In this document: positions 1-64,000 of the stretch, piece by piece | Position numbering within the stretch: position 1 is the first letter of the stretch | Layout: each line of letters begins with the position of its first letter | Source of the DNA: Aquifex aeolicus VF5 | Lineage (GTDB): Bacteria > Aquificota > Aquificia > Aquificales > Aquificaceae | Assembly: GCF_000008625.1 (NCBI RefSeq) | Contig: NC_000918.1 | Span: forward strand, 596,989 to 660,988 | DNA length: 64,000 nt | Direction: 5' to 3' | The notes under the pieces: generated by a model | The model's input: the letters and a program-made list of their open reading frames with translations, nothing else | Databases searched by the model: none | What the model was told of the DNA's origin: nothing | Program-made: the position numbers and the translations under genes

Positions 1-973
1 CTTCAATCTTTTCTTCAAAGAACCTTTTGAAGTTTTCATATGTAGGCTCAAAGGGGTAAACCTTTTTCCTGTGCTCCAGTATTCCCTTTTCCAGAATTAA
101 CCTTACAGCAAGAAATTCCACGAGGTCCGAGGGATAAACCCTCTGGAAGTAGTAGTGTTTGTTGTGAGAACGCCACTTTATGTAGCCCGCTATCCCTTTC
201 AACTTTGCAAGCTCAAGGGTAATGTAGCGTTCCCACAGCTCCTCGGGAATTCCGTAAGACTTCAGGATATTATCTATTGCTTCTTCAGGCTCTTCAAAAC
301 TTTCCATAAGTTCACCGAGTTCTCTGCCTCCCCTGATTATAAACCTCAGGTTGTACTTGGCAAGTTCCCTGAAGGCTCTAAAGAATCCCTCCTTTCTCCT
401 TGGCATTTCAACCACAGACTGCCCTTCGTCCAGAAAGTCCAGGGAAAGCTTTATGAGCAACTCATTTACAGTTCTGTTTACACTTTCTCCAAAGAAAAGG
501 TCCACAAAGTCCGCTATCGTGTACTTTTTCCCGAACTCTGAAAACAGGTTTTCCATTACTTCTTTCGGGTTTTCTGAAAAGAACCCCTTCAGTTTTTCAA
601 CAAGATCTGTGTCAGCTTCCCTGATAAGGTAGGTGTTCTCGTAAACTTTCAGCTTTTCGTCTTTTATAAGTCTTAAGAGATCCTCATAAGTAAGAGGTGC
701 ACCTTCCAGATTTACGTTTTCCTTTAAAGAATTCAGTAATTTTTCTTCTTTTATTAAGCCTTTGTTTAAAAAGTCTATGTAATCCTTTCTCCTTAAAAAA
801 GCTCTTCCTTTAAATATTTCTTCTCCTTCTTTTATCGCTTTTGAAAAGTGTTCGCCTTCAAGCTCGTGGAGAGGGTTGTGGTAGACGAAGTTCCGCATAG
901 GCCAGAAGTAGGAAAGCGGTTCTCCCGCTACGTTTACGAGTGAGCGTATGTATAACTTCCTTCCAAGTTCCAT
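1..973 (-). CDS. DUF2309/UPF0753 (DabA-like) protein, 5' part only; gene continues past the window start
   Basis: Minus-strand ATG at 971-973 is preceded by GGGGGT, 14 nt after the upstream gene's stop. The N-terminus reads MELGRKLYIRSLVNVAGEPLSYFWPMRNFVYHNPLHELEGEHF, which matches the remembered UPF0753/DUF2309 N-terminal pattern WP...F..NPL.G.E..F. It is not in the ORF track because no stop lies within the window. Confidence 0.5.
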   Translation of the reverse strand, partial: MELGRKLYIRSLVNVAGEPLSYFWPMRNFVYHNPLHELEGEHFSKAIKEGEEIFKGRAFLRRKDYIDFLNKGLIKEEKLLNSLKENVNLEGAPLTYEDLLRLIKDEKLKVYENTYLIREADTDLVEKLKGFFSENPKEVMENLFSEFGKKYTIADFVDLFFGESVNRTVNELLIKLSLDFLDEGQSVVEMPRRKEGFFRAFRELAKYNLRFIIRGGRELGELMESFEEPEEAIDNILKSYGIPEELWERYITLELAKLKGIAGYIKWRSHNKHYYFQRVYPSDLVEFLAVRLILEKGILEHRKKVYPFEPTYENFKRFFEEKIE

Positions 974-986
974 AACTCTACCCCCT

Positions 987-3350
987 TCAAGCGATAAAGA
1001 ATCCGATTACAAGCAGTAAGACAAGAATTCCCAGGGCTGGTTTGAACACTCTATCGTCTAAATCCGTGTAAATCAGGTCTTCCCTTTCTCTGTAAAAGAG
1101 GAACTTCCCGAGGGATACGAGAATAGCTGTACTCAGTATCACCCAGCCAATTAGGAAAAGGGCGTATGTGTATAGGTTGAGTTCTATACCTGCGTAGTAG
1201 TATGCGTAAAAAGTTATGAAAAGGGGAGCTCCGTATAAGAAAAGAGCTGTGATAAAGGTAAGTGCGGAAAACTTAGGCGCTTTTTCCAAAAGTCCCGTTA
1301 TAAATCCAAACTCAGAAGAGCCATAATACTTTCTAAGGAATTCACCAAGATATACGAGGATTAAAATTCCGAAAGCTACAAATATCCCGAGCCAGAACTT
1401 ACTCGAAATCCAGAGAACTGAGGCAGAAGCTCCGAAAATATCGGGTATAAACTCACTTAAGTTTCTGGAAGAAAGACTCCTTAAAGAGAAAAAGGCAAAG
1501 GTTATTAAAGGCACGAGTGGAGAAAGAGAAATTTCTCCGAAGAATACCACTCCGAGAAGGGAACCAATAAGTAAAAGAACAGAATAGGTGTAGGGATTAC
1601 CCTTCAGCTTTAGAATCAGGTAAACGCTTGGAAGAAGAGGAATAAAGAGTCCTAGCAGAAGGGTTTTTACGAAATCTGCGGTGCTCAGCTCAAGGGCTAA
1701 GAGGAAAAGTGCAAAGAGAGATATTCCCGCGAATACGCTTTCTTTTTTCAAAACATCGGAGACTTTTAAAAGAAACTCTTTAATAAACTCGTAAAGGTCC
1801 GTAAAGTAGAGTTCTCTGGAGAGATGGGTGTAAACGAAGGTGTTGAAGGTAAGGAACTTTTCCTTGTTGGCGTAATATATGAAAACCCAACCCGCGAGTA
1901 TTATCAGTCCTATCAGTATCATTTCCGCTATGAGAACTACAGTATTTGCAAAGGAGCTTTCGTAAATTCTCTCTATTATTTCCTGATTGGGGTAAAGGAA
2001 CTTAGAGAGTGTATGTCCCATAACTACGTATCCGAGGAGGAATATAAGGAGTGAGAGTATAGCTATTAATGCTGAAAGCAGGGGCTTTTCCCTTTCCGTC
2101 CTGAAGGTGCTTATCACGGCCTGTGCTCCCGTAGCCCAAGCGAAAAAGAAGATTATGAGCTGAGTTTCATATTCCAAAAAGTGCTCCTCAACTATCAGGT
2201 GTATTAAAACCACGAGGAGCAAGGGAACGAGTATGGAGAGCAGTGCGTAAAGCAACCACGGCACGTTTTTCTCAAATTTTATTCCTCTTGTCACTACCTT
2301 GTAAACTTCGTCTTCTGGGATGTTTGGGTCCTTTCTCGCGCTGTGTATGACGTTACCCGAGTAAAGGAATAGGGTCGCCTTGAATATACCGTGTGCCATC
2401 ATGTGGTAAACTGCAAGGGCAAAAGCACCTATCCCAAACTCCATAACCATGTATCCCATCTGCCCTACAGTGGAGTATCCCAGAGACTTTTTAACGTCGT
2501 TTTGTATAAGCATCAGGGCGGAACCGAGTATCGCCGTAAGAGAACCTACGAAGAAGGCAAGGTAAAGTCCCGGGTTTTCGTGCGTAAAGAGAAAAGCAGT
2601 TCTGTTTACGAGGAAGGCTCCCGCGTTTACTATACCCGCATGCATGAGAGCGGATACGGGAGTGGGACCTTCCATACTGTATACAAGCCAGAGGTGAAAT
2701 GGAACCTGCGCGGACTTTATCATGGCTGACATAACGACGAGTAGCGGAACTACCCACAGGGTAAACGAGTACCCTTCAAAGGAAAGTACGGCCTTTTCAA
2801 GTTCGGGAATGCTCAGGGTTCTGAATTCAAGGTAGAGGAGAACAATGGCTATAAGCAGGGGAACGTCCGCAAGCCTCTGGGTTATAAAACTCAGGTTGGC
2901 GAACCTTACCGCTTTCTCCTCACGGTAGTTGTGGTTCAGGAGTAAAAACAGGAGAACTCCTACGAGGTGCCAAGCGAAGAATAAAAGGAGCAGGTTTCCG
3001 GCAACCACGAGAAGGATAAGCGTAGCGGTCATTAAGTCCAGAAGGGCGTAAAAGCGTCTGTATCCAGGCTCGTCCCTCATGTAGTTTTCCGCGTACTTGT
3101 GTATCACAGAACTGACGAGGAGTATGTAAGTAGAGAGGAGCAGCCCCAGTCTGTCTGGAAAGAGCTCTAAAACTCCGAAGAGAGAAAAGTGACCAAATGA
3201 TCCAGTAAGCAGGAGAATTAAAGAAATGAGGAAGTTTGTGAGTGTAAAAGAAGTACTCAGCCGCGCTCCCAGAACTCTATTCTCAAGCCTATAGACAAGA
3301 AAAGCGGAAACCAGTTGCAGGAGTATAGGGAGGATGATCATGTATTGCAT
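987..3350 (-). CDS. NuoL/MrpA-family proton-translocating membrane subunit (PF00361-like), putative DabB partner of the downstream DUF2309 gene
   Basis: A 787-aa polytopic membrane protein with the motif WLVYSMEGPTPVSALMHAGIVNAGAF, typical of NuoL/MrpA/Nqo12 antiporter-like subunits. It sits immediately upstream of a DUF2309 gene with a 14-nt gap. Confidence 0.75.
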   Translation of the reverse strand: MQYMIILPILLQLVSAFLVYRLENRVLGARLSTSFTLTNFLISLILLLTGSFGHFSLFGVLELFPDRLGLLLSTYILLVSSVIHKYAENYMRDEPGYRRFYALLDLMTATLILLVVAGNLLLLFFAWHLVGVLLFLLLNHNYREEKAVRFANLSFITQRLADVPLLIAIVLLYLEFRTLSIPELEKAVLSFEGYSFTLWVVPLLVVMSAMIKSAQVPFHLWLVYSMEGPTPVSALMHAGIVNAGAFLVNRTAFLFTHENPGLYLAFFVGSLTAILGSALMLIQNDVKKSLGYSTVGQMGYMVMEFGIGAFALAVYHMMAHGIFKATLFLYSGNVIHSARKDPNIPEDEVYKVVTRGIKFEKNVPWLLYALLSILVPLLLVVLIHLIVEEHFLEYETQLIIFFFAWATGAQAVISTFRTEREKPLLSALIAILSLLIFLLGYVVMGHTLSKFLYPNQEIIERIYESSFANTVVLIAEMILIGLIILAGWVFIYYANKEKFLTFNTFVYTHLSRELYFTDLYEFIKEFLLKVSDVLKKESVFAGISLFALFLLALELSTADFVKTLLLGLFIPLLPSVYLILKLKGNPYTYSVLLLIGSLLGVVFFGEISLSPLVPLITFAFFSLRSLSSRNLSEFIPDIFGASASVLWISSKFWLGIFVAFGILILVYLGEFLRKYYGSSEFGFITGLLEKAPKFSALTFITALFLYGAPLFITFYAYYYAGIELNLYTYALFLIGWVILSTAILVSLGKFLFYREREDLIYTDLDDRVFKPALGILVLLLVIGFFIA

Positions 3351-3404
3351 GGAAGGGTATTATAAGGGGAAAGGGAGAAAAAGGAAAGATGTTTTTTATC
3401 AGTT

Positions 3405-3608
3405 TTAGATGAGTTGTTGTTGTTTTTTGAGGGCTTTTAATATCTTCTTTCTCCTGTTCCTCTCCCTTTTCTTCTTCCTTTCACTCGGTGGCTCGTAGTA
3501 CTCTCTCCTCTTTAACTCGGTCAAAATTTGTTCCTGCTCAACTCTTGCCTTGAACCTCTTTAAAACCTTCTCTATAGGTTCTCCTTCCTGAACAATTACC
3601 GTAACCAA
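3405..3608 (-). CDS. rpsU: 30S ribosomal protein S21
   Basis: 67 aa, reading MVTVIVQEGEPIEKVLKRFKARVEQEQILTELKRREYYEPPSERKKKRERNRR with a very basic tail, which is the classic S21 profile. Confidence 0.9.
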   Translation of the reverse strand: MVTVIVQEGEPIEKVLKRFKARVEQEQILTELKRREYYEPPSERKKKRERNRRKKILKALKKQQQLI

Positions 3609-3667
3609 GCTTGCATCACCTCCTTTATCGGATTCGTAATTATACCAAATTAAAATCTATTTTAGAG

Positions 3668-3958
3668 ATGTTCAAGTACATAATCTTAATAACATTTTTA
3701 ATGGTTTTCAACCTGGTCTATTCAATCTACTCCCTGAGGGTGTGGAAGGAGTACACTGAAAGTTTCTACTTCTACTCACACCTCGTAAAGGAAAACATGT
3801 TGCTTATGAAGGAAGTTCACGAGAGGATTAATTACAGAAAACTCCTGAAGTACGCAAGAAAGCACGGCTTTAAGGATGTAAGTCCGAAAGACGTCAAAGG
3901 AATTTTAGAGATATATCTAACCAGCGAGAAGAGTGAACAATCGCGCCAGAAGAAATGA
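3668..3958 (+). CDS. hypothetical small membrane protein with one N-terminal TM helix and a charged C-terminus
   Basis: ORF between rpsU and nadC, overlapping the nadC 3' end. The internal Met MFKYIILITFLMVFNLVYSIY starts a TM helix. No homology was recognised. Confidence 0.3.
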   Translation: MFKYIILITFLMVFNLVYSIYSLRVWKEYTESFYFYSHLVKENMLLMKEVHERINYRKLLKYARKHGFKDVSPKDVKGILEIYLTSEKSEQSRQKK

Positions 3959-4718
3959 AGTCCACACCTTCAACCGCGTAATCCAGAACGTTATCAAGGG
4001 TTATGTTTCCCGAGACCTCTACCAGCGCCCTTCCCTTTATAATTTCCACAGCTCTTTTTACTTCTTCCGGTGTGAAGTTGTCGAGCATAATCACGTCAAC
4101 ACCTGCACTCAGTGCTTCTTCTACCTCTTCCAAGTTTTCAACTTCCACCTCAATTTTGTAAACAGGGGAAATCCTTTCCCTTACCCTCTTTACAGCCTCC
4201 TTTATGCTTCCGGCCACCCTCTTGTGGTTGTCTTTGATGAGAACCATGTCGTAGAGTCCAAACCTGTGGTTCGTCCCGCCTCCTATCCGCACTGCGTACT
4301 TTTCAAAGTAACGAAAACCCGGCGTTGTCTTCCGAGTGTCTAAAATTTTCACGTTAGTCCCTTTAAGTTTTTCTACAAACTTTCTCGCCGTTGTGGCGAT
4401 TCCGGAAAGTCTCTGAAGGATATTCAGGGAAAGTCTCTCACCGATGAGGAGGCTCTTTGCATCTCCCTCAAGAATTGCAAGTATTTCTCCTTTTTCGAAA
4501 ACCTCGCCTTCCCTTTTTTTGAACTCAACACTTACTCCGCCGAGAATTTCAAAAACCATCTCAACGAAGGGAGCACCTGCAAGTACGCCTTCTTCCTTTG
4601 TCTTTATTACCGCCTTTGCTTTTTCACCTCTGTAAATTCCTTCTGTAGTTATGTCGCCTGTTCCTATGTCTTCGAGTAAAAACTCTTTTAGTTTTTCCTT
4701 TACGAGGATTTCGTTCAT
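3894..4718 (-). CDS. nadC: nicotinate-nucleotide pyrophosphorylase (quinolinate phosphoribosyltransferase)
   Basis: 274 aa containing ILDTRKTTPGFRYFEKYAVRIGGGTNHRFGLYDMVLIKDNH, the QPRTase signature. Confidence 0.9.
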   Translation of the reverse strand: MNEILVKEKLKEFLLEDIGTGDITTEGIYRGEKAKAVIKTKEEGVLAGAPFVEMVFEILGGVSVEFKKREGEVFEKGEILAILEGDAKSLLIGERLSLNILQRLSGIATTARKFVEKLKGTNVKILDTRKTTPGFRYFEKYAVRIGGGTNHRFGLYDMVLIKDNHKRVAGSIKEAVKRVRERISPVYKIEVEVENLEEVEEALSAGVDVIMLDNFTPEEVKRAVEIIKGRALVEVSGNITLDNVLDYAVEGVDFISSGAIVHSSRWLDISLKFL

Positions 4719-4725
4719 GGTTGGG

Positions 4726-4813
4726 TGGTGGGGGTGGAGGGAGTCGAACCCTCACGGGCTTTTCGCCCAGGGGATTTTAAGTCCCCCGCGTCTGCCAATT
4801 CCGCCACACCCCC
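4726..4813 (-). tRNA. tRNA-Leu (anticodon TAA), long variable arm, CCA encoded
   Basis: Reverse complement is GGGGGTGTGGCGGAATTGGCAGACGCGGGGGACTTAAAATCCCC...GGGTTCGACTCCCTCCACCCCCACCA. The acceptor stem GGGGGTG pairs with CACCCCC, the anticodon loop is CTTAAAA, and there is a TPsiC-like GGTTCGA. Confidence 0.85.
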
Positions 4814-4863
4814 TAACTAAAGAAATATATTATACTTATAGAAAGAACTTTTCTCAAGAAATC

Positions 4864-6210
4864 ATGAGAGAACCCATCGTAGCTATAGCCACTCCTTACG
4901 GTGAGAGTGCAATAGGTATAGTTCGCCTATCGGGAAAGGGCGTACTGGACTTAGTTAAGAAGTTCTTCAAAACGAAGAGGGAAATAAAGCCGAGGTACGC
5001 CCACTTCGGCGTTCTCTACGACGATAAAGGCGAAGAACTCGACGAAGGAGTCCTTATATACTACAAAGCTCCTCACTCCTATACGGGCGAGGATATGGTA
5101 GAACTCAACCTCCACGGAAATCCGAGGATTCTCAAAAGAGCTCTGGAACTTTTTGTAAACGCCGGAGCACGGCTCGCAGAACCCGGAGAGTTTACCAAGA
5201 GAGCCTTTTTAAACGGAAAACTGGATTTAACTCAGGCGGAAGCCGTTGCGGAGTTAATATCCGCAAAAACGGAACTTGCGAGGAAGGTAGCCCTGAAACA
5301 ACTTCACGGAGAGCTTTCAAAACACATAAGACCTTTGAGAGAAACGCTTCTGGAACTCCTCGCCTACGTAGAGGCTGACATAGAGTTCGCGGAGGAAGAC
5401 ATACCGACCCTAACAAAGGAACAGGTAATCCAGATGGTGGACAAAGTAATAGAGGGAATAAACGAACTCCTGAAAACCGCAAAAACCGGAAAGTTCATAA
5501 GGGAAGGTGTAAAATTAGCTATCGTTGGAAGACCCAACGTAGGAAAGTCCTCCCTCTTTAACGCACTCCTCAAAGAGGAGAGGGCTATAGTCACGGACAT
5601 AGCTGGAACCACGAGGGACTTTATAGAGGAAACTCTCCAGATAAAGGGAGTGCCCGTAAGACTCGTAGACACCGCGGGAATAAGGGAAACTAAAGACCTG
5701 GTTGAGAGAATAGGAGTAGAAAGGAGCAAACAAAAGGTTAAGGAAGCGGATCTTATTCTCTTCGTAATAGACGCAAGTCAGGAAATTACCGAGGAGGATT
5801 TAAGGATATACGAGGAGATAAAGGAAAAGGATCACATCGTAGTGGCTAACAAGGTGGACTTAGGGATTAGGGCAAATCTCGAAAAGTTTAAAGGAGAAAA
5901 AATTGTAAAGGTGAGTGCTTTAAAGGGAACTGGACTGGAGGAGCTTTCCGAGGAAATTCTGAAAAAAGTCGGTGCAAATCTCGAAGAAAGTGTTAATATA
6001 TACATATCCGTTAGACACGAAACTCTTCTCAAAAAGGCAAAAGAAGTTTTAGAAAGGTTTAAGGAGGAGTTCAGGGAAAAAGATATAAGTCCTGAAATCG
6101 CCATGCTTGACCTGAGGGAAGCTTCGGACTACTTGGGAGAAATTTTGGGAGAGATTACCACGGAGGATCTTTTAGGAAAAATCTTTTCCACCTTCTGCAT
6201 AGGAAAGTAA
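4864..6210 (+). CDS. mnmE: tRNA modification GTPase MnmE (TrmE)
   Basis: Internal start MREPIVAIATPYGESAIGIVRLSG, followed by a G-domain (GRPNVGKSSLFNAL, DTAGIRET) and the C-terminal CIGK motif. The long N-terminal extension in the ORF track overlaps the tRNA and nadC, so I rejected it as the start. Confidence 0.9.
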   Translation: MREPIVAIATPYGESAIGIVRLSGKGVLDLVKKFFKTKREIKPRYAHFGVLYDDKGEELDEGVLIYYKAPHSYTGEDMVELNLHGNPRILKRALELFVNAGARLAEPGEFTKRAFLNGKLDLTQAEAVAELISAKTELARKVALKQLHGELSKHIRPLRETLLELLAYVEADIEFAEEDIPTLTKEQVIQMVDKVIEGINELLKTAKTGKFIREGVKLAIVGRPNVGKSSLFNALLKEERAIVTDIAGTTRDFIEETLQIKGVPVRLVDTAGIRETKDLVERIGVERSKQKVKEADLILFVIDASQEITEEDLRIYEEIKEKDHIVVANKVDLGIRANLEKFKGEKIVKVSALKGTGLEELSEEILKKVGANLEESVNIYISVRHETLLKKAKEVLERFKEEFREKDISPEIAMLDLREASDYLGEILGEITTEDLLGKIFSTFCIGK

Positions 6211-6225
6211 GAAGAGGAGGTTATC

Positions 6226-7536
6226 ATGACTCAGCAAACCGCTCAACAAGAACAACAAAAGAGTGAAGTAAAAATTTACAGCAGGGAAGAGTTAAAACAA
6301 AAGACCTTAGCGGAGCTCCAGAAAATCGGGAAGGAGCTCGGACTCACCAGAACCACGGGACTTAAAAAAGAGGAGTTAATAGAGAAAATACTAAAAGCTC
6401 AGCTCGAAAAGAGCAGACTCGTTTTCGTAAAAGGTGTCCTCGAAATTCTCCCCGAAGGCTACGGCTTCTTAAGGATGCCGGAGAACAACTACATGCCAAG
6501 CTGGAACGACGTTTACGTTGCCCCCTCCCAGATAAAGAAGTTCGGACTCAGAACGGGAGATACGATTGAGGGCTTTGCGAGACTGCCCAGAGAAAACGAA
6601 AAGTACAAGGCGTTGATCAGAATGGAATCCGTGAACGGACTTCCGCCTGACCCCGAAATACTCAAGAGAAGACCCCAGTTTGAAAAGCTCACACCCCTTC
6701 ACCCCATGGAAAGGTTCAAACTCGAGTACGACCCGAATGAGCTCTCCACCCGTGTGGTCAGCCTGATAGCACCTATAGGTAAGGGACAGAGAGGATTAAT
6801 AGTAGCACCTCCGAAGGCCGGAAAAACGGTTCTCCTCCAGAAAATAGCCCAAGCTATTATAAGAAACCACCCAGAAGTTTACCTCATAATTCTCCTGATA
6901 GACGAAAGACCCGAAGAAGTCACTGAAATGAGAAGGATAGTGAAGGACAAGGCTGAAGTAGTAGCATCTACTTTTGACGAACCACCCGAAAGGCACATGC
7001 AGGTTGCGGAAATAGTCGTGGAAAAGGCAAAGAGAATGGTAGAACTCAAGAAAGACGTAGTAATACTTATGGACTCCTTGACAAGGTTTACGAGAGCTTC
7101 TAACGCGGTGACTCCTCCTACGGGCAGAGTTCTCACGGGTGGTATAGAAATCACAGCCTTCCAGAGACCTAAAAAGTTCTTTGGTGCTGCGCGGAACATA
7201 GAAGAGGGAGGAAGCCTCACCATAATCGCAACCGCTCTCGTAGAGACAGGTTCAAAGATGGACGATGTAATCTACGAAGAGTTCAAAGGAACGGGTAATA
7301 TGGAAATACACCTCGACAGAAGACTAATGGAAAGGAGGATATTCCCCGCCATAAACATAGAAAAGTCAGGAACCAGAAAGGAAGAACTCCTTTTAGAGCC
7401 CTGGGAACTCCAGAGGATTTGGGTTCTCAGGAAGTTCCTGTCAACAATGGACCCTGTGGAGGCTATGGAATTCCTCCTTGAAAAACTGAGAAGGTTCAAA
7501 ACGAACGAGGAGTTCCTTAAAGCCATGAACGCTTGA
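6226..7536 (+). CDS. rho: transcription termination factor Rho
   Basis: 436 aa with an N-terminal RNA-binding domain, a Walker A motif [17 protein letters not shown] and RecA-like ATPase motifs. Confidence 0.95.
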
Positions 7537-7586
7537 AAGCGAAGAACTTTTATAATAACTTTTTTATCTTGCGAGGAGGTAGGTAA

Positions 7587-7793
7587 ATGAAGAAGGGTAT
7601 TCACCCCGAACTAAAACCCACAACTTTCGTATGCGGTTGCGGAAACACCTTTACGCTTCTCTCCACAAAAGGAGGAACTGTTTACTTAGAAGTTTGCAAC
7701 CAGTGTCACCCCTTTTACGCGGGCAAACTGAAGATAAAGCCCGCTTACTACGAAATGCTTGCGGAATTTGAAGGAGGTAAGAAAGAAGAGTAA
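7587..7793 (+). CDS. rpmE: 50S ribosomal protein L31 (zinc-binding type)
   Basis: 68 aa reading MKKGIHPELKPTTFVCGCGNTF...CNQCHPFYAGK. Confidence 0.9.
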   Translation: MKKGIHPELKPTTFVCGCGNTFTLLSTKGGTVYLEVCNQCHPFYAGKLKIKPAYYEMLAEFEGGKKEE

Positions 7794-7796
7794 AAA

Positions 7797-8885
7797 ATGC
7801 TGAAGGAAGCCTACATATCCAGACTTGACAAACTCCAGGAAAAGTACAGGAAACTTCAGGAAGAACTCAGTAAACCCGAAGTAATACAGGACGTAGAAAA
7901 GTACAAGAAACTCAGTAAAGAGCTTAAAGAACTCCAGGAGATAAACGAGCTATACGAAAGATACAAAAAAGCCCAGAAGGAATTAAAGGAAGCAAAGGAG
8001 CTTTTGAAGAGTTCGGACAAGGACTTAAGGGAACTCGCGGAAGAAGAGGTAAACAGACTTACTGAAGAGATGAAGAAACTTGAAGAAGAGTTAAAGGTTC
8101 ACCTGGTTCCAAAGGATCCAAACGATACTAAAAACGTTATCCTTGAAATAAGGGCGGGAGCGGGTGGTGAGGAGGCTGCCCTCTTTGCCGCGGACCTCTT
8201 CAGGATGTACCAGAAGTACGCAGAAGAAAAGGGCTGGAAGGTAAGTATACTCTCTTCAAACAAAACGGGACTCGGCGGATACAAGGAAGTAATAGCCCTT
8301 ATAGAAGGTGAAGGTGCTTATTCGAGGCTAAAGTACGAAAGCGGTGTCCACAGGGTTCAAAGAGTACCTGTCACCGAAAGTAGCGGAAGGATTCACACCT
8401 CAACCGCCACCGTGGCGGTTCTTCCCGAAGTTGACGAAACGGACATAAAGATTAAGCCAGAGGAACTGAAAATAGAAACCTTCAGGGCTTCGGGAGCGGG
8501 CGGACAGTACGTGAACACCACCGAAACAGCTGTAAGGATTACACACATACCTACGGGTATAGTGGTTCAGTGCCAGGATGAAAGGTCTCAATTCCAGAAC
8601 AAACAAAAAGCTCTTAAAATCCTGTACGCGAAACTAAAGGACTACTACGAAAGAAAGAAGCAGGAAGAAATAGCGAAGGAAAGAAAGGAACAGGTCGGAA
8701 CTGGAGAGAGGAGTGAAAAGATAAGAACTTACAACTTCCCTCAAAATAGGGTTACCGATCACAGGATAAACCTAACCCTTTACAAGCTTCAGGATGTTCT
8801 GGAAGGAAAACTGGACGAAATAATAGACGCCTTGAGGGCGAAGGAAATAGAAAAGAAACTGGAACTAGTAGAAAAGGAAGGTTAA
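7797..8885 (+). CDS. prfA: peptide chain release factor 1
   Basis: Contains the GGQ motif ([23 protein letters not shown]) and the RF1-type PVT codon-recognition motif (RVPVTES). Confidence 0.95.
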
Positions 8886-9118
8886 TCCTTTATAGGGATA
8901 CTTATCCAGAGTTGTTCCTTGTCTACATCCTCCCTTTTGAGGTTAACTTCTATGTTGCTGGCGTCAAAGTAGGGGTACTTTCCAAACACGCTAACCAAGT
9001 CTCTTTTTATCTCCTCTACTATACTCGGCGGAAGTCCGCTTCTTTCGTAAGATAAAACTAATTGCAGACGTTTCTTAGCCACGTCTTTACTTTTTCTCGA
9101 TTTAAATAATCCGAACAA
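8882..9118 (-). CDS. minE: cell division topological specificity factor MinE
   Basis: 78 aa, [22 protein letters not shown]..., lying downstream of minD. Confidence 0.85.
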
Positions 9119-9122
9119 TTTC

Positions 9123-9911
9123 TTACCCTCCTAGTAACCGGCTCAAAAGCCCTTTCTTTTCTCCGTAGCGCTTCAGGGGAATGCTTTCACCCATTAACCT
9201 GCGGGCTGTGTCTATTATGGCTTGAGATGCGGGAAACTTTTCATCAAGTACTATAGGCTCACCCCTATTAGTAAAGTCCACGAGTTTCGGTTCTTCGGGA
9301 ATTATACCGATAATTTCGGCTTTAAGTATATCTACTATATCCTCAACTGATAGCATAGCCCCCCTTTTCACCATTTCCCACTTTATCCTGTTTACGATAA
9401 CTTTGTAATTTCTCTTGTCCATGCTCTCCAGAAGCCCTATTACCCTGTCCGCGTCCCTTATAGAGGAAACCTCTGGATTAACAACTATTAGAGCTTTGTC
9501 CGCAGGGGATACCGCTATCTGAAAACCTTTTTCTATACCAGCAGGAGAATCTACGAGGATGTAATCGTAATTTCCTGAATTTTTAATCTCTTCTACAGTT
9601 TTGTTCCACTTTTCAATGTCTATTACGTCCTTATTTGCCCTCTGGTTTGCGGGAAGTAGCCATAGGGAAAGTCCCCTTTTGTCCTTCACGAGTGCTTTTT
9701 CATAAGGCACCCTTCCTTCAAGCACGTCAAGAATGTCGTATACTATCCTGTTTTCAAGACCTAGAATCATATCCAGGTTTCTCAACCCGATGTCTGCGTC
9801 GATTAAGAGGACTTTTTTACCAAGCTTTGCGAGTGCGGTACCTATGTTTGCGGTAAGTGTAGTTTTTCCTACGCCTCCCTTTCCGGAGGTTATAACAATA
9901 ACTTCAGCCAT
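9123..9911 (-). CDS. minD: septum site-determining ATPase MinD
   Basis: Deviant Walker A motif SGKGGVGKTT and length 262 aa. Confidence 0.95.
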   Translation of the reverse strand: MAEVIVITSGKGGVGKTTLTANIGTALAKLGKKVLLIDADIGLRNLDMILGLENRIVYDILDVLEGRVPYEKALVKDKRGLSLWLLPANQRANKDVIDIEKWNKTVEEIKNSGNYDYILVDSPAGIEKGFQIAVSPADKALIVVNPEVSSIRDADRVIGLLESMDKRNYKVIVNRIKWEMVKRGAMLSVEDIVDILKAEIIGIIPEEPKLVDFTNRGEPIVLDEKFPASQAIIDTARRLMGESIPLKRYGEKKGLLSRLLGG

Positions 9912-10495
9912 CTTTCCGCTCCTTCTATTGGTTCTAATACTATATCTTCGCCCTCTATTTTTGCAACTTCCGGGTATCCCGGTGAGTTTCTATCCGCCTC
10001 CGACATTATAGCCTTCTTTTTCCCTATCTGGAGGAGTTGAGGCTCCATCTTGAGAGCCACTATGACCGCCGAGTGATCTCCTATCAAACCGGCCTTTGCA
10101 ACACCCCTCAGCTTTCCCATAACTATGATGTTCCCACCAGCGAGGACCTCGGCATCTTTGTTCACATCTCCGAGTATTAAAATGTCTCCTCTGTGTTCTA
10201 TCCTCTGACCTGCCCTTAACGTTCTCTCTATTATGAGAAGTCTGCTTTCTTCCCTTTTCTCCTTTCCTTCTTTCTTACCTTCTATAAAACCGCGTGAGAA
10301 CTCCTTCAGGATTTCTTCTACTTTTTTTCTCTCTTCCGGCTTTAATACTTCCGGGTTTTCAAGGATTATCAAGCTTCCTTTGAATATATTGTGGGAGAGT
10401 TTTTCTTTCAATTCTTTAAGTAATTTATCTATGTTTCCTTTTTCCTTTATCTTTATCTGGATTACGGGAAGTGTTTTTCCCTTTATCTCTATCAC
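9890..10495 (-). CDS. minC: septum formation inhibitor MinC
   Basis: The C-terminal beta-helix region GDVNKDAEVLAGGNIIVMGKLRGVAKAG, plus position upstream of minD. Confidence 0.8.
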   Translation of the reverse strand: MIEIKGKTLPVIQIKIKEKGNIDKLLKELKEKLSHNIFKGSLIILENPEVLKPEERKKVEEILKEFSRGFIEGKKEGKEKREESRLLIIERTLRAGQRIEHRGDILILGDVNKDAEVLAGGNIIVMGKLRGVAKAGLIGDHSAVIVALKMEPQLLQIGKKKAIMSEADRNSPGYPEVAKIEGEDIVLEPIEGAERWLKLLL

Positions 10496-10518
10496 CTTAA
10501 CTATTATTATAAGGAAGT

Positions 10519-11097
10519 ATGGATGTGTTCGTTCTCGACACGAGCGTTTTCACAAACCCGGAGATATACAGAACCTTTGAAGAGGATCAGAGAGGAGCTA
10601 TGGAAACCTTTATACACCTTGCCCTGAATTCCAGAGCTGAGTTTTACATGCCCACTTCCGTTTACACGGAAATGAGAAAAATAATGGATGTGGGGGAACT
10701 CTGGGCGGAATTTGAGATGGTGGTAAAGATACGCTCTCCCAGGAGGTTTCAATTAACTGTTCCCGCGGATTTTCTCTATGAGTTCATAGAAGAACTCAGA
10801 TATAGGATTAATAAAGGTTTGAGGATAGCGGAAGAACACACGAGGGAAGCGAGCGGTTGTGAAGACGTCGGGAAATTAATAGCTAGGCTCAGGGAGAAGT
10901 ACAGGGAAGCCCTCAGGCAGGGAATACTCGACAGTAAAGAGGACGTGGATGTGCTGCTCCTTGCCTACGAACTGGACGGGGTTCTCGTTTCGGCGGATGA
11001 AGGCCTCAGAACATGGGCGGACAAGATAGGTATAAAACTCATAGACCCTAAGAATTTCAAAAACATTTTAGAGAGCTTGGTAAGACACAGGTTTTAA
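10519..11097 (+). CDS. PIN-like protein of the HARP family (Aq_880-like protein-only RNase P)
   Basis: 192 aa starting [15 protein letters not shown]. The size and N-terminus match my memory of the A. aeolicus minimal protein-only RNase P (about 23 kDa). The call rests on memory and was not searched. Confidence 0.6.
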
Positions 11098-12980
11098 ATG
11101 AGACGCCCGCCCTTCAGGGCGTCCCTCACCGCCTTTTCTATACCTTCAGCGTCTATACCGACGAGGTTTCTGAGTATGTCCTGCTTTCCGTGTTCTATGA
11201 ACCTGTCCGGCACACCTAAGTTTATTACCCTCTTCATTATTCCTTCCCTTGCGAAAAACTCCAGAACTCCGCTTCCAAAGCCTCCAACTACCGTATTGTC
11301 TTCAACGGTTATGAATGTGTCGTACCTATTTGCGAGGTCTCTGAGCATTTTCTCGTCCATCGGCTTTACGAACCTCGCGTTGACTACACCTACCCTTATC
11401 CCTTCCTTGTAGAGTTTTTCCGCGGCTCTAAGGGCTTGGTATACGGGGTATCCCACCGCAAGTATAACGCAGTCCTCACCTTCCAGAAGCTCCTCCCAAG
11501 TTCCTATTTCTATCTTTTTAAAACCTTCGGTAGGAACTCCGTAAGCCGCACCCCTCGGATACCTCAGGGCGAAAGGCTTTCCGCTGTATATACCAGTGTA
11601 AAGGAGGTCCCTGAGCTCCTGTTCATCTTTTGGAGCGCAAACTACCATATTGGGAACGCATCTCAGGTAAGAGAGGTCAAAAACTCCGTGGTGGGTGGGA
11701 CCGTCGTCTCCGACAAGTCCCGCCCTGTCTATTGCGAAGGTAACGGGCAGGTTCTGGAGTGCTACGTCGTGGATTACCTGGTCGTAAGCCCTCTGGAGGA
11801 AAGTGGAGTAGTATGCTGCGACTGGTCTTAGTCCTTCTGCGGCGAGTCCTGCAGCAAAGGTGCAAGCGTGCTGTTCAGCAATTCCTACGTCAAAGAACCT
11901 GTCAGGGAACCTCTTTGCGAACTCAACGAGTCCCGAACCTTCCCTCATGGCGGGAGTAATTGCCACGATTTTCTCGTCCCTTTCAGCCAGTTCCACGAGT
12001 GCCTTTCCAAAGACCGAGGTCCAGGTGGGAGGAGAGCTTTTTTTAATGATTTCTCCGGACTCAACCTTGTAGGGCGCAACTCCGTGCCACTTTACGGGAT
12101 TTTCCTCCGCAGGCTTGTAGCCCTTTCCCTTCTTCGTGTAAACGTGGAGAAGGACGGGTCCCTTTATATCTTTCACGTTGTTTAATGTATCCTCAAGGGC
12201 CTTTATGTCGTGTCCGTCTATGGGACCTATGTAATTAAAACCGAGTTCCTCGAAAATAACTCCGGGTGATATTAGACCCTTGAGGAACTCCTCCGTGAGC
12301 TTCATTATCCTGAGAGGAGTCTCCCCGAAGTGCTGTAAGAAATTCTTAATCTTTTGTCTCGTTTCTTGAACGAAATGCCCGCTTATTATCCTGTTCAGGT
12401 ATGTGGATATCGCTCCTACATTCGGAGATATAGACATCTCGTTGTCGTTCAGTATCACGATAAACCTGTCCGGTCTTATGTGTCCCGCGTTGTTTAGAGC
12501 CTCGTAAGCCATACCCGCCGTGAGTGCACCGTCCCCTATTACCGCTATAACGTAATCCTCTTTTTCTCCTTTCAGGTCCTTTCCTATCCTGAAGCCCAGG
12601 GCTGCAGAAATAGAGGTAGAGCTGTGTCCTGCTCCGAAGGCGTCGTATATGCTCTCCTCTCTTCTCAAAAATCCCGAAATGCCCTTATACTGTCTCAAAG
12701 TAGGGAATTGCTCTTTTCTGTCTGTGAGTATCTTCCATGGGTATCCCTGGTGTCCTATGTCCCAGACTATTACGTCCTCAGGCGGGTTGAAAACCCTCAG
12801 GAGTGCTATCGTTAATTCAACAACACCAAGGCTCGGACCTACATGTCCTCCGTTCTTTGAAGTTACATTTATGATGTAATCCCTTACCTCTTGAGCGAGC
12901 TTCTGGAGCGTTTCATAATCGTAATTCTTTATATCAAAAGGCCCTTTATAGTCCTTCAAGATCTCGTACTTCTCAAGCAT
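11094..12980 (-). CDS. dxs: 1-deoxy-D-xylulose-5-phosphate synthase
   Basis: 628 aa with the TPP-binding N-terminus [16 protein letters not shown] and [16 protein letters not shown], which are transketolase-like domains. Confidence 0.95.
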
Positions 12981-13001
12981 AGTGAATAAGTTATTCCATC
13001 C

Positions 13002-13421
13002 TCAGAAGAACATCAATCTGAGAAGCCATCCGAAGATAACTACGCTCAATACAAGCCCGAGTCCCACAACTCCCACAAGTACTCCTATCTTCCAGTTCAG
13101 ATCCTTTTGCTTTATCCATATAAGGGGGAAGGTTGCGAGTGTATAGAGCATCAGGAGTATCCCGAGCCACTTGTGGGGGAACAGGAATATGAAGGTTACC
13201 TTTTGTTGAACGTAAGGGTTTGTGGCCTGAGAGAGTCCGGTTATCACCGCAAGAACTACAAACACAGCGGAAATTGCGTGGTTAAAGAGTCCGTGGTGCA
13301 GGAAAAATAGAACGTGTCTCCTAAAGCCGTAGTAAACTACGTAGCTCAAGTAAGTCACAAAAATGAGTCCCACGAGGAAGTAATTTACTAGTGGGTGAAG
13401 CTTTCCCATACTTTTAATCAT
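13002..13421 (-). CDS. hypothetical polytopic membrane protein (139 aa), translationally coupled to the reverse gyrase gene
   Basis: Has 4 predicted TM helices. Its start overlaps the stop of the upstream reverse gyrase gene (ATGA-type overlap). Confidence 0.4.
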   Translation of the reverse strand: MIKSMGKLHPLVNYFLVGLIFVTYLSYVVYYGFRRHVLFFLHHGLFNHAISAVFVVLAVITGLSQATNPYVQQKVTFIFLFPHKWLGILLMLYTLATFPLIWIKQKDLNWKIGVLVGVVGLGLVLSVVIFGWLLRLMFF

Positions 13422-16400
13422 ACATTCGCTTTTTCAAACTCGTTCACCTTTTTGTAAAGCTCGTCCAGAACCTGGAGGTAGTCTTCCTTCCCTTCTTCTA
13501 CCTTATCCATTAACTCTTCAAGTTTTCTAGTAAACTCTTCCGAGACGAAAGGCATTATCTTTTCTCTGCTTTTGAGGAATTCGTAAACCTGCTTTCCGAG
13601 CTTCGTAGGAATTAAGAAGCCGTGTCTTTCTATAACGTAGCCCCTTTCAAGGAGTTTGGAAACTATCGTGGCGTAAGTGGATGGTCTGCCTATTCCCCTT
13701 CTCTTCATCTCTTCAACTAAGGAACCTTGAGTATATAGGTAAGCCATTGGAACGCTCTTTAGTTCTTTTTTGTCTTCCACATACACGCTCCCTTTCAGGT
13801 CCGGCTGGAGTTCTAATGGGTACACTTTGTTAAAACCTTCTTCAAGAATTTCGGTTGTGAGTATGAGTTCTTGTTCCCTGCCGAGGGCTTTTACTTTCAC
13901 TTTCTTGGTTTTTACCTTAACGGGCTTCATCTGAGATGCCATGAACCTCTTGAAGATTAACTCGTAAAGAAGTAGATGTTCTCTTGTGAGGTTCTGGAGC
14001 TGTCCCGCGAGCATCATACTCCTTAGGTCCTCAACGTCTAAAGGCTTTGTGGGTCTTATACACTCGTGAGCACCGCCCTCTCCCCAAACCCTCGGATAGA
14101 AAAGTTCCTTTCCGAGTTCCTCGCTTATCCACTCTTTCGCCACTCCTATCCCGACGTCCGAAACGCGCGTGGAGTCTGTCCTGTGGTAAGTTATAAGACC
14201 GTACTCAAAGAGTTCCTGGGCGAGTTGCATCAATTTCGGCACGGATATCCTGTAGCGGTCCGAGGCTTCTTTAAGCATGGTGTCGGTGGTAAAGGGCGGA
14301 GGTGGATTTTTCAGTTCTTCTCTTTCTTCAAGAACTTCAACGTCAATCTCTTTCAGGTTTTCGTAAAACTCCTTTGCTTCCTTTTTGTCCTGAAACTCAA
14401 AACCGAGCCTAAGCCACCTTCCGTTTTCTTTAAAGGTTATCTGAACTACATGCTTTTTCTTTCTGTAAAGTTTTTCCCTCTCTATAATCCAGCCGAGAAC
14501 GGGTATCTGAACTCTACCGCCAGAAAGCCAGTGTTTATCAAAAGCTTGCTGTACTATCCTTGAAACTTCAAAGCCAACCCACCTGTCCGCTATTCTCCTA
14601 ACGAGCTGAGCCTTTACGAGGTTTTCGTTAAAGTCCCTCGGGTTTTCCACGGCGTGTTTTATAGCCTTTCTCGTCACCTCGTGAAACTCAATCCTTTCCA
14701 CGTTGGGGATGTAGGGACTTAGCAGTGCTCCGAGGTCCCAGCCTATCTTTTCCCCTTCCGTGTCTGGGTCCGTTCCGATGAGCACCGTGTCCACCTCCTG
14801 AGCGAGTTCCCTCAGTCCCTTTACTATGTTCTCCTTTCCTTCTATAACTTCGTAAATGGGAACGTATTCACCGTTTTTCGCTATTACGCCGTGGAATTCC
14901 TTGTCCTTCACAAGGTCAAAAACGTGTCCGAGTGATGCCGTAATCATTATGTAAAGGTCCCCAACCATTACCTCAAGAACGTCTATGCCCCCTATCTTTC
15001 TGCCCATGGGTTTTCCGAAGAAGTTTGCTATGGTTCTGGCTTTGTTAGGGCTTTCTACCACTACCAGTACGGGCTTGACGTGCTCCTTTTGCTCCGCTTT
15101 TACCTTTCCTTCCAGGATTTCCCTTACCTTCTTCCTGTCCTCGTCTATTTCCCTTAGGACTTCTTTCAGGTCCACTTCTTCAATTTTCTTGAAGTTTATG
15201 TCCTGATTGAACCACCTTACCTTCTTTTCTAAGTTCTTGAAAGCCCTTCTGTCGTCAACGAGAACGTGGCTCAGACCTTTCGTAAGTCCACCAGCGTACA
15301 TTCTTGAAGTTCTTCCGCTCGCCTGAAGGTATCCCGTCACGTCCGCAACGACGAGTTCAAACCCTTCCTCTCCGAGTCTGAGAGTTAACTCTTCAGAGTT
15401 TTTTATCTTTTCAACGATATCTTCCCTCAGCAAGAACTCCTGAACTTCTTTTCTCAGGTTCTCAATCCTATCTTTTAAATCAGGCCTCTCCTCAACGAAG
15501 TCATCGCTCAGGAAGGAATACCTCCTTAGCCTCTGTATCCACGTGTCAACCTTCTTTACTTCACTCTTCAGTTTTTCGTCCTTGAGGATTATAGGTCTCA
15601 GAGAGAGGAGTGCCCAGAGGAGGTGGGAGACAGAGGTTTCTACTTTGAGGGGAACTCTTATTTTCGGAACGCCGTAGAAGATTGCGTACCTGACCACGTG
15701 GGGAAGGTCAATCCCGCGAGCCAAGGGGTTTTTAAAGGAAGAGATACCTATCGCTACCTGTGCTTCTCCCTTCTCAAAGAGTTTTAGATCCTCTTCGTAG
15801 GTGACCGCCTTAACTCCGTGGCTTTCTAAGAACTTTTTAACCTCTTCAACAGCTTCCCTTCCGTAATCAGATGAGACAAAGACGAGTCCTCCCTTTCCGA
15901 ATTCTTTAACTCTCTTTAGGAGTGTTTCCTTTAAGTTTTGGGTTTCCTCGTAGGTTTCCACTATGTTTCTGAGAAGGACGCTCGGCTTTCCGACTTCAAA
16001 TCCCAGTAGTTCCCTAAAAAGCTTTATCCTGTTTGAACGGGGATTTCCGGTGGCGGAAGAAACCGCAAGAACTCCCTTTTTCTTTTTGGCTATCTCCCTG
16101 AGTTCCTCGCTCCTTTTCTTTATCTCCTCCCAGTCCTCTTCACTCTTATTTGGTTTTTCTTTCAGTCTAATGAGTTCAAAAGCCTTGTGTATGTCTTCCT
16201 CGGAAAAACCGAGGAGGTAGAGAACCTTGTCTACGTTCTTTGCCGTCTTCAGGAAACTGTCCACGTCGTCTACGAAGATGAAGGAAAAGTCTTTGGGGAG
16301 TATCTCGTAATTTTTGTAAAGGAACATAGAAGTTGTGATGAGGATGTCAAAGTCTCCCTTCTGAATTCTTTCCTTTAACTCTTTTTTCTTCTTTTCCGAG

Positions 16401-16858
16401 AGTTTGCCCCAGACTATTAATCTGTCCTCGTCAACGCCGAAGGTTTTTATCCTCTCTGATACCTGCTCAACGAGGAGTTGTGTGGGAAGTATTATGTAGG
16501 ACTTTTTCCCCTGCTTTGCGAGGTAAGATGCCATGGAAAGCCCGAAAGTGGTTTTTCCCACTCCCGTGGGGGCGAGCATGGCAAAGCTCCTTCCGAGGAA
16601 TACCTTCCTAGCCCATGACTTTTGCAAACTCCACGGAGAAGTCCCCAATATCTCTTTAAAGAAATCTTCCCAGTCTTTCAGCTCGGATAAGAGTTCGCAG
16701 AACTCTTTAAAGCTCCCATTCTCCAGTTTCTGACAGACTTCCTCTCTATTTACTTCTTCGGGAAGACACTTTTCACAGGGAAGACCTTTTAGCAGTCTTT
16801 CGGCGGATATCTCGCCACCGCAGTTCGGACACAGAGTATCAAAAATAGCCTTAATCAT
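13418..16858 (-). CDS. rgy: reverse gyrase
   Basis: 1146 aa with an N-terminal Zn finger (CPNCGG...CEKC), a helicase domain (MLAPTGVGKTTFG, DVDS) and a type IA topoisomerase domain (ESPNKARTIANFFGK). Confidence 0.95.
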   Translation of the reverse strand: MIKAIFDTLCPNCGGEISAERLLKGLPCEKCLPEEVNREEVCQKLENGSFKEFCELLSELKDWEDFFKEILGTSPWSLQKSWARKVFLGRSFAMLAPTGVGKTTFGLSMASYLAKQGKKSYIILPTQLLVEQVSERIKTFGVDEDRLIVWGKLSEKKKKELKERIQKGDFDILITTSMFLYKNYEILPKDFSFIFVDDVDSFLKTAKNVDKVLYLLGFSEEDIHKAFELIRLKEKPNKSEEDWEEIKKRSEELREIAKKKKGVLAVSSATGNPRSNRIKLFRELLGFEVGKPSVLLRNIVETYEETQNLKETLLKRVKEFGKGGLVFVSSDYGREAVEEVKKFLESHGVKAVTYEEDLKLFEKGEAQVAIGISSFKNPLARGIDLPHVVRYAIFYGVPKIRVPLKVETSVSHLLWALLSLRPIILKDEKLKSEVKKVDTWIQRLRRYSFLSDDFVEERPDLKDRIENLRKEVQEFLLREDIVEKIKNSEELTLRLGEEGFELVVADVTGYLQASGRTSRMYAGGLTKGLSHVLVDDRRAFKNLEKKVRWFNQDINFKKIEEVDLKEVLREIDEDRKKVREILEGKVKAEQKEHVKPVLVVVESPNKARTIANFFGKPMGRKIGGIDVLEVMVGDLYIMITASLGHVFDLVKDKEFHGVIAKNGEYVPIYEVIEGKENIVKGLRELAQEVDTVLIGTDPDTEGEKIGWDLGALLSPYIPNVERIEFHEVTRKAIKHAVENPRDFNENLVKAQLVRRIADRWVGFEVSRIVQQAFDKHWLSGGRVQIPVLGWIIEREKLYRKKKHVVQITFKENGRWLRLGFEFQDKKEAKEFYENLKEIDVEVLEEREELKNPPPPFTTDTMLKEASDRYRISVPKLMQLAQELFEYGLITYHRTDSTRVSDVGIGVAKEWISEELGKELFYPRVWGEGGAHECIRPTKPLDVEDLRSMMLAGQLQNLTREHLLLYELIFKRFMASQMKPVKVKTKKVKVKALGREQELILTTEILEEGFNKVYPLELQPDLKGSVYVEDKKELKSVPMAYLYTQGSLVEEMKRRGIGRPSTYATIVSKLLERGYVIERHGFLIPTKLGKQVYEFLKSREKIMPFVSEEFTRKLEELMDKVEEGKEDYLQVLDELYKKVNEFEKANV

Positions 16859-16997
16859 AAGAAAGAATGATATTACGAGGCGGGGAAATCTTCTCAGGCA
16901 ATTACTCTGATACTTGTCATCTTCGGGAAAGAGGTATATCTTAATAATCGTAAGCTAAACTTAGTTTAAAAAATCAAACTCAAAGGAGGTGGGAACC

Positions 16998-17435
16998 ATG
17001 GCACTCTTTGACGAATGGTATCAAAAAGGACACCAGATCGTCCACGAAGTTATGAAGGAGCTCGGAATTGAAGATGAGCACAAAGCCTTCAGACTTCTGA
17101 GAGCTGTTCTCCAAACCTTAAGGGATAGACTCCCCGCCAGTGAAGGAAAGGACTTTGCAGCTCAACTTCCGATGGTTTTGAAAGCAGTCTGGTGTGACGG
17201 CTGGGATCCAACAAGAGTGCCCGACAAGAGCATAAAACACAAACAGGACTTCCTTGAAAGAGTTATGAACCATCCCGGACTCAGGAGACCTGCGGACATT
17301 GAAAGCCTTGAAGACGCAGAAAGAGTTGTAACAGCAGTATTCAGAGTTCTAAAGAGACACATTTCTTACGGAGAGATAAAGGACGTCCTGAGCGAACTCC
17401 CCGAAGACATAAGAGAAATGTTAGAAAACGCTTAA
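16998..17435 (+). CDS. DUF2267-like conserved hypothetical protein
   Basis: The ATG at 16998 lies 7 nt after AGGAGGTG. The GTG at 16989 given in the ORF track sits inside that SD sequence. Confidence 0.5.
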   Translation: MALFDEWYQKGHQIVHEVMKELGIEDEHKAFRLLRAVLQTLRDRLPASEGKDFAAQLPMVLKAVWCDGWDPTRVPDKSIKHKQDFLERVMNHPGLRRPADIESLEDAERVVTAVFRVLKRHISYGEIKDVLSELPEDIREMLENA

Positions 17436-17478
17436 TTTTTCCTTTCCCCTTTCTAAATTTTTTTATTGGAGTTGGAAT

Positions 17479-18282
17479 ATGAGGGTAAGAGAGCCGGCAG
17501 TTGCAGGAACTTTTTACCCGAAGGATAAGGAAGAGCTAAATAAGTTAATGGATTTACTCTGCGGTTTCGAGCCAAAGGAAAAGATAAAACCCAAAGCCAT
17601 TTTAGTTCCCCACGCGGGCTACATATACAGCGGAAAAACCGCCTGTGAAGTTTACAAGAGGATTGAGATTCCCGAAAAGGTTGTGCTTCTTGGACCCAAC
17701 CACACGGGACTTGGAAAACCGATATCCGTGTACAGCGGAGATGCATGGGAAACCCCTTACGGAGTTGTTGAGATTGACGGAGAACTGAGGGAGAAAATCT
17801 TAAAATACCCCTACGCAAACCCTGACGAATACGCACATTTGTACGAGCACTCTCTGGAAGTCCAGCTTCCCTTCCTCCAGAGGTACGCAAGAAGGGAGTT
17901 TAAGATACTCCCCATAGTTGTAACCTTTGTGGAGTATGAAGTTGCAAAAGATTTCGGAAGGTTCTTGGGAGAAGTTCTGAAGGAAGAAGACGCCCTCATA
18001 GTTATAAGCTCGGACATGAGCCACTACGTTCCCGCCGAGGAAGCGAGAAAGAAGGACGAGATACTCATATCCGCCATGGAAAGACTAAACACCGAGGAGC
18101 TCTACTTTAAGGCTGTTCAATACAACATAACAATGTGCGGAGTTGTGCCTGCGGTTGTAGGAATAGAGTCGGCAAAAGTGCTCGGAGCAACGAAGGGAAT
18201 AGTGGTTGATTACTCAAACTCCGGAGACACGACGGGAGACTACTCTCAGGTGGTAGCTTACTTAGGAATGATTTTCCTTTAA
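17479..18282 (+). CDS. MEMO1 family protein (AmmeMemoRadiSam system protein B-like)
   Basis: Reads MRVREPAVAGTFYPKD...AILVPHAGYIYSGKTA, the Memo/LigB-like extradiol dioxygenase-type fold signature. Confidence 0.8.
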   Translation: MRVREPAVAGTFYPKDKEELNKLMDLLCGFEPKEKIKPKAILVPHAGYIYSGKTACEVYKRIEIPEKVVLLGPNHTGLGKPISVYSGDAWETPYGVVEIDGELREKILKYPYANPDEYAHLYEHSLEVQLPFLQRYARREFKILPIVVTFVEYEVAKDFGRFLGEVLKEEDALIVISSDMSHYVPAEEARKKDEILISAMERLNTEELYFKAVQYNITMCGVVPAVVGIESAKVLGATKGIVVDYSNSGDTTGDYSQVVAYLGMIFL

Positions 18283-19206
18283 TACTTCACTCACGAGAAC
18301 GCCTTCTCTGAGTCCCCAGTCGCTCACGATTAAACAATCCTTTTCAAAAATTTCTAAGGTTTTTAAGAATATGCCTATTCCCGCGAGGATTACCTTTGCC
18401 CTCCTGTCCTCAACCTGCCTGAACCTCTTACTCCTTTCCTCCGAAGGGATTTCTTTGAAAGTATCAAACCACTTCTTTATCTGTCCGTAAGTCAAAACTT
18501 TTCCGTGAACTTTCTGTGGGTCGTAAGGGTAAACGTTATACTCAAGTGCCGCCAGAGTCGTTATAGTTCCGCCCAGTCCCACAATCGTGTCAACAGGTTT
18601 CTTTACCTTACTAAGTTCCTTCTCTAAAAATTCAAAAAATCTTTTGACTTCCTCTTCCGTTGGAGGGTCCTGCTTGAAGAAGGTCTCGGTCAAGTTCACT
18701 ATACCTATGGGTAGGGAAATTACTTCCCTCACTTTATACCCCTTTCCGAAAACGTATTCCGTTGAACCACCCCCCTGGTCCACTACACAAACCTCTCCTT
18801 CGGGCTTTAAAGAGTATGCAACCGCAAGGTAGGCATATCTCCCTTCCTGTTCGGGAGTAATCACTTCAACTACGAGTCCGACTTCTCTTTTTACCCTCTC
18901 CAGAAATTCCTCTGCGTTTTTTGCCCTCCTTATTGCCTCCGTTGCTACGGCCTTTACCCGTTCTACCTTGAATTCATCAATTAACTTCTTATACTCCTTC
19001 AGCACCTGAATGGTTTCCTCTATCCTGTCCTCTTGAAGCCTTCCCGTTTCCTTTACCTTTGTCCCGAGGGAGGTAATCCTTCCCCTCTCAAGGATTATGG
19101 AGAGTTTTCCGTCTTTGATTTGGGCTATCGTTAGTCTCACGGAGTAGGAGCCTATGTCTATGGACGCCACCCTCATAATTGGTTTATTATCTAAAGACAT
19201 GGGCAA
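18262..19206 (-). CDS. ppx: Ppx/GppA family exopolyphosphatase/guanosine pentaphosphate phosphohydrolase
   Basis: MRVASIDIGSYSVRLTIA matches the Ppx/GppA N-terminal actin-like fold. The real start is more likely the ATG at 19176 than 19206. Confidence 0.85.
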   Translation of the reverse strand: MPMSLDNKPIMRVASIDIGSYSVRLTIAQIKDGKLSIILERGRITSLGTKVKETGRLQEDRIEETIQVLKEYKKLIDEFKVERVKAVATEAIRRAKNAEEFLERVKREVGLVVEVITPEQEGRYAYLAVAYSLKPEGEVCVVDQGGGSTEYVFGKGYKVREVISLPIGIVNLTETFFKQDPPTEEEVKRFFEFLEKELSKVKKPVDTIVGLGGTITTLAALEYNVYPYDPQKVHGKVLTYGQIKKWFDTFKEIPSEERSKRFRQVEDRRAKVILAGIGIFLKTLEIFEKDCLIVSDWGLREGVLVSEVLKENHS

Positions 19207-20140
19207 GCTCGCTTACGTTTTTCCCGGACAAGGTTCCCAATACGTGGGTATGGGATACGAGTTTTACAAGCAGTTCCACGAGACCGCTGACGTGGTTCAC
19301 GCGGTTGAACACTCCCTCAGAATGTCTTTAGACGATATCGTTGACGTTATGTTCAAGGGTCCAGAAGAGAAACTGAACAAAACCGTATACACCCAACCTG
19401 CACTCTTTGCGATTTCTCTCGGTATATACAAAGCCCTTGAGAGTATGGGATTTCCAAAGCCAGACTTTGTAGCGGGGCACTCCCTCGGAGAGTATACAGC
19501 CCTTGCTGTTGCGGGCGGGATAGACGTTCAGCTCGGGGCAAGACTCACCTATTACAGGGGAAAGTACATGCAGGAGGCTGTTCCCGAAGGAAAGGGAGCT
19601 ATGGTGGCGATTCTGAAACTCCCTCCTGAAAAGGTAGAAGAAGCGTGTGAAAGGGCGAAGGACGTCGGGGTGGTTGAACCGGCAAACTACAACTCATCTA
19701 CCCAAACCGTGATATCGGGGGAAAAGCCTGCGGTTGAAAAGGCCGCCCAGATAGCAAAGGAAATGGGTGGAAGGGCAATCCCGTTGAAGGTTTCAGTTCC
19801 CTCCCACTGCTCACTGATGAAACCCGCGGCGGACGCCTTTAGGCTTAAACTCGCTCAAGCTCCGATTCAAAATATTAAAATCCCTCTGGTTCAGAACTAC
19901 ACCGCAAAGGCTCACACCATGGCACACGAGATAAGGAACAACCTTTACCATCAGATATTTTCCCCGGTAAAGTGGTATCAGAGTGTTATATGGATGCACG
20001 AACAGGGAGTTGATACCTTCGTAGAAATAGGTCCAAAGAACGTTCTCTCAAAACTCATACAGCAAACGCTCCCGAACGTGAGGGTGTTTAACGTTGAAAA
20101 ACCAGAAGATGCGGAAAGCGTTTTAAAGGCGATAACATGA
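19199..20140 (+). CDS. fabD: malonyl CoA-ACP transacylase
   Basis: Contains AYVFPGQGSQYVGMG and the active site GHSLGEYTALAVAG. The N-terminal 15 codons in the ORF track overlap ppx, so I chose the internal ATG as the start. Confidence 0.9.
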   Translation: MGKLAYVFPGQGSQYVGMGYEFYKQFHETADVVHAVEHSLRMSLDDIVDVMFKGPEEKLNKTVYTQPALFAISLGIYKALESMGFPKPDFVAGHSLGEYTALAVAGGIDVQLGARLTYYRGKYMQEAVPEGKGAMVAILKLPPEKVEEACERAKDVGVVEPANYNSSTQTVISGEKPAVEKAAQIAKEMGGRAIPLKVSVPSHCSLMKPAADAFRLKLAQAPIQNIKIPLVQNYTAKAHTMAHEIRNNLYHQIFSPVKWYQSVIWMHEQGVDTFVEIGPKNVLSKLIQQTLPNVRVFNVEKPEDAESVLKAIT

Positions 20141-20988
20141 GGGCTCATCCCGAGTGCATTCCCTGTCTTATAAATCAGGGCCTGAACGCCGTAAAGAAGT
20201 TAAACCTTCCAAAAGAAAAGGAAATGGAAATAGCAACAAGGAGTTTAAAGTTCCTCTCCCAATTTGACACCTTTGACCGCTCCCCCGCTTACTACGCCTA
20301 CTTCATCCAGCAAATAGTGAAGGAAATTTCAGGAGAAGAGGACCCATTTAAAGACCTTAAAAAACTTGCAAACGAGAAAGCTCAGGAACTCCTGTCTAAA
20401 GTTCTCAAAGGAACACCCGACCTGAAGGAGGCTCTCAAGCTCTCCGCAATCGGAAACTTCATAGACTTCGCCATAAAAGGTGTGTTTGACCTTGAAAGGG
20501 AACTCCAAAAACTACTGGACAAAGATTTCCTGATTTTTGATTACGATAAGTTTCTTGAAAGGCTTGAGAACGCCAAAAGTGTTTTCATAATAGGGGACAA
20601 CGCGGGAGAGATAGTCTTTGACAAGGTCCTCGTAAAAACCTTAAAAGGCATGGGAAAGGAGGTCGTTTACGGAGTAAAGGGAAAACCAATTCTGAACGAC
20701 GCCACTCTGGAAGACGCGGAAGAAGTATCCATGACACGGCTTTGCAAGGTAATAGACAACGGCTCGGACAAGGTGGGAACGTGGCTTGAAGACTGCAAAA
20801 GGGAGTTTGTGGAAACCTTTTACAGTTCTGACATAGTTATAAGCAAGGGACAGGCTAACTTTGAGACCTTGAGCAGTGCGGACAGGGACCTTTTCTTCCT
20901 CCTCGTTGCAAAGTGTGACCCCATAGGAAGGGAAACGGGAGGGAAGAGAGGAGAGCTCATATTCAAGTACAAGCCCTCAAAGGATTAA
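20137..20988 (+). CDS. DUF89 (ARMT1-like) family protein
   Basis: N-terminal CIPC motif (MRAHPECIPCLINQ) and a length of 283 aa. Confidence 0.7.
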   Translation: MRAHPECIPCLINQGLNAVKKLNLPKEKEMEIATRSLKFLSQFDTFDRSPAYYAYFIQQIVKEISGEEDPFKDLKKLANEKAQELLSKVLKGTPDLKEALKLSAIGNFIDFAIKGVFDLERELQKLLDKDFLIFDYDKFLERLENAKSVFIIGDNAGEIVFDKVLVKTLKGMGKEVVYGVKGKPILNDATLEDAEEVSMTRLCKVIDNGSDKVGTWLEDCKREFVETFYSSDIVISKGQANFETLSSADRDLFFLLVAKCDPIGRETGGKRGELIFKYKPSKD

Positions 20989-30085: not shown

Positions 30086-30894
30086 TCTTTTTAAAGAATT
30101 CCAAAAAGGCATTTGAGACTTTTAAAAGAGTTGAAAGAGTTTTAAAAGATTTAAACCTCAGCTACAAAAAGTTTATAAACAGGAAGGAACTTTTTAAAGT
30201 TTTAAAACCTAAGGATTATGAACTCTTTCTCGTTATAGGGGGAGATGGTACATTCTTGAGTGCCGCTCGCATCGCTTCGCGTTTCGGTGTTCCCCTTGTT
30301 GGTGTAAACGAAGGGAGGTTCGGTTTTCTCACAGAAATAAAGAAGGAAGAAATAAAAAAAGTTCTGCCGCTGGTACTGGAAGGAAGGGCGAAACTTCAGG
30401 AGAGGTTGATGATAGACGTTTACCTGAGGAGCAGAAACAGGTTGAGGTATCTCGGGAATTACCTGAACGACGCCGTGATTTCAAAGAGCAGTATAGCGAG
30501 GATAATAAGGACTAAGGTGTTTATAAATGGGGAGGAAGTTCTGGAGGTCTTCGGAGACGGTGTTATCCTTTCCACACCTACGGGTTCAACCGCCTACGCA
30601 CTTTCCGCGGGAGGACCGATTGTTTACCCCGAATCTCAGAACTTACTCTTCGTTCCCATATGCCCCCATACGCTTTCAAACAGACCCCTCGTTCTTCCCT
30701 CTAAATTTGAAGTCAAGTTCAAAGTGGTTTCGGAAAATATGGAAGCCTTCTTGACCTTGGACGGTCAGGAGGGATTTCATCTAAAGAAGGGGGACGAGGT
30801 AATCGTTAAGCGTTCAAGGTACGTTTGCAGGATGTACTCCCATCCCCGTAAGTCCTTTTTCGGGATACTGAAAGAGAAGTTAAGATGGGGTTGA
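30070..30894 (+). CDS. nadK: NAD+ kinase
   Basis: GGDGTFL and NEGRFGFL motifs. Confidence 0.9.
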   Translation: MRKVLVFLKNSKKAFETFKRVERVLKDLNLSYKKFINRKELFKVLKPKDYELFLVIGGDGTFLSAARIASRFGVPLVGVNEGRFGFLTEIKKEEIKKVLPLVLEGRAKLQERLMIDVYLRSRNRLRYLGNYLNDAVISKSSIARIIRTKVFINGEEVLEVFGDGVILSTPTGSTAYALSAGGPIVYPESQNLLFVPICPHTLSNRPLVLPSKFEVKFKVVSENMEAFLTLDGQEGFHLKKGDEVIVKRSRYVCRMYSHPRKSFFGILKEKLRWG

Positions 30895-31587
30895 TAGCTT
30901 TTTAGACTTCCTGAGGTCGGAACCCTTTATAACGAGCAACTCGTTCATCTCGTAAATTTTTGAAACTACGTTTTCTCCGAGTCTGCTTGCAAGATCCGCA
31001 CTTATCCTCACGCTACTCTCTTCTTCCCTCTGGAGTGAGTAATTCGTGGTTATTATCGTGCTCTTAAGGTTGTTATACCTGTAAGTGATTATGTAAGAGA
31101 TGAGTTCCCTCTGCCAGTCACTGAGCCTCTCAGAACCGAGGTCGTCGAGAACCAAAACCGGTGAGTTTAAGACAGTTTTTAAAAACTTTGTATCCTTTCC
31201 CTCGTCCATTAAGTGTTTTAACCTGAATATTAGATCCTTCGTATCGAAGAAGTATCCTCTGATTCCCTTCTTCTCATAAATCGCTTTTAATGTTGCAACC
31301 GCAAGGTGAGTTTTGCCGACTCCAGGAGATCCTACAAAGGTAAGCCCTTTCCCTTCCTCGGGATTGAAGTTGTGGACGAAGACCCTTATCGTCAAAAGTG
31401 CCCTGTTCTGGGATACGTTCTTGGGGTGGTAAGTGTCTAAGTTGGCGTTCCAGTACCTCTTTGGGATGTTTAGTTCCCTGTTTACATCCCTTTTCTTGAA
31501 CCTGCATTCGCAGAGCCTTACCTTGTTGTCTTCGGTCTTTACGAATCCCGTCCCCTGACAAATACTGCAGGTAGCGGTATCTTGCAT
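30880..31587 (-). CDS. dnaC: helicase loader DnaC (AAA+ ATPase with an N-terminal Zn-ribbon)
   Basis: The internal ATG gives 235 aa, MQDTATCSICQGTGFV...CEC, with Walker A GSPGVGKTHLAVA and Walker B VLVLDDLG. The track start at 31623 is a TTG. Confidence 0.8.
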   Translation of the reverse strand: MQDTATCSICQGTGFVKTEDNKVRLCECRFKKRDVNRELNIPKRYWNANLDTYHPKNVSQNRALLTIRVFVHNFNPEEGKGLTFVGSPGVGKTHLAVATLKAIYEKKGIRGYFFDTKDLIFRLKHLMDEGKDTKFLKTVLNSPVLVLDDLGSERLSDWQRELISYIITYRYNNLKSTIITTNYSLQREEESSVRISADLASRLGENVVSKIYEMNELLVIKGSDLRKSKKLSTPS

Positions 31588-31619
31588 ACTTTTAAATATC
31601 TGGTTTCGTAAGTTATTTT

Positions 31620-32381
31620 TCAATCGTTACTTTTCCTCCCTTTCATAAACTCAACGAGTTCCAAGGGAAAGGGGAATATAACGGTCTTCGCGTTGTGTAG
31701 TCCTATAGTGTGTAGAGTTTCCAAGTACCTCAGTTGTATGGCTATCGGTTCCTGAGCTAGAATTCTCGCAGCTTCAAGGAGTTTTTGTGCAGCCTGGTAT
31801 TCCGCCTCAGCGCTTATTATCTTAGCCCTCCTTTCCCTTTCCGCCTCAGCCTGCCTTGCAAGAGCCTTTCTCAGTTCTTCTGGAAGGTCTATTTTCTTGA
31901 GTTCAACCGCTATAACCTTCACACCCCATGGATCCGTTTGCCTGTCTATAATTTCTTGAAGTTTCATATTTATCTTTTCCCTTTGAGACAGGAGTTCGTC
32001 CAGCTCCGCCTCACCGCAGACACTCCTCAAAGTCGTCTGGGCGATCTGGGAAGTTGCGTAAAAGTAGTCTTCCACCTCGACAATAGCTTTTACAGGGTCA
32101 ACAACCCTGAAGTAAACGACCGCGTCCACCTGAACGGTTACGTTGTCCTTCGTTATAACGTCCTGAGTGGGAACGTCCAGAGTTACCGTCCTCAGGGAAA
32201 CCCTCACTATTCTATCTATAATCGGTATAACTATTATGAGACCGGGACCTTTAGCCCCTATTACCCTTCCGAGACGAAACACAACTGCCCTTTCGTACTC
32301 GGGAATTACTTTGATTGCTGAAGCCAAAAACAGCAGGACTAAGATCGCTATGAATATCGGCGGAAGAGGCAAAAATTCCAT
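31620..32381 (-). CDS. SPFH/band-7 (stomatin/prohibitin-like) protein
   Basis: An N-terminal TM helix followed by an SPFH domain ([15 protein letters not shown]...) and a C-terminal coiled coil. Confidence 0.85.
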
Positions 32382-32389
32382 AATAGTAT

Positions 32390-33043
32390 TTAGATTAATT
32401 CAAGAATGTAAAAAGCCAAGGTTAAACACGTTATAAATATAACGAGCCCGTAAGCTTTGTAGAGCCAGACGTTAGTTCTATAAAAGCCCCTGTCTATTTG
32501 GCTTATGGTCCTGTAGAAGTTTGCGGTACCGAGCACGAGTGTTAAAACTCCTATACCGATAATGAAAGCACCTATGCTGAAGAGCTTTTCGTGGTGAACT
32601 CTTGTACTTATGTGAAGTATTCTGTCGAGCTGAACGAGGAAAAATTCAAACTTCTCTATAACGAAACCGAAAACAGTTATAGCTATAGCCGTTCTTATCC
32701 ACGCGAGGAACGTCCTTTCGGCAGCCATGTAGATACGGGGGTCAACAACTTCCTTTGCGTCAACCTGTTCACCGCACTTTAAATAACTCATCGTTTTGTA
32801 GAAACTGAAGAGTCCTACAGCGGCTACTAAAGTAGCTATAACCGCAAGAGCTCCTGCTCCTGTTCTCAAGAATTCCGCTATATCACCCTTATTCATCATC
32901 TTCGCCACCCACTCAATCTTTGTTAGTCCAAGAGCAAAACTGATAACCAGAATTGAAAAACGCAGTTGACTGAGGTAAGTCCTTTCCGTGGACATAAAAA
33001 GCCTTGGTTCCTGAAGGGGAGGTAATTTCTTATAAATGTCCAC
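32390..33043 (-). CDS. DUF202 (YidH-like) membrane protein with a duplicated ERT(Y/F)L(A/S)W motif
   Basis: [14 protein letters not shown] and [13 protein letters not shown] repeats in a membrane protein. Confidence 0.55.
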
Positions 33044-33076
33044 AAAAACTTAATTATATCTTAAAATTTTTAAGTT

Positions 33077-33433
33077 ATGAAGAGAATGGCGGGAGTCCTC
33101 GGAGTAGTTCTCGGAGTCTTTGCCCTTTTCGGAAGCGGGAAGAGCGTAGATTACGGAGACTGGTGTCCCAAAGGAAAAAGCCTCGGGAAAGACATTTACG
33201 TTGAAGGTATAGTTGACTACGAAGGTAAGAACTGGTGTAAAGTTGTAGTAAGAACACCTTACTCAGTCACCGAAGTTTATTACACACCCGATGGCTCCGG
33301 AGAGAAGGTTGTAAAGTACAAGAACGGAAAAAAGATGGCTGAGATAGAGCTCGTGGAAAATCAGGTTTACCTGAGACTTTACGACAAAAATGGAAAAGTT
33401 GTTGAGGAGATAAAGTCGAGGGAAGAGTTTTAG
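33077..33433 (+). CDS. hypothetical secreted protein (signal peptide, two Cys)
   Basis: MKRMAGVLGVVLGVFALFGSG signal peptide. No family was recognised. Confidence 0.4.
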   Translation: MKRMAGVLGVVLGVFALFGSGKSVDYGDWCPKGKSLGKDIYVEGIVDYEGKNWCKVVVRTPYSVTEVYYTPDGSGEKVVKYKNGKKMAEIELVENQVYLRLYDKNGKVVEEIKSREEF

Positions 33434-33440
33434 AATGTAA

Positions 33441-34250
<810 letters not shown>

Positions 34251-34283
34251 ACCTTTGATAAGATAACTCTAAAGGAGGAGATT

Positions 34284-34541
34284 ATGGAAGAACAAAGATT
34301 TGTAGCAGTTCCTTTTGCGCTGGTGGGCTTTTTCGTAACAGACAGGGACGTTGAAGAGAGCATAAGGACGGACATGACTCCCGAGGAACTGGAAAAGCTT
34401 CAGGAACTCCTCGCAAGGTTCTTGTTTAAGGAAGGCGTCAGAGTGGCTATTTACCCTTCGGTGGTACCCCCTGAGCAAGCCTCAGAAGCCGTTAAGGAAC
34501 TTGAACAATTAATCTTCGGTGAGGAAGAGGGAGAAAAATGA
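34284..34541 (+). CDS. hypothetical 85-aa protein, ATGA-coupled to dapB
   Basis: The ORF ends 4 nt into dapB. No motif was recognised. Confidence 0.3.
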   Translation: MEEQRFVAVPFALVGFFVTDRDVEESIRTDMTPEELEKLQELLARFLFKEGVRVAIYPSVVPPEQASEAVKELEQLIFGEEEGEK

Positions 34542-35335
34542 GCGTCAGGGTGGTAGTTTGTGGTGCCCTCGGTAGGATGGGAAGGAGGATAATAGAACTT
34601 GCACTTCAGGATAAAGATGTGGAAGTAGTCGGAGGAGTTGAACATCCGGACTGCGTACCTTCAATAGATCTGGGAGAAGCCCTTGGAAAGGAAGAACTGA
34701 AAGGAAAACCTCTAACGAGCAGACTCGAAGAACTCCTTCCCTACACGGATGTGGTTATAGAGTTTTCGGGAAATCCCACCGCGGCTGTAGGGCACGCGGA
34801 GTTAACCACCCTTGAAAAGAAGGCGATAGTTATAGGAACTACTGGATTTACGAAACAGGAAATTGAACAGATAAAGGAGTTTTCAAAAAACGCTCCCGTT
34901 TTACTCTCACCCAATATGAGTTTGGGAGTAAACCTCCTCTTCAAACTCGCAGAAATCGCTGCAAAGGTTTTGAAAGACAAAAACTTTGACGCGGAAATAA
35001 TGGAAATACACCACAGGTTTAAGAAGGACGCTCCGAGCGGAACGGCTATGAAACTCGCCGAAATACTCTCCGAAACTCTTGAGAAGAAGAACTTGGTTTT
35101 CGGTAGAAAGGGAGAAGCTCCCAGAAAAGAGGACGAGATAGGCGTTATGGCTCTAAGGGGTGGAGACGTGGTAGGAGATCACACCGTTTACTTCTTAGGA
35201 TTTGGTGAGAGGATAGAGCTCACCCACAGGGCGACGTCCAGAGATACCTTTGCAAAAGGTGCCGTTGAAGCGGCAAAGTGGATTAAGGGGAAAGAACCCG
35301 GATTTTACACGATGTTTGACGTGCTCGGGCTCTGA
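34538..35335 (+). CDS. dapB: 4-hydroxy-tetrahydrodipicolinate reductase
   Basis: [23 protein letters not shown] Rossmann N-terminus and a length of 265 aa. Confidence 0.9.
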
Positions 35336-36531
35336 GCCCTCTTTATATGCTTCACGTAAACGAGAACACCTTTACTTATGTTGTACAAAAAGTAAAGAGA
35401 ACTTATAAGGAAGAAAGTGGGAGGGAGAAAGTAAAGCTTAAAAATCAAAAAGATTAAGGAGAATATAGAAATTATGTGAAGGTAAAAGTTATTCCACATC
35501 TTTTTCTGAGGGATTACCTCAAACATCGTGGGGGCTTTGGGTACGCCTTTTGTAGAAAGGTGCATCCACACCAGAAATGGGATAATCCTGTACATCATTG
35601 CCATAATAACGCTTAAAACAAACATTCCAAAGGAAATTAGGAAAAGGTAGAAGAGATTTTCTCTGAACGGGAATAAAACACACGAAATTATCAAAAAGGT
35701 CATAGATACGTACCAGAGACTGATGAGCGGGTCCTTTATCTTTCTCTTTCTCCGGAGGAGTAGTTTAATCGTAAAGAAGGCGTAAATTGTAAAAATCAGA
35801 GATATAAAAACGTCTATTAAGGAAAAGTTAGGTAAAAATACTTTCAAAACCAGTAAAGTAAAAACTGTTTTGGGAAGGTAAGAGGATATAAACTTGGGAT
35901 AAGGTGGGGTTACGAAAAACATTTCTATAACTTGAAAGGAAACGCTTGCAACTAGAGTTGCAGTCCATCCAAAGAGCATAAAACTCATGTGAAGGTCAAA
36001 TAAATACTTGTGGTTTAAGTTTATAAAACCGAATAAATTCAGCACTAAGAACGTTGCAAGAATAATGCCTGCTGTGAAGGAGCCAAGGGCAAACCTGAAG
36101 CCTCTCGGAGCATCTCTTAAGTTCTTTATCCTTAAAAGTTTATATAGCATAAGGGAAGATATGTAGAGGAGGGAAATGAGTAAAAAGAAAAGTCCGAGAA
36201 GAGCAACTTTATTGAAAGAATAAAGACCGTAAACCAGAAATAAGGTTCCGAGGGTGAGCCCGATGTGTACAAAGGTTGCCTTTTTCAGGGGATCTTCTAT
36301 TACCGCACCCGCCACCACGGGAAGCATCTGAAAGAGAGCTCCTATCATTGTGCTCGCCATGAATCCTAGGGTGAACACGTGAACGGAAGGAGTTAAGTAA
36401 AACTCCTTGTTAAAAGCCTGATAAAGCAGAAACAGGAATTCTAAGTTCAGAAAAATCAAAGCAGTTATGAAGAACCTCGCGATTATGCTGAAAGGGGGCA
36501 GGTAAAGAAGGTTTAGTCCTCCCGGGCTCAT
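35305..36531 (-). CDS. polytopic membrane protein, possibly NnrS-family (408 aa, ~12 TM)
   Basis: The size and topology fit NnrS. The [21 protein letters not shown] helix has a conserved-looking His, and the gene is coupled to an upstream hemerythrin-like gene. Confidence 0.4.
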
Positions 36532-36962
36532 ACTTCTCCAAGCTCTGCCATTTTACTGACCATCTTTTCCGCGTTGAGGTTCTGATCGGACATGGGGTAG
36601 AGTATCTGTTCCTCCTTCATGTTGTGTTGCTGGATAAGTATCATCAAAGACTCACCGAGGGAGAGGAATTCATCCTTGTTCTTTTCCTCCAGAGCCTTTT
36701 CCATCCTCTCGAGCAGTTCCCTTGCCTGATCGTGCTCCATCCTCATTACCTGAGTTGGGCCCATCACTATACCTGTTCTTTGTTCAAACTCGGGAAATAA
36801 AACTTCCTCTTCCTTTTTAAAGTGAAGTAAGGTTTTTTCCTTGAACTCTTTAAAGAGTTCCTTTGCCTTTTCCCAGTTTCCTTCGTTTACAGCCTTTTCC
36901 ACTTCCGCGTAAATCTGGTCGCACTTCCTGTGTTCTTCCGTGAGGTACTGAGTTATACTCAT
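36528..36962 (-). CDS. hemerythrin-like (HHE cation-binding) domain protein
   Basis: The His/Glu pattern ([29 protein letters not shown]) is typical of hemerythrin/RIC-like di-iron proteins. The ATG at 36960-36962 follows GGAGGTG. Confidence 0.65.
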
Positions 36963-37039
36963 TTTGCACCTCCGTGAGTAAGTATTCATTTATTAATATA
37001 CATCTAAAAAGAAGATTTAAAAGGTTAGAATATTTATCC

Positions 37040-37453
37040 ATGGAAAAGACGGTAACCTTTCTACTCAATCCTCTCAAAAACAACAAGGTATGGGCTGTAC
37101 TGATGCCGGACGGTGAGCTAATGGACGATATAGTTTCGGTAAAAAGGGCTCAAACGTGTATGGAAGAAAACGAACAGATCTGGGTAAACCCCTTCGGCGG
37201 TGCCTACATGTGGGACACGAAAGTGAGCGAACCCTACGAAGCCGAGTTCGTTTTATTCAAAAAAGAAGCCGTTCAATACATGTGCATCTTCAACTTGCAC
37301 GAGGCTGACCTTCAGTACATAGATTACTCACCTATAAGCGGTGAACTTCTGTTTGATGAGGAAGAGTTAAAGAAGAAGTTGGACGAGAAAACGCTTAATG
37401 AGTTCAAGATATTTATGAACGAACTCTGGGGCTACATAAAGGAAGTCTCTTAA
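37040..37453 (+). CDS. hypothetical protein
   Basis: Internal start MEKTVTFLLNPLKNNKVWAVLMPDGE. No family was recognised. Confidence 0.4.
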   Translation: MEKTVTFLLNPLKNNKVWAVLMPDGELMDDIVSVKRAQTCMEENEQIWVNPFGGAYMWDTKVSEPYEAEFVLFKKEAVQYMCIFNLHEADLQYIDYSPISGELLFDEEELKKKLDEKTLNEFKIFMNELWGYIKEVS

Positions 37454-37740
37454 TCCTCACTCTCTATCACTATTTCGTCGCAGTCTTCTTTTTCTATTAC
37501 CAACTGACAGGTGAGTCTCTGGTCTTCGTCTACCGCCCCCACTCTCCAGAGGGTTTCCTCTTCTTCCTCCGAAGGCTCGTTTAAACACTCCATTCCCTTT
37601 ATAACCCTTGCAACGCAAACACCGCACTGACCGTCCGTACAACCGAACTCTATGCCTGCCTTTTCAATTTCGTGACTGAGCTCACCGAACCTCACACCTT
37701 TGGGTATGTCAAACTCTTTTCCGTTGATAATTACCTTCAT
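37450..37740 (-). CDS. [2Fe-2S] ferredoxin
   Basis: About 96 aa with CTDGQCGVC...C ligands and an acidic C-terminus. The track start at 37746 is a TTG. Confidence 0.8.
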   Translation of the reverse strand: MKVIINGKEFDIPKGVRFGELSHEIEKAGIEFGCTDGQCGVCVARVIKGMECLNEPSEEEEETLWRVGAVDEDQRLTCQLVIEKEDCDEIVIESED

Positions 37741-37790
37741 ACTCAAGTATTCTAAGCAAAAGCTTTATAACGTTCACTGATTTTCGTTCA

Positions 37791-39176
37791 TCATTCTAGC
37801 AGGGCTTCCACGTAGGCGTCAGCGTCAAAGGGCTGAAGATCGTCAATCCCCTCACCAACACCGACGAGCTTTATTGGGATTTTGAGCTCCCTGCAAATTG
37901 CCACTACAGCACCGCCTTTTGCACTCCCGTCTAGCTTGGTGACCACTATTCCCGTTATGTCAACAGCTTCCTTAAAGACTTTCGCCTGTTGAATTGCGTT
38001 CTGTCCCGTAGTTGCGTCTATAACGAGCAGGGTCTCGGAAGGCTCCTCTTTGTCAAACTTCTGTATTACTTTCTTTATCTTCCTGAGTTCGTTAATTAAA
38101 GGCTCTTTTGTGTGGAGTCTTCCCGCGGTGTCCACGAGAACCACCTCGTAGCCTTCTTCTTTCGCCTTTTTCATACCTTCGTAAACCACAGCTCCAGGAT
38201 CGGAACCCTCTTCCTTCTTTACTATGTCCACTCCTGCCCTCTTCGCCCAGACTTCTAGCTGTTCTATAGCCGCCGCCCTGAAGGTGTCTCCCGCAACGAG
38301 GAGGACTTTTTTACCTTTCTGTTTTAATTGATGGGCAAGTTTCCCTATTGTCGTGGTTTTACCCGAGCCGTTCACTCCCACGAAGAGTAAAACCGCCCCT
38401 ACCTTTTCGGGTATTTTTAACTCTCCCTGACAGTTTTTCAGGAGTTCCTTTAACTCCTTTTTGAGGAGCTCTTTTATCTTTTCCCCTTCTTTTATATTCT
38501 TCCTTATGGCTTCCTTTCTGAGTTTTTCTGTTAATTCTACCGCTGTTTTCACGCCTACGTCCGCTTTGACGAGCATTTCTTCAAGCTCTTCAAAGAACTC
38601 CTCGTCTACTTTCCTTCCCCTGAAGAGAACTCCAAACTCTACCGCTTCCTTCGTCTTCTGGAGACCTCTCCTTAACTTGTCAAGTATTGATTCCTTCTTT
38701 TCTTCTATGAGACCGAGTTCCTTTTTAAGCTGTGTTATGAAGTTTTCAAGTTCCTCCTTTTTCTCGTAGGGAACTAGCTTTTCCGCTCTCTGGGCGTACT
38801 CAAGGGCTTTATCTGGTTTTTCTAGCTGGTGGTAAATCTTTGCCACGTTGTAAAGACTCTCAAAGTCTCCAACCTTTAAAAATTCTTCTATCGCCTTCTG
38901 GTACTCACCTACCGCTTGATAAACCTTTGCCCTTTCCTTTGCCTTTCCAATTTTGTCTCCGTACTTTTTGAGAAGGGGGTAAGCCTGTACGAGTTTCCCC
39001 TCCTGAACGTAAAGTTCAAAGAGAAGTTCCGCAAGGTCCTCTCTCTGGGAAGCGTACTTCTTTAAAATCTTCTCCGCTTTTTCTTTCTTTCCCTGTTTTA
39101 TGAGTTCGAGGATTGCGTTTTTATCCCCTTTTTCCGCCTTTTTCTCTACGTCTGACTTTCTCCAGAAGAAAACCAT
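37791..39176 (-). CDS. ftsY: signal recognition particle receptor FtsY with an N-terminal TPR-like extension
   Basis: The NG domain carries GVNGSGKTTTIGKLA and DTAGR motifs. The N-terminal ~170 aa is helical and TPR-like, in place of the usual acidic A domain. Confidence 0.9.
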   Translation of the reverse strand: MVFFWRKSDVEKKAEKGDKNAILELIKQGKKEKAEKILKKYASQREDLAELLFELYVQEGKLVQAYPLLKKYGDKIGKAKERAKVYQAVGEYQKAIEEFLKVGDFESLYNVAKIYHQLEKPDKALEYAQRAEKLVPYEKKEELENFITQLKKELGLIEEKKESILDKLRRGLQKTKEAVEFGVLFRGRKVDEEFFEELEEMLVKADVGVKTAVELTEKLRKEAIRKNIKEGEKIKELLKKELKELLKNCQGELKIPEKVGAVLLFVGVNGSGKTTTIGKLAHQLKQKGKKVLLVAGDTFRAAAIEQLEVWAKRAGVDIVKKEEGSDPGAVVYEGMKKAKEEGYEVVLVDTAGRLHTKEPLINELRKIKKVIQKFDKEEPSETLLVIDATTGQNAIQQAKVFKEAVDITGIVVTKLDGSAKGGAVVAICRELKIPIKLVGVGEGIDDLQPFDADAYVEALLE

Positions 39177-39209
39177 ACTGTATTAATTTAAACAAAGATT
39201 TTAAGTCGC

Positions 39210-40826
39210 TTAACGCCTTTCTCTTTTCAAGTGGTAGTAGGGCTCTATAGTTTGTATCCTCGGGTCCTCCACAGCCTTTCCGAAGGTAAAGTGGTACAGA
39301 TCCTGAAAGGTTTTATCGCTTATTCCAAGAACTTCGTGCATTGCGTCGTCAAAAAAGCACCCTATTCCCGTGCCGTTGAGGTTGTGAGCAGTAGCCTCGA
39401 GATACAAAACCTGACCTATTAAGCCTGCCTCCCAGTGTAAATTCCTGTAAAACCAAGGCTCTTCTCTTAAAACTGGCTCAAACAAAGATATCATCCCGAG
39501 GGAAAAAGCACTGTCGCTCGCTATGTCCTGAGCACACGCGACAAAGCCCGCAACTTCCCTGAAATCTCCCGTCTTTAGCAGGTACAGGGGGAAGTCCTCA
39601 AAAACCTTTTCCCAGAGGAATTCGGAAGAGGTTATCTCTTTTAAATCTTTTAAAAGCTCTTCATTTCTCACAAAGCAGTAAAGTCCCTTCGGGAGGTTCT
39701 CAACCCTGTTGACGAATATAAAGAGATTCACAAAAGGAAGTCCTATTTCAACGTCAAAGGGGGAGTAATTGTCCCTTGGCAAGGTTTTATCAAGGGCGTG
39801 TATAAACAGTTCCCTCAATATGTAAGTCTTTCCGTCGTAAGCCATACCGCTCCTTCTCTTTCTAATGACCTCTTCTGCGGACATGTATGAGGGAACCAGG
39901 TTCAGGATGGGAGGGTTTCCGTAGATTACCCTGAACTCCTCCGTTCTCGGTTTTTCGGTCTCCTTTATAGCCCTGTAAATTATCTCCCAGATGACCCTTT
40001 CCTTACTCAGAACGTTAGGCCTTCCGTAGAAGTTCAGCTTCTTAAACTCGTTGATTATGCTTTCGGGGATTGTCCTCGGAACGTCCTGTACTTCCTTCGG
40101 GAATACAAATAAGGCAAGTTCTGGAAACTCCTCTTCCCCTTCTACCCACTGAACCCTATCAAATCCCAGCAGAATTTCCAAATCTTTATCCGAGAGGGCG
40201 TTTAAGTATTTAACTTTCCAACCTTTTAAGTTGGCAGAAAACCTCACGCTACCTATTGCGTGCCCCGTGTCAAGGAGGCAGTACCTGTATGCCCTCTCCC
40301 CGTACTTCCAGGATTCCCTCCAGGGGATACTCGTGAGGATTAATATAAAACCTTCTGTCCCGAAAAAGTCCTTAATTTTTTGGGAAAGCTCGTAAGGGAT
40401 ATCCGCCCTCTTCTCAAGGGCGTGAAGGAAAGGATTGTAGTGAAAAACTCCCTGAAGACCTCCGAGGTGAGGTATTATTACGTAGCACTCCGTGGGGTGA
40501 AGGTTTCCGCTAGAGGGGTTCATCCTCACTGACCAGCGAGAGCCCGGTATAGCCTTCCAGGCGGAAAGCCCGAGGGCAAGCTCTAAAAACTTACTCAAGC
40601 TCTTTACGTTAAACTCTTCCGTGTTTACGAGTCCGTAGTCGTAGAGAGCCTCATACGGGTGGGAAGGATCCTTAAGGAGCGGGAGATCTAGTCTTTCCGT
40701 CCCCTCCCAGAACCTGAAGGGATTGGGCTGATTTTCCCAGTCCAGATATCCCAGCGAGCGTGCAAACCTGTAAGGGTAGTGCTTTGTCTCCGAGTGATAA
40801 AAGAGAACCTCCCTGAAGTCTCCCAC
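39210..40826 (-). CDS. SagB-type dehydrogenase domain protein (tandem nitroreductase-like domains, 538 aa)
   Basis: The N-terminus VLFYHSETKHYPYRF matches the SagB-type FYH..TKH start, and the length is consistent with two nitroreductase folds. Confidence 0.6.
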   Translation of the reverse strand: MGDFREVLFYHSETKHYPYRFARSLGYLDWENQPNPFRFWEGTERLDLPLLKDPSHPYEALYDYGLVNTEEFNVKSLSKFLELALGLSAWKAIPGSRWSVRMNPSSGNLHPTECYVIIPHLGGLQGVFHYNPFLHALEKRADIPYELSQKIKDFFGTEGFILILTSIPWRESWKYGERAYRYCLLDTGHAIGSVRFSANLKGWKVKYLNALSDKDLEILLGFDRVQWVEGEEEFPELALFVFPKEVQDVPRTIPESIINEFKKLNFYGRPNVLSKERVIWEIIYRAIKETEKPRTEEFRVIYGNPPILNLVPSYMSAEEVIRKRRSGMAYDGKTYILRELFIHALDKTLPRDNYSPFDVEIGLPFVNLFIFVNRVENLPKGLYCFVRNEELLKDLKEITSSEFLWEKVFEDFPLYLLKTGDFREVAGFVACAQDIASDSAFSLGMISLFEPVLREEPWFYRNLHWEAGLIGQVLYLEATAHNLNGTGIGCFFDDAMHEVLGISDKTFQDLYHFTFGKAVEDPRIQTIEPYYHLKRERR

Positions 40827-40852
40827 ACCTACAAGTATAAAATAAAGTTCCT

Positions 40853-44107
<3,255 letters not shown>

Positions 44108-44152
44108 TTTCTTAATAATACTTGAAGGTAGGAACGGTTAAACTAATTTTCC

Positions 44153-44743
44153 ATGGAATTCGTAGTAAAGGAAACGGACGGAGATACTCTATACAAGTTA
44201 GTACTCGGACTAGTTGTTCCAAGACCTATAGGATGGGTTTCCACGATCAGCAAGGACGGAATACTGAATATAGCTCCTTTTAGTTTCTTCAACGTCGTAA
44301 ACGACGAACCGCCCGTTTTAATGATATCGGTGAGCAACAGGGACGACAACACTTTAAAAGACACAGTAAAGAACGTACTTGACACAAAAGAATTCGTTGT
44401 AAACATGGTGAGCGAAGAAGTATTTGAGAAAATGCTGATCACGGGAGAGGAATTTCCGCCCGAAGTAAACGAGTTTGAAAAGGCAGGCTTAACACCAGAA
44501 ACTTCAAAATTCGTAAAAGCTCCAAGAATTAAAGAAGCAAAAGTCTCTTTTGAGTGCAAACTTTATAAGTACGTCCCCGTTTACGATATGCACGTGATAT
44601 TTGGGGAAGCTCTTTTAATAAAAGTAGAAGATACAATTCTCGACGAAAACTTAAACGTCAATTATGAAAAGTACAGACCAATAGGAAGGCTCGGGGGGAA
44701 GTACTATGTTAAAGCTTTTGGAGAATGTAAGTTGAAGGTATAA
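44153..44743 (+). CDS. flavin reductase-like FMN-binding split-barrel protein
   Basis: LVVPRPIGWVSTISKDGILNIAPFSFFN. Confidence 0.75.
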   Translation: MEFVVKETDGDTLYKLVLGLVVPRPIGWVSTISKDGILNIAPFSFFNVVNDEPPVLMISVSNRDDNTLKDTVKNVLDTKEFVVNMVSEEVFEKMLITGEEFPPEVNEFEKAGLTPETSKFVKAPRIKEAKVSFECKLYKYVPVYDMHVIFGEALLIKVEDTILDENLNVNYEKYRPIGRLGGKYYVKAFGECKLKV

Positions 44744-44754
44744 TAAGCCGTATT

Positions 44755-45981
44755 ATGGCAGCGGCACCGGTAGAGGGAAATGGGGCAGGATTAGACGTCC
44801 ATACTTTATTTTTGCACTTAGCTATACTCCTATTTTCCGCAAAGCTTTTCGGTTCGATATTCAGGAAACTAGGTATCCCTCCCGTCCTCGGAGAGGTCAC
44901 AGCGGGTGTAATTCTCGGTCAGAGCGTACTTGGGTTAATTCCGCTCTCGGAAGCAATAAAGGTCCTTGCGGAACTCGGTGTAATACTCCTACTCTTCGAA
45001 GTAGGTCTTGAAGCCGACATAAATATGTTAATGAGAGTGGGCCTTTGGTCCACTTTAGTCGCAATAGTTGGAGCAGCACTTCCCTTTGCGGGAGGGTTTA
45101 TAGTTTCCTACTACTTCTTCGGTCTTGATCTCGTGGCTTCACTCTTTATGGGAGGGGCACTTACCGCAACGAGCATAGGTATAACGGTAAGGGTTTTAAC
45201 CGATTTGAATAAACACAAAGAACGTTTTGCTCAGATAGTCCTCGGTGCGGCAGTTCTGGACGATATTATGGGTGTTATAATCCTCGCAGCTTTGTACGAA
45301 TTTTCAAAAACGAAGGCAGTTCATTTTGACACCACGGTTAATCTGATAATACACATCTTGATGTTCTTCCTTATAGCTCCCTTCGTTGCAAACGTCTTAG
45401 CAAAACTCCTTTCCATAGCTGCGAGGAAGACTCAGGACATGGATTTAATCCCTGCTTCTATAATGGCTCTTATACTACTCGCAGCTTATTCAGCTCATAA
45501 ATTCGGTTCTCCGAGTATTCTCGGTTCTTTTACCGCAGGACTTGCCCTCTCGAGGAGATTCGTAATCCCCTTTGCCGCTATGCTCCGTTTGGACGAAAAA
45601 TTGCTTCACAAGGTTGAGGAGTCAATAACTCCCCTTGTATGGGTAATGGCTCCTATATTCTTCGTTTCCGTAGGACTTGCACTTAACTTAAAAGCTATAG
45701 ACTTTTCCTCTCCGGAGTTCTGGACCTTTTCTTCAGCACTTATAGTAGTAGCGATAATAGGAAAAGTTCTGGCGGGTTTCGTAGCTCCGGGTTCATTGAA
45801 GGAAAAGGCAAGCATAGGCTTTTCCATGCTCCCCCGTGGAGAAGTGGGATTGATATTTGCCGAGTTCGGAAGGAGCTTTAAAGCTATAAACGAGGTAGAG
45901 TACGCAGTTATCGTTTTCGTCGTGGCTGTTACAACGTTAATAGCCCCGATAGTTCTTAAACTTCTTTTAAAAGAAGAATAG
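44755..45981 (+). CDS. monovalent cation:proton antiporter (CPA2/NapA-like)
   Basis: 408 aa with 12-13 TM helices and Na+/H+ exchanger-type motifs (VLGEVTAGVILGQS, LFEVGLE). Confidence 0.85.
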   Translation: MAAAPVEGNGAGLDVHTLFLHLAILLFSAKLFGSIFRKLGIPPVLGEVTAGVILGQSVLGLIPLSEAIKVLAELGVILLLFEVGLEADINMLMRVGLWSTLVAIVGAALPFAGGFIVSYYFFGLDLVASLFMGGALTATSIGITVRVLTDLNKHKERFAQIVLGAAVLDDIMGVIILAALYEFSKTKAVHFDTTVNLIIHILMFFLIAPFVANVLAKLLSIAARKTQDMDLIPASIMALILLAAYSAHKFGSPSILGSFTAGLALSRRFVIPFAAMLRLDEKLLHKVEESITPLVWVMAPIFFVSVGLALNLKAIDFSSPEFWTFSSALIVVAIIGKVLAGFVAPGSLKEKASIGFSMLPRGEVGLIFAEFGRSFKAINEVEYAVIVFVVAVTTLIAPIVLKLLLKEE

Positions 45982-45986
45982 ATGGA

Positions 45987-46193
45987 ATGGGGGCATGTTT
46001 TAACAATAATTTTTGGCACAGCAGGGTTTATAGGCTCAGTAAAAGGATAGACAGCGTTGAGAAAAGGATAGACGATTTAAAAGATGGCATAAAAGAAATA
46101 AGACAGGAATTAAAAGAAATCGCGGGTGAAGTTAAAGAACTAAAAGAACTCCTCTACAAGGTTCTGGAGGCGGAAGCTAAAAAAGAAGTTTAA
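45987..46193 (+). CDS. hypothetical small coiled-coil protein (68 aa)
   Basis: Heptad-rich [37 protein letters not shown]. Low confidence. Confidence 0.3.
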
Positions 46194-46213
46194 AAGTTCT
46201 ATCTTTAATCTTT

Positions 46214-46603
46214 ATGGAGGCAAAGGAGAAGAAGTACGGAGAAATTGAGATCGAAAAGGCACAGCTCGAGGCATGGCCGAATCCAAATCCCGAAAGGGAT
46301 TACATGATAGAGATAACATTTCCTGAATTTACGTGCCTGTGTCCGCGTTCAGGTTATCCAGACTTTGCAACGATAAAAATCCGCTACATTCCCGACAAGT
46401 ACATAGTTGAGTTAAAGTCCTTAAAGCTCTGGCTCAATAAGTTCAGGAACAGGTACATATCCCACGAGGCGGCTACAAACGAGATATACCAAGCCCTTTA
46501 CGACCTTCTTAAACCCAGATTCTTGGAAGTTGTGGGAGACTTTCATCCGAGGGGTAATGTGCATACCGTTGTAAGGGTAAGGAGTGATGAGAATTACGGA
46601 TAA
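46214..46603 (+). CDS. queF: NADPH-dependent 7-cyano-7-deazaguanine reductase
   Basis: The QueF type I motif [14 protein letters not shown] and a length of 129 aa. Confidence 0.85.
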
Positions 46604-46696
46604 TGGCGGAGGGGGAGGGATTCGAACCCTCGGAGGGGTTTTAGCCCCTCTGCCGCTTAGCAAGCGGCCGCCTTCGGCCTCTCGGCCACCCCTCCT
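46604..46696 (-). tRNA. tRNA-Ser (anticodon GCT), long variable arm, CCA encoded
   Basis: Reverse complement is GGAGGGGTGGCCGAGAGGCCGAAGGCGGCCGCTTGCTAAGCGGC...GGGTTCGAATCCCTCCCCCTCCGCCA. Confidence 0.85.
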
Positions 46697-46724
46697 TTAC
46701 AAAACTATTTAAATAATTATATTC

Positions 46725-47333
46725 TCAAAACTTACCCTTTTCCAGCCTTTTTAAGGAGTAGTAATCCCCTATGCCGTACTTAAACCAGAGTTCCTCAAGG
46801 ATTTTTATAAAGATTTCTGCGGTAAGGGTTGCGTCCTTTAAAGCCCTGTGAACTCCGTTCGTCTCAAAACCGAAGTTCTCAGCTATTTCCTTTAAAGAGT
46901 ACTTTTTAAGTCCCGGAAAAACTTTTCTCGCCAACTTCAGCGTGCAGAGAGACGGGTTTCTGAACTTTTTTCCCCTGTACTGTTTTGTGTACTTGTTTAT
47001 GAACTTTATGTCCTGTTCTACGAAGTGTCCAACCACTATGTTATCACCCACGAATTCCAGAAATTCGGGCAGAACTTCTTCTATGGTGGGTTGTCCTACG
47101 AGCATGGCGTTTGTTATGCCCGTTAACTTCTTTATCCTCTCTGGAATGAAGTAACCTGGATAAACCAGAGTTGAGAACTTTTCAGTTATTATCCCTCCTT
47201 CAACGCGTACAGCGGCAAGGTCTATAACTTCAGACTTTTCAACGTCAAACCCGGTAGCCTCCAGGTCTATAACGACGAAAGTGCCATCAAGGAGATTGTC
47301 TCGCATTTTAAGACTTTTGGGAGAGCTCTTCAA
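46725..47333 (-). CDS. DnaQ-like 3'-5' exonuclease (DEDDh, Pol III epsilon family)
   Basis: Exo I motif FVVIDLEATG, a later Exo III-like H...D, and a length of 202 aa. Confidence 0.75.
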   Translation of the reverse strand: MKSSPKSLKMRDNLLDGTFVVIDLEATGFDVEKSEVIDLAAVRVEGGIITEKFSTLVYPGYFIPERIKKLTGITNAMLVGQPTIEEVLPEFLEFVGDNIVVGHFVEQDIKFINKYTKQYRGKKFRNPSLCTLKLARKVFPGLKKYSLKEIAENFGFETNGVHRALKDATLTAEIFIKILEELWFKYGIGDYYSLKRLEKGKF

Positions 47334-47541
47334 TCTCGTAATCCTCTATTAACGGGTTGATGAGGTACTTTTCTACAAGCTTTCTGAGATCGGTGTCTTC
47401 TGAAACTTCGAGTTCAACAACTTTTCCTACTCTCACGTTTGATACGTTAAAGCCGTTTTCCTTTAACATCTCCTCAACGGCTCTGCCCTGAGGGTCCAGA
47501 AGCCCCTCTTTCGGCATTATTATTACCCTTACGAGCTTCAT
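47308..47541 (-). CDS. purS: phosphoribosylformylglycinamidine synthase subunit PurS
   Basis: 77 aa, MKLVRVIIMPKEGLLDPQGRAVEEMLKENGF. Confidence 0.85.
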   Translation of the reverse strand: MKLVRVIIMPKEGLLDPQGRAVEEMLKENGFNVSNVRVGKVVELEVSEDTDLRKLVEKYLINPLIEDYEIEELSQKS

Positions 47542-47563
47542 AAAAACCTCCTTCCCTTAAATT

Positions 47564-48325
47564 TTAATCACATTCAAGAAGGATAAAACTTATGTTGTCC
47601 TTGCCATCCTGATAGGCAAGCTCAAAGAGGCAGTTAGCTCTTAATTTTATGTCCTCTTTGGAAAGACAGGAAACCTTTTCCCTGAAAGAGAGAGCTTCCC
47701 AGAGACCATCCGAGCATATTAGGAAAGTGTCTCCTTTCTTTACTTCCTCTTCTCTGACGAACACCTCGGGAAGGTCAGGGTAACCTCCTAGGATCGCACT
47801 CTCGAGTATGTGCCTTTCGGGATGGAGTCTCAGTTCTTCGTAGGAAATCCTCCCTTCCTTGTAGTACTGAAAGAGGTAAGTGTGGTCCTCCGTCAGGAGT
47901 TCTAAATTTCCGTCTCTGAAGCGGTAAACTCTGCAGTCTCCCACGTTAAAAACAATTGCTCTATCTTTTGAGAGGTAAACACCCGCAAGGGCAGTTCCAA
48001 AGCCGTAGCAAAACTCATTTCCTTCGTTTATATACTCGTCAAGTCTCTTTTTAGCTTTTAAAATTATCTCCTTGATATATTCGGGTTTCTCCGGTTTTTC
48101 TTCCTTTAATACTTCCAGAACTAAACCGCTCGCCTTTTCACCGCACGCGTGTCCGCCGAGGCCGTCTGCCACCGCAAAGGGGGTGAATTCATAAACCTCA
48201 AACTCTTCAACCTGAGGTGTGTTCATAGACGTTTCCCTGAAGAGTTTTCCGTCTACGAGCAGGGCATCTTCGTTTTTGGGTCTTACCTTTCCCGTGTTCG
48301 TAATGTATGCGGTCCTTACCTTCAT
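47564..48325 (-). CDS. PP2C-family Ser/Thr protein phosphatase
   Basis: RPKNEDALLV, ADGLGGH and DGLWE metal-binding motifs. Confidence 0.8.
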   Translation of the reverse strand: MKVRTAYITNTGKVRPKNEDALLVDGKLFRETSMNTPQVEEFEVYEFTPFAVADGLGGHACGEKASGLVLEVLKEEKPEKPEYIKEIILKAKKRLDEYINEGNEFCYGFGTALAGVYLSKDRAIVFNVGDCRVYRFRDGNLELLTEDHTYLFQYYKEGRISYEELRLHPERHILESAILGGYPDLPEVFVREEEVKKGDTFLICSDGLWEALSFREKVSCLSKEDIKLRANCLFELAYQDGKDNISFILLECD

Positions 48326-48759
48326 TTTTCTTTGATGGCTTCCAAGAGGCACTCCCTCATTAAGTCCTCGGATGGCGTTCCTATGTCCCTTATGGTTTCA
48401 AAGTCCTTGTTAAAGCCCTCCTTTTCAAGCTTCTTCATGAGTATTTTGAACACGTTTTTGAGACCTTCTTTCATTGGGATGCCTTCTTTGAATATGTAAA
48501 GTTCGTCGTCCTCGTTGAAGAACTCTATACCGTATTCTTCAGGGTTTTCTATCTCAAAGTCAACGCCGAGGGCGTAAGCCTGACCGTGTTTTATGGCGTT
48601 CTCCTCGGGAATGTAGTGTTCAGAAAAACAAGAGTACTTTACATCTTTGAAAAGGTTTTCATCCATCGGGGTAGCAACTATATATAAAGCCTCTTCCTGC
48701 TTAACTTCTCCTTTTTCGTTCACACCCGCAAGGGTAACTAAATAGCTCCAGGACTTCAT
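48322..48759 (-). CDS. hypothetical protein upstream of and overlapping the PP2C gene
   Basis: ORF with an uncertain start (TTG at 48795 or ATG at 48759). No motif was recognised. Confidence 0.35.
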   Translation of the reverse strand: MKSWSYLVTLAGVNEKGEVKQEEALYIVATPMDENLFKDVKYSCFSEHYIPEENAIKHGQAYALGVDFEIENPEEYGIEFFNEDDELYIFKEGIPMKEGLKNVFKILMKKLEKEGFNKDFETIRDIGTPSEDLMRECLLEAIKEK

Positions 48760-48844
48760 AATAAGAATATTTAAACCTGCCCTGCGGTATTGCAAACTTT
48801 TTGCAGTTTAACTATTTTTTAAAAGTAATCTTCAGGAGGAGGTC

Positions 48845-50749
48845 ATGAACGCGTTGAAAAACTTCTTTATATGGGCAATCATTATCGGAGCTGCGATAGT
48901 AGCCTTTAACCTATTTGAAGGAAAAAGAGAATTTACCACGAAGGTTTCCTTAAACGAAGTAGTTAAGCTCGTTGAGGAAGGTAAGGTAAGTTACGCGGAG
49001 GTAAGGGGAAACACGGCGATAATTCAAACTAAAGACGGACAAAAACTGGAGGTGACTCTCCCACCTAACACGAACTTAGTTGACAAAATGGTTGAGAAAG
49101 GTGTAAGGGTTGAAGTTGCAAACCCAGAACCGCCCGGAGGGTGGCTCGTAAACGTATTCCTCTCATGGCTTCCAATACTCTTCTTTATCGGTATATGGAT
49201 ATTCCTCCTCAGGCAGATGTCGGGGGGTGGAAACGTAAACAGGGCCTTTAACTTCGGAAAGAGCAGGGCGAAGGTTTACATAGAGGAAAAACCGAAGGTA
49301 ACTTTCAAGGACGTTGCAGGAATAGAAGAAGTAAAGGAAGAAGTAAAGGAAATTATTGAATACCTGAAAGACCCCGTTAAGTTCCAGAAGCTCGGCGGAA
49401 GACCTCCCAAGGGAGTTCTCCTTTACGGTGAGCCAGGTGTGGGTAAAACGCTCCTTGCGAAAGCTATCGCGGGCGAGGCTCACGTTCCCTTCATCTCGGT
49501 CTCTGGTTCTGACTTCGTTGAGATGTTCGTCGGTGTAGGAGCCGCACGGGTAAGGGACCTTTTTGAAACCGCAAAGAAGCACGCTCCCTGCATAATCTTT
49601 ATAGACGAGATTGACGCGGTAGGAAGGGCAAGGGGAGCTATTCCCGTAGGCGGTGGACACGATGAGAGAGAACAAACCTTAAACCAGCTTCTCGTTGAAA
49701 TGGACGGCTTTGACACCTCAGACGGTATTATCGTAATCGCCGCAACCAACAGACCAGACATCTTAGACCCGGCTCTTTTAAGGCCCGGACGTTTTGACAG
49801 GCAGATATTTATACCCAAACCTGACGTAAGAGGTAGGTACGAAATACTCAAAGTTCATGCGAGGAACAAGAAACTCGCTAAGGACGTTGACCTTGAGTTT
49901 GTGGCGAGGGCAACCCCGGGCTTTACGGGAGCGGACCTTGAAAACCTCCTAAACGAAGCGGCATTACTCGCGGCAAGGAAAGGTAAAGAAGAGATAACTA
50001 TGGAAGAAATAGAAGAAGCCCTAGACAGGATTACTATGGGACTAGAAAGAAAGGGAATGACCATATCGCCAAAAGAAAAGGAGAAGATAGCTATACACGA
50101 AGCCGGACACGCCCTCATGGGACTCGTCTCCGATGACGATGACAAGGTTCACAAGATATCCATAATCCCGAGGGGTATGGCTCTGGGAGTAACGCAACAA
50201 CTTCCCATAGAAGACAAGCATATATACGACAAAAAGGATCTCTACAACAAGATACTGGTGCTTCTGGGCGGAAGGGCTGCGGAAGAGGTATTCTTCGGAA
50301 AAGATGGAATCACTACGGGAGCAGAAAATGACCTTCAGAGAGCAACGGACCTCGCTTACAGAATGGTTTCCATGTGGGGTATGAGCGATAAGGTCGGTCC
50401 GATAGCTATAAGGAGGGTGGCAAATCCCTTCCTCGGAGGAATGACCACAGCGGTAGACACAAGCCCTGACCTTTTAAGGGAAATAGACGAAGAGGTAAAG
50501 AGGATTATTACGGAACAGTATGAAAAGGCTAAAGCTATAGTGGAGGAATACAAAGAACCCTTGAAAGCCGTGGTCAAGAAGCTACTTGAGAAGGAAACGA
50601 TAACCTGCGAGGAGTTCGTAGAAGTGTTCAAGCTCTACGGTATAGAGCTTAAAGACAAGTGTAAGAAAGAGGAACTCTTTGACAAAGACAGGAAATCTGA
50701 GGAAAATAAAGAACTTAAATCTGAAGAAGTTAAGGAGGAGGTAGTCTGA
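48845..50749 (+). CDS. ftsH: ATP-dependent zinc metalloprotease FtsH
   Basis: TM helices, an AAA module ([17 protein letters not shown]) and the HEAGHAL zinc site. Confidence 0.95.
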
Positions 50750-52047
50750 TGGGAATGACTATAACCGAGAAGATTCTGGCGGAACACGCTGGTAAGAAGG
50801 AAGTCCACCCCGGAGAACTCATAACTGCAAAGATAGACCTCGCAATGGCAAACGATGTGACCGCACCCCTTGCCATAAAGATACTTGAGAAGTACGGAAT
50901 AGATAAGGTCTTTGACCCTGAGAGGATAGCCCTTGTTCTCTCACACTTCGTTCCCGCAAAGGACATAAAGTCCGCTGAGCAGGCAAAGATAGTAAGAGAA
51001 TTCGTAAAAAAGCACGGTATAAAGTGGTTCTTTGAAGAGGGAGAAGGTATAGAACACGCCATACTCCCCGAGCAAGGACTCGTCGTTCCCGGGGACCTCG
51101 TTGTAGGTGCGGACTCCCACACCTGCACTTACGGAGCTCTCGGAGCCTTTGCAACGGGGGTCGGTTCCACCGATATAGCCTACGCTATGGCTACCGGAGA
51201 AGTTTGGCTCAGAGTTCCCGAAAGTATGAAGTTCATCTTCTACGGAAAACTAAAACCATGGGTGATGGGAAAGGACCTAATCCTCTACACGATAGGGCAA
51301 ATAGGGGTTGACGGAGCACTCTACAGGGCTATGGAATTTGACGGAGAGACCATAAGAAACCTTTCTATGGAACAGAGGTTTACTATAGCAAACATGGCGA
51401 TAGAAGCGGGTGGAAAGAGCGGAATAATCTCTCCTGATGAAAAAACGATAGAATACGTAAAACAAAGGGCAAAGAGACCATGGAAAGTTTACCAGAGCGA
51501 CCCTGACGCTGAGTACCACTCCGTTTACGAGTGGGACGCTTCTCAGATAGAACCCTTAGTAGCGTGGCCCTACCTACCTTCAAACGTGCATCCCGTTTCT
51601 GAATCCACCCATATAACGATAGACCAGGCATTTATAGGCTCCTGCACAAACGGAAGAATAGAGGACCTGAGAGTTGCAGCAAAGGTGTTTGAAGCTGCGC
51701 TAAAGCAAGGAAAGAAAGTTCACCCTTACGTGAGGTGCATAGTAATTCCCGCGTCCAAGGCTATATACAAGCAAGCTTTGAAAGAAGGACTCATAGATAT
51801 CTTTATGGAAGCCGGTTGCGTGGTTTCTACTTCTACGTGCGGTCCCTGCCTTGGTGGACACATGGGAGTGCTTGCGGAAGGTGAAAGGTGTATATCCACA
51901 TCTAACAGAAACTTCCCCGGAAGGATGGGTCATCCTAAGAGCGAAAGCTACCTCGCAAACCCTGCCGTGGTCGCTGCGAGTGCAATAATGGGAAGAATTG
52001 CCCACCCCGACGAGGTGGTGAAAGCCGAAACCCTTGCGGGTGTTTAA
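50749..52047 (+). CDS. leuC: 3-isopropylmalate/homoaconitate dehydratase large subunit (aconitase family)
   Basis: [15 protein letters not shown]..., GSCTNGR, and Cys ligands in STCGPC. Confidence 0.9.
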   Translation: MGMTITEKILAEHAGKKEVHPGELITAKIDLAMANDVTAPLAIKILEKYGIDKVFDPERIALVLSHFVPAKDIKSAEQAKIVREFVKKHGIKWFFEEGEGIEHAILPEQGLVVPGDLVVGADSHTCTYGALGAFATGVGSTDIAYAMATGEVWLRVPESMKFIFYGKLKPWVMGKDLILYTIGQIGVDGALYRAMEFDGETIRNLSMEQRFTIANMAIEAGGKSGIISPDEKTIEYVKQRAKRPWKVYQSDPDAEYHSVYEWDASQIEPLVAWPYLPSNVHPVSESTHITIDQAFIGSCTNGRIEDLRVAAKVFEAALKQGKKVHPYVRCIVIPASKAIYKQALKEGLIDIFMEAGCVVSTSTCGPCLGGHMGVLAEGERCISTSNRNFPGRMGHPKSESYLANPAVVAASAIMGRIAHPDEVVKAETLAGV

Positions 52048-52061
52048 TTCTTCTTTTCTTT

Positions 52062-52806
52062 ATGCCCGTAAAGTTAAAGGTTTACTTAAAACCTGAGAAA
52101 CCTATAAAATCAAGCCTTCTCACACCTGAGGCGGTTCACGGTCTCTTTTTTAACCTCCTTTCGGAAGAATTCGCAGAAGAACTCCACAGACCTTCAAAGG
52201 TAAAGCCCTTTTTCCCTGTGGTTTCCTCAATTTTACGAAGAGGAAAAGGAACTTGATAAGTTCTATCTGGAAGTCTTATTTCTGCAAGAAAGTTTAATGC
52301 CCAAATTTTTATCTTCCTTTTTACTTGAAAATAAAGAAATCCGTTTAAACGGTGTAAAACTGAAAAAAGTTTTAAGCCCGAAAGTGAGCGAGGAGAGTAT
52401 TAAATCTTACGAAACCCTTTTTAATTAGGCAGGAGAGGAAAACACCGTGGTTATGGACTTCATATCACCGACGACGTTTAAAAAGGGCGATTTTGACCAT
52501 CCCCTTCCTGAACAGAAGTTCGTTTTTAAAAGCCTGATAAGAAAGTAGGTGAGGTTTTCCGATTTTCCCCTTGATGCAGATTTAAGGGAATTTATTGAGA
52601 AAAATATTTTCGTGTCTGGCGTATGGACAAAGACGAGGAAAGTTGAAACGGGACAAAATGCAAAACTCGTAGGCTTCACGGGAAGGGTAGTTTACTACGT
52701 GTGGATAAACGCCCTCTCTTCCTTTTCTGAGTTTGCCGGCGTAGGCAGAAAAACCACAATGGGTTTCGGAAAAACAAGAAAAGTTCCCCTCAAAAATTTA
52801 GAATGA
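52062..52806 (+). pseudogene. cas6: cas6 (CRISPR repeat endoribonuclease) pseudogene with one +1 frameshift near 52240 and two in-frame TAG codons (~52423 and ~52546)
   Basis: The N-terminal piece reads MPVKLKVYLKPEKPIKSSLLTPEAVHGLFFNLL... The middle piece, in the next frame, reads EEKELDKFYLEVLFLQE...IRLNGVKLKKV. After a TAG comes DFISPTTFKKGDFDHPLPEQKFVFKSLIRK, then another TAG, and the tail contains FAGVGRKTTMGFGKT, the Cas6 glycine-rich loop GhGxxxxxGhG. Confidence 0.7.
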
Positions 52807-52843
52807 TGTATAATAAATTTACAGCCTTGCTGAGGGCTTTTTA

Positions 52844-53082
52844 GCTCCTTGGCAATTGAATAGGGTTTATGGGTCTTGATAAGTGATGCTTTGATGATGT
52901 GATGAAATGAAATCATGATGTGATATGATTGAAGTGATTGAAAATCAAGGGTAAAAATTTTATAAAGGCATACTCAATTTTGCAGAACCTCGGGTTAGCG
53001 GAAATTAACATTCGTTTCATTAAGGTCAGAAGTCTAATAAGTTATTTATAAAGCGTTTTTTTAGACACAGGCGTGCAGGGTT
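52844..53082 (+). repeat. 239-bp CRISPR-leader-like element, copy 1 (no CRISPR repeats follow)
   Basis: It is 238/239 identical to 56868-57106 and lies directly downstream of the cas6 pseudogene. Confidence 0.9.
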
Positions 53083-53093
53083 ACGCCCTAATA

Positions 53094-53150
53094 ATGAGGG
53101 ATTGCGACTATAATAATGTGGCTCTCTGCAATGATAACAAAAAGCGTTGA
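53094..53150 (+). pseudogene. truncated copy (18 codons) of the small ORF that follows leader copy 2
   Basis: Both copies share the block GCCCTAATAATGAGGGATTG(C/T)GA. The product MRDCDYNNVALCNDNKKR* compares with MRDCDSITFRIDECP... at 57254. Confidence 0.4.
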
Positions 53151-53232
53151 AATGCCCTAAGTAAATAAGAGGTTTTTCTTTCTCATTTCATAAACTTAAT
53201 AAATAAACACTCACTTATAATTAATATTTCCT

Positions 53233-53556
53233 ATGGCTAAGATAAAGCACCTTGAGGAAAAGTTCGGGGAAAAGCCTGTAAGTGAGCTCGTTTATGAAGA
53301 TGAGAACGCAAAAGTAATCAGGTTTTACCTTAAGAAGGGACAGGAGATAAAGCCTCACACATCCCCTTCCAGCGTTTACATTACAGTTTTAAAAGGGAAA
53401 GTAACTTTCACAGCGGGAGAGGAAAAAATCAAAGGGGAGCAAGGTTCTACGATTTACTACGAGCCTAATGAACTCCACGGATTTGTGGCAGAAGAGGATA
53501 GCGTTCTGGAAGCTGTCATAACTCCAAAACCCGTGAGGAAAGTAAGCCTCAAATAA
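53233..53556 (+). CDS. cupin-domain protein (107 aa)
   Basis: Has the cupin beta-barrel pattern (G.E...H........Y...G...F, with NELHGF). No SD sequence precedes the ATG. Confidence 0.65.
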   Translation: MAKIKHLEEKFGEKPVSELVYEDENAKVIRFYLKKGQEIKPHTSPSSVYITVLKGKVTFTAGEEKIKGEQGSTIYYEPNELHGFVAEEDSVLEAVITPKPVRKVSLK

Positions 53557-53628
53557 GAAATTCTTATATCCTTATAATGATAAGTAAGTGTTGATTTACT
53601 TTGATAAAGGTCATAATATTAATATCAA

Positions 53629-54114
53629 ATGGGGAAGCAGGAGAAGGACTTAGGAACTGCTTGGGAGTATCAGGGTTGTCTTATTCCGAAAGATCTTTAT
53701 TACGACATAGAAAATCAGGTCTGGGTAAGAGTAAACGAAGACGGAACGGTAACGCTCGGGCTCACGGACGTGGGACAGACCCGTGCCGGTAGACTACTCC
53801 ATATAAGGGTAAAACCCGTAGGGACGAAAGTAAAGAAGGGAAAACCAGTTGCGACACTTGAAAGCGGGAAGTGGGCCGGACCCGTTCCCGCACTCGTGGA
53901 GGGCGAAATCGTTGAAGTAAACCCGAAAGTCGTGGAAGACCCGAACTACATAAACATTGACCCTTACGGAGATGCGTGGATCGTAAAGATTAAACCCACA
54001 AGCGAAGAAACGCTCAAGAGAGACCTCTCCGAACTTGCTCACGGTGAAAAAGCTCACGAAGAAATGAAAAAGCATATAGACGAGTGGGATATAGTTTGTA
54101 TGAGGTGTGTGTGA
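53629..54114 (+). CDS. glycine cleavage H-protein-like lipoyl-domain protein with a C-terminal CxxC
   Basis: LESGKWAGPVPALVEGEIVEVNPKVVEDPNYINIDPYGDAWIVKIKP aligns with the GcvH lipoyl-lysine region (ESVKAAS...SDPYG.GW). The protein ends CMRCV. Confidence 0.65.
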   Translation: MGKQEKDLGTAWEYQGCLIPKDLYYDIENQVWVRVNEDGTVTLGLTDVGQTRAGRLLHIRVKPVGTKVKKGKPVATLESGKWAGPVPALVEGEIVEVNPKVVEDPNYINIDPYGDAWIVKIKPTSEETLKRDLSELAHGEKAHEEMKKHIDEWDIVCMRCV

Positions 54115-54377
54115 TGGGTGCGAAGGATAAACACGTTATTCTTCTGGTTTCTCAATGGTGTCCTACATGTCCTCATGCGGATGCCCTCTGGAAAAAACTT
54201 CAGGAAGAATACGGCTTTAAGTATGAAGTTCTGGACATAGGTACTCCGGAGGGCAGGTACTGGGTCACAAAGCTAATGGTAAGGAGTGTTCCTTCCACGG
54301 TTATAGACGGTAAGCTTGCATTCGTGGGGGTGCCAAACGAAGCGGAAGCACGCAAAGCAATAGAGGAGGGGGTTTAA
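54114..54377 (+). CDS. thioredoxin/glutaredoxin-like small protein (CPTC active site)
   Basis: MGAKDKHVILLVSQWCPTCPHA. Its ATG shares one nucleotide with the TGA of the preceding gene. Confidence 0.6.
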   Translation: MGAKDKHVILLVSQWCPTCPHADALWKKLQEEYGFKYEVLDIGTPEGRYWVTKLMVRSVPSTVIDGKLAFVGVPNEAEARKAIEEGV

Positions 54378-54404
54378 CTTTATACCTTTTTATAATCTTT
54401 AAGT

Positions 54405-55262
54405 ATGTACTTTCAAGACATCATAATGACCCTTCACAAGTTCTGGGCTGAAAAGGGATGTTTAATCTGGCAACCCTACGACGTTGAAGTCGGTGCAGGG
54501 ACAATGAACCCTGCCACTTTCCTGAAAGTTCTTGGTAAAAAGCCGTGGAACGTCGCATACGTTGAACCCTCAAGAAGGCCTCAGGACGGAAGGTACGGAG
54601 AAAACCCCAACAGACTCCAGCACTACTACCAGTTTCAGGTAATTTTAAAGCCCGCACCCCGAAATCCTCAGGAGATTTACCTTGAAAGCCTTGAAAGACT
54701 AGGCATAAATCCCCTGGAACACGACATAAGGTTCGTGGAAGACGACTGGGAATCTCCTACCTTGGGAGCATGGGGACTCGGCTGGGAGGTCTGGCTTGAC
54801 GGAATGGAAATAACCCAGTTCACCTACTTCCAGCAGGCGGGAGGACTTGACCTTGACGAGATATCCGTTGAGATCACTTACGGACTGGAAAGGATAGCGA
54901 TGTACATACAGGATAAAGACAGCGTTTTTGACATAGAGTGGAAAGAGGGAATAACCTACGGCGAGATATTCAAGCGTTCGGAGTGGGAGTGGAGCAAGTA
55001 CAACTTTGAACTTGCAGACACGGATATGCTCTTTCAGGTTTACGAAATGTTTGAAAAGGAATCAAAAAGGATGGTTGAAGAAGGGCTTATATTCCCCGCT
55101 TATGACTACCTCCTGAAGTGTTCCCACGTGTTTAACATACTGGACGCAAGAGGAGCTATTTCCGTTCAGGAGAGGGCGAGGTACATAAGGAGGATGAACA
55201 ACCTTGCAAGGGAAATAGCAAAGCTCTATCTTCAAGTCTTTGAAAATGTTGGAGCAACTTGA
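54405..55262 (+). CDS. glyQ: glycyl-tRNA synthetase alpha subunit
   Basis: [36 protein letters not shown] is highly characteristic of GlyQ. Confidence 0.95.
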
Positions 55263-55905
55263 AAAAAAACTCGGCTACACCTTTAAGGATAAATCTCTAC
55301 TCGAAAAAGCCTTAACCCACGTATCTTACTCAAAAAAAGAACACTACGAAACTCTTGAGTTCCTCGGCGATGCCCTCGTGAATTTTTTTATAGTTGACCT
55401 TCTGGTTCAGTATTCCCCCAACAAAAGGGAAGGCTTTTTATCTCCCTTGAAAGCTTACCTCATAAGTGAAGAGTTTTTTAATTTACTCGCTCAAAAACTG
55501 GAACTTCATAAATTCATAAGAATAAAGAGAGGAAAGATAAACGAAACAATTATAGGAGACGTATTTGAAGCTCTTTGGGCAGCGGTTTACATAGATTCGG
55601 GAAGGGACGCAAACTTCACACGGGAACTTTTTTACAAACTTTTTAAAGAAGATATACTGAGTGCTATAAAAGAGGGAAGAGTAAAAAAAGATTACAAAAC
55701 GATACTTCAGGAGATCACTCAAAAACGATGGAAGGAAAGACCGGAATACAGACTCATAAGTGTTGAAGGTCCTCACCATAAAAAGAAGTTCATAGTGGAA
55801 GCAAAAATAAAAGAGTACCGAACACTCGGCGAAGGAAAGAGCAAAAAGGAAGCTGAACAAAGGGCAGCCGAGGAATTAATTAAATTACTGGAGGAATCAG
55901 AATGA
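55240..55905 (+). CDS. rnc: ribonuclease III
   Basis: 221 aa with the RNase III signature ETLEFLGDA and a C-terminal dsRBD. Confidence 0.95.
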
Positions 55906-56831
55906 AAAAAGGAGTAATACTTATAAACCTCGGCGGACCTGATTCTCTGGAAGCGGTAGAGCCGTTCCTTTATAACCTTTTCTCAGATCCAGATATTTTC
56001 TCCTTACCCTTTCAAAAAGTTCTCGCAAAAATAATCGCAAAGTTAAGGGCTAAAAAAACGAGACATTACTACGAGCTTATGGGAGGAAAGTCTCCCCAAT
56101 ACGAACAAACCCTTGAACAGGCTAAAGCACTTCAGGAAAGACTAGGAGAAGATTACAAGGTAGTTGTGGGAATGAGATACTGGAAACCTTACATAAAAGA
56201 CGCACTTTCTGAACTCCTGAAGGAAGGAATAAACGAAGTAATACTCCTTCCCCTGTACCCCCAGTACAGCAAAACGACAACTGGTTCCGCTTTTAACGAG
56301 TTTGAAAGGAGCAAAAAAGCCCTCAAAGCGGACCACATTAAAGTTAAGAAAATAGAACACTTTTACGACCACCCCCTCTATATAAAGGCGTGGGCCGAGC
56401 AGATAAAACAGAGCGTTGAAAAGCCCGAAGAATACCATTTTCTCTTTTCCGCCCACAGCCTTCCCAAGAAATTGATAGAAGAAGGAGACCCTTATCAGGA
56501 ACAAACCGAAAAAACGGTAAAACTCATTATGGAAAATTTCCCTGAAGTAGAATACACGCTTGCTTACCAGAGTAAAGTGGGTTTCGGAAAGTGGCTCGAA
56601 CCCTCAACAGACGAAGTAATCAGAAACCTGATTAAGAAAGAAGTTAAAAAGTTATTAGTTATTCCCATATCCTTTGTTTCCGAACACAGCGAAACCCTTT
56701 ACGAACTCGACAAACAATACAGAGAACTTGCCCAAGAACTGGGATACGAAGAATTCGTAAGAGTCCCTACTCTAAGAACAAACCCCTACTTCATATCTGC
56801 ACTTGAAGATTTAGTAAAAAATGAAGTATAG
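55902..56831 (+). CDS. hemH: ferrochelatase
   Basis: [34 protein letters not shown]-terminus and a length of 309 aa. Confidence 0.9.
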   Translation: MKKGVILINLGGPDSLEAVEPFLYNLFSDPDIFSLPFQKVLAKIIAKLRAKKTRHYYELMGGKSPQYEQTLEQAKALQERLGEDYKVVVGMRYWKPYIKDALSELLKEGINEVILLPLYPQYSKTTTGSAFNEFERSKKALKADHIKVKKIEHFYDHPLYIKAWAEQIKQSVEKPEEYHFLFSAHSLPKKLIEEGDPYQEQTEKTVKLIMENFPEVEYTLAYQSKVGFGKWLEPSTDEVIRNLIKKEVKKLLVIPISFVSEHSETLYELDKQYRELAQELGYEEFVRVPTLRTNPYFISALEDLVKNEV

Positions 56832-56867
56832 TAAAATTAAGTAAAGGGCTTTTTTAGCCCTCTCGTG

Positions 56868-57106
56868 GCTCCTTGGCAACTGAATAGGGTTTATGGGTCT
56901 TGATAAGTGATGCTTTGATGATGTGATGAAATGAAATCATGATGTGATATGATTGAAGTGATTGAAAATCAAGGGTAAAAATTTTATAAAGGCATACTCA
57001 ATTTTGCAGAACCTCGGGTTAGCGGAAATTAACATTCGTTTCATTAAGGTCAGAAGTCTAATAAGTTATTTATAAAGCGTTTTTTTAGACACAGGCGTGC
57101 AGGGTT
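56868..57106 (+). repeat. 239-bp CRISPR-leader-like element, copy 2, followed directly by CRISPR repeats
   Basis: It is 238/239 identical to 52844-53082, with a single T/C difference near the 5' end. A hemH terminator-like hairpin (GGGCTttttAGCCC) lies just upstream. Confidence 0.9.
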
Positions 57107-57202
57107 CCTAATGTACCATAGAGGAGTTGAAACGTCGTCTATGAAGTCGTAAGCCTCTTTAAGTTTTTGTTTAGTTCCTAATGTACCGTGCGGAGCTTAA
57201 AC
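57104..57202 (+). CRISPR. degenerate CRISPR mini-array of two repeats (30 and 29 nt) flanking one 40-nt spacer, with a possible further spacer and a degenerate terminal repeat to ~57272
   Basis: R1 is GTTCCTAATGTACCATAGAGGAGTTGAAAC, the spacer is GTCGTCTATGAAGTCGTAAGCCTCTTTAAGTTTTTGTTTA, and R2 is GTTCCTAATGTACCGTGCGGAGCTTAAAC. The repeats share 14 nt at the 5' end plus a GGAG...AAAC tail, like the (A/G)TTGAAAC 5'-handle type processed by Cas6. Confidence 0.6.
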
Positions 57203-57253
57203 TTTTATCATGTATGTACAGGATTATTTGAATCTTGTGGTTATGCCCTAATA

Positions 57254-57550
57254 ATGAGGGATTGTGATTCCATAACATTCCGTATTGACGAATGCCCTGT
57301 TCCCCTCCTGAGCATAAAGAATGCTTACCTGAAAGTTAATGAAATATCTCCCGAAGACTTTGTTGATAGAATTAAGCATTCCGGCTATCTTTCAATGCTA
57401 AGAAAAGGGGAATTAATTAAAACTTTAGAATGTGATTTTAATCTAAATTTAAGAAAAAAGTGCGAGAAAAATCTGGAAAAAGGAGACAAGGCTATATTAA
57501 TAATCCATGAAGAAAAGGAATTAAAGTTTTTCGATATTGAGGTCTTGTAA
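57254..57550 (+). CDS. hypothetical 98-aa protein immediately downstream of the CRISPR remnant, with a truncated paralog at 53094
   Basis: MRDCDSITFRIDECPVPLLSIKNAYLKVNEISPEDFVDRIKHSGYLSMLRKGELIKTLECDF... No family was recognised. The ATG chosen is the one conserved between the two loci. Confidence 0.4.
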   Translation: MRDCDSITFRIDECPVPLLSIKNAYLKVNEISPEDFVDRIKHSGYLSMLRKGELIKTLECDFNLNLRKKCEKNLEKGDKAILIIHEEKELKFFDIEVL

Positions 57551-57553
57551 ACT

Positions 57554-58642
57554 TTACTCCTGAAGCAAGGCCTTGGGGTAAGAACCGAGAACCTTCAGGA
57601 ATTGGGTTTTTTCTTTGAGTTCTTTCAATGCCTTTTCTACTCTCTCTTCTTCCTTGTGTCCTTCTAAATCTACGAAAAAGACGTAATCCCAAGCCTTCTT
57701 CTTTGATGGTCTTGATTCGATCTTGGTTAAGTTAATTCCGTGTTTGTAAAAGACTTCTAAGGCTTTGTAGAGAGCTCCGGGCTCGTCTTTTACACCGAAA
57801 AGTATGCTCGTCTTATCGCTTCCCGTGGGTTTTAAATCCCTCTTCGCTATAACTAAGAACCTCGTGAAGTTGTCTCCCGAATCCTGAATGTTTCTTGCGA
57901 GTATGTTGAGGTGGTAAGTGTAGGCCGCAACTTCCGAGGCTACGGCTCCAGCTCTCTCATCTTCAAGGGCGATTTCACAAGCTTTTGCGGTGCTCTCTAC
58001 TTCTATAACCTGTACACTCGGAAGATTTTTCTCAAGCCAACTCCTGCACTGGGCAAGGGCCATTTTATGGGAATAAACCTTTTCAACGTTTTCTATACTA
58101 TCCGAAGCCGAGAGCAAGTGTAGCGTTATGGGTATCACTATCTCTCCCGCAATCTTTACGTCACTTTCCAGGAACATGTCAAGGGTGTAATTAACTACTC
58201 CCTCTATCGTGTTTTCCACGGGAACTACGCCGTAATCCGCCCTTTTCGTTTCCACTTCCACGAACACGTCCCTTATGGTGGAACATGGTGTGTAGTGAGC
58301 AGAAAATCCGAAAAACTCAAGGGCAGCTTGATGGGTAAATGTAGCCTTTGGACCAAGGTAGGCTACTTTTATTTTCTTTTCTAAGGAAAGACAAGCGGAG
58401 ATAATCTCCCTGTATATGTGAACGAGTGCCTCTTGAGGAAAAACACCGCCGTAAACTTCTTTGTTAAGCCTCAGTATTTTTTCAAAAATTTCCCTTTCCC
58501 TTTCGGGGACGTGTATGGGGAGGTTTGCCTTTGACTTTATTTCCCCTATCCTCTTTGCAAGCTTTGCCCTTTCGTTTAAGAGCCTGAGTATCTCTTCGTC
58601 TATCCTGTCTATCTCTTTTCTGAGTTCCTTTAGCTCTTCCAT
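57554..58642 (-). CDS. pheA: bifunctional chorismate mutase/prephenate dehydratase (P-protein)
   Basis: An N-terminal CM domain (LRKEIDRIDEEILRLLNERAKLA), a PDT domain and a C-terminal ACT domain, 362 aa in total. Confidence 0.9.
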   Translation of the reverse strand: MEELKELRKEIDRIDEEILRLLNERAKLAKRIGEIKSKANLPIHVPEREREIFEKILRLNKEVYGGVFPQEALVHIYREIISACLSLEKKIKVAYLGPKATFTHQAALEFFGFSAHYTPCSTIRDVFVEVETKRADYGVVPVENTIEGVVNYTLDMFLESDVKIAGEIVIPITLHLLSASDSIENVEKVYSHKMALAQCRSWLEKNLPSVQVIEVESTAKACEIALEDERAGAVASEVAAYTYHLNILARNIQDSGDNFTRFLVIAKRDLKPTGSDKTSILFGVKDEPGALYKALEVFYKHGINLTKIESRPSKKKAWDYVFFVDLEGHKEEERVEKALKELKEKTQFLKVLGSYPKALLQE

Positions 58643-58696
58643 TCCAGACTTAAAATTTTATGTTAAAATAACCTCTCTCGTAAAAGGAGGCATCGC

Positions 58697-59049
<353 letters not shown>

Positions 59050-59053
<4 letters not shown>

Positions 59054-60069
59054 TGGAAAAGCTCGACAAAATCCTCGAGGAGTTAAAATTACTCCTCTCT
59101 TCTGTCTCTTCCCTTAAAGAACTTCAAGAAGTAAGGAGCAAGTTCTTAGGGAGTAAGGGTGTCATAAAGGAGCTTCTCAAGAAAATCAAGGAAGTTCCCT
59201 CCGAAGAGAGGAAGGAGTACGGAAAAAGAGTTAACCTACTCAAGGAAGAGGCTGAAAAGCTAATAAAGGAAAAGGAAGAGGAACTCAAGGAAAGGGAACT
59301 TGAAGAAAAGCTAAAAGGCGAATGGGTTGACCTGAGCATTCCTCCGGCTAGGACTGTAGGTTCTCTTCACCCCATAACAGTTACGCTCGAGAGGATTGTG
59401 ACGATATTCAGAGGAATGGGATTTGAGGTTGAGGAAGGTCCCGAGGTAGAGAGGGAAGAGTATAACTTTGATATGCTCAACATTCCCAAGGAACACCCTG
59501 CAAGGGACATGCAGGATACTTTTTACGTAAACAGGGAGGGCTACCTTCTGAGGACTCACACCTCTCCCGTCCAGATAAGAACCATGCTCAAGAAAAAGCC
59601 TCCCATCCAGATAATAGCCCCCGGGAAGGTTTACAGGAGGGACGACGATCCCACTCACTCTCCTATGTTCCATCAGGTTGAAGGGCTTGTTGTAAACGAG
59701 TATGCAAACTTCAGACACATGAAGTACGTAATTGAGGAATTCCTGAAGAAGTTCTTTGAAACTGACCTTCCTGTGAGGTTCAGAACCTCATACTTTCCCT
59801 TCACGGAGCCCTCCGCGGAAGTTGACATAGGTTGTGTTATATGTCATCAGGAGGGTTGCAGGGTTTGTAAACATACGGGATGGCTTGAAGTAATGGGTTG
59901 CGGAATGGTTCACCCTAAGGTTCTCGAAAACTGCGGTATAGACACGGATTTTTACCAGGGATTTGCCTTCGGAATGGGTGTTGAGAGACTCGCGATGCTC
60001 CTCTTTGGCATAGATAACATAAAGCTCTTTTACGAAAACGACCTCAGGTTCATAAAGCAGTTCTTCTGA
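59050..60069 (+). CDS. pheS: phenylalanyl-tRNA synthetase alpha subunit
   Basis: Class II motifs ([30 protein letters not shown]) and a length of 339 aa. Confidence 0.95.
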
Positions 60070-60077
60070 AGGTTAAA

Positions 60078-60848
60078 ATGAGAAAGCAGATCGTAGAACT
60101 ATTTTTAATAATCCTCGCTGTTTTATTCATAAGGGAGTACATAGCACAGGCTTACACCATTCCCTCCGCATCTATGGAGCCTACCCTTCTCGTAGGAGAT
60201 TTCATACTGGTGAACAAACTCGTTTACTCGCTCTCTGAACCCATGCGGGGGGATATGATAGTATTCAAGTATCCAAAGAATCCCGACATAGACTTCATAA
60301 AACGCATAATTGCAAGGGGCGGGGATACCGTTGAGTTCTTTCCTTACTACGATGAGAAAAACAACGTCCTTATATACAAGGTTGCGGTAAACGGAAAGCT
60401 TTACGAACTCACCTACGAAGGGGAAAAGAACTATTCCTACGACTGCTACCAGTACAGAGAAAAGCTCTACAGGGAAGACGGAGAAGTTATACAGCACAGC
60501 GTGTGTTTCAGGAATACACTTTTAAAAGTACCAGGGATGGTCTATAACGCGATAAGTTCTGATCTCTGTCTGAAGTACAACGAAGACGGCTTTTGCGTTA
60601 AGTTTGTAGTGCCCGAAGGCTACTACTTCGTAATGGGGGACAACAGGGACAACAGTCAGGACAGCAGGTTCTGGGGTTTTGTGCCGAGGGAAAACATAGA
60701 GGGTAAAGCTTTCGTGATTTACTACTCCGGAAAGGTCCCGTCTCTCACTCCCGAAGAGGCTAATCCCCTTACGGCGGTAAGACAGATAATTTACGCTCTG
60801 CTGAATCCGAGACCTTCAAGAATAGGTAAGCCTTTGATAGACAAGTGA
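60078..60848 (+). CDS. lepB: signal peptidase I
   Basis: SASMEPTL (the catalytic Ser box) and GDNRDNSQDSRFWGFVP. Confidence 0.9.
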   Translation: MRKQIVELFLIILAVLFIREYIAQAYTIPSASMEPTLLVGDFILVNKLVYSLSEPMRGDMIVFKYPKNPDIDFIKRIIARGGDTVEFFPYYDEKNNVLIYKVAVNGKLYELTYEGEKNYSYDCYQYREKLYREDGEVIQHSVCFRNTLLKVPGMVYNAISSDLCLKYNEDGFCVKFVVPEGYYFVMGDNRDNSQDSRFWGFVPRENIEGKAFVIYYSGKVPSLTPEEANPLTAVRQIIYALLNPRPSRIGKPLIDK

Positions 60849-61318
60849 TGGAACTCCGAATTGGTTTTGGTTTTGACTCTCACGAATTTGTAGAAGGAAA
60901 GTTATTAATTCTAGGCGGAGTGGAAATTGAAAAAGATTATGGACTGAAGGGGCACTCGGACGGGGACGCCCTTCTCCACGCTATAACGGACGCCATTCTC
61001 GGAGCCCTCGGAGAGAGGGACATAGGTGAGATTTTTAAGGACACGGATCCGAGATGGAAAAACGCACCTTCGCGGATTTTCCTTGAAAAGGCTCTGGAAG
61101 TAATGAGTGAAAAAGGATTTAACATATCAAATATCGACTGCGTAATTGTTGCAGACAGACCGAAGATAGCACCTCACAAGGAAAGGATAAAGGAAAGTCT
61201 TTCAAAACTCCTCGGCATTCCGAAGGAAAGGATTTCCTTAAAAGGAAAGAGGAGAGAGGGTTTTTGTGAAGGAAACGGACTCGTGTGTATGTGTACGGTG
61301 TTGCTCGTTAAAATGTAA
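60845..61318 (+). CDS. ispF: 2-C-methyl-D-erythritol 2,4-cyclodiphosphate synthase
   Basis: RIGFGFDSHEF...GHSDGDALLHAITDAILGA. Confidence 0.9.
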   Translation: MMELRIGFGFDSHEFVEGKLLILGGVEIEKDYGLKGHSDGDALLHAITDAILGALGERDIGEIFKDTDPRWKNAPSRIFLEKALEVMSEKGFNISNIDCVIVADRPKIAPHKERIKESLSKLLGIPKERISLKGKRREGFCEGNGLVCMCTVLLVKM

Positions 61319-61324
61319 ATACCC

Positions 61325-62242
61325 ATGGAAAATTTCCTCAGCTTCTTCAGGATACTGATAACCTTTCCGGTAGTCTTTCTTATACTGGAGAAAGAATTTT
61401 TCCTCGCCTTCTGGCTTTATTTGGTAGGAGCTCTGACCGACTGGTTTGACGGAAACCTTGCGAGAAAGAATAAAAGAGTTTCAAACTTTGGGAAACTCCT
61501 CGATCCTTACGCGGATAAGGTTTTTGTCCTGCTTCCCTTAATAGCCCTCGTAGAGGTAAAGAAGGTAAAGGCAATCTGGGTAATACTCCTTACATTCAGG
61601 GAACTGAGTATTTCCTTTTTCAGGAGCGTTATGGTAGAAAAGGGGATTTACATGGAAGCAAGCTTCACGGGAAAGCTGAAAGCCTTTCTTGAGTTCAGCG
61701 CTATATCCCTCATACTCCTCGGTGTTGAGCTCGGGAATTACCTTTTGATCCTCGCCGTGATATTTGCCTACATCTCCGCTTCGGGTACCTCAAAAGGTTC
61801 TGGGCTCTCATTTAAAGAACTTGTTCGTTACGGGCATCCTCCAGTCCTTTCCGAAAGCCCTGCTCGTGATCTTTGGTCCGATGGGTGCCTGCTTTCTCTT
61901 GTACTCGTTTTTCCTTATCATGTTTATGGTCTTGTACACCGCATCCCTCGGAAGTCCTTTCCTGATTATCTCTTCAGGGCTCAAGTTCTCCTCTATGTAA
62001 AGCATGAGTATTTGATCCAGTATCTCGTAAGGCGGGAGTACGTCCTGATCTGTCTGATTTGGTCTGAGCTCCGCCGAAGGCGGTTTTTTAAACACTCTTT
62101 CGGGAATATCGGGGCTTATGGAGTTTCTGTACCTTGCGAGTTTGTAAACCCACGTTTTGTAAACGTCTTTTATCGGGGCAAAACCTCCCGCCATGTCCCC
62201 GTATATGGTTGTGTAGCCCACTGCCGTTTCACTCTTGTTTGA
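61325..62242 (+). CDS. pgsA: CDP-diacylglycerol--glycerol-3-phosphate 3-phosphatidyltransferase (CDP-alcohol phosphatidyltransferase). Only the first ~160 codons look like PgsA, and the ORF then runs antisense through nadE.
   Basis: CDP-OH phosphatidyltransferase motif DWFDGNLARK...GKLLDPYADK. After ~61810 the translation SKGSGLSFKELVRYGHPP... is low-complexity antisense of nadE. Confidence 0.7.
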   Translation: MENFLSFFRILITFPVVFLILEKEFFLAFWLYLVGALTDWFDGNLARKNKRVSNFGKLLDPYADKVFVLLPLIALVEVKKVKAIWVILLTFRELSISFFRSVMVEKGIYMEASFTGKLKAFLEFSAISLILLGVELGNYLLILAVIFAYISASGTSKGSGLSFKELVRYGHPPVLSESPARDLWSDGCLLSLVLVFPYHVYGLVHRIPRKSFPDYLFRAQVLLYVKHEYLIQYLVRREYVLICLIWSELRRRRFFKHSFGNIGAYGVSVPCEFVNPRFVNVFYRGKTSRHVPVYGCVAHCRFTLV

Positions 62243-63511
62243 AGTGGAAAGAACGAGATAACGGAACTTATTTGAAAAGTAAAAGAGGATGTTTGCCCTT
62301 ATGCGTGCCTGTATGTTTTCGTCGGCAACGTCAAAGGTAATTTCACATATTTCTTTCTCAAACTCGTTAAAGTAAGCCCTGTAAATTTCTTTTATCGGTA
62401 TGACGTGAAACTCTATACCGAGGTTCTGGGCTAGGGCTTTAGCGTCCTCGTAACTCTCCTTTGAGGAAAACTGAGAGGGCATATACACACCTTTCACGTT
62501 TTCCCTTCCGAGGGCATCTACCGCAAGGCAGGCAACAAAAGAGCTGTCTATCCCACCCGAAAGCCCAAGGACAACCTTCTCAAATCCGTTTTTCCTAACG
62601 TAGTCCCTCAGACTGAGCTTTAGAGCGGCGTAAATCTCCTCCTCTTCCTTTGGGTTTTCCTCAATCCTTCCTCTAAAAAACTCTTTATCGGGAAGAGAAA
62701 CACTCCTTTTCACGTTCACTTTTTCCCTTCCGTAACTCCCTTCCCTCCACCTCAGATCGAGAAGTCTCTTTCTCTTTGCTTCGCCGAGGTCCAAGGTAAC
62801 GGTGAGTATGTCTTCTTCGAAAGCCTTTGCCCTCGCTACGAGTTTACCGAAGGGAGAAATTACGATACTCCTTCCGTCGAAAACGAGTTCGTCCTGCCCG
62901 CCCACGAGGTTCACGTAAGCAACAAAACAGAGGTTATCCTCAGCCCTTGACTTTAAAAAGCTCTCTTTAAAGGAGTACTTGTTTACGTGGTAAGGTGAGG
63001 CGTTTACGTTTACAATGAGTTCCGCTCCCGAGAGTGCGGTTTGCCTTTCAACTCCGTCGGGATACCATATGTCCTCGCATATGGAAAAGGAGACTTTATG
63101 CCCGTTTACCTCTATCATTAATGGTTCTTCTCCTTTCCTGAAGTACCTGTACTCGTCAAAAACGCTGTAATTGGGCAAAAAGTGTTTTTTATAAATCCCC
63201 AGAACTTCTCCTCTGTGTATTACCGCCAGGGCGTTGTAAAGGTCAAACTCGTAGTATGGCAGTCCAACAGCGACGATAACGTCGTAATTCCTCGTGTGGT
63301 GAATTATTTGATCAAACGCTTTTTCACACTCTTTCAAGAAATGGGGTTGTAAAAGGAGGTCTTCGGGGGGATAACCGCTCAGGGAAAGTTCGGGAAAGGC
63401 TATTATGTGACTCTTTTCCGAGTACTCGTCTATAACCTTTAAAATCTTCTCTTTATTCCCTTCTACGTCTCCTACGGTAAAGTTGAGCTGGGCGAGCGTG
63501 AGGTTGAGCAT
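61808..63511 (-). CDS. nadE: glutamine-dependent NAD+ synthetase (CN-hydrolase domain plus NAD synthetase domain)
   Basis: An N-terminal nitrilase-like domain (MLNLTLAQLNFTVGD, catalytic Cys in FSICEDIW), a C-terminal PP-loop (GLSGGIDSS) and a length of 567 aa. Confidence 0.9.
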   Translation of the reverse strand: MLNLTLAQLNFTVGDVEGNKEKILKVIDEYSEKSHIIAFPELSLSGYPPEDLLLQPHFLKECEKAFDQIIHHTRNYDVIVAVGLPYYEFDLYNALAVIHRGEVLGIYKKHFLPNYSVFDEYRYFRKGEEPLMIEVNGHKVSFSICEDIWYPDGVERQTALSGAELIVNVNASPYHVNKYSFKESFLKSRAEDNLCFVAYVNLVGGQDELVFDGRSIVISPFGKLVARAKAFEEDILTVTLDLGEAKRKRLLDLRWREGSYGREKVNVKRSVSLPDKEFFRGRIEENPKEEEEIYAALKLSLRDYVRKNGFEKVVLGLSGGIDSSFVACLAVDALGRENVKGVYMPSQFSSKESYEDAKALAQNLGIEFHVIPIKEIYRAYFNEFEKEICEITFDVADENIQARIRANILFYFSNKFRYLVLSTSNKSETAVGYTTIYGDMAGGFAPIKDVYKTWVYKLARYRNSISPDIPERVFKKPPSAELRPNQTDQDVLPPYEILDQILMLYIEENLSPEEIIRKGLPRDAVYKTINMIRKNEYKRKQAPIGPKITSRAFGKDWRMPVTNKFFK

Positions 63512-63521
63512 TAAATAAATA

Positions 63522-64000
63522 TTAAACTACCCTTATCTCCATCTCCTCGTCTCCGTACAGGTGTACTGCACAGGCAAGACATGGATCAAAACTGTGGATT
63601 GTTCTGAGAATCTCAACAGGTTCCTTGGGATTGTGCAGACTGTGCCCTACTAAGGAAGCCTCGTAAGCCGATGGATTTCCCTTTGCGTCTCTCGGAGAGG
63701 CGTTCCAAGTCGTGGGGACTACGGCCTGGTAATTTTCGAGTTTTCCGTCTTTTATGTGTACCCAGTGGGATAGAGAACCTCTAGGAGCTTCCATAAAGCC
63801 TACTCCTTTTGTTTCCTTTGGCCACGTTGAGGGTTCCCACTTCTCAGGATTAAAGACGTCGTAATTTCCCTTTTTGACGTTTTCCATGAGTTCCGAAAAC
63901 CAGTTCTTCATGCTAAAGGAGTAAAGTTTTGTCTCGAGCGCTCTCGCGAAAGTTCTTCCCATAGTTGAAAACATTCCTTCGAAGGGTACGTCCATTTCCT
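63522..64000 (-). CDS. [NiFe] hydrogenase large subunit, C-terminal portion; gene continues beyond the window end
   Basis: Ends ...HSFDPCLACAVHLYGDEEMEIRVV. DPCLACAVH is the C-terminal Ni-Fe ligand motif, followed by the short extension removed by the maturation protease. Confidence 0.8.
   Translation of the reverse strand, partial: EMDVPFEGMFSTMGRTFARALETKLYSFSMKNWFSELMENVKKGNYDVFNPEKWEPSTWPKETKGVGFMEAPRGSLSHWVHIKDGKLENYQAVVPTTWNASPRDAKGNPSAYEASLVGHSLHNPKEPVEILRTIHSFDPCLACAVHLYGDEEMEIRVV

Follow-up and report, generated by a model that had tools for sequence, protein, structure and literature searches.

The Cas6A and Cas6B enzymes of Thermus thermophilus act on 36-nt CRISPR repeats in which a 3' hairpin is followed by a AUUGCGAC tag. 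Among solved structures, the two proteins from strain HB8 (PDB 4C8Y/4C8Z and 4C98/4C9D) match the profile of the Cas6 clade considered here best, with E values of 2e-29 and 9e-25. The clade is found in type III-A (Csm) loci of uncultured Aquificota (L064, L066, L017, L014 and L006), whose Cas6 proteins are 45-68% identical to the translation described below. Such relatives have the order cas10-csm2-RAMP-RAMP-csx1-cas6, cas2-cas1-cas2, leader and 35-nt array, with repeats that end in GGGATTGCGAC. Aquifex aeolicus itself, whose genome has been public since 1998, is known for its dispersed operons. Lechner et al. (2014) list five CRISPR loci in this organism, with 4-5 repeats each, and a boxA upstream of its CRISPR arrays is reported by Stringer et al. 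(2020, PMC7665894).

Here, we describe a decayed member of this group in a 64,000-nt stretch of A. aeolicus VF5 DNA (the window); the cas6, leader, repeat and housekeeping features discussed all lie on its plus strand. Positions 52062-52806 are a cas6 pseudogene; profile matches, homolog alignments and tblastn assign it to the type III-A-associated Cas6 clade (PF10040), of which it is no longer a working member. Its open reading frames lie at 52062-52256 in frame 0 and at 52297-52428, 52447-52548 and 52549-52806 in frame +1, and all Cas6 profile scores given here refer to the stitched 247-residue translation only. This translation matches Pfam PF10040 (CRISPR_Cas6) at 3e-17 and 63.6 bits, against a cut-off of 25, and the PADLOC Cas6 models cover its full length at 1e-25 to 4e-23. 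Intact Aquificota Cas6 proteins are 65-68% identical to it, 14 intact homologs align with it from end to end at 36-66% identity, the Cas6 of L009 matches the window copy at 63-72% in tblastn, and the best Cas6 match among the genome contigs searched reaches 68%. The C-terminal glycine-rich loop GVGRKTTMGFG is kept, as are H26 and H42, which are invariant columns of the alignment. The earlier note had called this a cas6-like gene, and PF10040, the PADLOC models and the homolog alignment bear it out; the peptides it had quoted, FAGVGRKTTMGFGKT and DFISPTTFKKGD...LPEQKFVF, are both found in the translation. Of the Cas6 profiles it had named for a check, TIGR01877 scores 56.2 bits, slightly below its cut-off of 58.65. 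The possibility that the open reading frames derive from unrelated proteins is ruled out, as a single profile and the pairwise alignments cover all of the pieces. The window copy shares its fold family (PF10040) and a glycine-rich loop at the C terminus with the T. thermophilus enzymes, but as a pseudogene it carries four lesions, and its identity to the Thermus proteins is low.

The first lesion is one extra base in a CCCTTTTT homopolymer tract (52206-52213), which causes a +1 frameshift and shows as a 1-nt insertion in the DNA alignment with L009, L006 and L036; protein homologs read KPFSLWF across this site. Two in-frame TAG codons follow, both identified from the reading frame and the homolog alignments. 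The one at 52426-52428 occupies a codon that varies among homologs (GGA or AGT), and the one at 52546-52548 replaces a nearly invariant tryptophan (TGG in homologs). The fourth lesion, located by protein and DNA alignments with homologs, is a 27-nt in-frame deletion with its junction at 52700/52701. It removes nine conserved residues (DCEDKKILK in P0001) just ahead of the helix that leads into the glycine-rich loop. The two-domain fold thus has no uninterrupted reading frame, being broken by the +1 frameshift, the two TAG codons and the 27-nt deletion. Three lesions had been counted previously; the two TAG codons and the +1 frameshift stand, but the frameshift lies at 52206-52213 rather than near 52240, and the deletion had been overlooked. 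Given these lesions, repeat-specific RNA cleavage by this copy of Cas6 would not be expected.

A sequencing or assembly artefact can be ruled out. In the pseudogene, in both remnant repeats (R_a and R_b, below) and in the neighboring housekeeping block, the Logan assemblies of five runs agree with the window. Across the covered parts of the pseudogene they equal the window save for two single-nucleotide polymorphisms (SNPs) in one strain, and all four lesions are identical in these five independent assemblies. Strain ERR15087784 differs from the window at seven positions over ~16 kb, two of which fall in the 745-nt pseudogene, both nonsynonymous. With just two such changes, they may be taken as weak support for relaxed constraint.

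The cas genes that accompany Cas6 in its relatives are missing here. The cas10/csm effector genes, which stand beside the Cas6 homologs of L064 and L066, do not occur in the 64-kb window, and tblastn of the window finds no remnants of cas1, cas2 or the 232-residue gene discussed next. In the uncultured Aquificota loci, cas10-csm2-csm3/4/5-csx1 lie upstream of cas6, and a conserved 232-residue gene and cas2-cas1-cas2 lie between cas6 and the leader, whereas the A. aeolicus locus lacks both sets. PADLOC finds no cas family among the 60 other open reading frames of the window, the matches being housekeeping RNase T/DEDDh and helicase-type only. One further candidate, the open reading frame at 57254-57547, was rejected as a hidden cas gene, with no Pfam or NCBIfam match; against 1.84 billion representative proteins it finds itself and one weak match (E 7.8e-05, 27% identity, to a 1328-residue protein).

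Directly downstream of the pseudogene lies a CRISPR leader. A candidate -10 box, TGTATAAT (52807-52814), abuts the cas6 stop codon; the same box or TATAAT stands 7-10 nt upstream of the hairpin in the homologous leaders L058, L054, L055, L057 and L050, and a consensus scan of this candidate promoter finds no -35 box or -35/-10 pair. A GC-rich, boxB-like hairpin (52823-52838), which may also be read as the cas6 terminator, lies just 5' of the boxA, and 25 distinct rRNA and CRISPR leaders of Aquificota have an equivalent hairpin with another sequence. The boxA itself, AGCTCCTTGGCA (52843-52854), matches the A. aeolicus rrn BoxA 12-mer GGCUCCUUGGCA (PMC3177189) at 11 of 12 positions, with A in place of G at position 1. 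The GGCTCCTTGGCAA motif had been considered as a sigma-54 promoter or an IHF site, readings that were dropped because it is an exact match to this published 12-mer. The leader body (52844-53079) is non-coding, has a G+C content of 0.34 against 0.443 for the window, and abuts R_a at 53080 in the same orientation.

A second leader lies 4 kb downstream at 56843-57103, identified by comparison with the first, with a hairpin at 56843-56863 and a boxA at 56867-56878 that matches the published 12-mer exactly (12/12). The 239-nt element at 52844-53082 is identical to 56868-57106 at 238 of 239 positions, and the two copies, which differ at one site in this strain, differ at none in another; concerted evolution of the leader copies is visible at this locus. 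The 239-nt leader-like element described earlier is a real leader, with a candidate -10 box, a hairpin, a boxA and a near-identical copy. Both window copies carry the boxA GGCTCCTTGGCA (12/12 and 11/12) of the A. aeolicus leaders of Stringer et al. (2020, PMC7665894); compared with the leaders treated there, the copy at 52843 heads no array callable by a standard CRISPR finder. The leader matches no plasmid in PLSDB.

The type of the first leader is that of 29-nt arrays. Because the DNA is A+T-rich, the leader identities of 44-49% are not meaningful alone, and the typing rests on shared motifs, motif order and length. The architecture, the length and the motifs GATGCTTTGATGA and CSGAAATTAAC are common only to leaders of 29-nt arrays, and the order of hairpin, boxA-TGAATAGG, GATG repeats and CGGAAATTAAC, at the same length, is common to this leader and L050, L054, L055, L057, L058 and L060. 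The leaders of the Aquificota type III-A loci, which like those of A. aeolicus carry a hairpin and a boxA, belong to a different sequence family and are shorter, with about 160-200 nt between boxA and the first repeat; in these relatives it is the cas2-cas1-cas2 module and this different leader that separate cas6 from the array.

The repeats that follow belong to the other family. R_a (GTTACGCCCTAATAATGAGGGATTGCGAC, 53080-53108) comprises the 3' 29 nt of a 35-nt-family repeat, with its CCCU/AGGG hairpin and AUUGCGAC tag intact by repeat comparison and folding. It is followed by a single 37-nt spacer (53109-53145), the length of the spacers in the 35-nt-family arrays of L014 and L017, and by R_b (GTTGAAATGCCCTAAGTAAATAAGAGGTTTTTCTT, 53146-53180), a terminal 35-nt-family repeat with a decayed 3' end by the same repeat comparison. 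The first 16 nt of R_b equal the L014 repeat, and overall it matches L014 and L006 at 26 of 35 positions; R_a and R_b are different sub-variants of one repeat family, which is shared with the uncultured Aquificota loci and ends in GGGATTGCGAC, and R_b lacks its 3' half. Within the window, the R_a pattern occurs at the two leader-linked sites only (0.04 expected). No array of at least three repeat copies was found at this first locus, which also lacks any repeat of the 29-nt family, the leader's own, of which the second locus has copies. Rfam likewise finds neither CRISPR-DR nor any other family in 52000-57600, even at E values up to 5.

R_a had first been taken for a degenerate repeat at the end of a 29-nt array that had collapsed. 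It is indeed 29 nt long, its initial GTT falls exactly on the leader junction and, at the second locus, it sits in register (66-nt period) as if it were the last repeat of the 29-nt array. Its sequence points the other way, matching the 35-nt family at 26-27 of 29 positions (22 of 23 for the L017 repeat) but the 29-nt consensus and the repeats of the neighboring array at only 19 of 29. A second 35-nt-family repeat follows at canonical spacing, and in relatives the last unit of the 29-nt arrays is an ordinary 29-nt repeat with a decayed 3' end rather than an R_a-like element. We consider the degenerate 29-nt repeat most improbable. The leader is thus not without repeats, as the earlier note had it, but heads two 35-nt-family repeats around a 37-nt spacer; the array has nearly vanished, as proposed, yet what is kept is two repeats and one spacer rather than decayed 29-nt repeats.

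At the second locus, the leader heads a mini-array (57104-57268) recognized by repeat comparison. It consists of R1 (57104-57133) and R2 (57174-57202), which match the 29-nt consensus at 26 of 30 and 25 of 29 positions, and R_a' (57240-57268), which matches R_a at 27 of 29; the spacers are 40 and 37 nt. The CTTG just 5' of R_a' could belong to a 35-nt repeat of full length, in which case the register of this locus would change. R_b' (TTGACGAATGCCCT, 57285-57298) is a weak remnant, recognizable in its 5' part only. Since a leader of the type that serves 29-nt repeats abuts repeats of the 35-nt family, the first locus is chimeric.

These remnants could instead form a minimal working array: R_a, the spacer and R_b would be transcribed from the leader, and a Cas6 from another locus, acting in trans, would cut the transcript to give one type III crRNA, the local cas6 being redundant and dead. 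The leader, with its -10 box, hairpin, boxA and 238/239 identity to the other copy, would suit such a role, as would the canonical 37-nt spacer and an R_a whose hairpin and 8-nt AUUGCGAC tag repeat the layout of the substrates of T. thermophilus Cas6A/Cas6B, the closest solved relatives. R_a, the spacer and R_b also carry no SNPs between strains. Yet a search of 5.8 billion proteins returns no match with an A. aeolicus source name, the best being 64-65% identical, and the window has no cas genes. The spacer finds no protospacer among the 2.9 million viral contigs of IMG/VR, either exactly or with every third base free in each codon phase, and the repeat type does not match the leader type. On balance, we regard a working array as unlikely. 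An R_a with all the features of a Cas6 substrate beside an intact-looking leader would fit retained function equally with recent decay or gene conversion, and elsewhere in the genome there may be a trans-acting Cas6 together with a Csm or Cmr complex that accepts R_a.

In three sister Aquifex genomes, gene tables show leuC directly abutting pheA, and the whole 5.5-kb segment at 52048-57557 is therefore lineage-specific; in blastn, collinearity with the sister genomes breaks at 52047/52063 and resumes at 57558-57575. Judged by this gene order, the insertion between leuC and pheA spans 5.5 kb, is specific to this lineage and has the cas6/leader locus at its left end. The description of the flanks as otherwise core DNA was half right, given the absence of 52048-57557 from the sister genomes, and the orthologous site holds no intact cas6 and array, which had been the comparison suggested, but the direct leuC-pheA junction. 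Within the segment, a gcvH-trx-glyQ-rnc-hemH block (53553-56711) is flanked by the two direct leader copies and is collinear with A. pyrophilus DNA in blastn and gene tables; in A. pyrophilus, this DNA occupies a different genomic site that lacks CRISPR elements. The RNase III of the window equals PDB 1YYK and a sequence named Aquifex aeolicus at 221 of 221 residues, which confirms the window as A. aeolicus DNA.

The orphan leader might have been co-opted as a promoter and antitermination element for cupin-gcvH-trx-glyQ-rnc-hemH, its boxB-like hairpin and boxA recruiting NusB/NusE. All six genes lie directly downstream on the same strand, the hairpin-boxA-TGAATAGG module also heads Aquificota rRNA operons, and no intrinsic terminator is detected between R_b and the cupin gene. 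Against this, collinearity with A. pyrophilus begins at 53553, so that ~75 nt of native DNA upstream of gcvH moved along and gcvH may therefore retain its own promoter; a TATAAT box also stands 14 nt upstream of the cupin ATG. The Logan contigs of SRR22575694/5 begin at 53614 and 53629, at the start of gcvH, and would indicate a separate transcript if these runs are RNA-seq. Co-option of the leader seems to us distinctly unlikely.

We conclude, with a probability of roughly 0.75, that the region is a non-functional relic left by a type III-A-style CRISPR module of A. aeolicus. Its cas6 is dead through one frameshift, two stop codons and a nine-codon deletion, fixed in every available assembly, and the cognate 35-nt-repeat array has shrunk to R_a, one 37-nt spacer and a 3'-decayed R_b. 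At the second locus, the leader copy heads a decaying 29-nt mini-array that likewise ends in R_a'/R_b'. At the first locus, 29-nt units may have been lost, or may never have been present, through recombination or slippage at the shared GGTT of the leader-repeat junction. The housekeeping block would have entered the CRISPR locus by homologous recombination between dispersed, homogenized leaders, for example by integration of a leader-flanked circle. The first leader is probably still transcribed, but in the absence of a cognate Cas6 its one-spacer transcript would have no immune function. We infer this recombination history from one end state, and no intermediate genome for the rearrangement was found. 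The earlier view of a CRISPR-Cas locus late in decay holds for the dead cas6 beside a leader with a nearly vanished array, though not for total loss of the array or a setting in stable core DNA.

More tentatively, and as a possibility we rate as somewhat doubtful, the dispersed and homogenized leaders (239 nt, 238-239/239 identical) may have acted as portable homologous-recombination sites that moved gcvH-trx-glyQ-rnc-hemH into a dying CRISPR locus. CRISPR loci of Thermotogales reportedly lie at the boundaries of chromosomal rearrangements. The likeness is that dispersed CRISPR sequences coincide with rearrangement breakpoints in a hyperthermophilic bacterium; in A. aeolicus, however, the repeated element would be the 239-nt leader instead of arrays, the event a translocation of 3-4 kb of housekeeping genes instead of a large inversion, and the mechanism is one we infer.

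Taken as a whole, this is an ordinary relic of CRISPR, and the rearrangement that goes with it is of modest interest. A broken cas6 next to a much reduced array is a textbook case of such decay, and the boxA of A. aeolicus leaders has been described before. For annotators, the caution is that a repeat set aside as terminal and degenerate can be a genuine member of another repeat family. The hybrid array, in which one family's leader heads another family's fossil repeats, is a concrete sign that co-resident CRISPR systems have recombined, and the block of essential genes between leader copies offers a case in which genome rearrangement through CRISPR sequences can be put to the test. If the leader-mediated move is true, CRISPR leaders would be one driver of the scrambled gene order of A. 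aeolicus, and the relocated genes might by now also profit from the antitermination module, an rRNA-type hairpin and boxA, that the orphan leader carries.

The cas6 pseudogene (52062-52806, forward strand) is preserved as four ORF fragments, one in frame 0 (52062-52256) and three in frame +1, the latter interrupted by TAG codons. The earlier note had read this stretch as a decayed cas6, and the 247-residue translation stitched across the frameshift and stop codons bears this out: it scores 63.6 bits against PF10040 (CRISPR_Cas6; cut-off 25) and spans several PADLOC Cas6 models from end to end (1e-25 to 4e-23), although it falls slightly short of the TIGR01877 cut-off (56.2 versus 58.65 bits). 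Searching 5.8 billion proteins gave 66 homologs, the top ones intact, 253-254 residues long and 64-65% identical; rather than matching unrelated proteins, all fragments are covered end to end by a single alignment. Among solved structures, T. thermophilus Cas6A and Cas6B come closest. Aligned codon by codon with the DNA of three close homologs, the pseudogene shows a one-base insertion in the CCCTTTTT tract (52206-52213), where homologs encode KPFSLWF, a TAG at a variable codon (52426-52428), a TAG in place of a nearly invariant tryptophan (TGG; 52546-52548) and a 27-nt in-frame deletion at 52700/52701, all on the forward strand. The frameshift and both stop codons had been recognized, the former misplaced near 52240, while the deletion, which costs nine residues immediately before the helix preceding the glycine-rich loop, had been overlooked. 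Decay is fairly recent, because the invariant histidines and the GVGRKTTMGFG loop remain. The lesions are real, and Logan assemblies from five sequencing runs agree with the window over the covered parts of the pseudogene. Strain ERR15087784 differs from the window at seven sites over ~16 kb, two of them within the 745-nt pseudogene and both nonsynonymous, lending weak support to relaxed constraint. Logan contigs from SRR22575694 and SRR22575695 stop at 52302, inside the pseudogene and ~255 nt beyond leuC, and others begin at 53614/53629, the start of gcvH; a third set of positions, 55419-55466, accompanies these. If the two runs are RNA-seq, the ends at 52302 and 53614/53629 would be transcript ends.

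Genes homologous to the dead cas6 occur in consistent contexts, usually in the order cas10, csm2, three RAMP genes, csx1 and cas6, which is the type III-A (Csm) arrangement. On the 3' side of cas6 lies a convergent block comprising an uncharacterised 232-residue gene and cas2-cas1-cas2, followed by a leader and then an array whose 35-nt repeats end in GGGATTGCGAC, such as GTTGAAATGCCCTAAGGAAGTGAAGGGATTGCGAC in L014 and CTTGAAGGTTATCCCTAAAAATGAGGGATTGCGAC in L017 (L-numbers denote fetched database loci). In this Aquificota adaptation block, cas1 is flanked by two different cas2 genes. The conserved protein of 232-234 residues, encoded on the reverse strand between cas6 and cas2-cas1-cas2 in L006 (1318-2016), L022 (340-1038), L064 (10679-11377) and L066 (10691-11395), has no match in Pfam or NCBIfam and could represent an adaptation-associated Cas protein yet to be characterised. 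The closest relatives that carry this Cas6, L006 (1-260) and L009 (1-95), have arrays on both sides of cas6: a second 35-nt array, oriented the same way, ends 20-330 nt upstream of it. No cas partner gene survives in the window, where neither cas1, cas2 nor the 232-residue protein has a tblastn match and PADLOC finds only housekeeping look-alikes among 60 other ORFs. An RNase T/DnaQ-like exonuclease gene (46728-47333, reverse strand) matches the PADLOC 'CAS-associated DEDDh' model (1.5e-40); it is most likely housekeeping, because it occupies the same position in a CRISPR-insertion-free sister genome (L072).

The pseudogene is followed by leader 1, a 239-nt element (52844-53082, forward strand) identical at 238 of 239 positions to leader 2 (56868-57106). 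Its element order is that of leaders of 29-nt-repeat (GTTCCTAATGTACCGTGTGGAGTTGAAAG) arrays (L050, L054, L055, L057, L058 and L060), and its boxA-to-repeat distance is ~237 nt versus 223-243 nt in those leaders. Among 79 fetched loci, the motifs GATGCTTTGATGA and CSGAAATTAAC are restricted to the window leader and the 29-nt-array leaders; leaders of the 35-nt family (L017, L032, L047, L063) are shorter and differ in their motifs. The adjoining repeat R_a (GTTACGCCCTAATAATGAGGGATTGCGAC; 53080-53108, forward strand) had been taken for a possible degenerate terminal repeat, but a worn 29-nt repeat is highly improbable here, since R_a agrees with repeats of the 35-nt family at 26-27 of 29 positions (22/23 for the L017 repeat) versus 19/29 for the 29-nt consensus. 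It also retains the CCCU/AGGG hairpin and the AUUGCGAC tag. A second repeat, R_b (GTTGAAATGCCCTAAGTAAATAAGAGGTTTTTCTT; 53146-53180, forward strand), shares its first 16 nt with the L014 repeat and is decayed at its 3' end, as is typical for terminal repeats; the 37-nt gap between the two equals the spacer length of 35-nt-family arrays. Because R_a and R_b match the 35-nt family, locus 1 reads as what is left, two repeats and one spacer, of the kind of array that belongs with the dead cas6, joined at GGTT to the leader of another family.

At locus 2, leader 2 is followed by a mini-array (57104-57300, forward strand) whose repeats R1 and R2, both decayed, match the 29-nt consensus at 26/30 and 25/29 positions. 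Beyond them lie R_a', which agrees with R_a at 27/29 positions, and traces of R_b'. The pattern CCCTAA-N5-12-GGGATTG occurs in the window only at the R_a and R_a' sites, against a chance expectation of 0.04. No R_a-like ends are seen on the 29-nt arrays of relatives, and the hybrid array is therefore specific to the A. aeolicus genome. The gap between this mini-array and pheA is occupied by a 98-codon ORF (57254-57547, forward strand; G+C 0.33), whose ATG lies inside the R_a' loop. It has no family match, and 1.84 billion representative proteins yield only itself and one weak match (E 7.8e-05, 27% identity); it probably represents either an ORFan or mere non-coding filler.

The conserved 5' motif of the leader is, by sequence identity, the A. 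aeolicus BoxA: the 12-mer of the NusB-NusE-BoxA crystal structure, GGCUCCUUGGCA (PMC3177189), is exact at 56867-56878 and matches 11/12 at 52843-52854. Stringer et al. (2020, PMC7665894) reported boxA ahead of CRISPR arrays in A. aeolicus. A metagenome scan with the boxA motif returned 30 loci and reveals a module, consisting of a GC-rich hairpin of variable sequence and then GGCTCCTTGGCAAyTGAATAGG, that heads 16S genes, precedes 23S genes and recurs in CRISPR leaders belonging to several repeat families. Examples include L041 (59-), L043 (8084- and 9970-), L053, L061, L038, L051 and L062, with window copies at 52823-52865 and 56843-56889. The hairpin, present in 25 distinct sequences, has a mean folding energy of -10.2 versus -4.8 kcal/mol for shuffles. 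The element common to Aquificota rRNA operons and CRISPR leaders extends beyond the 12-nt boxA to an additional conserved TGAATAGG, which is kept ahead of both 16S and 23S genes and in the leaders of three or more repeat families. A GATG/TGATG run (GTGATGCTTTGATGATGTGATGAAATGAAATCATGATGTGATATGATTGAAGTGATTG; 52880-52935 and 56904-56959), partly conserved in L058, L059 and L060 and missing from rRNA leaders, could be a protein-binding array specific to the 29-nt-repeat leader family. A TGTATAAT box (52807-52814) lies 8 nt upstream of the locus 1 hairpin, a layout shared with L058 and other homologous leaders that suggests a candidate transcription start just before the hairpin; no accompanying -35 box was found at locus 1. 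Leader 1 is probably still transcribed.

The sole mismatch between the leaders, T at 52856 versus C at 56880, is absent from ERR15087784, whose second copy also carries T (L076); the two are thus identical in that strain, a sign of concerted evolution that suggests gene conversion between the copies or very recent mutation. Each boxA copy is preceded by a hairpin of its own sequence and leader identity starts at boxA position 2, which fits either a crossover or a gene-conversion tract.

The earlier note placed the locus beside leuC in otherwise core DNA. It does adjoin leuC, but relatives show no intact cas6 and array at this site: the three closest available genomes read ftsH, leuC, pheA (convergent), rplT and pheS, with only 0-30 nt between leuC and pheA. 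Comparison genomes are Aquifex sp. GCA_054032195 and GCA_054030475 (LeuC 96% identical), A. pyrophilus (95%) and a MAG (93%). Nucleotide collinearity with the closest genomes ends at 52047/52063 and restarts at 57558-57575; the entire 5.5 kb is therefore lineage-specific, comprising the cas6 pseudogene, leader 1, R_a, R_b, a cupin gene, gcvH, trx, glyQ, rnc, hemH, leader 2, mini-array 2 and the 98-codon ORFan. The encoded RNase III (55240-55902) matches the enzyme crystallised from Aquifex aeolicus (PDB 1YYK and others) at 221/221 residues and is likewise identical to a database entry under that species name, which assigns the window to A. aeolicus, either VF5 or a strain nearly identical to it. 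The gcvH-to-hemH block (53553-56711) has a collinear counterpart in A. pyrophilus, where it is flanked by unrelated genes and neither a boxA nor a CRISPR repeat lies close by; two direct, near-identical leaders thus enclose a housekeeping block that has been relocated. The simplest reading of this single end state is that homologous recombination between dispersed leader copies relocated the block, for example through a leader-flanked circle that may have integrated at leuC|pheA, within the leader of a CRISPR locus located there. The leader promoter and antitermination module might now serve the downstream housekeeping genes, but ~75 nt of native gcvH upstream sequence travelled with the block, which weakens this idea and leaves it improbable.

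We regard the region as a relic without an immune role, with a probability of about three in four. Processing of the one-spacer transcript by a trans-acting Cas6 is unlikely, if marginally less so than such a leader takeover: no match among the 5.8 billion proteins is source-named as A. aeolicus, the best reach only 64-65% identity, and no protospacer was found. As a relic, the locus belongs to known kinds, since cas pseudogenes, shrunken arrays, leader-borne boxA and rearrangements associated with CRISPR have all been described. The A. aeolicus locus is a new, well-resolved example of these, in which mild surprise is confined to the hybrid array and to the housekeeping block bracketed by leaders.

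Follow-up and report, generated by a model that had tools for sequence, protein, structure and literature searches.

The two near-identical 239-bp elements that bracket the cupin-to-hemH segment of Aquifex aeolicus VF5 are duplicate (paralogous) CRISPR leaders, and both loci in which they lie are relics. We consider it probable (about 0.85) that they are paralogous boxA-type leaders in front of relic arrays and that the identity of their core stems from recent gene conversion. The existence of boxA-bearing leaders in A. aeolicus and the conservation of leaders within genomes are mostly known biology already; the literature on this genome counts five confirmed and five questionable CRISPR arrays. 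Here, "the window" means the whole 64,000-nucleotide stretch of the VF5 chromosome that was analysed.

The repeat pair and its identity as CRISPR leaders

A repeat search and a MAFFT alignment confirmed the direct repeats described in the sequence-only reading. Positions 52844-53082 and 56868-57106 lie on the same strand, 4024 bp apart, and are identical at 238 of 239 positions; the sole mismatch is T at 52856 (copy 1) versus C at 56880 (copy 2). Chance is excluded, because no other repeat in the window exceeds 43 nt. The pair is not an assembly artefact either, since both unique junctions (leader 1 into the block common to both loci and the cupin gene; hemH into leader 2) were recovered in four independent A. 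aeolicus short-read assemblies (Logan contigs L001-L004), and the unitigs of these assemblies end within the leader, as expected of a true repeat. The 239 bp comprise a 236-nt leader and the GTT with which the following repeat starts in both copies.

52844..53079, + strand: CRISPR leader copy 1, 236 nt; its first 11 nt, GCTCCTTGGCA, are boxA
56868..57103, + strand: CRISPR leader copy 2, 236 nt; ends at the first repeat
52870..52945 (copy 1) and 56894-56969 (copy 2), + strand: TGAT-rich tract, 9 TGAT in 76 nt (0.17 expected)

The earlier proposal, that these are conserved CRISPR leaders whose identity is maintained by gene conversion or reflects a recent duplication, is supported, with copy 2 abutting the first repeat of a mini-array. 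The last base of copy 2 is 57103 and the first base of repeat R1 is 57104, in the same orientation; the last base of copy 1 is 53079, and a repeat of a second family (family 2) starts at 53080. Leaders that other Aquificaceae have in front of the repeat family of R1 are homologous to the body of the element. In all 12 related arrays of this family with upstream DNA present (from Thermocrinis, Hydrogenobacter, and Aquificaceae MAGs), CTTGGCAAYTGAATAKGG was found ahead of the array in the same orientation, with a conserved leader body behind it, and the VF5 leader minus its boxA block aligned to the relatives' leaders with z = 7.7-13. Each homologue retrieved fronts an array, which argues against a generic repeat unlinked to arrays. 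Homologues of the leader body were found only before arrays, and just the 21-nt boxA block is common to rRNA operons.

The Thermocrinis and Hydrogenobacter leaders of the GTTCCTAATGTACCGTGTGGAGTTGAAAG repeat family have the same element order as those of VF5. The leaders of this family and of VF5 have in common a conserved 85-nt block (window 52932-53017) and are ~60% identical overall. Unlike VF5, the Thermocrinis and Hydrogenobacter leaders are ~60 nt longer, and their arrays contain 14-36 uniform repeats. Iterated CCGTAAT occupies the position of the TGAT tract in the alignment of the relatives' leaders, and no other 76-nt window held at least six TGAT. Leader GC content is 32-34%, compared with 40-55% in the flanking genes. 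No + strand ORF of at least 40 aa lies inside the leader, its RNA fold is not more stable than that of shuffles (z = -0.09), and the Rfam scan assigned the leader to no family.

Anatomy of the two relic loci

Each leader belongs to a larger module (52062-53172 and 56811-57536). Both modules are absent from a related Aquifex sp., in which the flanking housekeeping genes abut; the synteny comparison suggested in the sequence-only reading revealed a relative that has the cupin-hemH block at the same site and neither leader module. In this MAG, 57 nt separate leuC and the cupin gene, and the hemH and pheA genes overlap by 12 nt; the collinear alignment picks up again at 53173. Each insert is flanked on both sides by sequence that aligns to the Aquifex sp. 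target (15 nt and 8 nt), and the similarity was not significant when the left and right flanks of the modules were compared directly. The module ends have no inverted repeats, and there is no transposase among the ORFs. As a separate observation, both modules appear as discrete insertions relative to the sister species, each possibly with a target duplication (~15 and 8 nt).

Module 1 contains the following features besides leader 1:

52062..52806, + strand: cas6 pseudogene; module 1 begins at its ATG
53080..53108, + strand: Rt1, 29-nt family-2 repeat GTTACGCCCTAATAATGAGGGATTGCGAC; abuts leader 1; nhmmer E 0.013
53109..53145, + strand: spacer behind leader 1, 37 nt, between Rt1 and the next family-2 repeat
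53146..53172, + strand: Rt', 5' part of a family-2 repeat, GTTGAAATGCCCTAAGTAAATAAGAGG; truncated at the right end of module 1

The cas6 upstream of copy 1 is a pseudogene. Its product is 61% identical to intact 253-254-aa PF10040 Cas6 proteins, and the reconstructed protein matched TIGR01877 (Cas6) with E 9e-15 and 55.6 bits, under the cutoff of 58.65. The lesions revealed by tblastn are a frameshift near 52210, a 9-aa deletion, and two in-frame TAG codons (52426-52428 and 52546-52548), where the homologue has Ser and Trp. The C-terminal glycine-rich motif GVGRKTTMGFGK is still present despite the broken frame.

Copy 1 lacks repeats of its own family and abuts a one-spacer remnant of family 2. 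An nhmmer profile made from the relatives' family-2 repeats only gave its three best window matches at starts 53147, 53086, and 57243. Rt' is the best match of the whole window (E 0.0036, profile positions 2-21), and Rt1, the second best, resembles repeats in the relatives' contigs L053, L054, L057, and L060. The family-2 repeats of relatives flank type III-A loci with intact homologues of the VF5 cas6 pseudogene.

Module 2 contains the following features besides leader 2:

57104..57133, + strand: R1, 30-nt repeat GTTCCTAATGTACCATAGAGGAGTTGAAAC; the family consensus in relatives is GTTCCTAATGTACCGTGTGGAGTTGAAAG
57134..57173, + strand: spacer 1, 40 nt, between R1 and R2
57174..57202, + strand: R2, 29-nt repeat GTTCCTAATGTACCGTGCGGAGCTTAAAC; 5 positions differ from R1
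57203..57239, + strand: spacer 2, 37 nt, read from the sequence
57240..57268, + strand: Rt2, family-2 repeat unit GTTATGCCCTAATAATGAGGGATTGTGAT; 26/29 identical to Rt1; third-best nhmmer match
57260..57550, + strand: aq_950 ORF, 96 aa, with its ATG inside Rt2; tail of module 2

Copy 2 fronts what is probably a decayed two-spacer array with mutually divergent repeats: R1 and R2 are 70 nt apart with mismatches at 5 of 30 positions, and the unit that follows them is of the other family. Exact 20-mer searches of IMG/VR returned no match for spacer 1 or for the spacer behind leader 1, and spacer 2 had no match in IMG/VR. aq_950 (32% GC) is probably not a real gene; it had no Pfam match at E up to 10 and matched only itself among 5.8 billion proteins. 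The genes identified from 48.8 to 58.6 kb include neither cas1 nor cas2.

The statement that the same block follows both copies holds in part. The 20-mer GCCCTAATAATGAGGGATTG is present exactly twice, but at different distances: directly behind copy 1 (53085), and behind copy 2 only past two repeat-spacer units (57245). The common block does recur behind both copies; it is not neutral DNA but the repeat unit of a second CRISPR family, so copy 1 also fronts a relic array. Both modules are chimeric in the same way, each combining the leader of one repeat family with repeats of the type III-A-associated family.

In general, CRISPR arrays that are orphaned or degenerate and whose cas genes have decayed show mutated repeats and a cas pseudogene, and neither adaptation nor effector genes lie close by. 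The VF5 loci have these same traits. They differ in that the leader is intact and identical at two decayed loci, each of whose arrays mixes two repeat families.

The boxA cassette and its proposed role

Each leader opens with the A. aeolicus BoxA RNA GGCUCCUUGGCA, and a -10-like hexamer and a hairpin precede it.

52809..52814, + strand: -10-like hexamer TATAAT of leader 1, read from the sequence; inside a block matching at 17/20 positions, 52802-52821
52823..52838, + strand: hairpin before boxA of copy 1 (boxB-like position), from the terminator/hairpin scan
56803..56832, + strand: promoter-like TTGAAG-18-TATAGT of leader 2, in the last hemH codons, from the consensus scan
56843..56863, + strand: hairpin before boxA of copy 2, AAAGGGCTTTTTTAGCCCTCT, from the scan and predicted in the MFE fold

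Copy 2 matches the published BoxA 12-mer at 12 of 12 positions (56867-56878, counting the preceding G at 56867) and reads GGCTCCTTGGCA. This is the BoxA crystallised with A. aeolicus NusB-NusE (Stagno et al., 2011, PMC3177189), and its binding to AaNusB-NusE has been published (PMC3177189). Copy 1 matches at 11 of 12 positions (52843-52854), with A in place of G1, the base that contacts NusB (PMC3177189); its extended rrn-type block spans 52844-52865. The 21-nt boxA block had 22 exact matches in JGI metagenomes, all in rRNA operons or at CRISPR loci: before 16S rRNA, between 16S and 23S, or immediately in front of an array. Thirteen of the 22 lie upstream of 16S or before 23S, a subset of which was confirmed by Rfam, and the arrays behind the matches represent four repeat families (Aquificota metagenomes). 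There are no rRNA genes in the window. In Aquificota, leaders of at least four repeat families have an rrn-type hairpin-boxA cassette at their 5' edge, of which the present pair is a clean example; this broadens the argument for an ancient and widespread antitermination of CRISPR transcripts.

In both copies, and likewise in the relatives, a -10-like hexamer precedes boxA by 30-36 nt and falls just beyond the edge of the 239-bp core. The local alignment score of the two upstream regions was equalled by 2 of 2000 shuffles, and the hairpin occurs at the same place in all related leaders and rrn leaders. The consensus scan gave no acceptable -35 upstream of copy 1. The promoter-like site of leader 2 is a candidate by position only, because -10/promoter consensus matches were not more numerous than expected from shuffles.

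In the mechanism that we propose, each leader would be a transcribed stretch reaching from a promoter to the first repeat of the array. RNA polymerase would start ~25-35 nt upstream of boxA, and the 5' end of the leader would act as an rRNA-operon-type antitermination cassette (hairpin, BoxA GGCUCCUUGGCA, and flanking AAYUGAAUAGGG). The nascent BoxA RNA would recruit NusB-NusE, so that the untranslated pre-crRNA would be spared Rho termination, and Cas6-type enzymes would then cleave the repeats. The 3' end would be the leader-repeat junction, the site where new spacers would enter. NusB/NusE-dependent shielding of untranslated pre-crRNA from Rho has been proposed as the role of boxA in CRISPR leaders (PMC7665894). 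The signal may be vestigial at the present loci, because two-spacer arrays do not need antitermination.

BoxA leaders are known from type I-E arrays of Salmonella and E. coli, and Stringer et al. (2020, PMC7665894) noted boxA in front of five arrays of A. aeolicus. The present leaders are like these published examples in having an rrn-matching boxA in a leader, here predicted to be transcribed, before the first repeat. Unlike the published examples, the Aquifex boxA is ~236 nt from the first repeat and has a boxB-like hairpin before it; the arrays hold two spacers only and are decayed, one copy fronts a repeat of the other family, and the role of boxA is suggested here by sequence. Compared with rRNA antitermination leaders (boxB hairpin, boxA, boxC), the 12-mer is identical in copy 2, and the 21-nt block with its preceding hairpin occurs in Aquificota contigs ahead of 16S and ahead of 23S. 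The VF5 elements differ from these in that a CRISPR leader body and repeats, and no rRNA, lie downstream.

Probable gene conversion and other explanations

A weaker homology of the two loci continues outside the 239-bp core on both sides: 17/20 upstream over the -10 region (52802-52821 in copy 1) and 26/29 downstream over the common block. The difference between core (238/239) and common block is significant (Fisher p = 0.004). The promoter regions also differ by indels, and the hairpin region is unalignable. Conversion is preferred over plain duplication because the core is 0.4% diverged while its homologous flanks are ~10-15% diverged, and because paralogous leaders inside single related genomes are 70-92% identical. 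The flank homologies behind this argument are short (20 and 29 nt). The comparison favours recent gene conversion between the leader copies, which would be the simplest account of the 99.6% core identity. Either of the present copies may have acted as donor, as may a third one at another site of the genome. Copy 2 shows a single polymorphic site in one A. aeolicus read set, and the base found there is that of copy 1. With identical leaders amid decay, the relic loci may offer a system for studying gene conversion between CRISPR loci.

Promoter, leader, and array could also have been copied together from one locus to the other in a plain, recent segmental duplication, the identity then reflecting youth with no later homogenisation; this account is plausible but somewhat unlikely. 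The core differs at 0-1 of 239 sites, about as much as A. aeolicus read sets differ from one another (4 SNPs/3909 nt), and derived features are common to both loci, which have the same shortened 29-nt form of the family-2 repeat. However, a young duplicate should be uniformly identical, whereas the homologous flanks carry 3/29 and 3/20 mismatches plus indels, the hairpin regions cannot be aligned, and the array contents differ.

It is improbable that leader-plus-mini-array cassettes are units that were copied into new intergenic sites in Aquifex, with their leaders then homogenised by conversion. If true, such copying would be a route for orphan arrays to spread and stay expressible in a small genome.

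The remaining explanations concern the segment between the leaders:

53233..56831, + strand: housekeeping block of cupin, gcvH-like, thioredoxin-like, glyQ, rnc, and hemH genes (Pfam; exact VF5 protein matches)

Its gene content, as given in the sequence-only reading, was borne out by Pfam. Copy 1 could have lost its CRISPR role altogether, with its promoter and boxA now serving as an antiterminating leader of this operon and being preserved by selection for that role. The six genes share one orientation and are closely packed, nothing resembling a terminator was found in the 150 nt between leader 1 and the cupin start codon, the neighbouring cas6 is dead, and the leader faces no repeat of its own family there. 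We regard this role as quite improbable, since VF5 keeps the relative's own upstream sequence with a TATAAT before the cupin gene, copy 1 has the weaker boxA (11/12) and the poorer promoter, and identity with copy 2 over the full 236 nt would be left unexplained.

That the repeats derive from a mobile element (IS, MITE, or REP-like) as its ends or remnants, or act as recombination sites that excise or amplify the 4-kb segment, is highly improbable: direct repeats do surround a discrete block, target sequence aligns on both sides of each insert, and the block lies at a different genomic place in the relative L032 and is absent between leuC and pheA in L062, but no transposase and, among the inverted repeats detected, no terminal ones accompany the copies, the left and right flanks are not significantly similar, every homologue fronts a CRISPR array, and leaders are missing from the relative that has the block in this position. 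Nothing supports the suggested excision of the 3.8-kb segment. In L062, only 11 nt separate leuC and pheA, with no scar in the form of the solo leader that recombination would leave, and loss of the block should be lethal because it holds glyQ and hemH.

Identity and setting of the leader pair

The 239-bp direct repeats (52844-53082 and 56868-57106, same strand, spaced 4024 bp apart) were located by repeat search and alignment. They differ at one position, T at 52856 and C at 56880, and no other repeat in the 64-kb window is longer than 43 nt. Both unique junctions were reproduced in four independent short-read assemblies (A. aeolicus Logan contigs L001-L004); hence, the near-identical same-strand pair noticed from the sequence alone is real. 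Logan unitigs end 30 or 43 nt inside the leader because the de Bruijn graph breaks at a true repeat. Each repeat is composed of a 236-nt leader and GTT:

52844-53079, leader 1
56868-57103, leader 2
52870-52945 and 56894-56969, TGAT-rich tract inside leaders 1 and 2, respectively

Elements like the leader pair are already known, and a general account of them exists for the A. aeolicus genome itself: Stringer et al. (2020; PMC7665894) reported boxA upstream of five of its arrays. Five confirmed small CRISPR arrays are given for this genome by CRISPRFinder and CRISPRdb as well as by Lechner et al. (2014); the first two sources list several questionable arrays besides. The new local details are the chimeric relic arrays, the cas6 pseudogene, the absence from the sister species, and, likely, gene conversion.

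The repeat element begins with GCTCCTTGGCA. Copy 2 together with the preceding G reads GGCTCCTTGGCA, identical at 12/12 positions to the A. aeolicus rrn BoxA RNA, the 12-mer that was crystallised bound to NusB-NusE (Stagno et al., 2011; PMC3177189); copy 1 matches at 11/12. An exact scan of JGI metagenomes with GCTCCTTGGCAAYTGAATAGG returned 22 sites. Nine were 60-100 nt upstream of 16S rRNA, and four immediately preceded 23S in the 16S-23S spacer; Rfam confirmed a subset of these rRNA-associated sites. Each remaining site directly preceded a CRISPR array, and these arrays belonged to four different repeat families. Since the sites occur only at rRNA or CRISPR arrays, the 5' end of the element is the rrn antitermination cassette of the clade, the remainder being a family-specific CRISPR leader; a generic repeat unassociated with arrays is not what was found. 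Pre-crRNA transcription starts at about 52816-52822 and 56834-56842, and antitermination, are predicted. A sigma-54 promoter reading of TGGCAA was dropped, as no TTGC -12 element lies at the right spacing. The hairpin-boxA cassette was also seen in three further Aquificota CRISPR repeat families (L033 2130-2800, L050 4421-4680, and L053 10255-10781), 38 to about 230 nt before the first repeat; the repeats behind it are GTTTATTAGGTGCCTATAAGGGATTGAAAC, GTTTCTAATCATCCGTGTGGAATTGAAAG, and the 35-nt GTTGCATTAATCCCTAGAAAGTGAGGGATTGCGAC, respectively.

The leader body was compared with 12 arrays of Thermocrinis, Hydrogenobacter, and one Aquificaceae MAG. CTTGGCAAYTGAATAKGG was present upstream on the repeat strand in 12/12 same-repeat-family arrays having upstream DNA. 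In the alignment, the elements follow one order: a -10-like hexamer precedes a hairpin and the boxA block, after which an iterated short motif and ~85 conserved nucleotides lead up to the first repeat. With the boxA block removed, the VF5 leader aligned with same-family leaders at z = 7.7-13 and did not align with leaders of other repeat families, which upholds the assignment as CRISPR leaders. The leader had no match among PLSDB plasmids. A 20-mer from its 3' end found nothing in the genome-contig collection, from which VF5 itself is absent; a repeat-pattern scan of this collection matched relatives only. Rfam gave nothing in either leader, its only matches in the window being three minus-strand tRNA genes (4729-4813, 22926-22999, and 46607-46695). 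The folded leader RNA was no more stable than shuffles.

The TGAT tract contains 9 TGAT per 76 nt, against 0.17 expected, and other 76-nt windows in the 64 kb never reach 6. The aligned tract of Thermocrinis and Hydrogenobacter leaders holds CCGTAAT iterated 4-5 times, not TGAT. The tract may offer several binding sites to a putative leader-binding factor that co-varies between lineages. Leaders of these two genera group by type across genomes, not by genome (L005/L010/L025; L007/L019/L021; L012/L022), and those of L012 and L022 carry the same ~150-nt insertion just past the boxA block.

Relic arrays of two repeat families

The sequence downstream of the leaders contains the following repeat units:

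57104-57133, R1, GTTCCTAATGTACCATAGAGGAGTTGAAAC, directly after leader 2 and followed by a 40-nt spacer
57174-57202, R2, GTTCCTAATGTACCGTGCGGAGCTTAAAC, followed by a 37-nt spacer
57240-57268, common block at copy 2, GTTATGCCCTAATAATGAGGGATTGTGAT, the last unit of the array
53080-53108, common block at copy 1, GTTACGCCCTAATAATGAGGGATTGCGAC, adjoining the end of leader 1

Both leaders had been read as followed by the same block. This holds immediately at copy 1 (53080), but at copy 2 only after two repeat-spacer units (57240). Five positions separate R1 from R2, and both deviate from the family consensus of relatives, GTTCCTAATGTACCGTGTGGAGTTGAAAG; therefore, the copy 2 array has decayed.

An nhmmer profile of a second repeat family (family 2) was built solely from the repeats of relatives and searched against the whole window. 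Its top three matches, all on the plus strand, were 53147-53166 (E 0.0036), 53086-53108 (E 0.013), and 57243-57265 (E 0.47); the fourth had an E value of 2.6. That the top matches fall at these sites marks a relic second-family array behind leader 1, in which, judged from the sequence, a 37-nt spacer separates a shortened repeat from the 5' portion of another one. The copy 2 array terminates in the same shortened form. With family-2 repeats behind main-family leaders at both places, both loci are chimeric, one family's leader being joined to another family's repeats, and this derived design is common to both. In relatives, main-family arrays close with copies of their own repeat that are degenerate at the 3' end. 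The reading of the common block as such a degraded last repeat was rejected in favor of the second family because the independent family-2 profile picks exactly these sites.

Four exact 20-22-mers from three spacers had no match in IMG/VR. The stretch 53133-53161, which runs from the end of the relic spacer into the next repeat, is identical at 24/29 positions to 56402-56430 inside hemH, probably by chance.

Module insertion and the bracketed gene block

Each leader belongs to a larger module, and the two modules flank one gene block:

52062-53172, module 1 (1111 bp)
52062-52806, cas6 pseudogene, upstream of leader 1
53233-56831, cupin-gcvH-trx-glyQ-rnc-hemH block, between ftsH-leuC (LeuC, aq_940) on the left and pheA on the right
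56811-57536, module 2 (726 bp)
57260-57550, aq_950 ORF (GC 32%), opening at an ATG within the family-2 repeat
52046-52061 / 53173-53190, target-overlap flanks of module 1
56803-56810 / 57537-57553, target-overlap flanks of module 2

Both modules are absent from the related Aquifex sp. MAG (82-86% nucleotide identity to VF5), in which leuC and the cupin gene are 57 nt apart and hemH and pheA overlap by 12 nt. HemH ends in RSSLP* in the MAG and in KNEV*, supplied by the insert, in VF5. By BLAST, 15 nt of the MAG target at module 1 and 8 nt at module 2 aligned to both sides. Because direct comparison of the left and right flanks, which are T-rich, was not significant for either module, a target-site duplication flanking the modules is put forward just as a possibility.

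The cas6 pseudogene carries one frameshift, two in-frame TAG codons (Ser and Trp in homologues), and a 9-aa deletion, and its product is 61% identical to intact Cas6 proteins of 253-254 aa. Arrays beside intact cas6 homologues have 35-37-nt repeats such as CTTGCAATGCCCTAAGTAAAGGAAGGGATTGCGAC; loci with repeats of this type are type III-A (cas10, csm2-5, csx1, and cas6) with convergent cas2-cas1-cas2. L053, beside a molybdopterin adenylyltransferase gene, is another orphan array, with repeat GTTGCATTAATCCCTAGAAAGTGAGGGATTGCGAC.

aq_950 had no Pfam match and no homologue except itself among 5.8 billion proteins, and was rejected as a real or cas-related gene. The same ATG at copy 1 opens a frame of merely 18 codons. 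aq_950 is probably the tail of the inserted module. The idea that the module 2 tail and the module 1 head were once contiguous, as array, short region, and cas6 are in relatives, is unsupported: neither blastn nor tblastx matched the aq_950 region to any fetched locus or to the sequence preceding cas6 in L054-L061.

Pfam agreed with the gene content read from the sequence (cupin, GcvH, thioredoxin-like, glyQ, rnc, and hemH). GlyQ, HemH, the cupin, PheA, and LeuC match VF5 proteins exactly. In VF5 and the MAG, leuC and pheA border the block; another relative, L032, carries it with topA on one side and an AMP-binding enzyme gene on the other. L062, a more distant relative, and L063 lack the block and have a leuC-pheA gap of 11 nt; in L064/L065, mutS2 is next after leuC. 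Given its different site in L032, the block is a rearrangement unit that moved during evolution, and nothing links the move to the leaders. Excision of the segment between the repeats, which the sequence-only reading had raised, found no support. The segment holds glyQ and hemH, L001-L004 carry canonical junctions only, the MAG carries the block in the same place but lacks the leaders, and the 11-nt gap of L062 contains no solo leader such as repeat recombination would leave.

Probable gene conversion versus plain duplication of the leaders

Leaders within single related genomes are just 70-92% identical, so the leader core is not intrinsically invariant. Outside the core, the -10 regions of the two loci are identical at 17/20 positions, a level matched by 2/2000 shuffles, and the hairpin regions are not alignable. 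The common blocks agree at 26/29 positions, compared with 238/239 in the leader core (Fisher p = 0.004). Homology between the loci reaches past the core, yet is much weaker there. Gene conversion between the leaders would yield such a mosaic, in which almost identical sequence runs from boxA to the leader-repeat junction and the homology on either side is older and diverged. Once the leader identity is accepted, we place the probability of gene conversion at about 0.6. A plain young duplication of the leader loci, on the same premise, is rather unlikely; it should be identical throughout, whereas the flanks are clearly more diverged than the core.

The read set ERR15087784 (L001) differs from the window by 4 SNPs in 3909 nt (54130, 54193, 55632, and 56880), which indicates that sequencing has covered two or more VF5-like stocks or strains with small differences. 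At 56880, the copy-distinguishing site, its copy 2 holds the copy-1 base. Its unitig enters leader 1 64 nt deeper than those of the other read sets, which hints at a different pattern of leader-copy differences in that strain.

Follow-up and report, generated by a model that had tools for sequence, protein, structure and literature searches.

A genuine CRISPR array that has been eroding, and that is of mosaic make-up, probably lies at positions 57104–57268 of the 64-kb stretch of Aquifex aeolicus VF5 DNA analyzed here (referred to as the window hereafter). In this interpretation, a leader of the type I-B kind precedes two worn repeats from a single family (R1 and R2; the A-type family hereafter) with two spacers, and a relic of another family (R3; the B-type family hereafter) stands last, the combination having been grafted together, or left by a deletion, through recombination. 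The assignment of the DNA to A. aeolicus agrees with its RNase III, which matches all 221 residues of PDB chain 1yyk_A (E = 6e-140), an entry for the A. aeolicus enzyme, and with contigs identical to the window, which stem from the samples in which the Cas1b and Cmr6 proteins named Aquifex aeolicus occur.

The elements are all on the + strand. R1 (GTTCCTAATGTACCATAGAGGAGTTGAAAC, 30 nt, 57104–57133) and R2 (GTTCCTAATGTACCGTGCGGAGCTTAAAC, 29 nt, 57174–57202) are A-type repeats and flank the spacer S1 (40 nt, 57134–57173). A second spacer, S2 (57203–57239), separates R2 from R3 (GTTATGCCCTAATAATGAGGGATTGTGAT, 29 nt, 57240–57268), which is a shortened relic of the type III-A-associated B-type repeat. 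An earlier reading of this DNA from its letters alone (the sequence-only reading) had described two repeats that share their 5′ end and flank one 40-nt spacer, and this description was confirmed: the window holds exactly two copies of the 14-mer GTTCCTAATGTACC, 70 nt apart. The second spacer, which had also been given as 40 nt, was found to measure 37 nt. Two direct repeats of 30 and 29 nt, whose starts are 70 nt apart, agree with the generic definition of a CRISPR (two or more direct repeats of 23–47 nt with similar-sized spacers). Near-identity of the repeats within the array is, however, absent: when aligned by hand, R1 and R2 agree in 24 of 30 columns (about 80%), and R3 comes from another family.

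The leader and its second copy

The region upstream of R1, leader copy 2 (236 nt, 56868–57103, +), has a 236-nt counterpart, leader copy 1, at 52844–53079 (+), and the two copies are near-identical. The duplicate as a whole covers 239 nt, 238 of which are identical to 52844–53082, and the array starts exactly at its end. The single leader mismatch (C at 56880) is a T, as in copy 1, in a strain diverged by 0.06%.

Comparison with other leaders showed that this 236-nt sequence is a true CRISPR leader, belonging to the family of the type I-B adaptation module. Copy 2 is identical at 144 of 166 positions (87%) to the leader that follows cas2 in the I-B/III-B locus of A. aeolicus itself, and it shares blocks with the leaders of loci L114 and L021 and with the A. 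pyrophilus leader in L129; a −10 box, a hairpin, a boxA and the block CGGAAATTAAC are common to the leaders of these three loci. It lies upstream of the repeats, faces them and is homologous to the leaders of cas-adjacent arrays, which bears out the earlier proposal that the mini-array directly follows a genuine leader and is oriented from leader to repeat on the + strand.

Several elements were located in and around the leader. A promoter-like site (TTGAAG, an 18-nt spacer and TATAGT; 56803–56832, +), found with a consensus scan, overlaps the stop codon of hemH upstream of leader copy 2. A TATAAT-like −10 box takes the same relative position in five aligned leaders, and we infer a promoter function for 56803–56832. 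A GC-rich hairpin (AGGGCU-loop-AGCCCU; 56845–56861, +) follows, with a predicted energy of −9.6 kcal/mol (z = −3.0); a hairpin was found at the same place in all eight leaders examined, and the stem sequences are unrelated. A few nucleotides further downstream, the boxA-like element GGCTCCTTGGCA (56867–56878, +), a putative NusB/E binding site, forms the 5′ end of the leader. This element is kept in the leaders of L124, L114, L132, L134 and L138 and has variants in L021, L129 and L141, so that GGCTCCTTGGCA or a close variant stands between promoter and first repeat in eight leaders. Inside the leader, the palindrome TTGAAAATCAA (56962–56972, +) is also found; its pattern, TTGA(W3)TCAA, occurs in the window only twice, once per leader copy (mean of the shuffles, 0.27), and is present in the leaders of L124, L021, L132, L138 and L141 as well.

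GGCTCCTTGGCA is taken here to be the rRNA boxA of A. aeolicus, as reportedly described by Das et al. 2008. The same equation is made in a published statement, which also describes boxA-like leaders upstream of five A. aeolicus arrays (PMC7665894). Antitermination of CRISPR arrays through boxA has been described for Salmonella and others (Stringer et al. 2020), and in rrn leaders a hairpin is followed by boxA. The present arrangement is like those cases: in all eight leaders, GGCTCCTTGGCA occupies the 5′ end and is preceded by the −10 box and the hairpin; antitermination here is putative. Searches of the literature with the repeat sequence and with the boxA RNA sequence gave no match.

R1, R2 and the possible working of the array

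The reference for the A-type family is external: the consensus GTTCCTAATGTACCGTGTGGAGTTGAAAG (29 nt) was taken from the arrays of L021 and L114 in related Aquificaceae, which are among the matches listed to the 14-mer. In L021 it forms 24 identical repeats with a period of 64–72 nt, and at least four copies adjoin the type I-B operon in L114. R2 agrees with the consensus at 25 of 29 positions (4 mismatches). R1 agrees at all 14 positions of the 5′ end and at all 10 of the 3′ end (GGAGTTGAAA), and its core is ATAGA (5 nt) where the consensus has GTGT (4 nt). R1 and R2 are thus shown to be members of the A-type family of Aquificaceae I-B/III-B loci. The resemblance of the repeat tail to a crRNA handle, noticed in the sequence-only reading, is supported: the tail GTTGAAAC agrees with the consensus tail GTTGAAAG; in R2 the last 8 nt have been altered to GCTTAAAC in place of GTTGAAAG, with two substitutions in the tag. 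The objection that real arrays might carry an unrelated repeat is countered, both because the arrays of related Aquificaceae (24 and at least 4 repeats) carry the same one and because of the leader homology to A. aeolicus's own cas2-proximal leader, inside which the A. aeolicus contigs end. The length of S1 likewise fits the 35–43 nt implied by the periods in L021. The A-type repeat is predicted to form only a weak hairpin (−3.7 kcal/mol, z about −1), and in Rfam no CRISPR-DR or other family was found at permissive thresholds.

The unstructured Cas6 repeats of Pyrococcus furiosus reportedly have a GTTCC... 5′ end and the 8-nt tag ATTGAAAG (Carte et al. 2008; Wang et al. 2011). R1 and R2 resemble these type I-B/III-B repeats in that they begin with GTTCC, end with GTTGAAAC or a variant and are predicted to fold weakly. 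PF01881 is the Cas6 family accompanying this repeat type. Unlike in P. furiosus, the R1 core and the R2 tag are mutated, and cleavage of R1 and R2 is putative. A PF01881 Cas6 is found in the A. pyrophilus I-B operon, which carries an A-type leader and repeat, and the cmr module of A. aeolicus includes a full-length 247-aa gene for one (known from its gene call and Pfam label).

The array is probably transcribed. Transcription would start from the −10 element near 56827–56832, pass the hairpin and then boxA, at which NusB/E antitermination would act, and run through the array into the open reading frame behind it. The PF01881 Cas6 of the cmr module may cut R1 8 nt before its end, between 57125 and 57126, and perhaps also R2, between 57194 and 57195. 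The product would be one crRNA for use by the Cmr or I-B effectors, made up of the 40-nt S1 guide and the normal tag GUUGAAAC. In the S2 unit the tag would be abnormal (GCUUAAAC), and no repeat that could be cut follows this unit, R3 having lost its cognate Cas6 (see below). As far as can be judged from the sequence, at most one normal crRNA, that of spacer 1, would be possible; with one nucleotide more in the R1 core than in the consensus, and with mutations in the R2 tail, even this one may not be made.

Whether the locus could instead be a fully functional minimal array, with S1 and S2 both processed into working crRNAs and acquisition still possible through an intact leader, has to be considered. 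The leader is indeed intact, its two copies are almost identical and it carries the elements kept in the leaders of large arrays; the genome encodes Cas1, Cas2, Cas4, the I-B and III-B effector genes and the PF01881 Cas6; and the 5′ 14 nt are kept in both R1 and R2. Nevertheless, with differences between R1 and R2 at about 20% of the positions, neither repeat is a recent duplicate of its partner, such as acquisition would leave, and there is no sign of ongoing adaptation. Moreover, the substitutions in the 8-nt tag of R2, the lack of any A-type repeat downstream of S2 and the pseudogene state of the Cas6 cognate to R3 are at odds with two working crRNAs; the array is the same in two slightly diverged lineages, and no targets of the spacers were found. 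This explanation therefore seems rather unlikely.

As for the targets, neither S1 nor S2 had a match in the INPHARED phages, the PLSDB plasmids or IMG/VR; Aquificota viruses are poorly sampled. The phage and plasmid searches returned chance-level matches only (E ≥ 0.1), and IMG/VR, queried with four 20–22-mers, returned none. Within the window, S1 has no match beyond 14 nt. S2 matches glyQ at 16 of 17 positions (54901–54917) and shares a 14-mer at 35582–35595 (blastn-short E of 0.005–0.02); neither is nearly long enough for a protospacer, and the glyQ match was rejected as one.

The open reading frame that begins inside R3, ORF98 (57254–57550, +; 98 aa, with its ATG in R3), raises another possibility: that the unit has lost its CRISPR function and been co-opted, with the leader promoter, boxA and the remnant of the array serving as promoter and 5′ UTR of ORF98. 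The 98 codons are in frame and are called as a gene in independent assemblies, this frame outscores both alternatives by a wide margin, and no terminator was found between the array and ORF98. However, ORF98 is an orphan. It has no match in Pfam or NCBIfam, and among 1.84 billion representatives it has no homologue except itself and one weak repetitive match. Its codon score (0.078) is below the 5th percentile (0.141) of the real genes in the window, no obvious Shine-Dalgarno sequence was seen before it on inspection, and no ORF of this kind accompanies the matching leader and relic of copy 1. We thus regard co-option as quite unlikely.

R3, the relics behind leader copy 1 and the cas6 pseudogene

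The B-type family comprises repeats of 35–36 nt (...ATGCCCTAA...GGGATTGCGAC) associated with type III-A loci; clean arrays of it are present in L134, L138 and L141, while L132 offers a single first repeat at a contig end. R3 reached a local-alignment score of 30 with the repeats of L132 and L134, a value attained in none of 1000 shuffles (null, about 10.5 ± 2.2); the maxima of whole-window shuffles against the B-type repeat were 24–28, and R3 is among the top matches in the whole window. R3 keeps the CCCT/AGGG stem, and its tail is ATTGTGAT in place of ATTGCGAC. It was thus shown that R3 is a relic of the B-type family and not of the A-type family.

Corresponding relics follow leader copy 1. 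The first, R3a (29 nt, 53080–53108, +), lies at the leader junction, is identical to R3 at 27 of 29 positions and retains both the stem before the tag and the canonical tail ATTGCGAC; its score with the L132 repeat is 32 (0 of 1000 shuffles). A spacer-like segment of 37 nt, defined by position only (53109–53145, +), separates it from a second relic, R3b (53146–53180, +), which is complete in its 5′ half (GTTGAAATGCCCTAA) and decayed at the 3′ end, in this respect resembling the terminal repeat CTTGAAATGCCCTAATTAAATAAGGGTTATGATAT of L141. R3b scored 36 (0 of 1000 shuffles), and its start lies 66 nt past that of R3a, which is a CRISPR spacing. R3 and R3a, at 29 nt against 35–36 nt, have in common two idiosyncratic deletions relative to the full-length B-type repeats. 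All three relics match the B-type repeat, and none is both full-length and provided with an intact ATTGCGAC tail, that of R3a alone being intact.

Some further candidates were rejected. The block 57267–57296 (p about 0.02) as an A-type relic and that around 57283–57316 (p of 0.002–0.03) as a B-type relic were treated as noise, since the blocks overlap and their spacing is wrong. A B-type-like match at 22568–22590 (score 28) is within the shuffle maxima, and the single match of the R3 core 20-mer in metagenomes, inside a membrane-protein gene, was attributed to chance.

Upstream of leader copy 1 lies a cas6 gene of the PF10040 family (52062–52806, +), whose reading frame is broken by one frameshift and two in-frame stop codons; gene calling recovers only fragments of it in two independent read sets. 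After reconstruction, the protein shares 62% identity with intact Cas6 proteins from metagenomes; among solved structures it is closest to 4c8y (labelled CAS6A; 5e-17) and 4c98 (CAS6B). Four independent loci combine an intact PF10040 orthologue with B-type arrays, and csm genes are present in two of these. Because the orthologues sit with B-type arrays in III-A loci, the pseudogene is the lost partner of R3, not of R1 and R2. The sequence-only reading had named this pseudogene as the only cas6 nearby; its family is the wrong one for R1 and R2, since A-type leaders and repeats are accompanied by the PF01881 Cas6 family. Neither a functional cognate Cas6 nor csm genes accompany the B-type relics: no csm gene remains in the window, and leuC and ftsH occupy the upstream site expected for csm. 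The leader of copy 1, the B-type relics and the cas6 pseudogene probably mark a lost type III-A system.

The handle AUUGCGAC has been reported at the 5′ end of the Csm crRNA of Thermus thermophilus (PMC8157118). The repeats of the Cas6A/Cas6B type in this organism (4c8y and 4c98, the chains to which the pseudogene product is closest) are like R3a, which ends with ATTGCGAC, and R3 and R3a keep the CCCT/AGGG stem. In contrast to the T. thermophilus type, R3 and R3a have only 29 nt with their shared deletions, the tag of R3 is ATTGTGAT, the Cas6 has been inactivated and csm is absent from the window.

The mutual positional relationship of the two loci suggests how the mosaic may have arisen. In the copy-1 locus, 4 kb upstream and beside the cas6 pseudogene, the same leader is joined directly to the same relic, followed by one more. 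The two copies are homologous from boxA onward, and the homology stops precisely with the last base of the B-type repeat; its only interruption is the 136-nt block R1-S1-R2-S2. This block cannot stem from normal spacer acquisition on R3, since acquisition copies the first repeat. The two loci may rather have traded sequence, by recombination or gene conversion, by way of the shared leader and the shared B-type repeat; copy 2 would then have gained the block as a graft where leader and repeat meet, or copy 1 would have lost it by a deletion across a 4-nt microhomology (G|GTT). The extent of the homology, the two deletions common to R3 and R3a and the T that the slightly diverged strain has at the one leader mismatch speak for such an exchange. 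In the JGI metagenomes, an A-type repeat followed one spacer later by a B-type core was not found, and the mosaic consequently has no precedent there.

A bolder version of this history, which we consider very unlikely, is that the surviving I-B adaptation module took over arrays orphaned by the loss of the III-A system: its leader would have been grafted onto B-type repeats trimmed to its own 29 nt, and A-type units would have been placed at the leader junction. If true, such cross-system capture would keep old arrays usable.

The third block had been read earlier as a more degenerate copy of the same repeat as R1 and R2. This would make a single family of three repeats with degeneracy growing away from the leader, R3 being the usual decayed terminal repeat and dependent on the nearby dead cas6. 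R3 does begin with GTT one spacer length (37 nt) past R2, terminal repeats are often degenerate, and CCTAAT is common to R3 and the A-type repeat. Yet R3 resembles the A-type consensus no more than expected by chance (score 12; null, 11.1 ± 2.5; p = 0.44) and R3 was accordingly rejected as an A-type repeat, whereas its B-type similarity is highly significant over the stem and the tail; copy 1 contains a second B-type relic at CRISPR spacing; and the family of the cas6 pseudogene accompanies B-type, not A-type, arrays. A single family is thus highly improbable. Finally, that the locus is not CRISPR-derived at all and owes its appearance to chance, as two imperfect repeats in an AT-rich intergenic region might suggest, is practically negligible, given the 4 mismatches of R2 to the A-type consensus against 9 or more for the best match in 50 window shuffles, the alignment scores of 44 for both R1 and R2 against a null of 10.5 ± 2.2, the leader homologous to cas2-proximal leaders and a spacing within the range of the family.

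Comparison with known loci and significance

Small CRISPR loci are catalogued in A. aeolicus VF5 (NC_000918_1 to _10 in CRISPRdb/CRISPRFinder): ten candidates, five of them confirmed, with 3–5 repeats or even one spacer (PMC1892036, PMC1933234), or five loci with four to five repeats in another account (PMC4227106; Lechner et al. 2014). The present locus is in the same genome and of the same style. The texts consulted on the A. aeolicus CRISPR loci describe neither a second repeat family in one array nor a link to the cas6 pseudogene. The locus is also like orphan, degenerate or empty arrays in having few decayed repeats, no adjacent functional cas genes and spacers without targets; the cas2-proximal leader of A. 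pyrophilus is likewise followed by one degenerate repeat. It is unlike them in that one leader precedes repeats of two unrelated families here and is well preserved and duplicated.

What the eroding mosaic array records is thus the erosion and recombination of arrays; it does not represent a new kind of system. For annotation, it gives the caution that a "degenerate terminal repeat" may be the relic of a different repeat family. R1, R2, R3 and R3a together provide a natural set of substrates on the tolerance of Cas6 to repeat damage. Above all, the locus shows CRISPR decay and recombination in a very compact hyperthermophile genome, with several stages kept side by side: a dead cas6, relics of its repeat family, a well-kept duplicated leader from another system and, spliced between this leader and the relics, two of that system's worn repeats.

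Repeats of two families behind leader copy 2

The sequence-only reading had placed a degenerate two-repeat CRISPR mini-array at 57104-57272, immediately behind leader copy 2 (56868-57103), and on re-reading the window we found that the sequence of the region agrees with this account. Five segments follow one another: R1 (57104-57133; GTTCCTAATGTACCATAGAGGAGTTGAAAC, 30 nt), the spacer S1 (57134-57173; 40 nt), R2 (57174-57202; GTTCCTAATGTACCGTGCGGAGCTTAAAC, 29 nt), the spacer S2 (57203-57239), which measures 37 nt and not the 40 nt first given, and R3 (57240-57268; GTTATGCCCTAATAATGAGGGATTGTGAT). R1 and R2 hold the only two copies of the 14-mer GTTCCTAATGTACC in the 64 kb.

By sequence, R1 and R2 are recognized as members of a real repeat family, the A-type, a 29-nt family of Aquificaceae I-B/III-B loci. 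Its repeat GTTCCTAATGTACCGTGTGGAGTTGAAAG is present in 24 identical copies with periods of 64-72 nt in a Thermocrinis MAG (L021), and in at least 4 copies behind cas7-cas5-cas8-cas3-cas4-cas1 in an Aquificaceae MAG (L114). R2 differs from the A-type consensus at 4 of 29 positions, and in R1 the 5′ 14 nt and GGAGTTGAAA are intact, with ATAGA replacing GTGT; in shuffled windows, the best match to the consensus carries at least 9 mismatches. Aligned with the consensus, R1 and R2 each score 44 (null, 10.5 ± 2.2), and the blocks start 70 and 66 nt apart, which is within the range of the family. Hardly any structure is predicted for the A-type repeat (-3.7 kcal/mol, z ~ -1), which recalls the GTTCC...ATTGAAAG repeats that PF01881-type Cas6 enzymes process.

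The third block had been regarded as a more degenerate copy of the same repeat. This assignment was abandoned: R3 resembles the A-type consensus no more than expected by chance (p = 0.44), and R3 strongly matches a second family, the B-type, of which it is identified as a relic. The lead to this family was provided by the nearby cas6 gene, which, as had been stated, is a pseudogene: it carries one frameshift and two in-frame stops, and the gene calls from two independent read sets, one with 0.06% divergence, contain fragments of it only. The closest solved chains to its reconstructed product are labelled CAS6A and CAS6B (4c8y, 5e-17, and 4c98). Its intact relatives (51-62% identical, PF10040) lie in loci of the order cas10/csm1-csm2-RAMPs-csx1-cas6, then opposite-strand cas2-cas1-cas2, whose arrays use another repeat of 35-36 nt (CTTGCAATGCCCTAAGTAAAGGAAGGGATTGCGAC in L138, CTTGAAATGCCCTAATTAAATAAAGGGATTGCGAC in L141). 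No csm genes are left within the window.

Two further B-type relics were found: R3a (53080-53108; GTTACGCCCTAATAATGAGGGATTGCGAC), directly after leader copy 1 (52844-53079), and R3b (53146-53180; GTTGAAATGCCCTAAGTAAATAAGAGGTTTTTC), which starts 66 nt downstream of the R3a start and is similar to the terminal repeat of L141, likewise decayed. Against the B-type repeats, R3 and R3a score 30-32 and R3b scores 36 (null, ~10.5 ± 2.2), values reached in 0 of 1000 shuffles; the three are the top B-type matches in the whole window, the maxima of shuffled windows being 24-28. R3 and R3a have two deletions in common relative to the full-length repeats, and so both derive from a single copy that was already shortened. 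The 3′ end of R3a is ATTGCGAC, the 5′ handle of the Thermus thermophilus Csm crRNA (PMC8157118).

The stretch 52843-53180 comprises leader copy 1 and two B-type relics with a 37-nt spacer-like segment between them; it is a second fossil array, with a single spacer, immediately behind the cas6 pseudogene. Upstream of cas6 in L134 (1-260) and L138 (1-350), adjacent repeats within a B-type array differ in their loops (AGTGAAGAA, ACAAAAGA, and ATAAAATA in L134). Repeats of this type therefore tolerate or accumulate changes in the loop, with the CCCT/AGGG stem and the ATTGCGAC tail retained.

The leader and its relatives

An unrelated repeat, or the lack of any similar array, had been named as the outcome speaking against a CRISPR origin. 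What was found is a leader homologous to the cas2-proximal leader of A. aeolicus, with an order of elements common to other leaders, and it is accordingly classed as a genuine CRISPR leader. The A. aeolicus cas locus (L124) consists of cmr genes, csx1, csx3, cas7, cas5, cas8b1, cas3, cas4, cas1b, and cas2, then the leader, which is identical to that of the window at 144 of 166 positions (87%), compared up to a contig break in repeated sequence. The read sets that yield contigs identical to the window also carry the proteins named Aquifex aeolicus Cas1b and Cmr6.

The recurring order, seen in L114, L021, A. pyrophilus (L129), and the type III-A loci, is a TATAAT-like -10 box, a GC-rich hairpin, GGCTCCTTGGCA or a close variant, and further blocks such as CGGAAATTAAC. 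The hairpin stem sequence is unrelated from leader to leader; 7 of the 8 hairpins fold better than shuffles (z ≤ -1.7). The -10 box, the hairpin, and boxA, the element at the leader 5′ end, follow in this order in all 8 leaders examined (window 52811-52855 and 56827-56879; L124 11200-11270; L114; L021; L129 11410-11470; L132 8840-8890; L134 3500-3560), with boxA 3-6 nt after the hairpin. The hairpin-boxA order recalls the boxB-boxA order of rrn leaders. The closest relatives of the window leader are I-B-associated leaders (AAGTTATTYATARAGC and GTGC(A)GG are common to the A. pyrophilus leader), so both copies join an I-B-type leader to B-type relics.

Other features were noted within the leader. 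One is the palindrome TTGAAAATCAA (TTGA-W3-TCAA; 52938-52948 and 56962-56972), a candidate site that may bind a protein: it occurs twice in 64 kb, once per leader copy, against 0.27 expected by chance, and also in the leaders of L124, L021, L132, L138 (twice), and L141. Another is a run of GATG/TGAT-type short repeats GTGATGCTTTGATGATGTGATGAAATGAAATCATGATGTGATATGAT (52883-52930 and 56907-56954; Tandem Repeats Finder), inside which, downstream of boxA, lies a promoter-like site (ATGAAA, a 16-nt spacer, and the TG-extended -10 TATGAT).

In A. pyrophilus (L129 11400-11710), the I-B cas2-proximal leader is followed by one degenerate A-type repeat, GTTCCTAATTAACCGTGTGGAGGTGGTTG, and then pmbA; this array is empty, beside a cas operon with all genes called full length. 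An Argonaute gene lies ~4 kb further on, with a SAVED-domain gene in front of cas6. Between csx3 and cas7 in A. aeolicus is a protein (L124 3039-3980) with no Pfam family and a weak Csx14 match in NCBIfam; no-Pfam proteins inside type III-A csm modules (L132 2650-3591, L141 3725-4657) are likened to it by size (310-313 aa). L141 11263-12975 encodes a 570-aa protein with a STIV_B116-like domain, the family taking its name from an archaeal virus protein; the gene lies ~2.7 kb downstream of the adaptation genes, and the B-type array occupies the interval.

History of the two copies

The gene order is ftsH, leuC, the broken cas6, leader copy 1, cupin, gcvH, a thioredoxin-like gene, glyQ, rnc, hemH, leader copy 2 with the mini-array, an orphan ORF, and convergent pheA. 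All 221 residues of the RNase III encoded at 55240-55905 match PDB chain 1yyk_A (E = 6e-140), the crystallised A. aeolicus RNase III. The segments 52844-53082 and 56868-57106 form a 239-nt duplicate with 238 identical positions (the one mismatch is 52856 T / 56880 C), and the mini-array starts at its exact end. The divergence between R1 and R2 is far greater than that between the leaders, which suggests that the repeats are old and not being renewed.

Copy 1 has the anatomy cas6 pseudogene-leader-B-spacer-B, and copy 2 leader-A-S1-A-S2-B. Their homology starts at boxA and ends with the final base of the B-type repeat; its sole interruption is the 136-nt block R1-S1-R2-S2, placed precisely where leader and repeat join and flanked by G|GTT microhomology. 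Since spacer acquisition copies the first repeat, the A-type repeats cannot derive from R3. The simplest account would be recombination or gene conversion between paralogous loci: the leader on the left and the B-type repeat on the right would provide homology for exchange, and R1-S1-R2-S2 would then have entered copy 2 as a graft or been lost from copy 1 by deletion. The ERR15087784 lineage (L121), at ~0.06% divergence from the window, has the base of copy 1 at 56880, and its leader copies are identical at 239 of 239 positions, which fits ongoing homogenisation and suggests gene conversion between the copies.

Possible operation and place among known CRISPRs

Transcription would start from the promoter-like -10 element at 56827-56832 and proceed past the hairpin and boxA, across the array, and into ORF98; no terminator-like site was found between the array and ORF98. 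A 247-aa PF01881 Cas6 is known as a gene call inside the A. aeolicus cmr module, and a Cas6 of this family is also found in the A. pyrophilus I-B operon. If the A. aeolicus enzyme still accepts R1, a cut 8 nt from the R1 end would yield a crRNA that carries GUUGAAAC as its tag and S1, of 40 nt, as its guide. The R2 tag is GCUUAAAC; with this tag, and with the enzyme for R3 lost, an S2 crRNA would be abnormal at both ends. No targets of S1 or S2 were found in phage, plasmid, or IMG/VR collections, nor within the window.

ORF98 (57254-57550) is a 98-codon orphan with its start within R3; its end lies 3 nt short of the convergent pheA stop codon. This candidate gene has a weak codon score, below the 5th percentile of the window genes, no homologues among 1.84 billion representatives, and no domain matches.

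A. aeolicus VF5 is known for many very small CRISPRs. Ten CRISPRdb candidates, some single-spacer, have been listed for it (PMC1892036, PMC1933234), and five CRISPR loci with four to five repeats have been described (PMC4227106). In the literature searched, neither the two-family composition nor the link to the cas6 pseudogene was found described, and no other A-to-B junctions were found in metagenomes. The locus is a somewhat unusual degenerate or orphan CRISPR array, not a new system.
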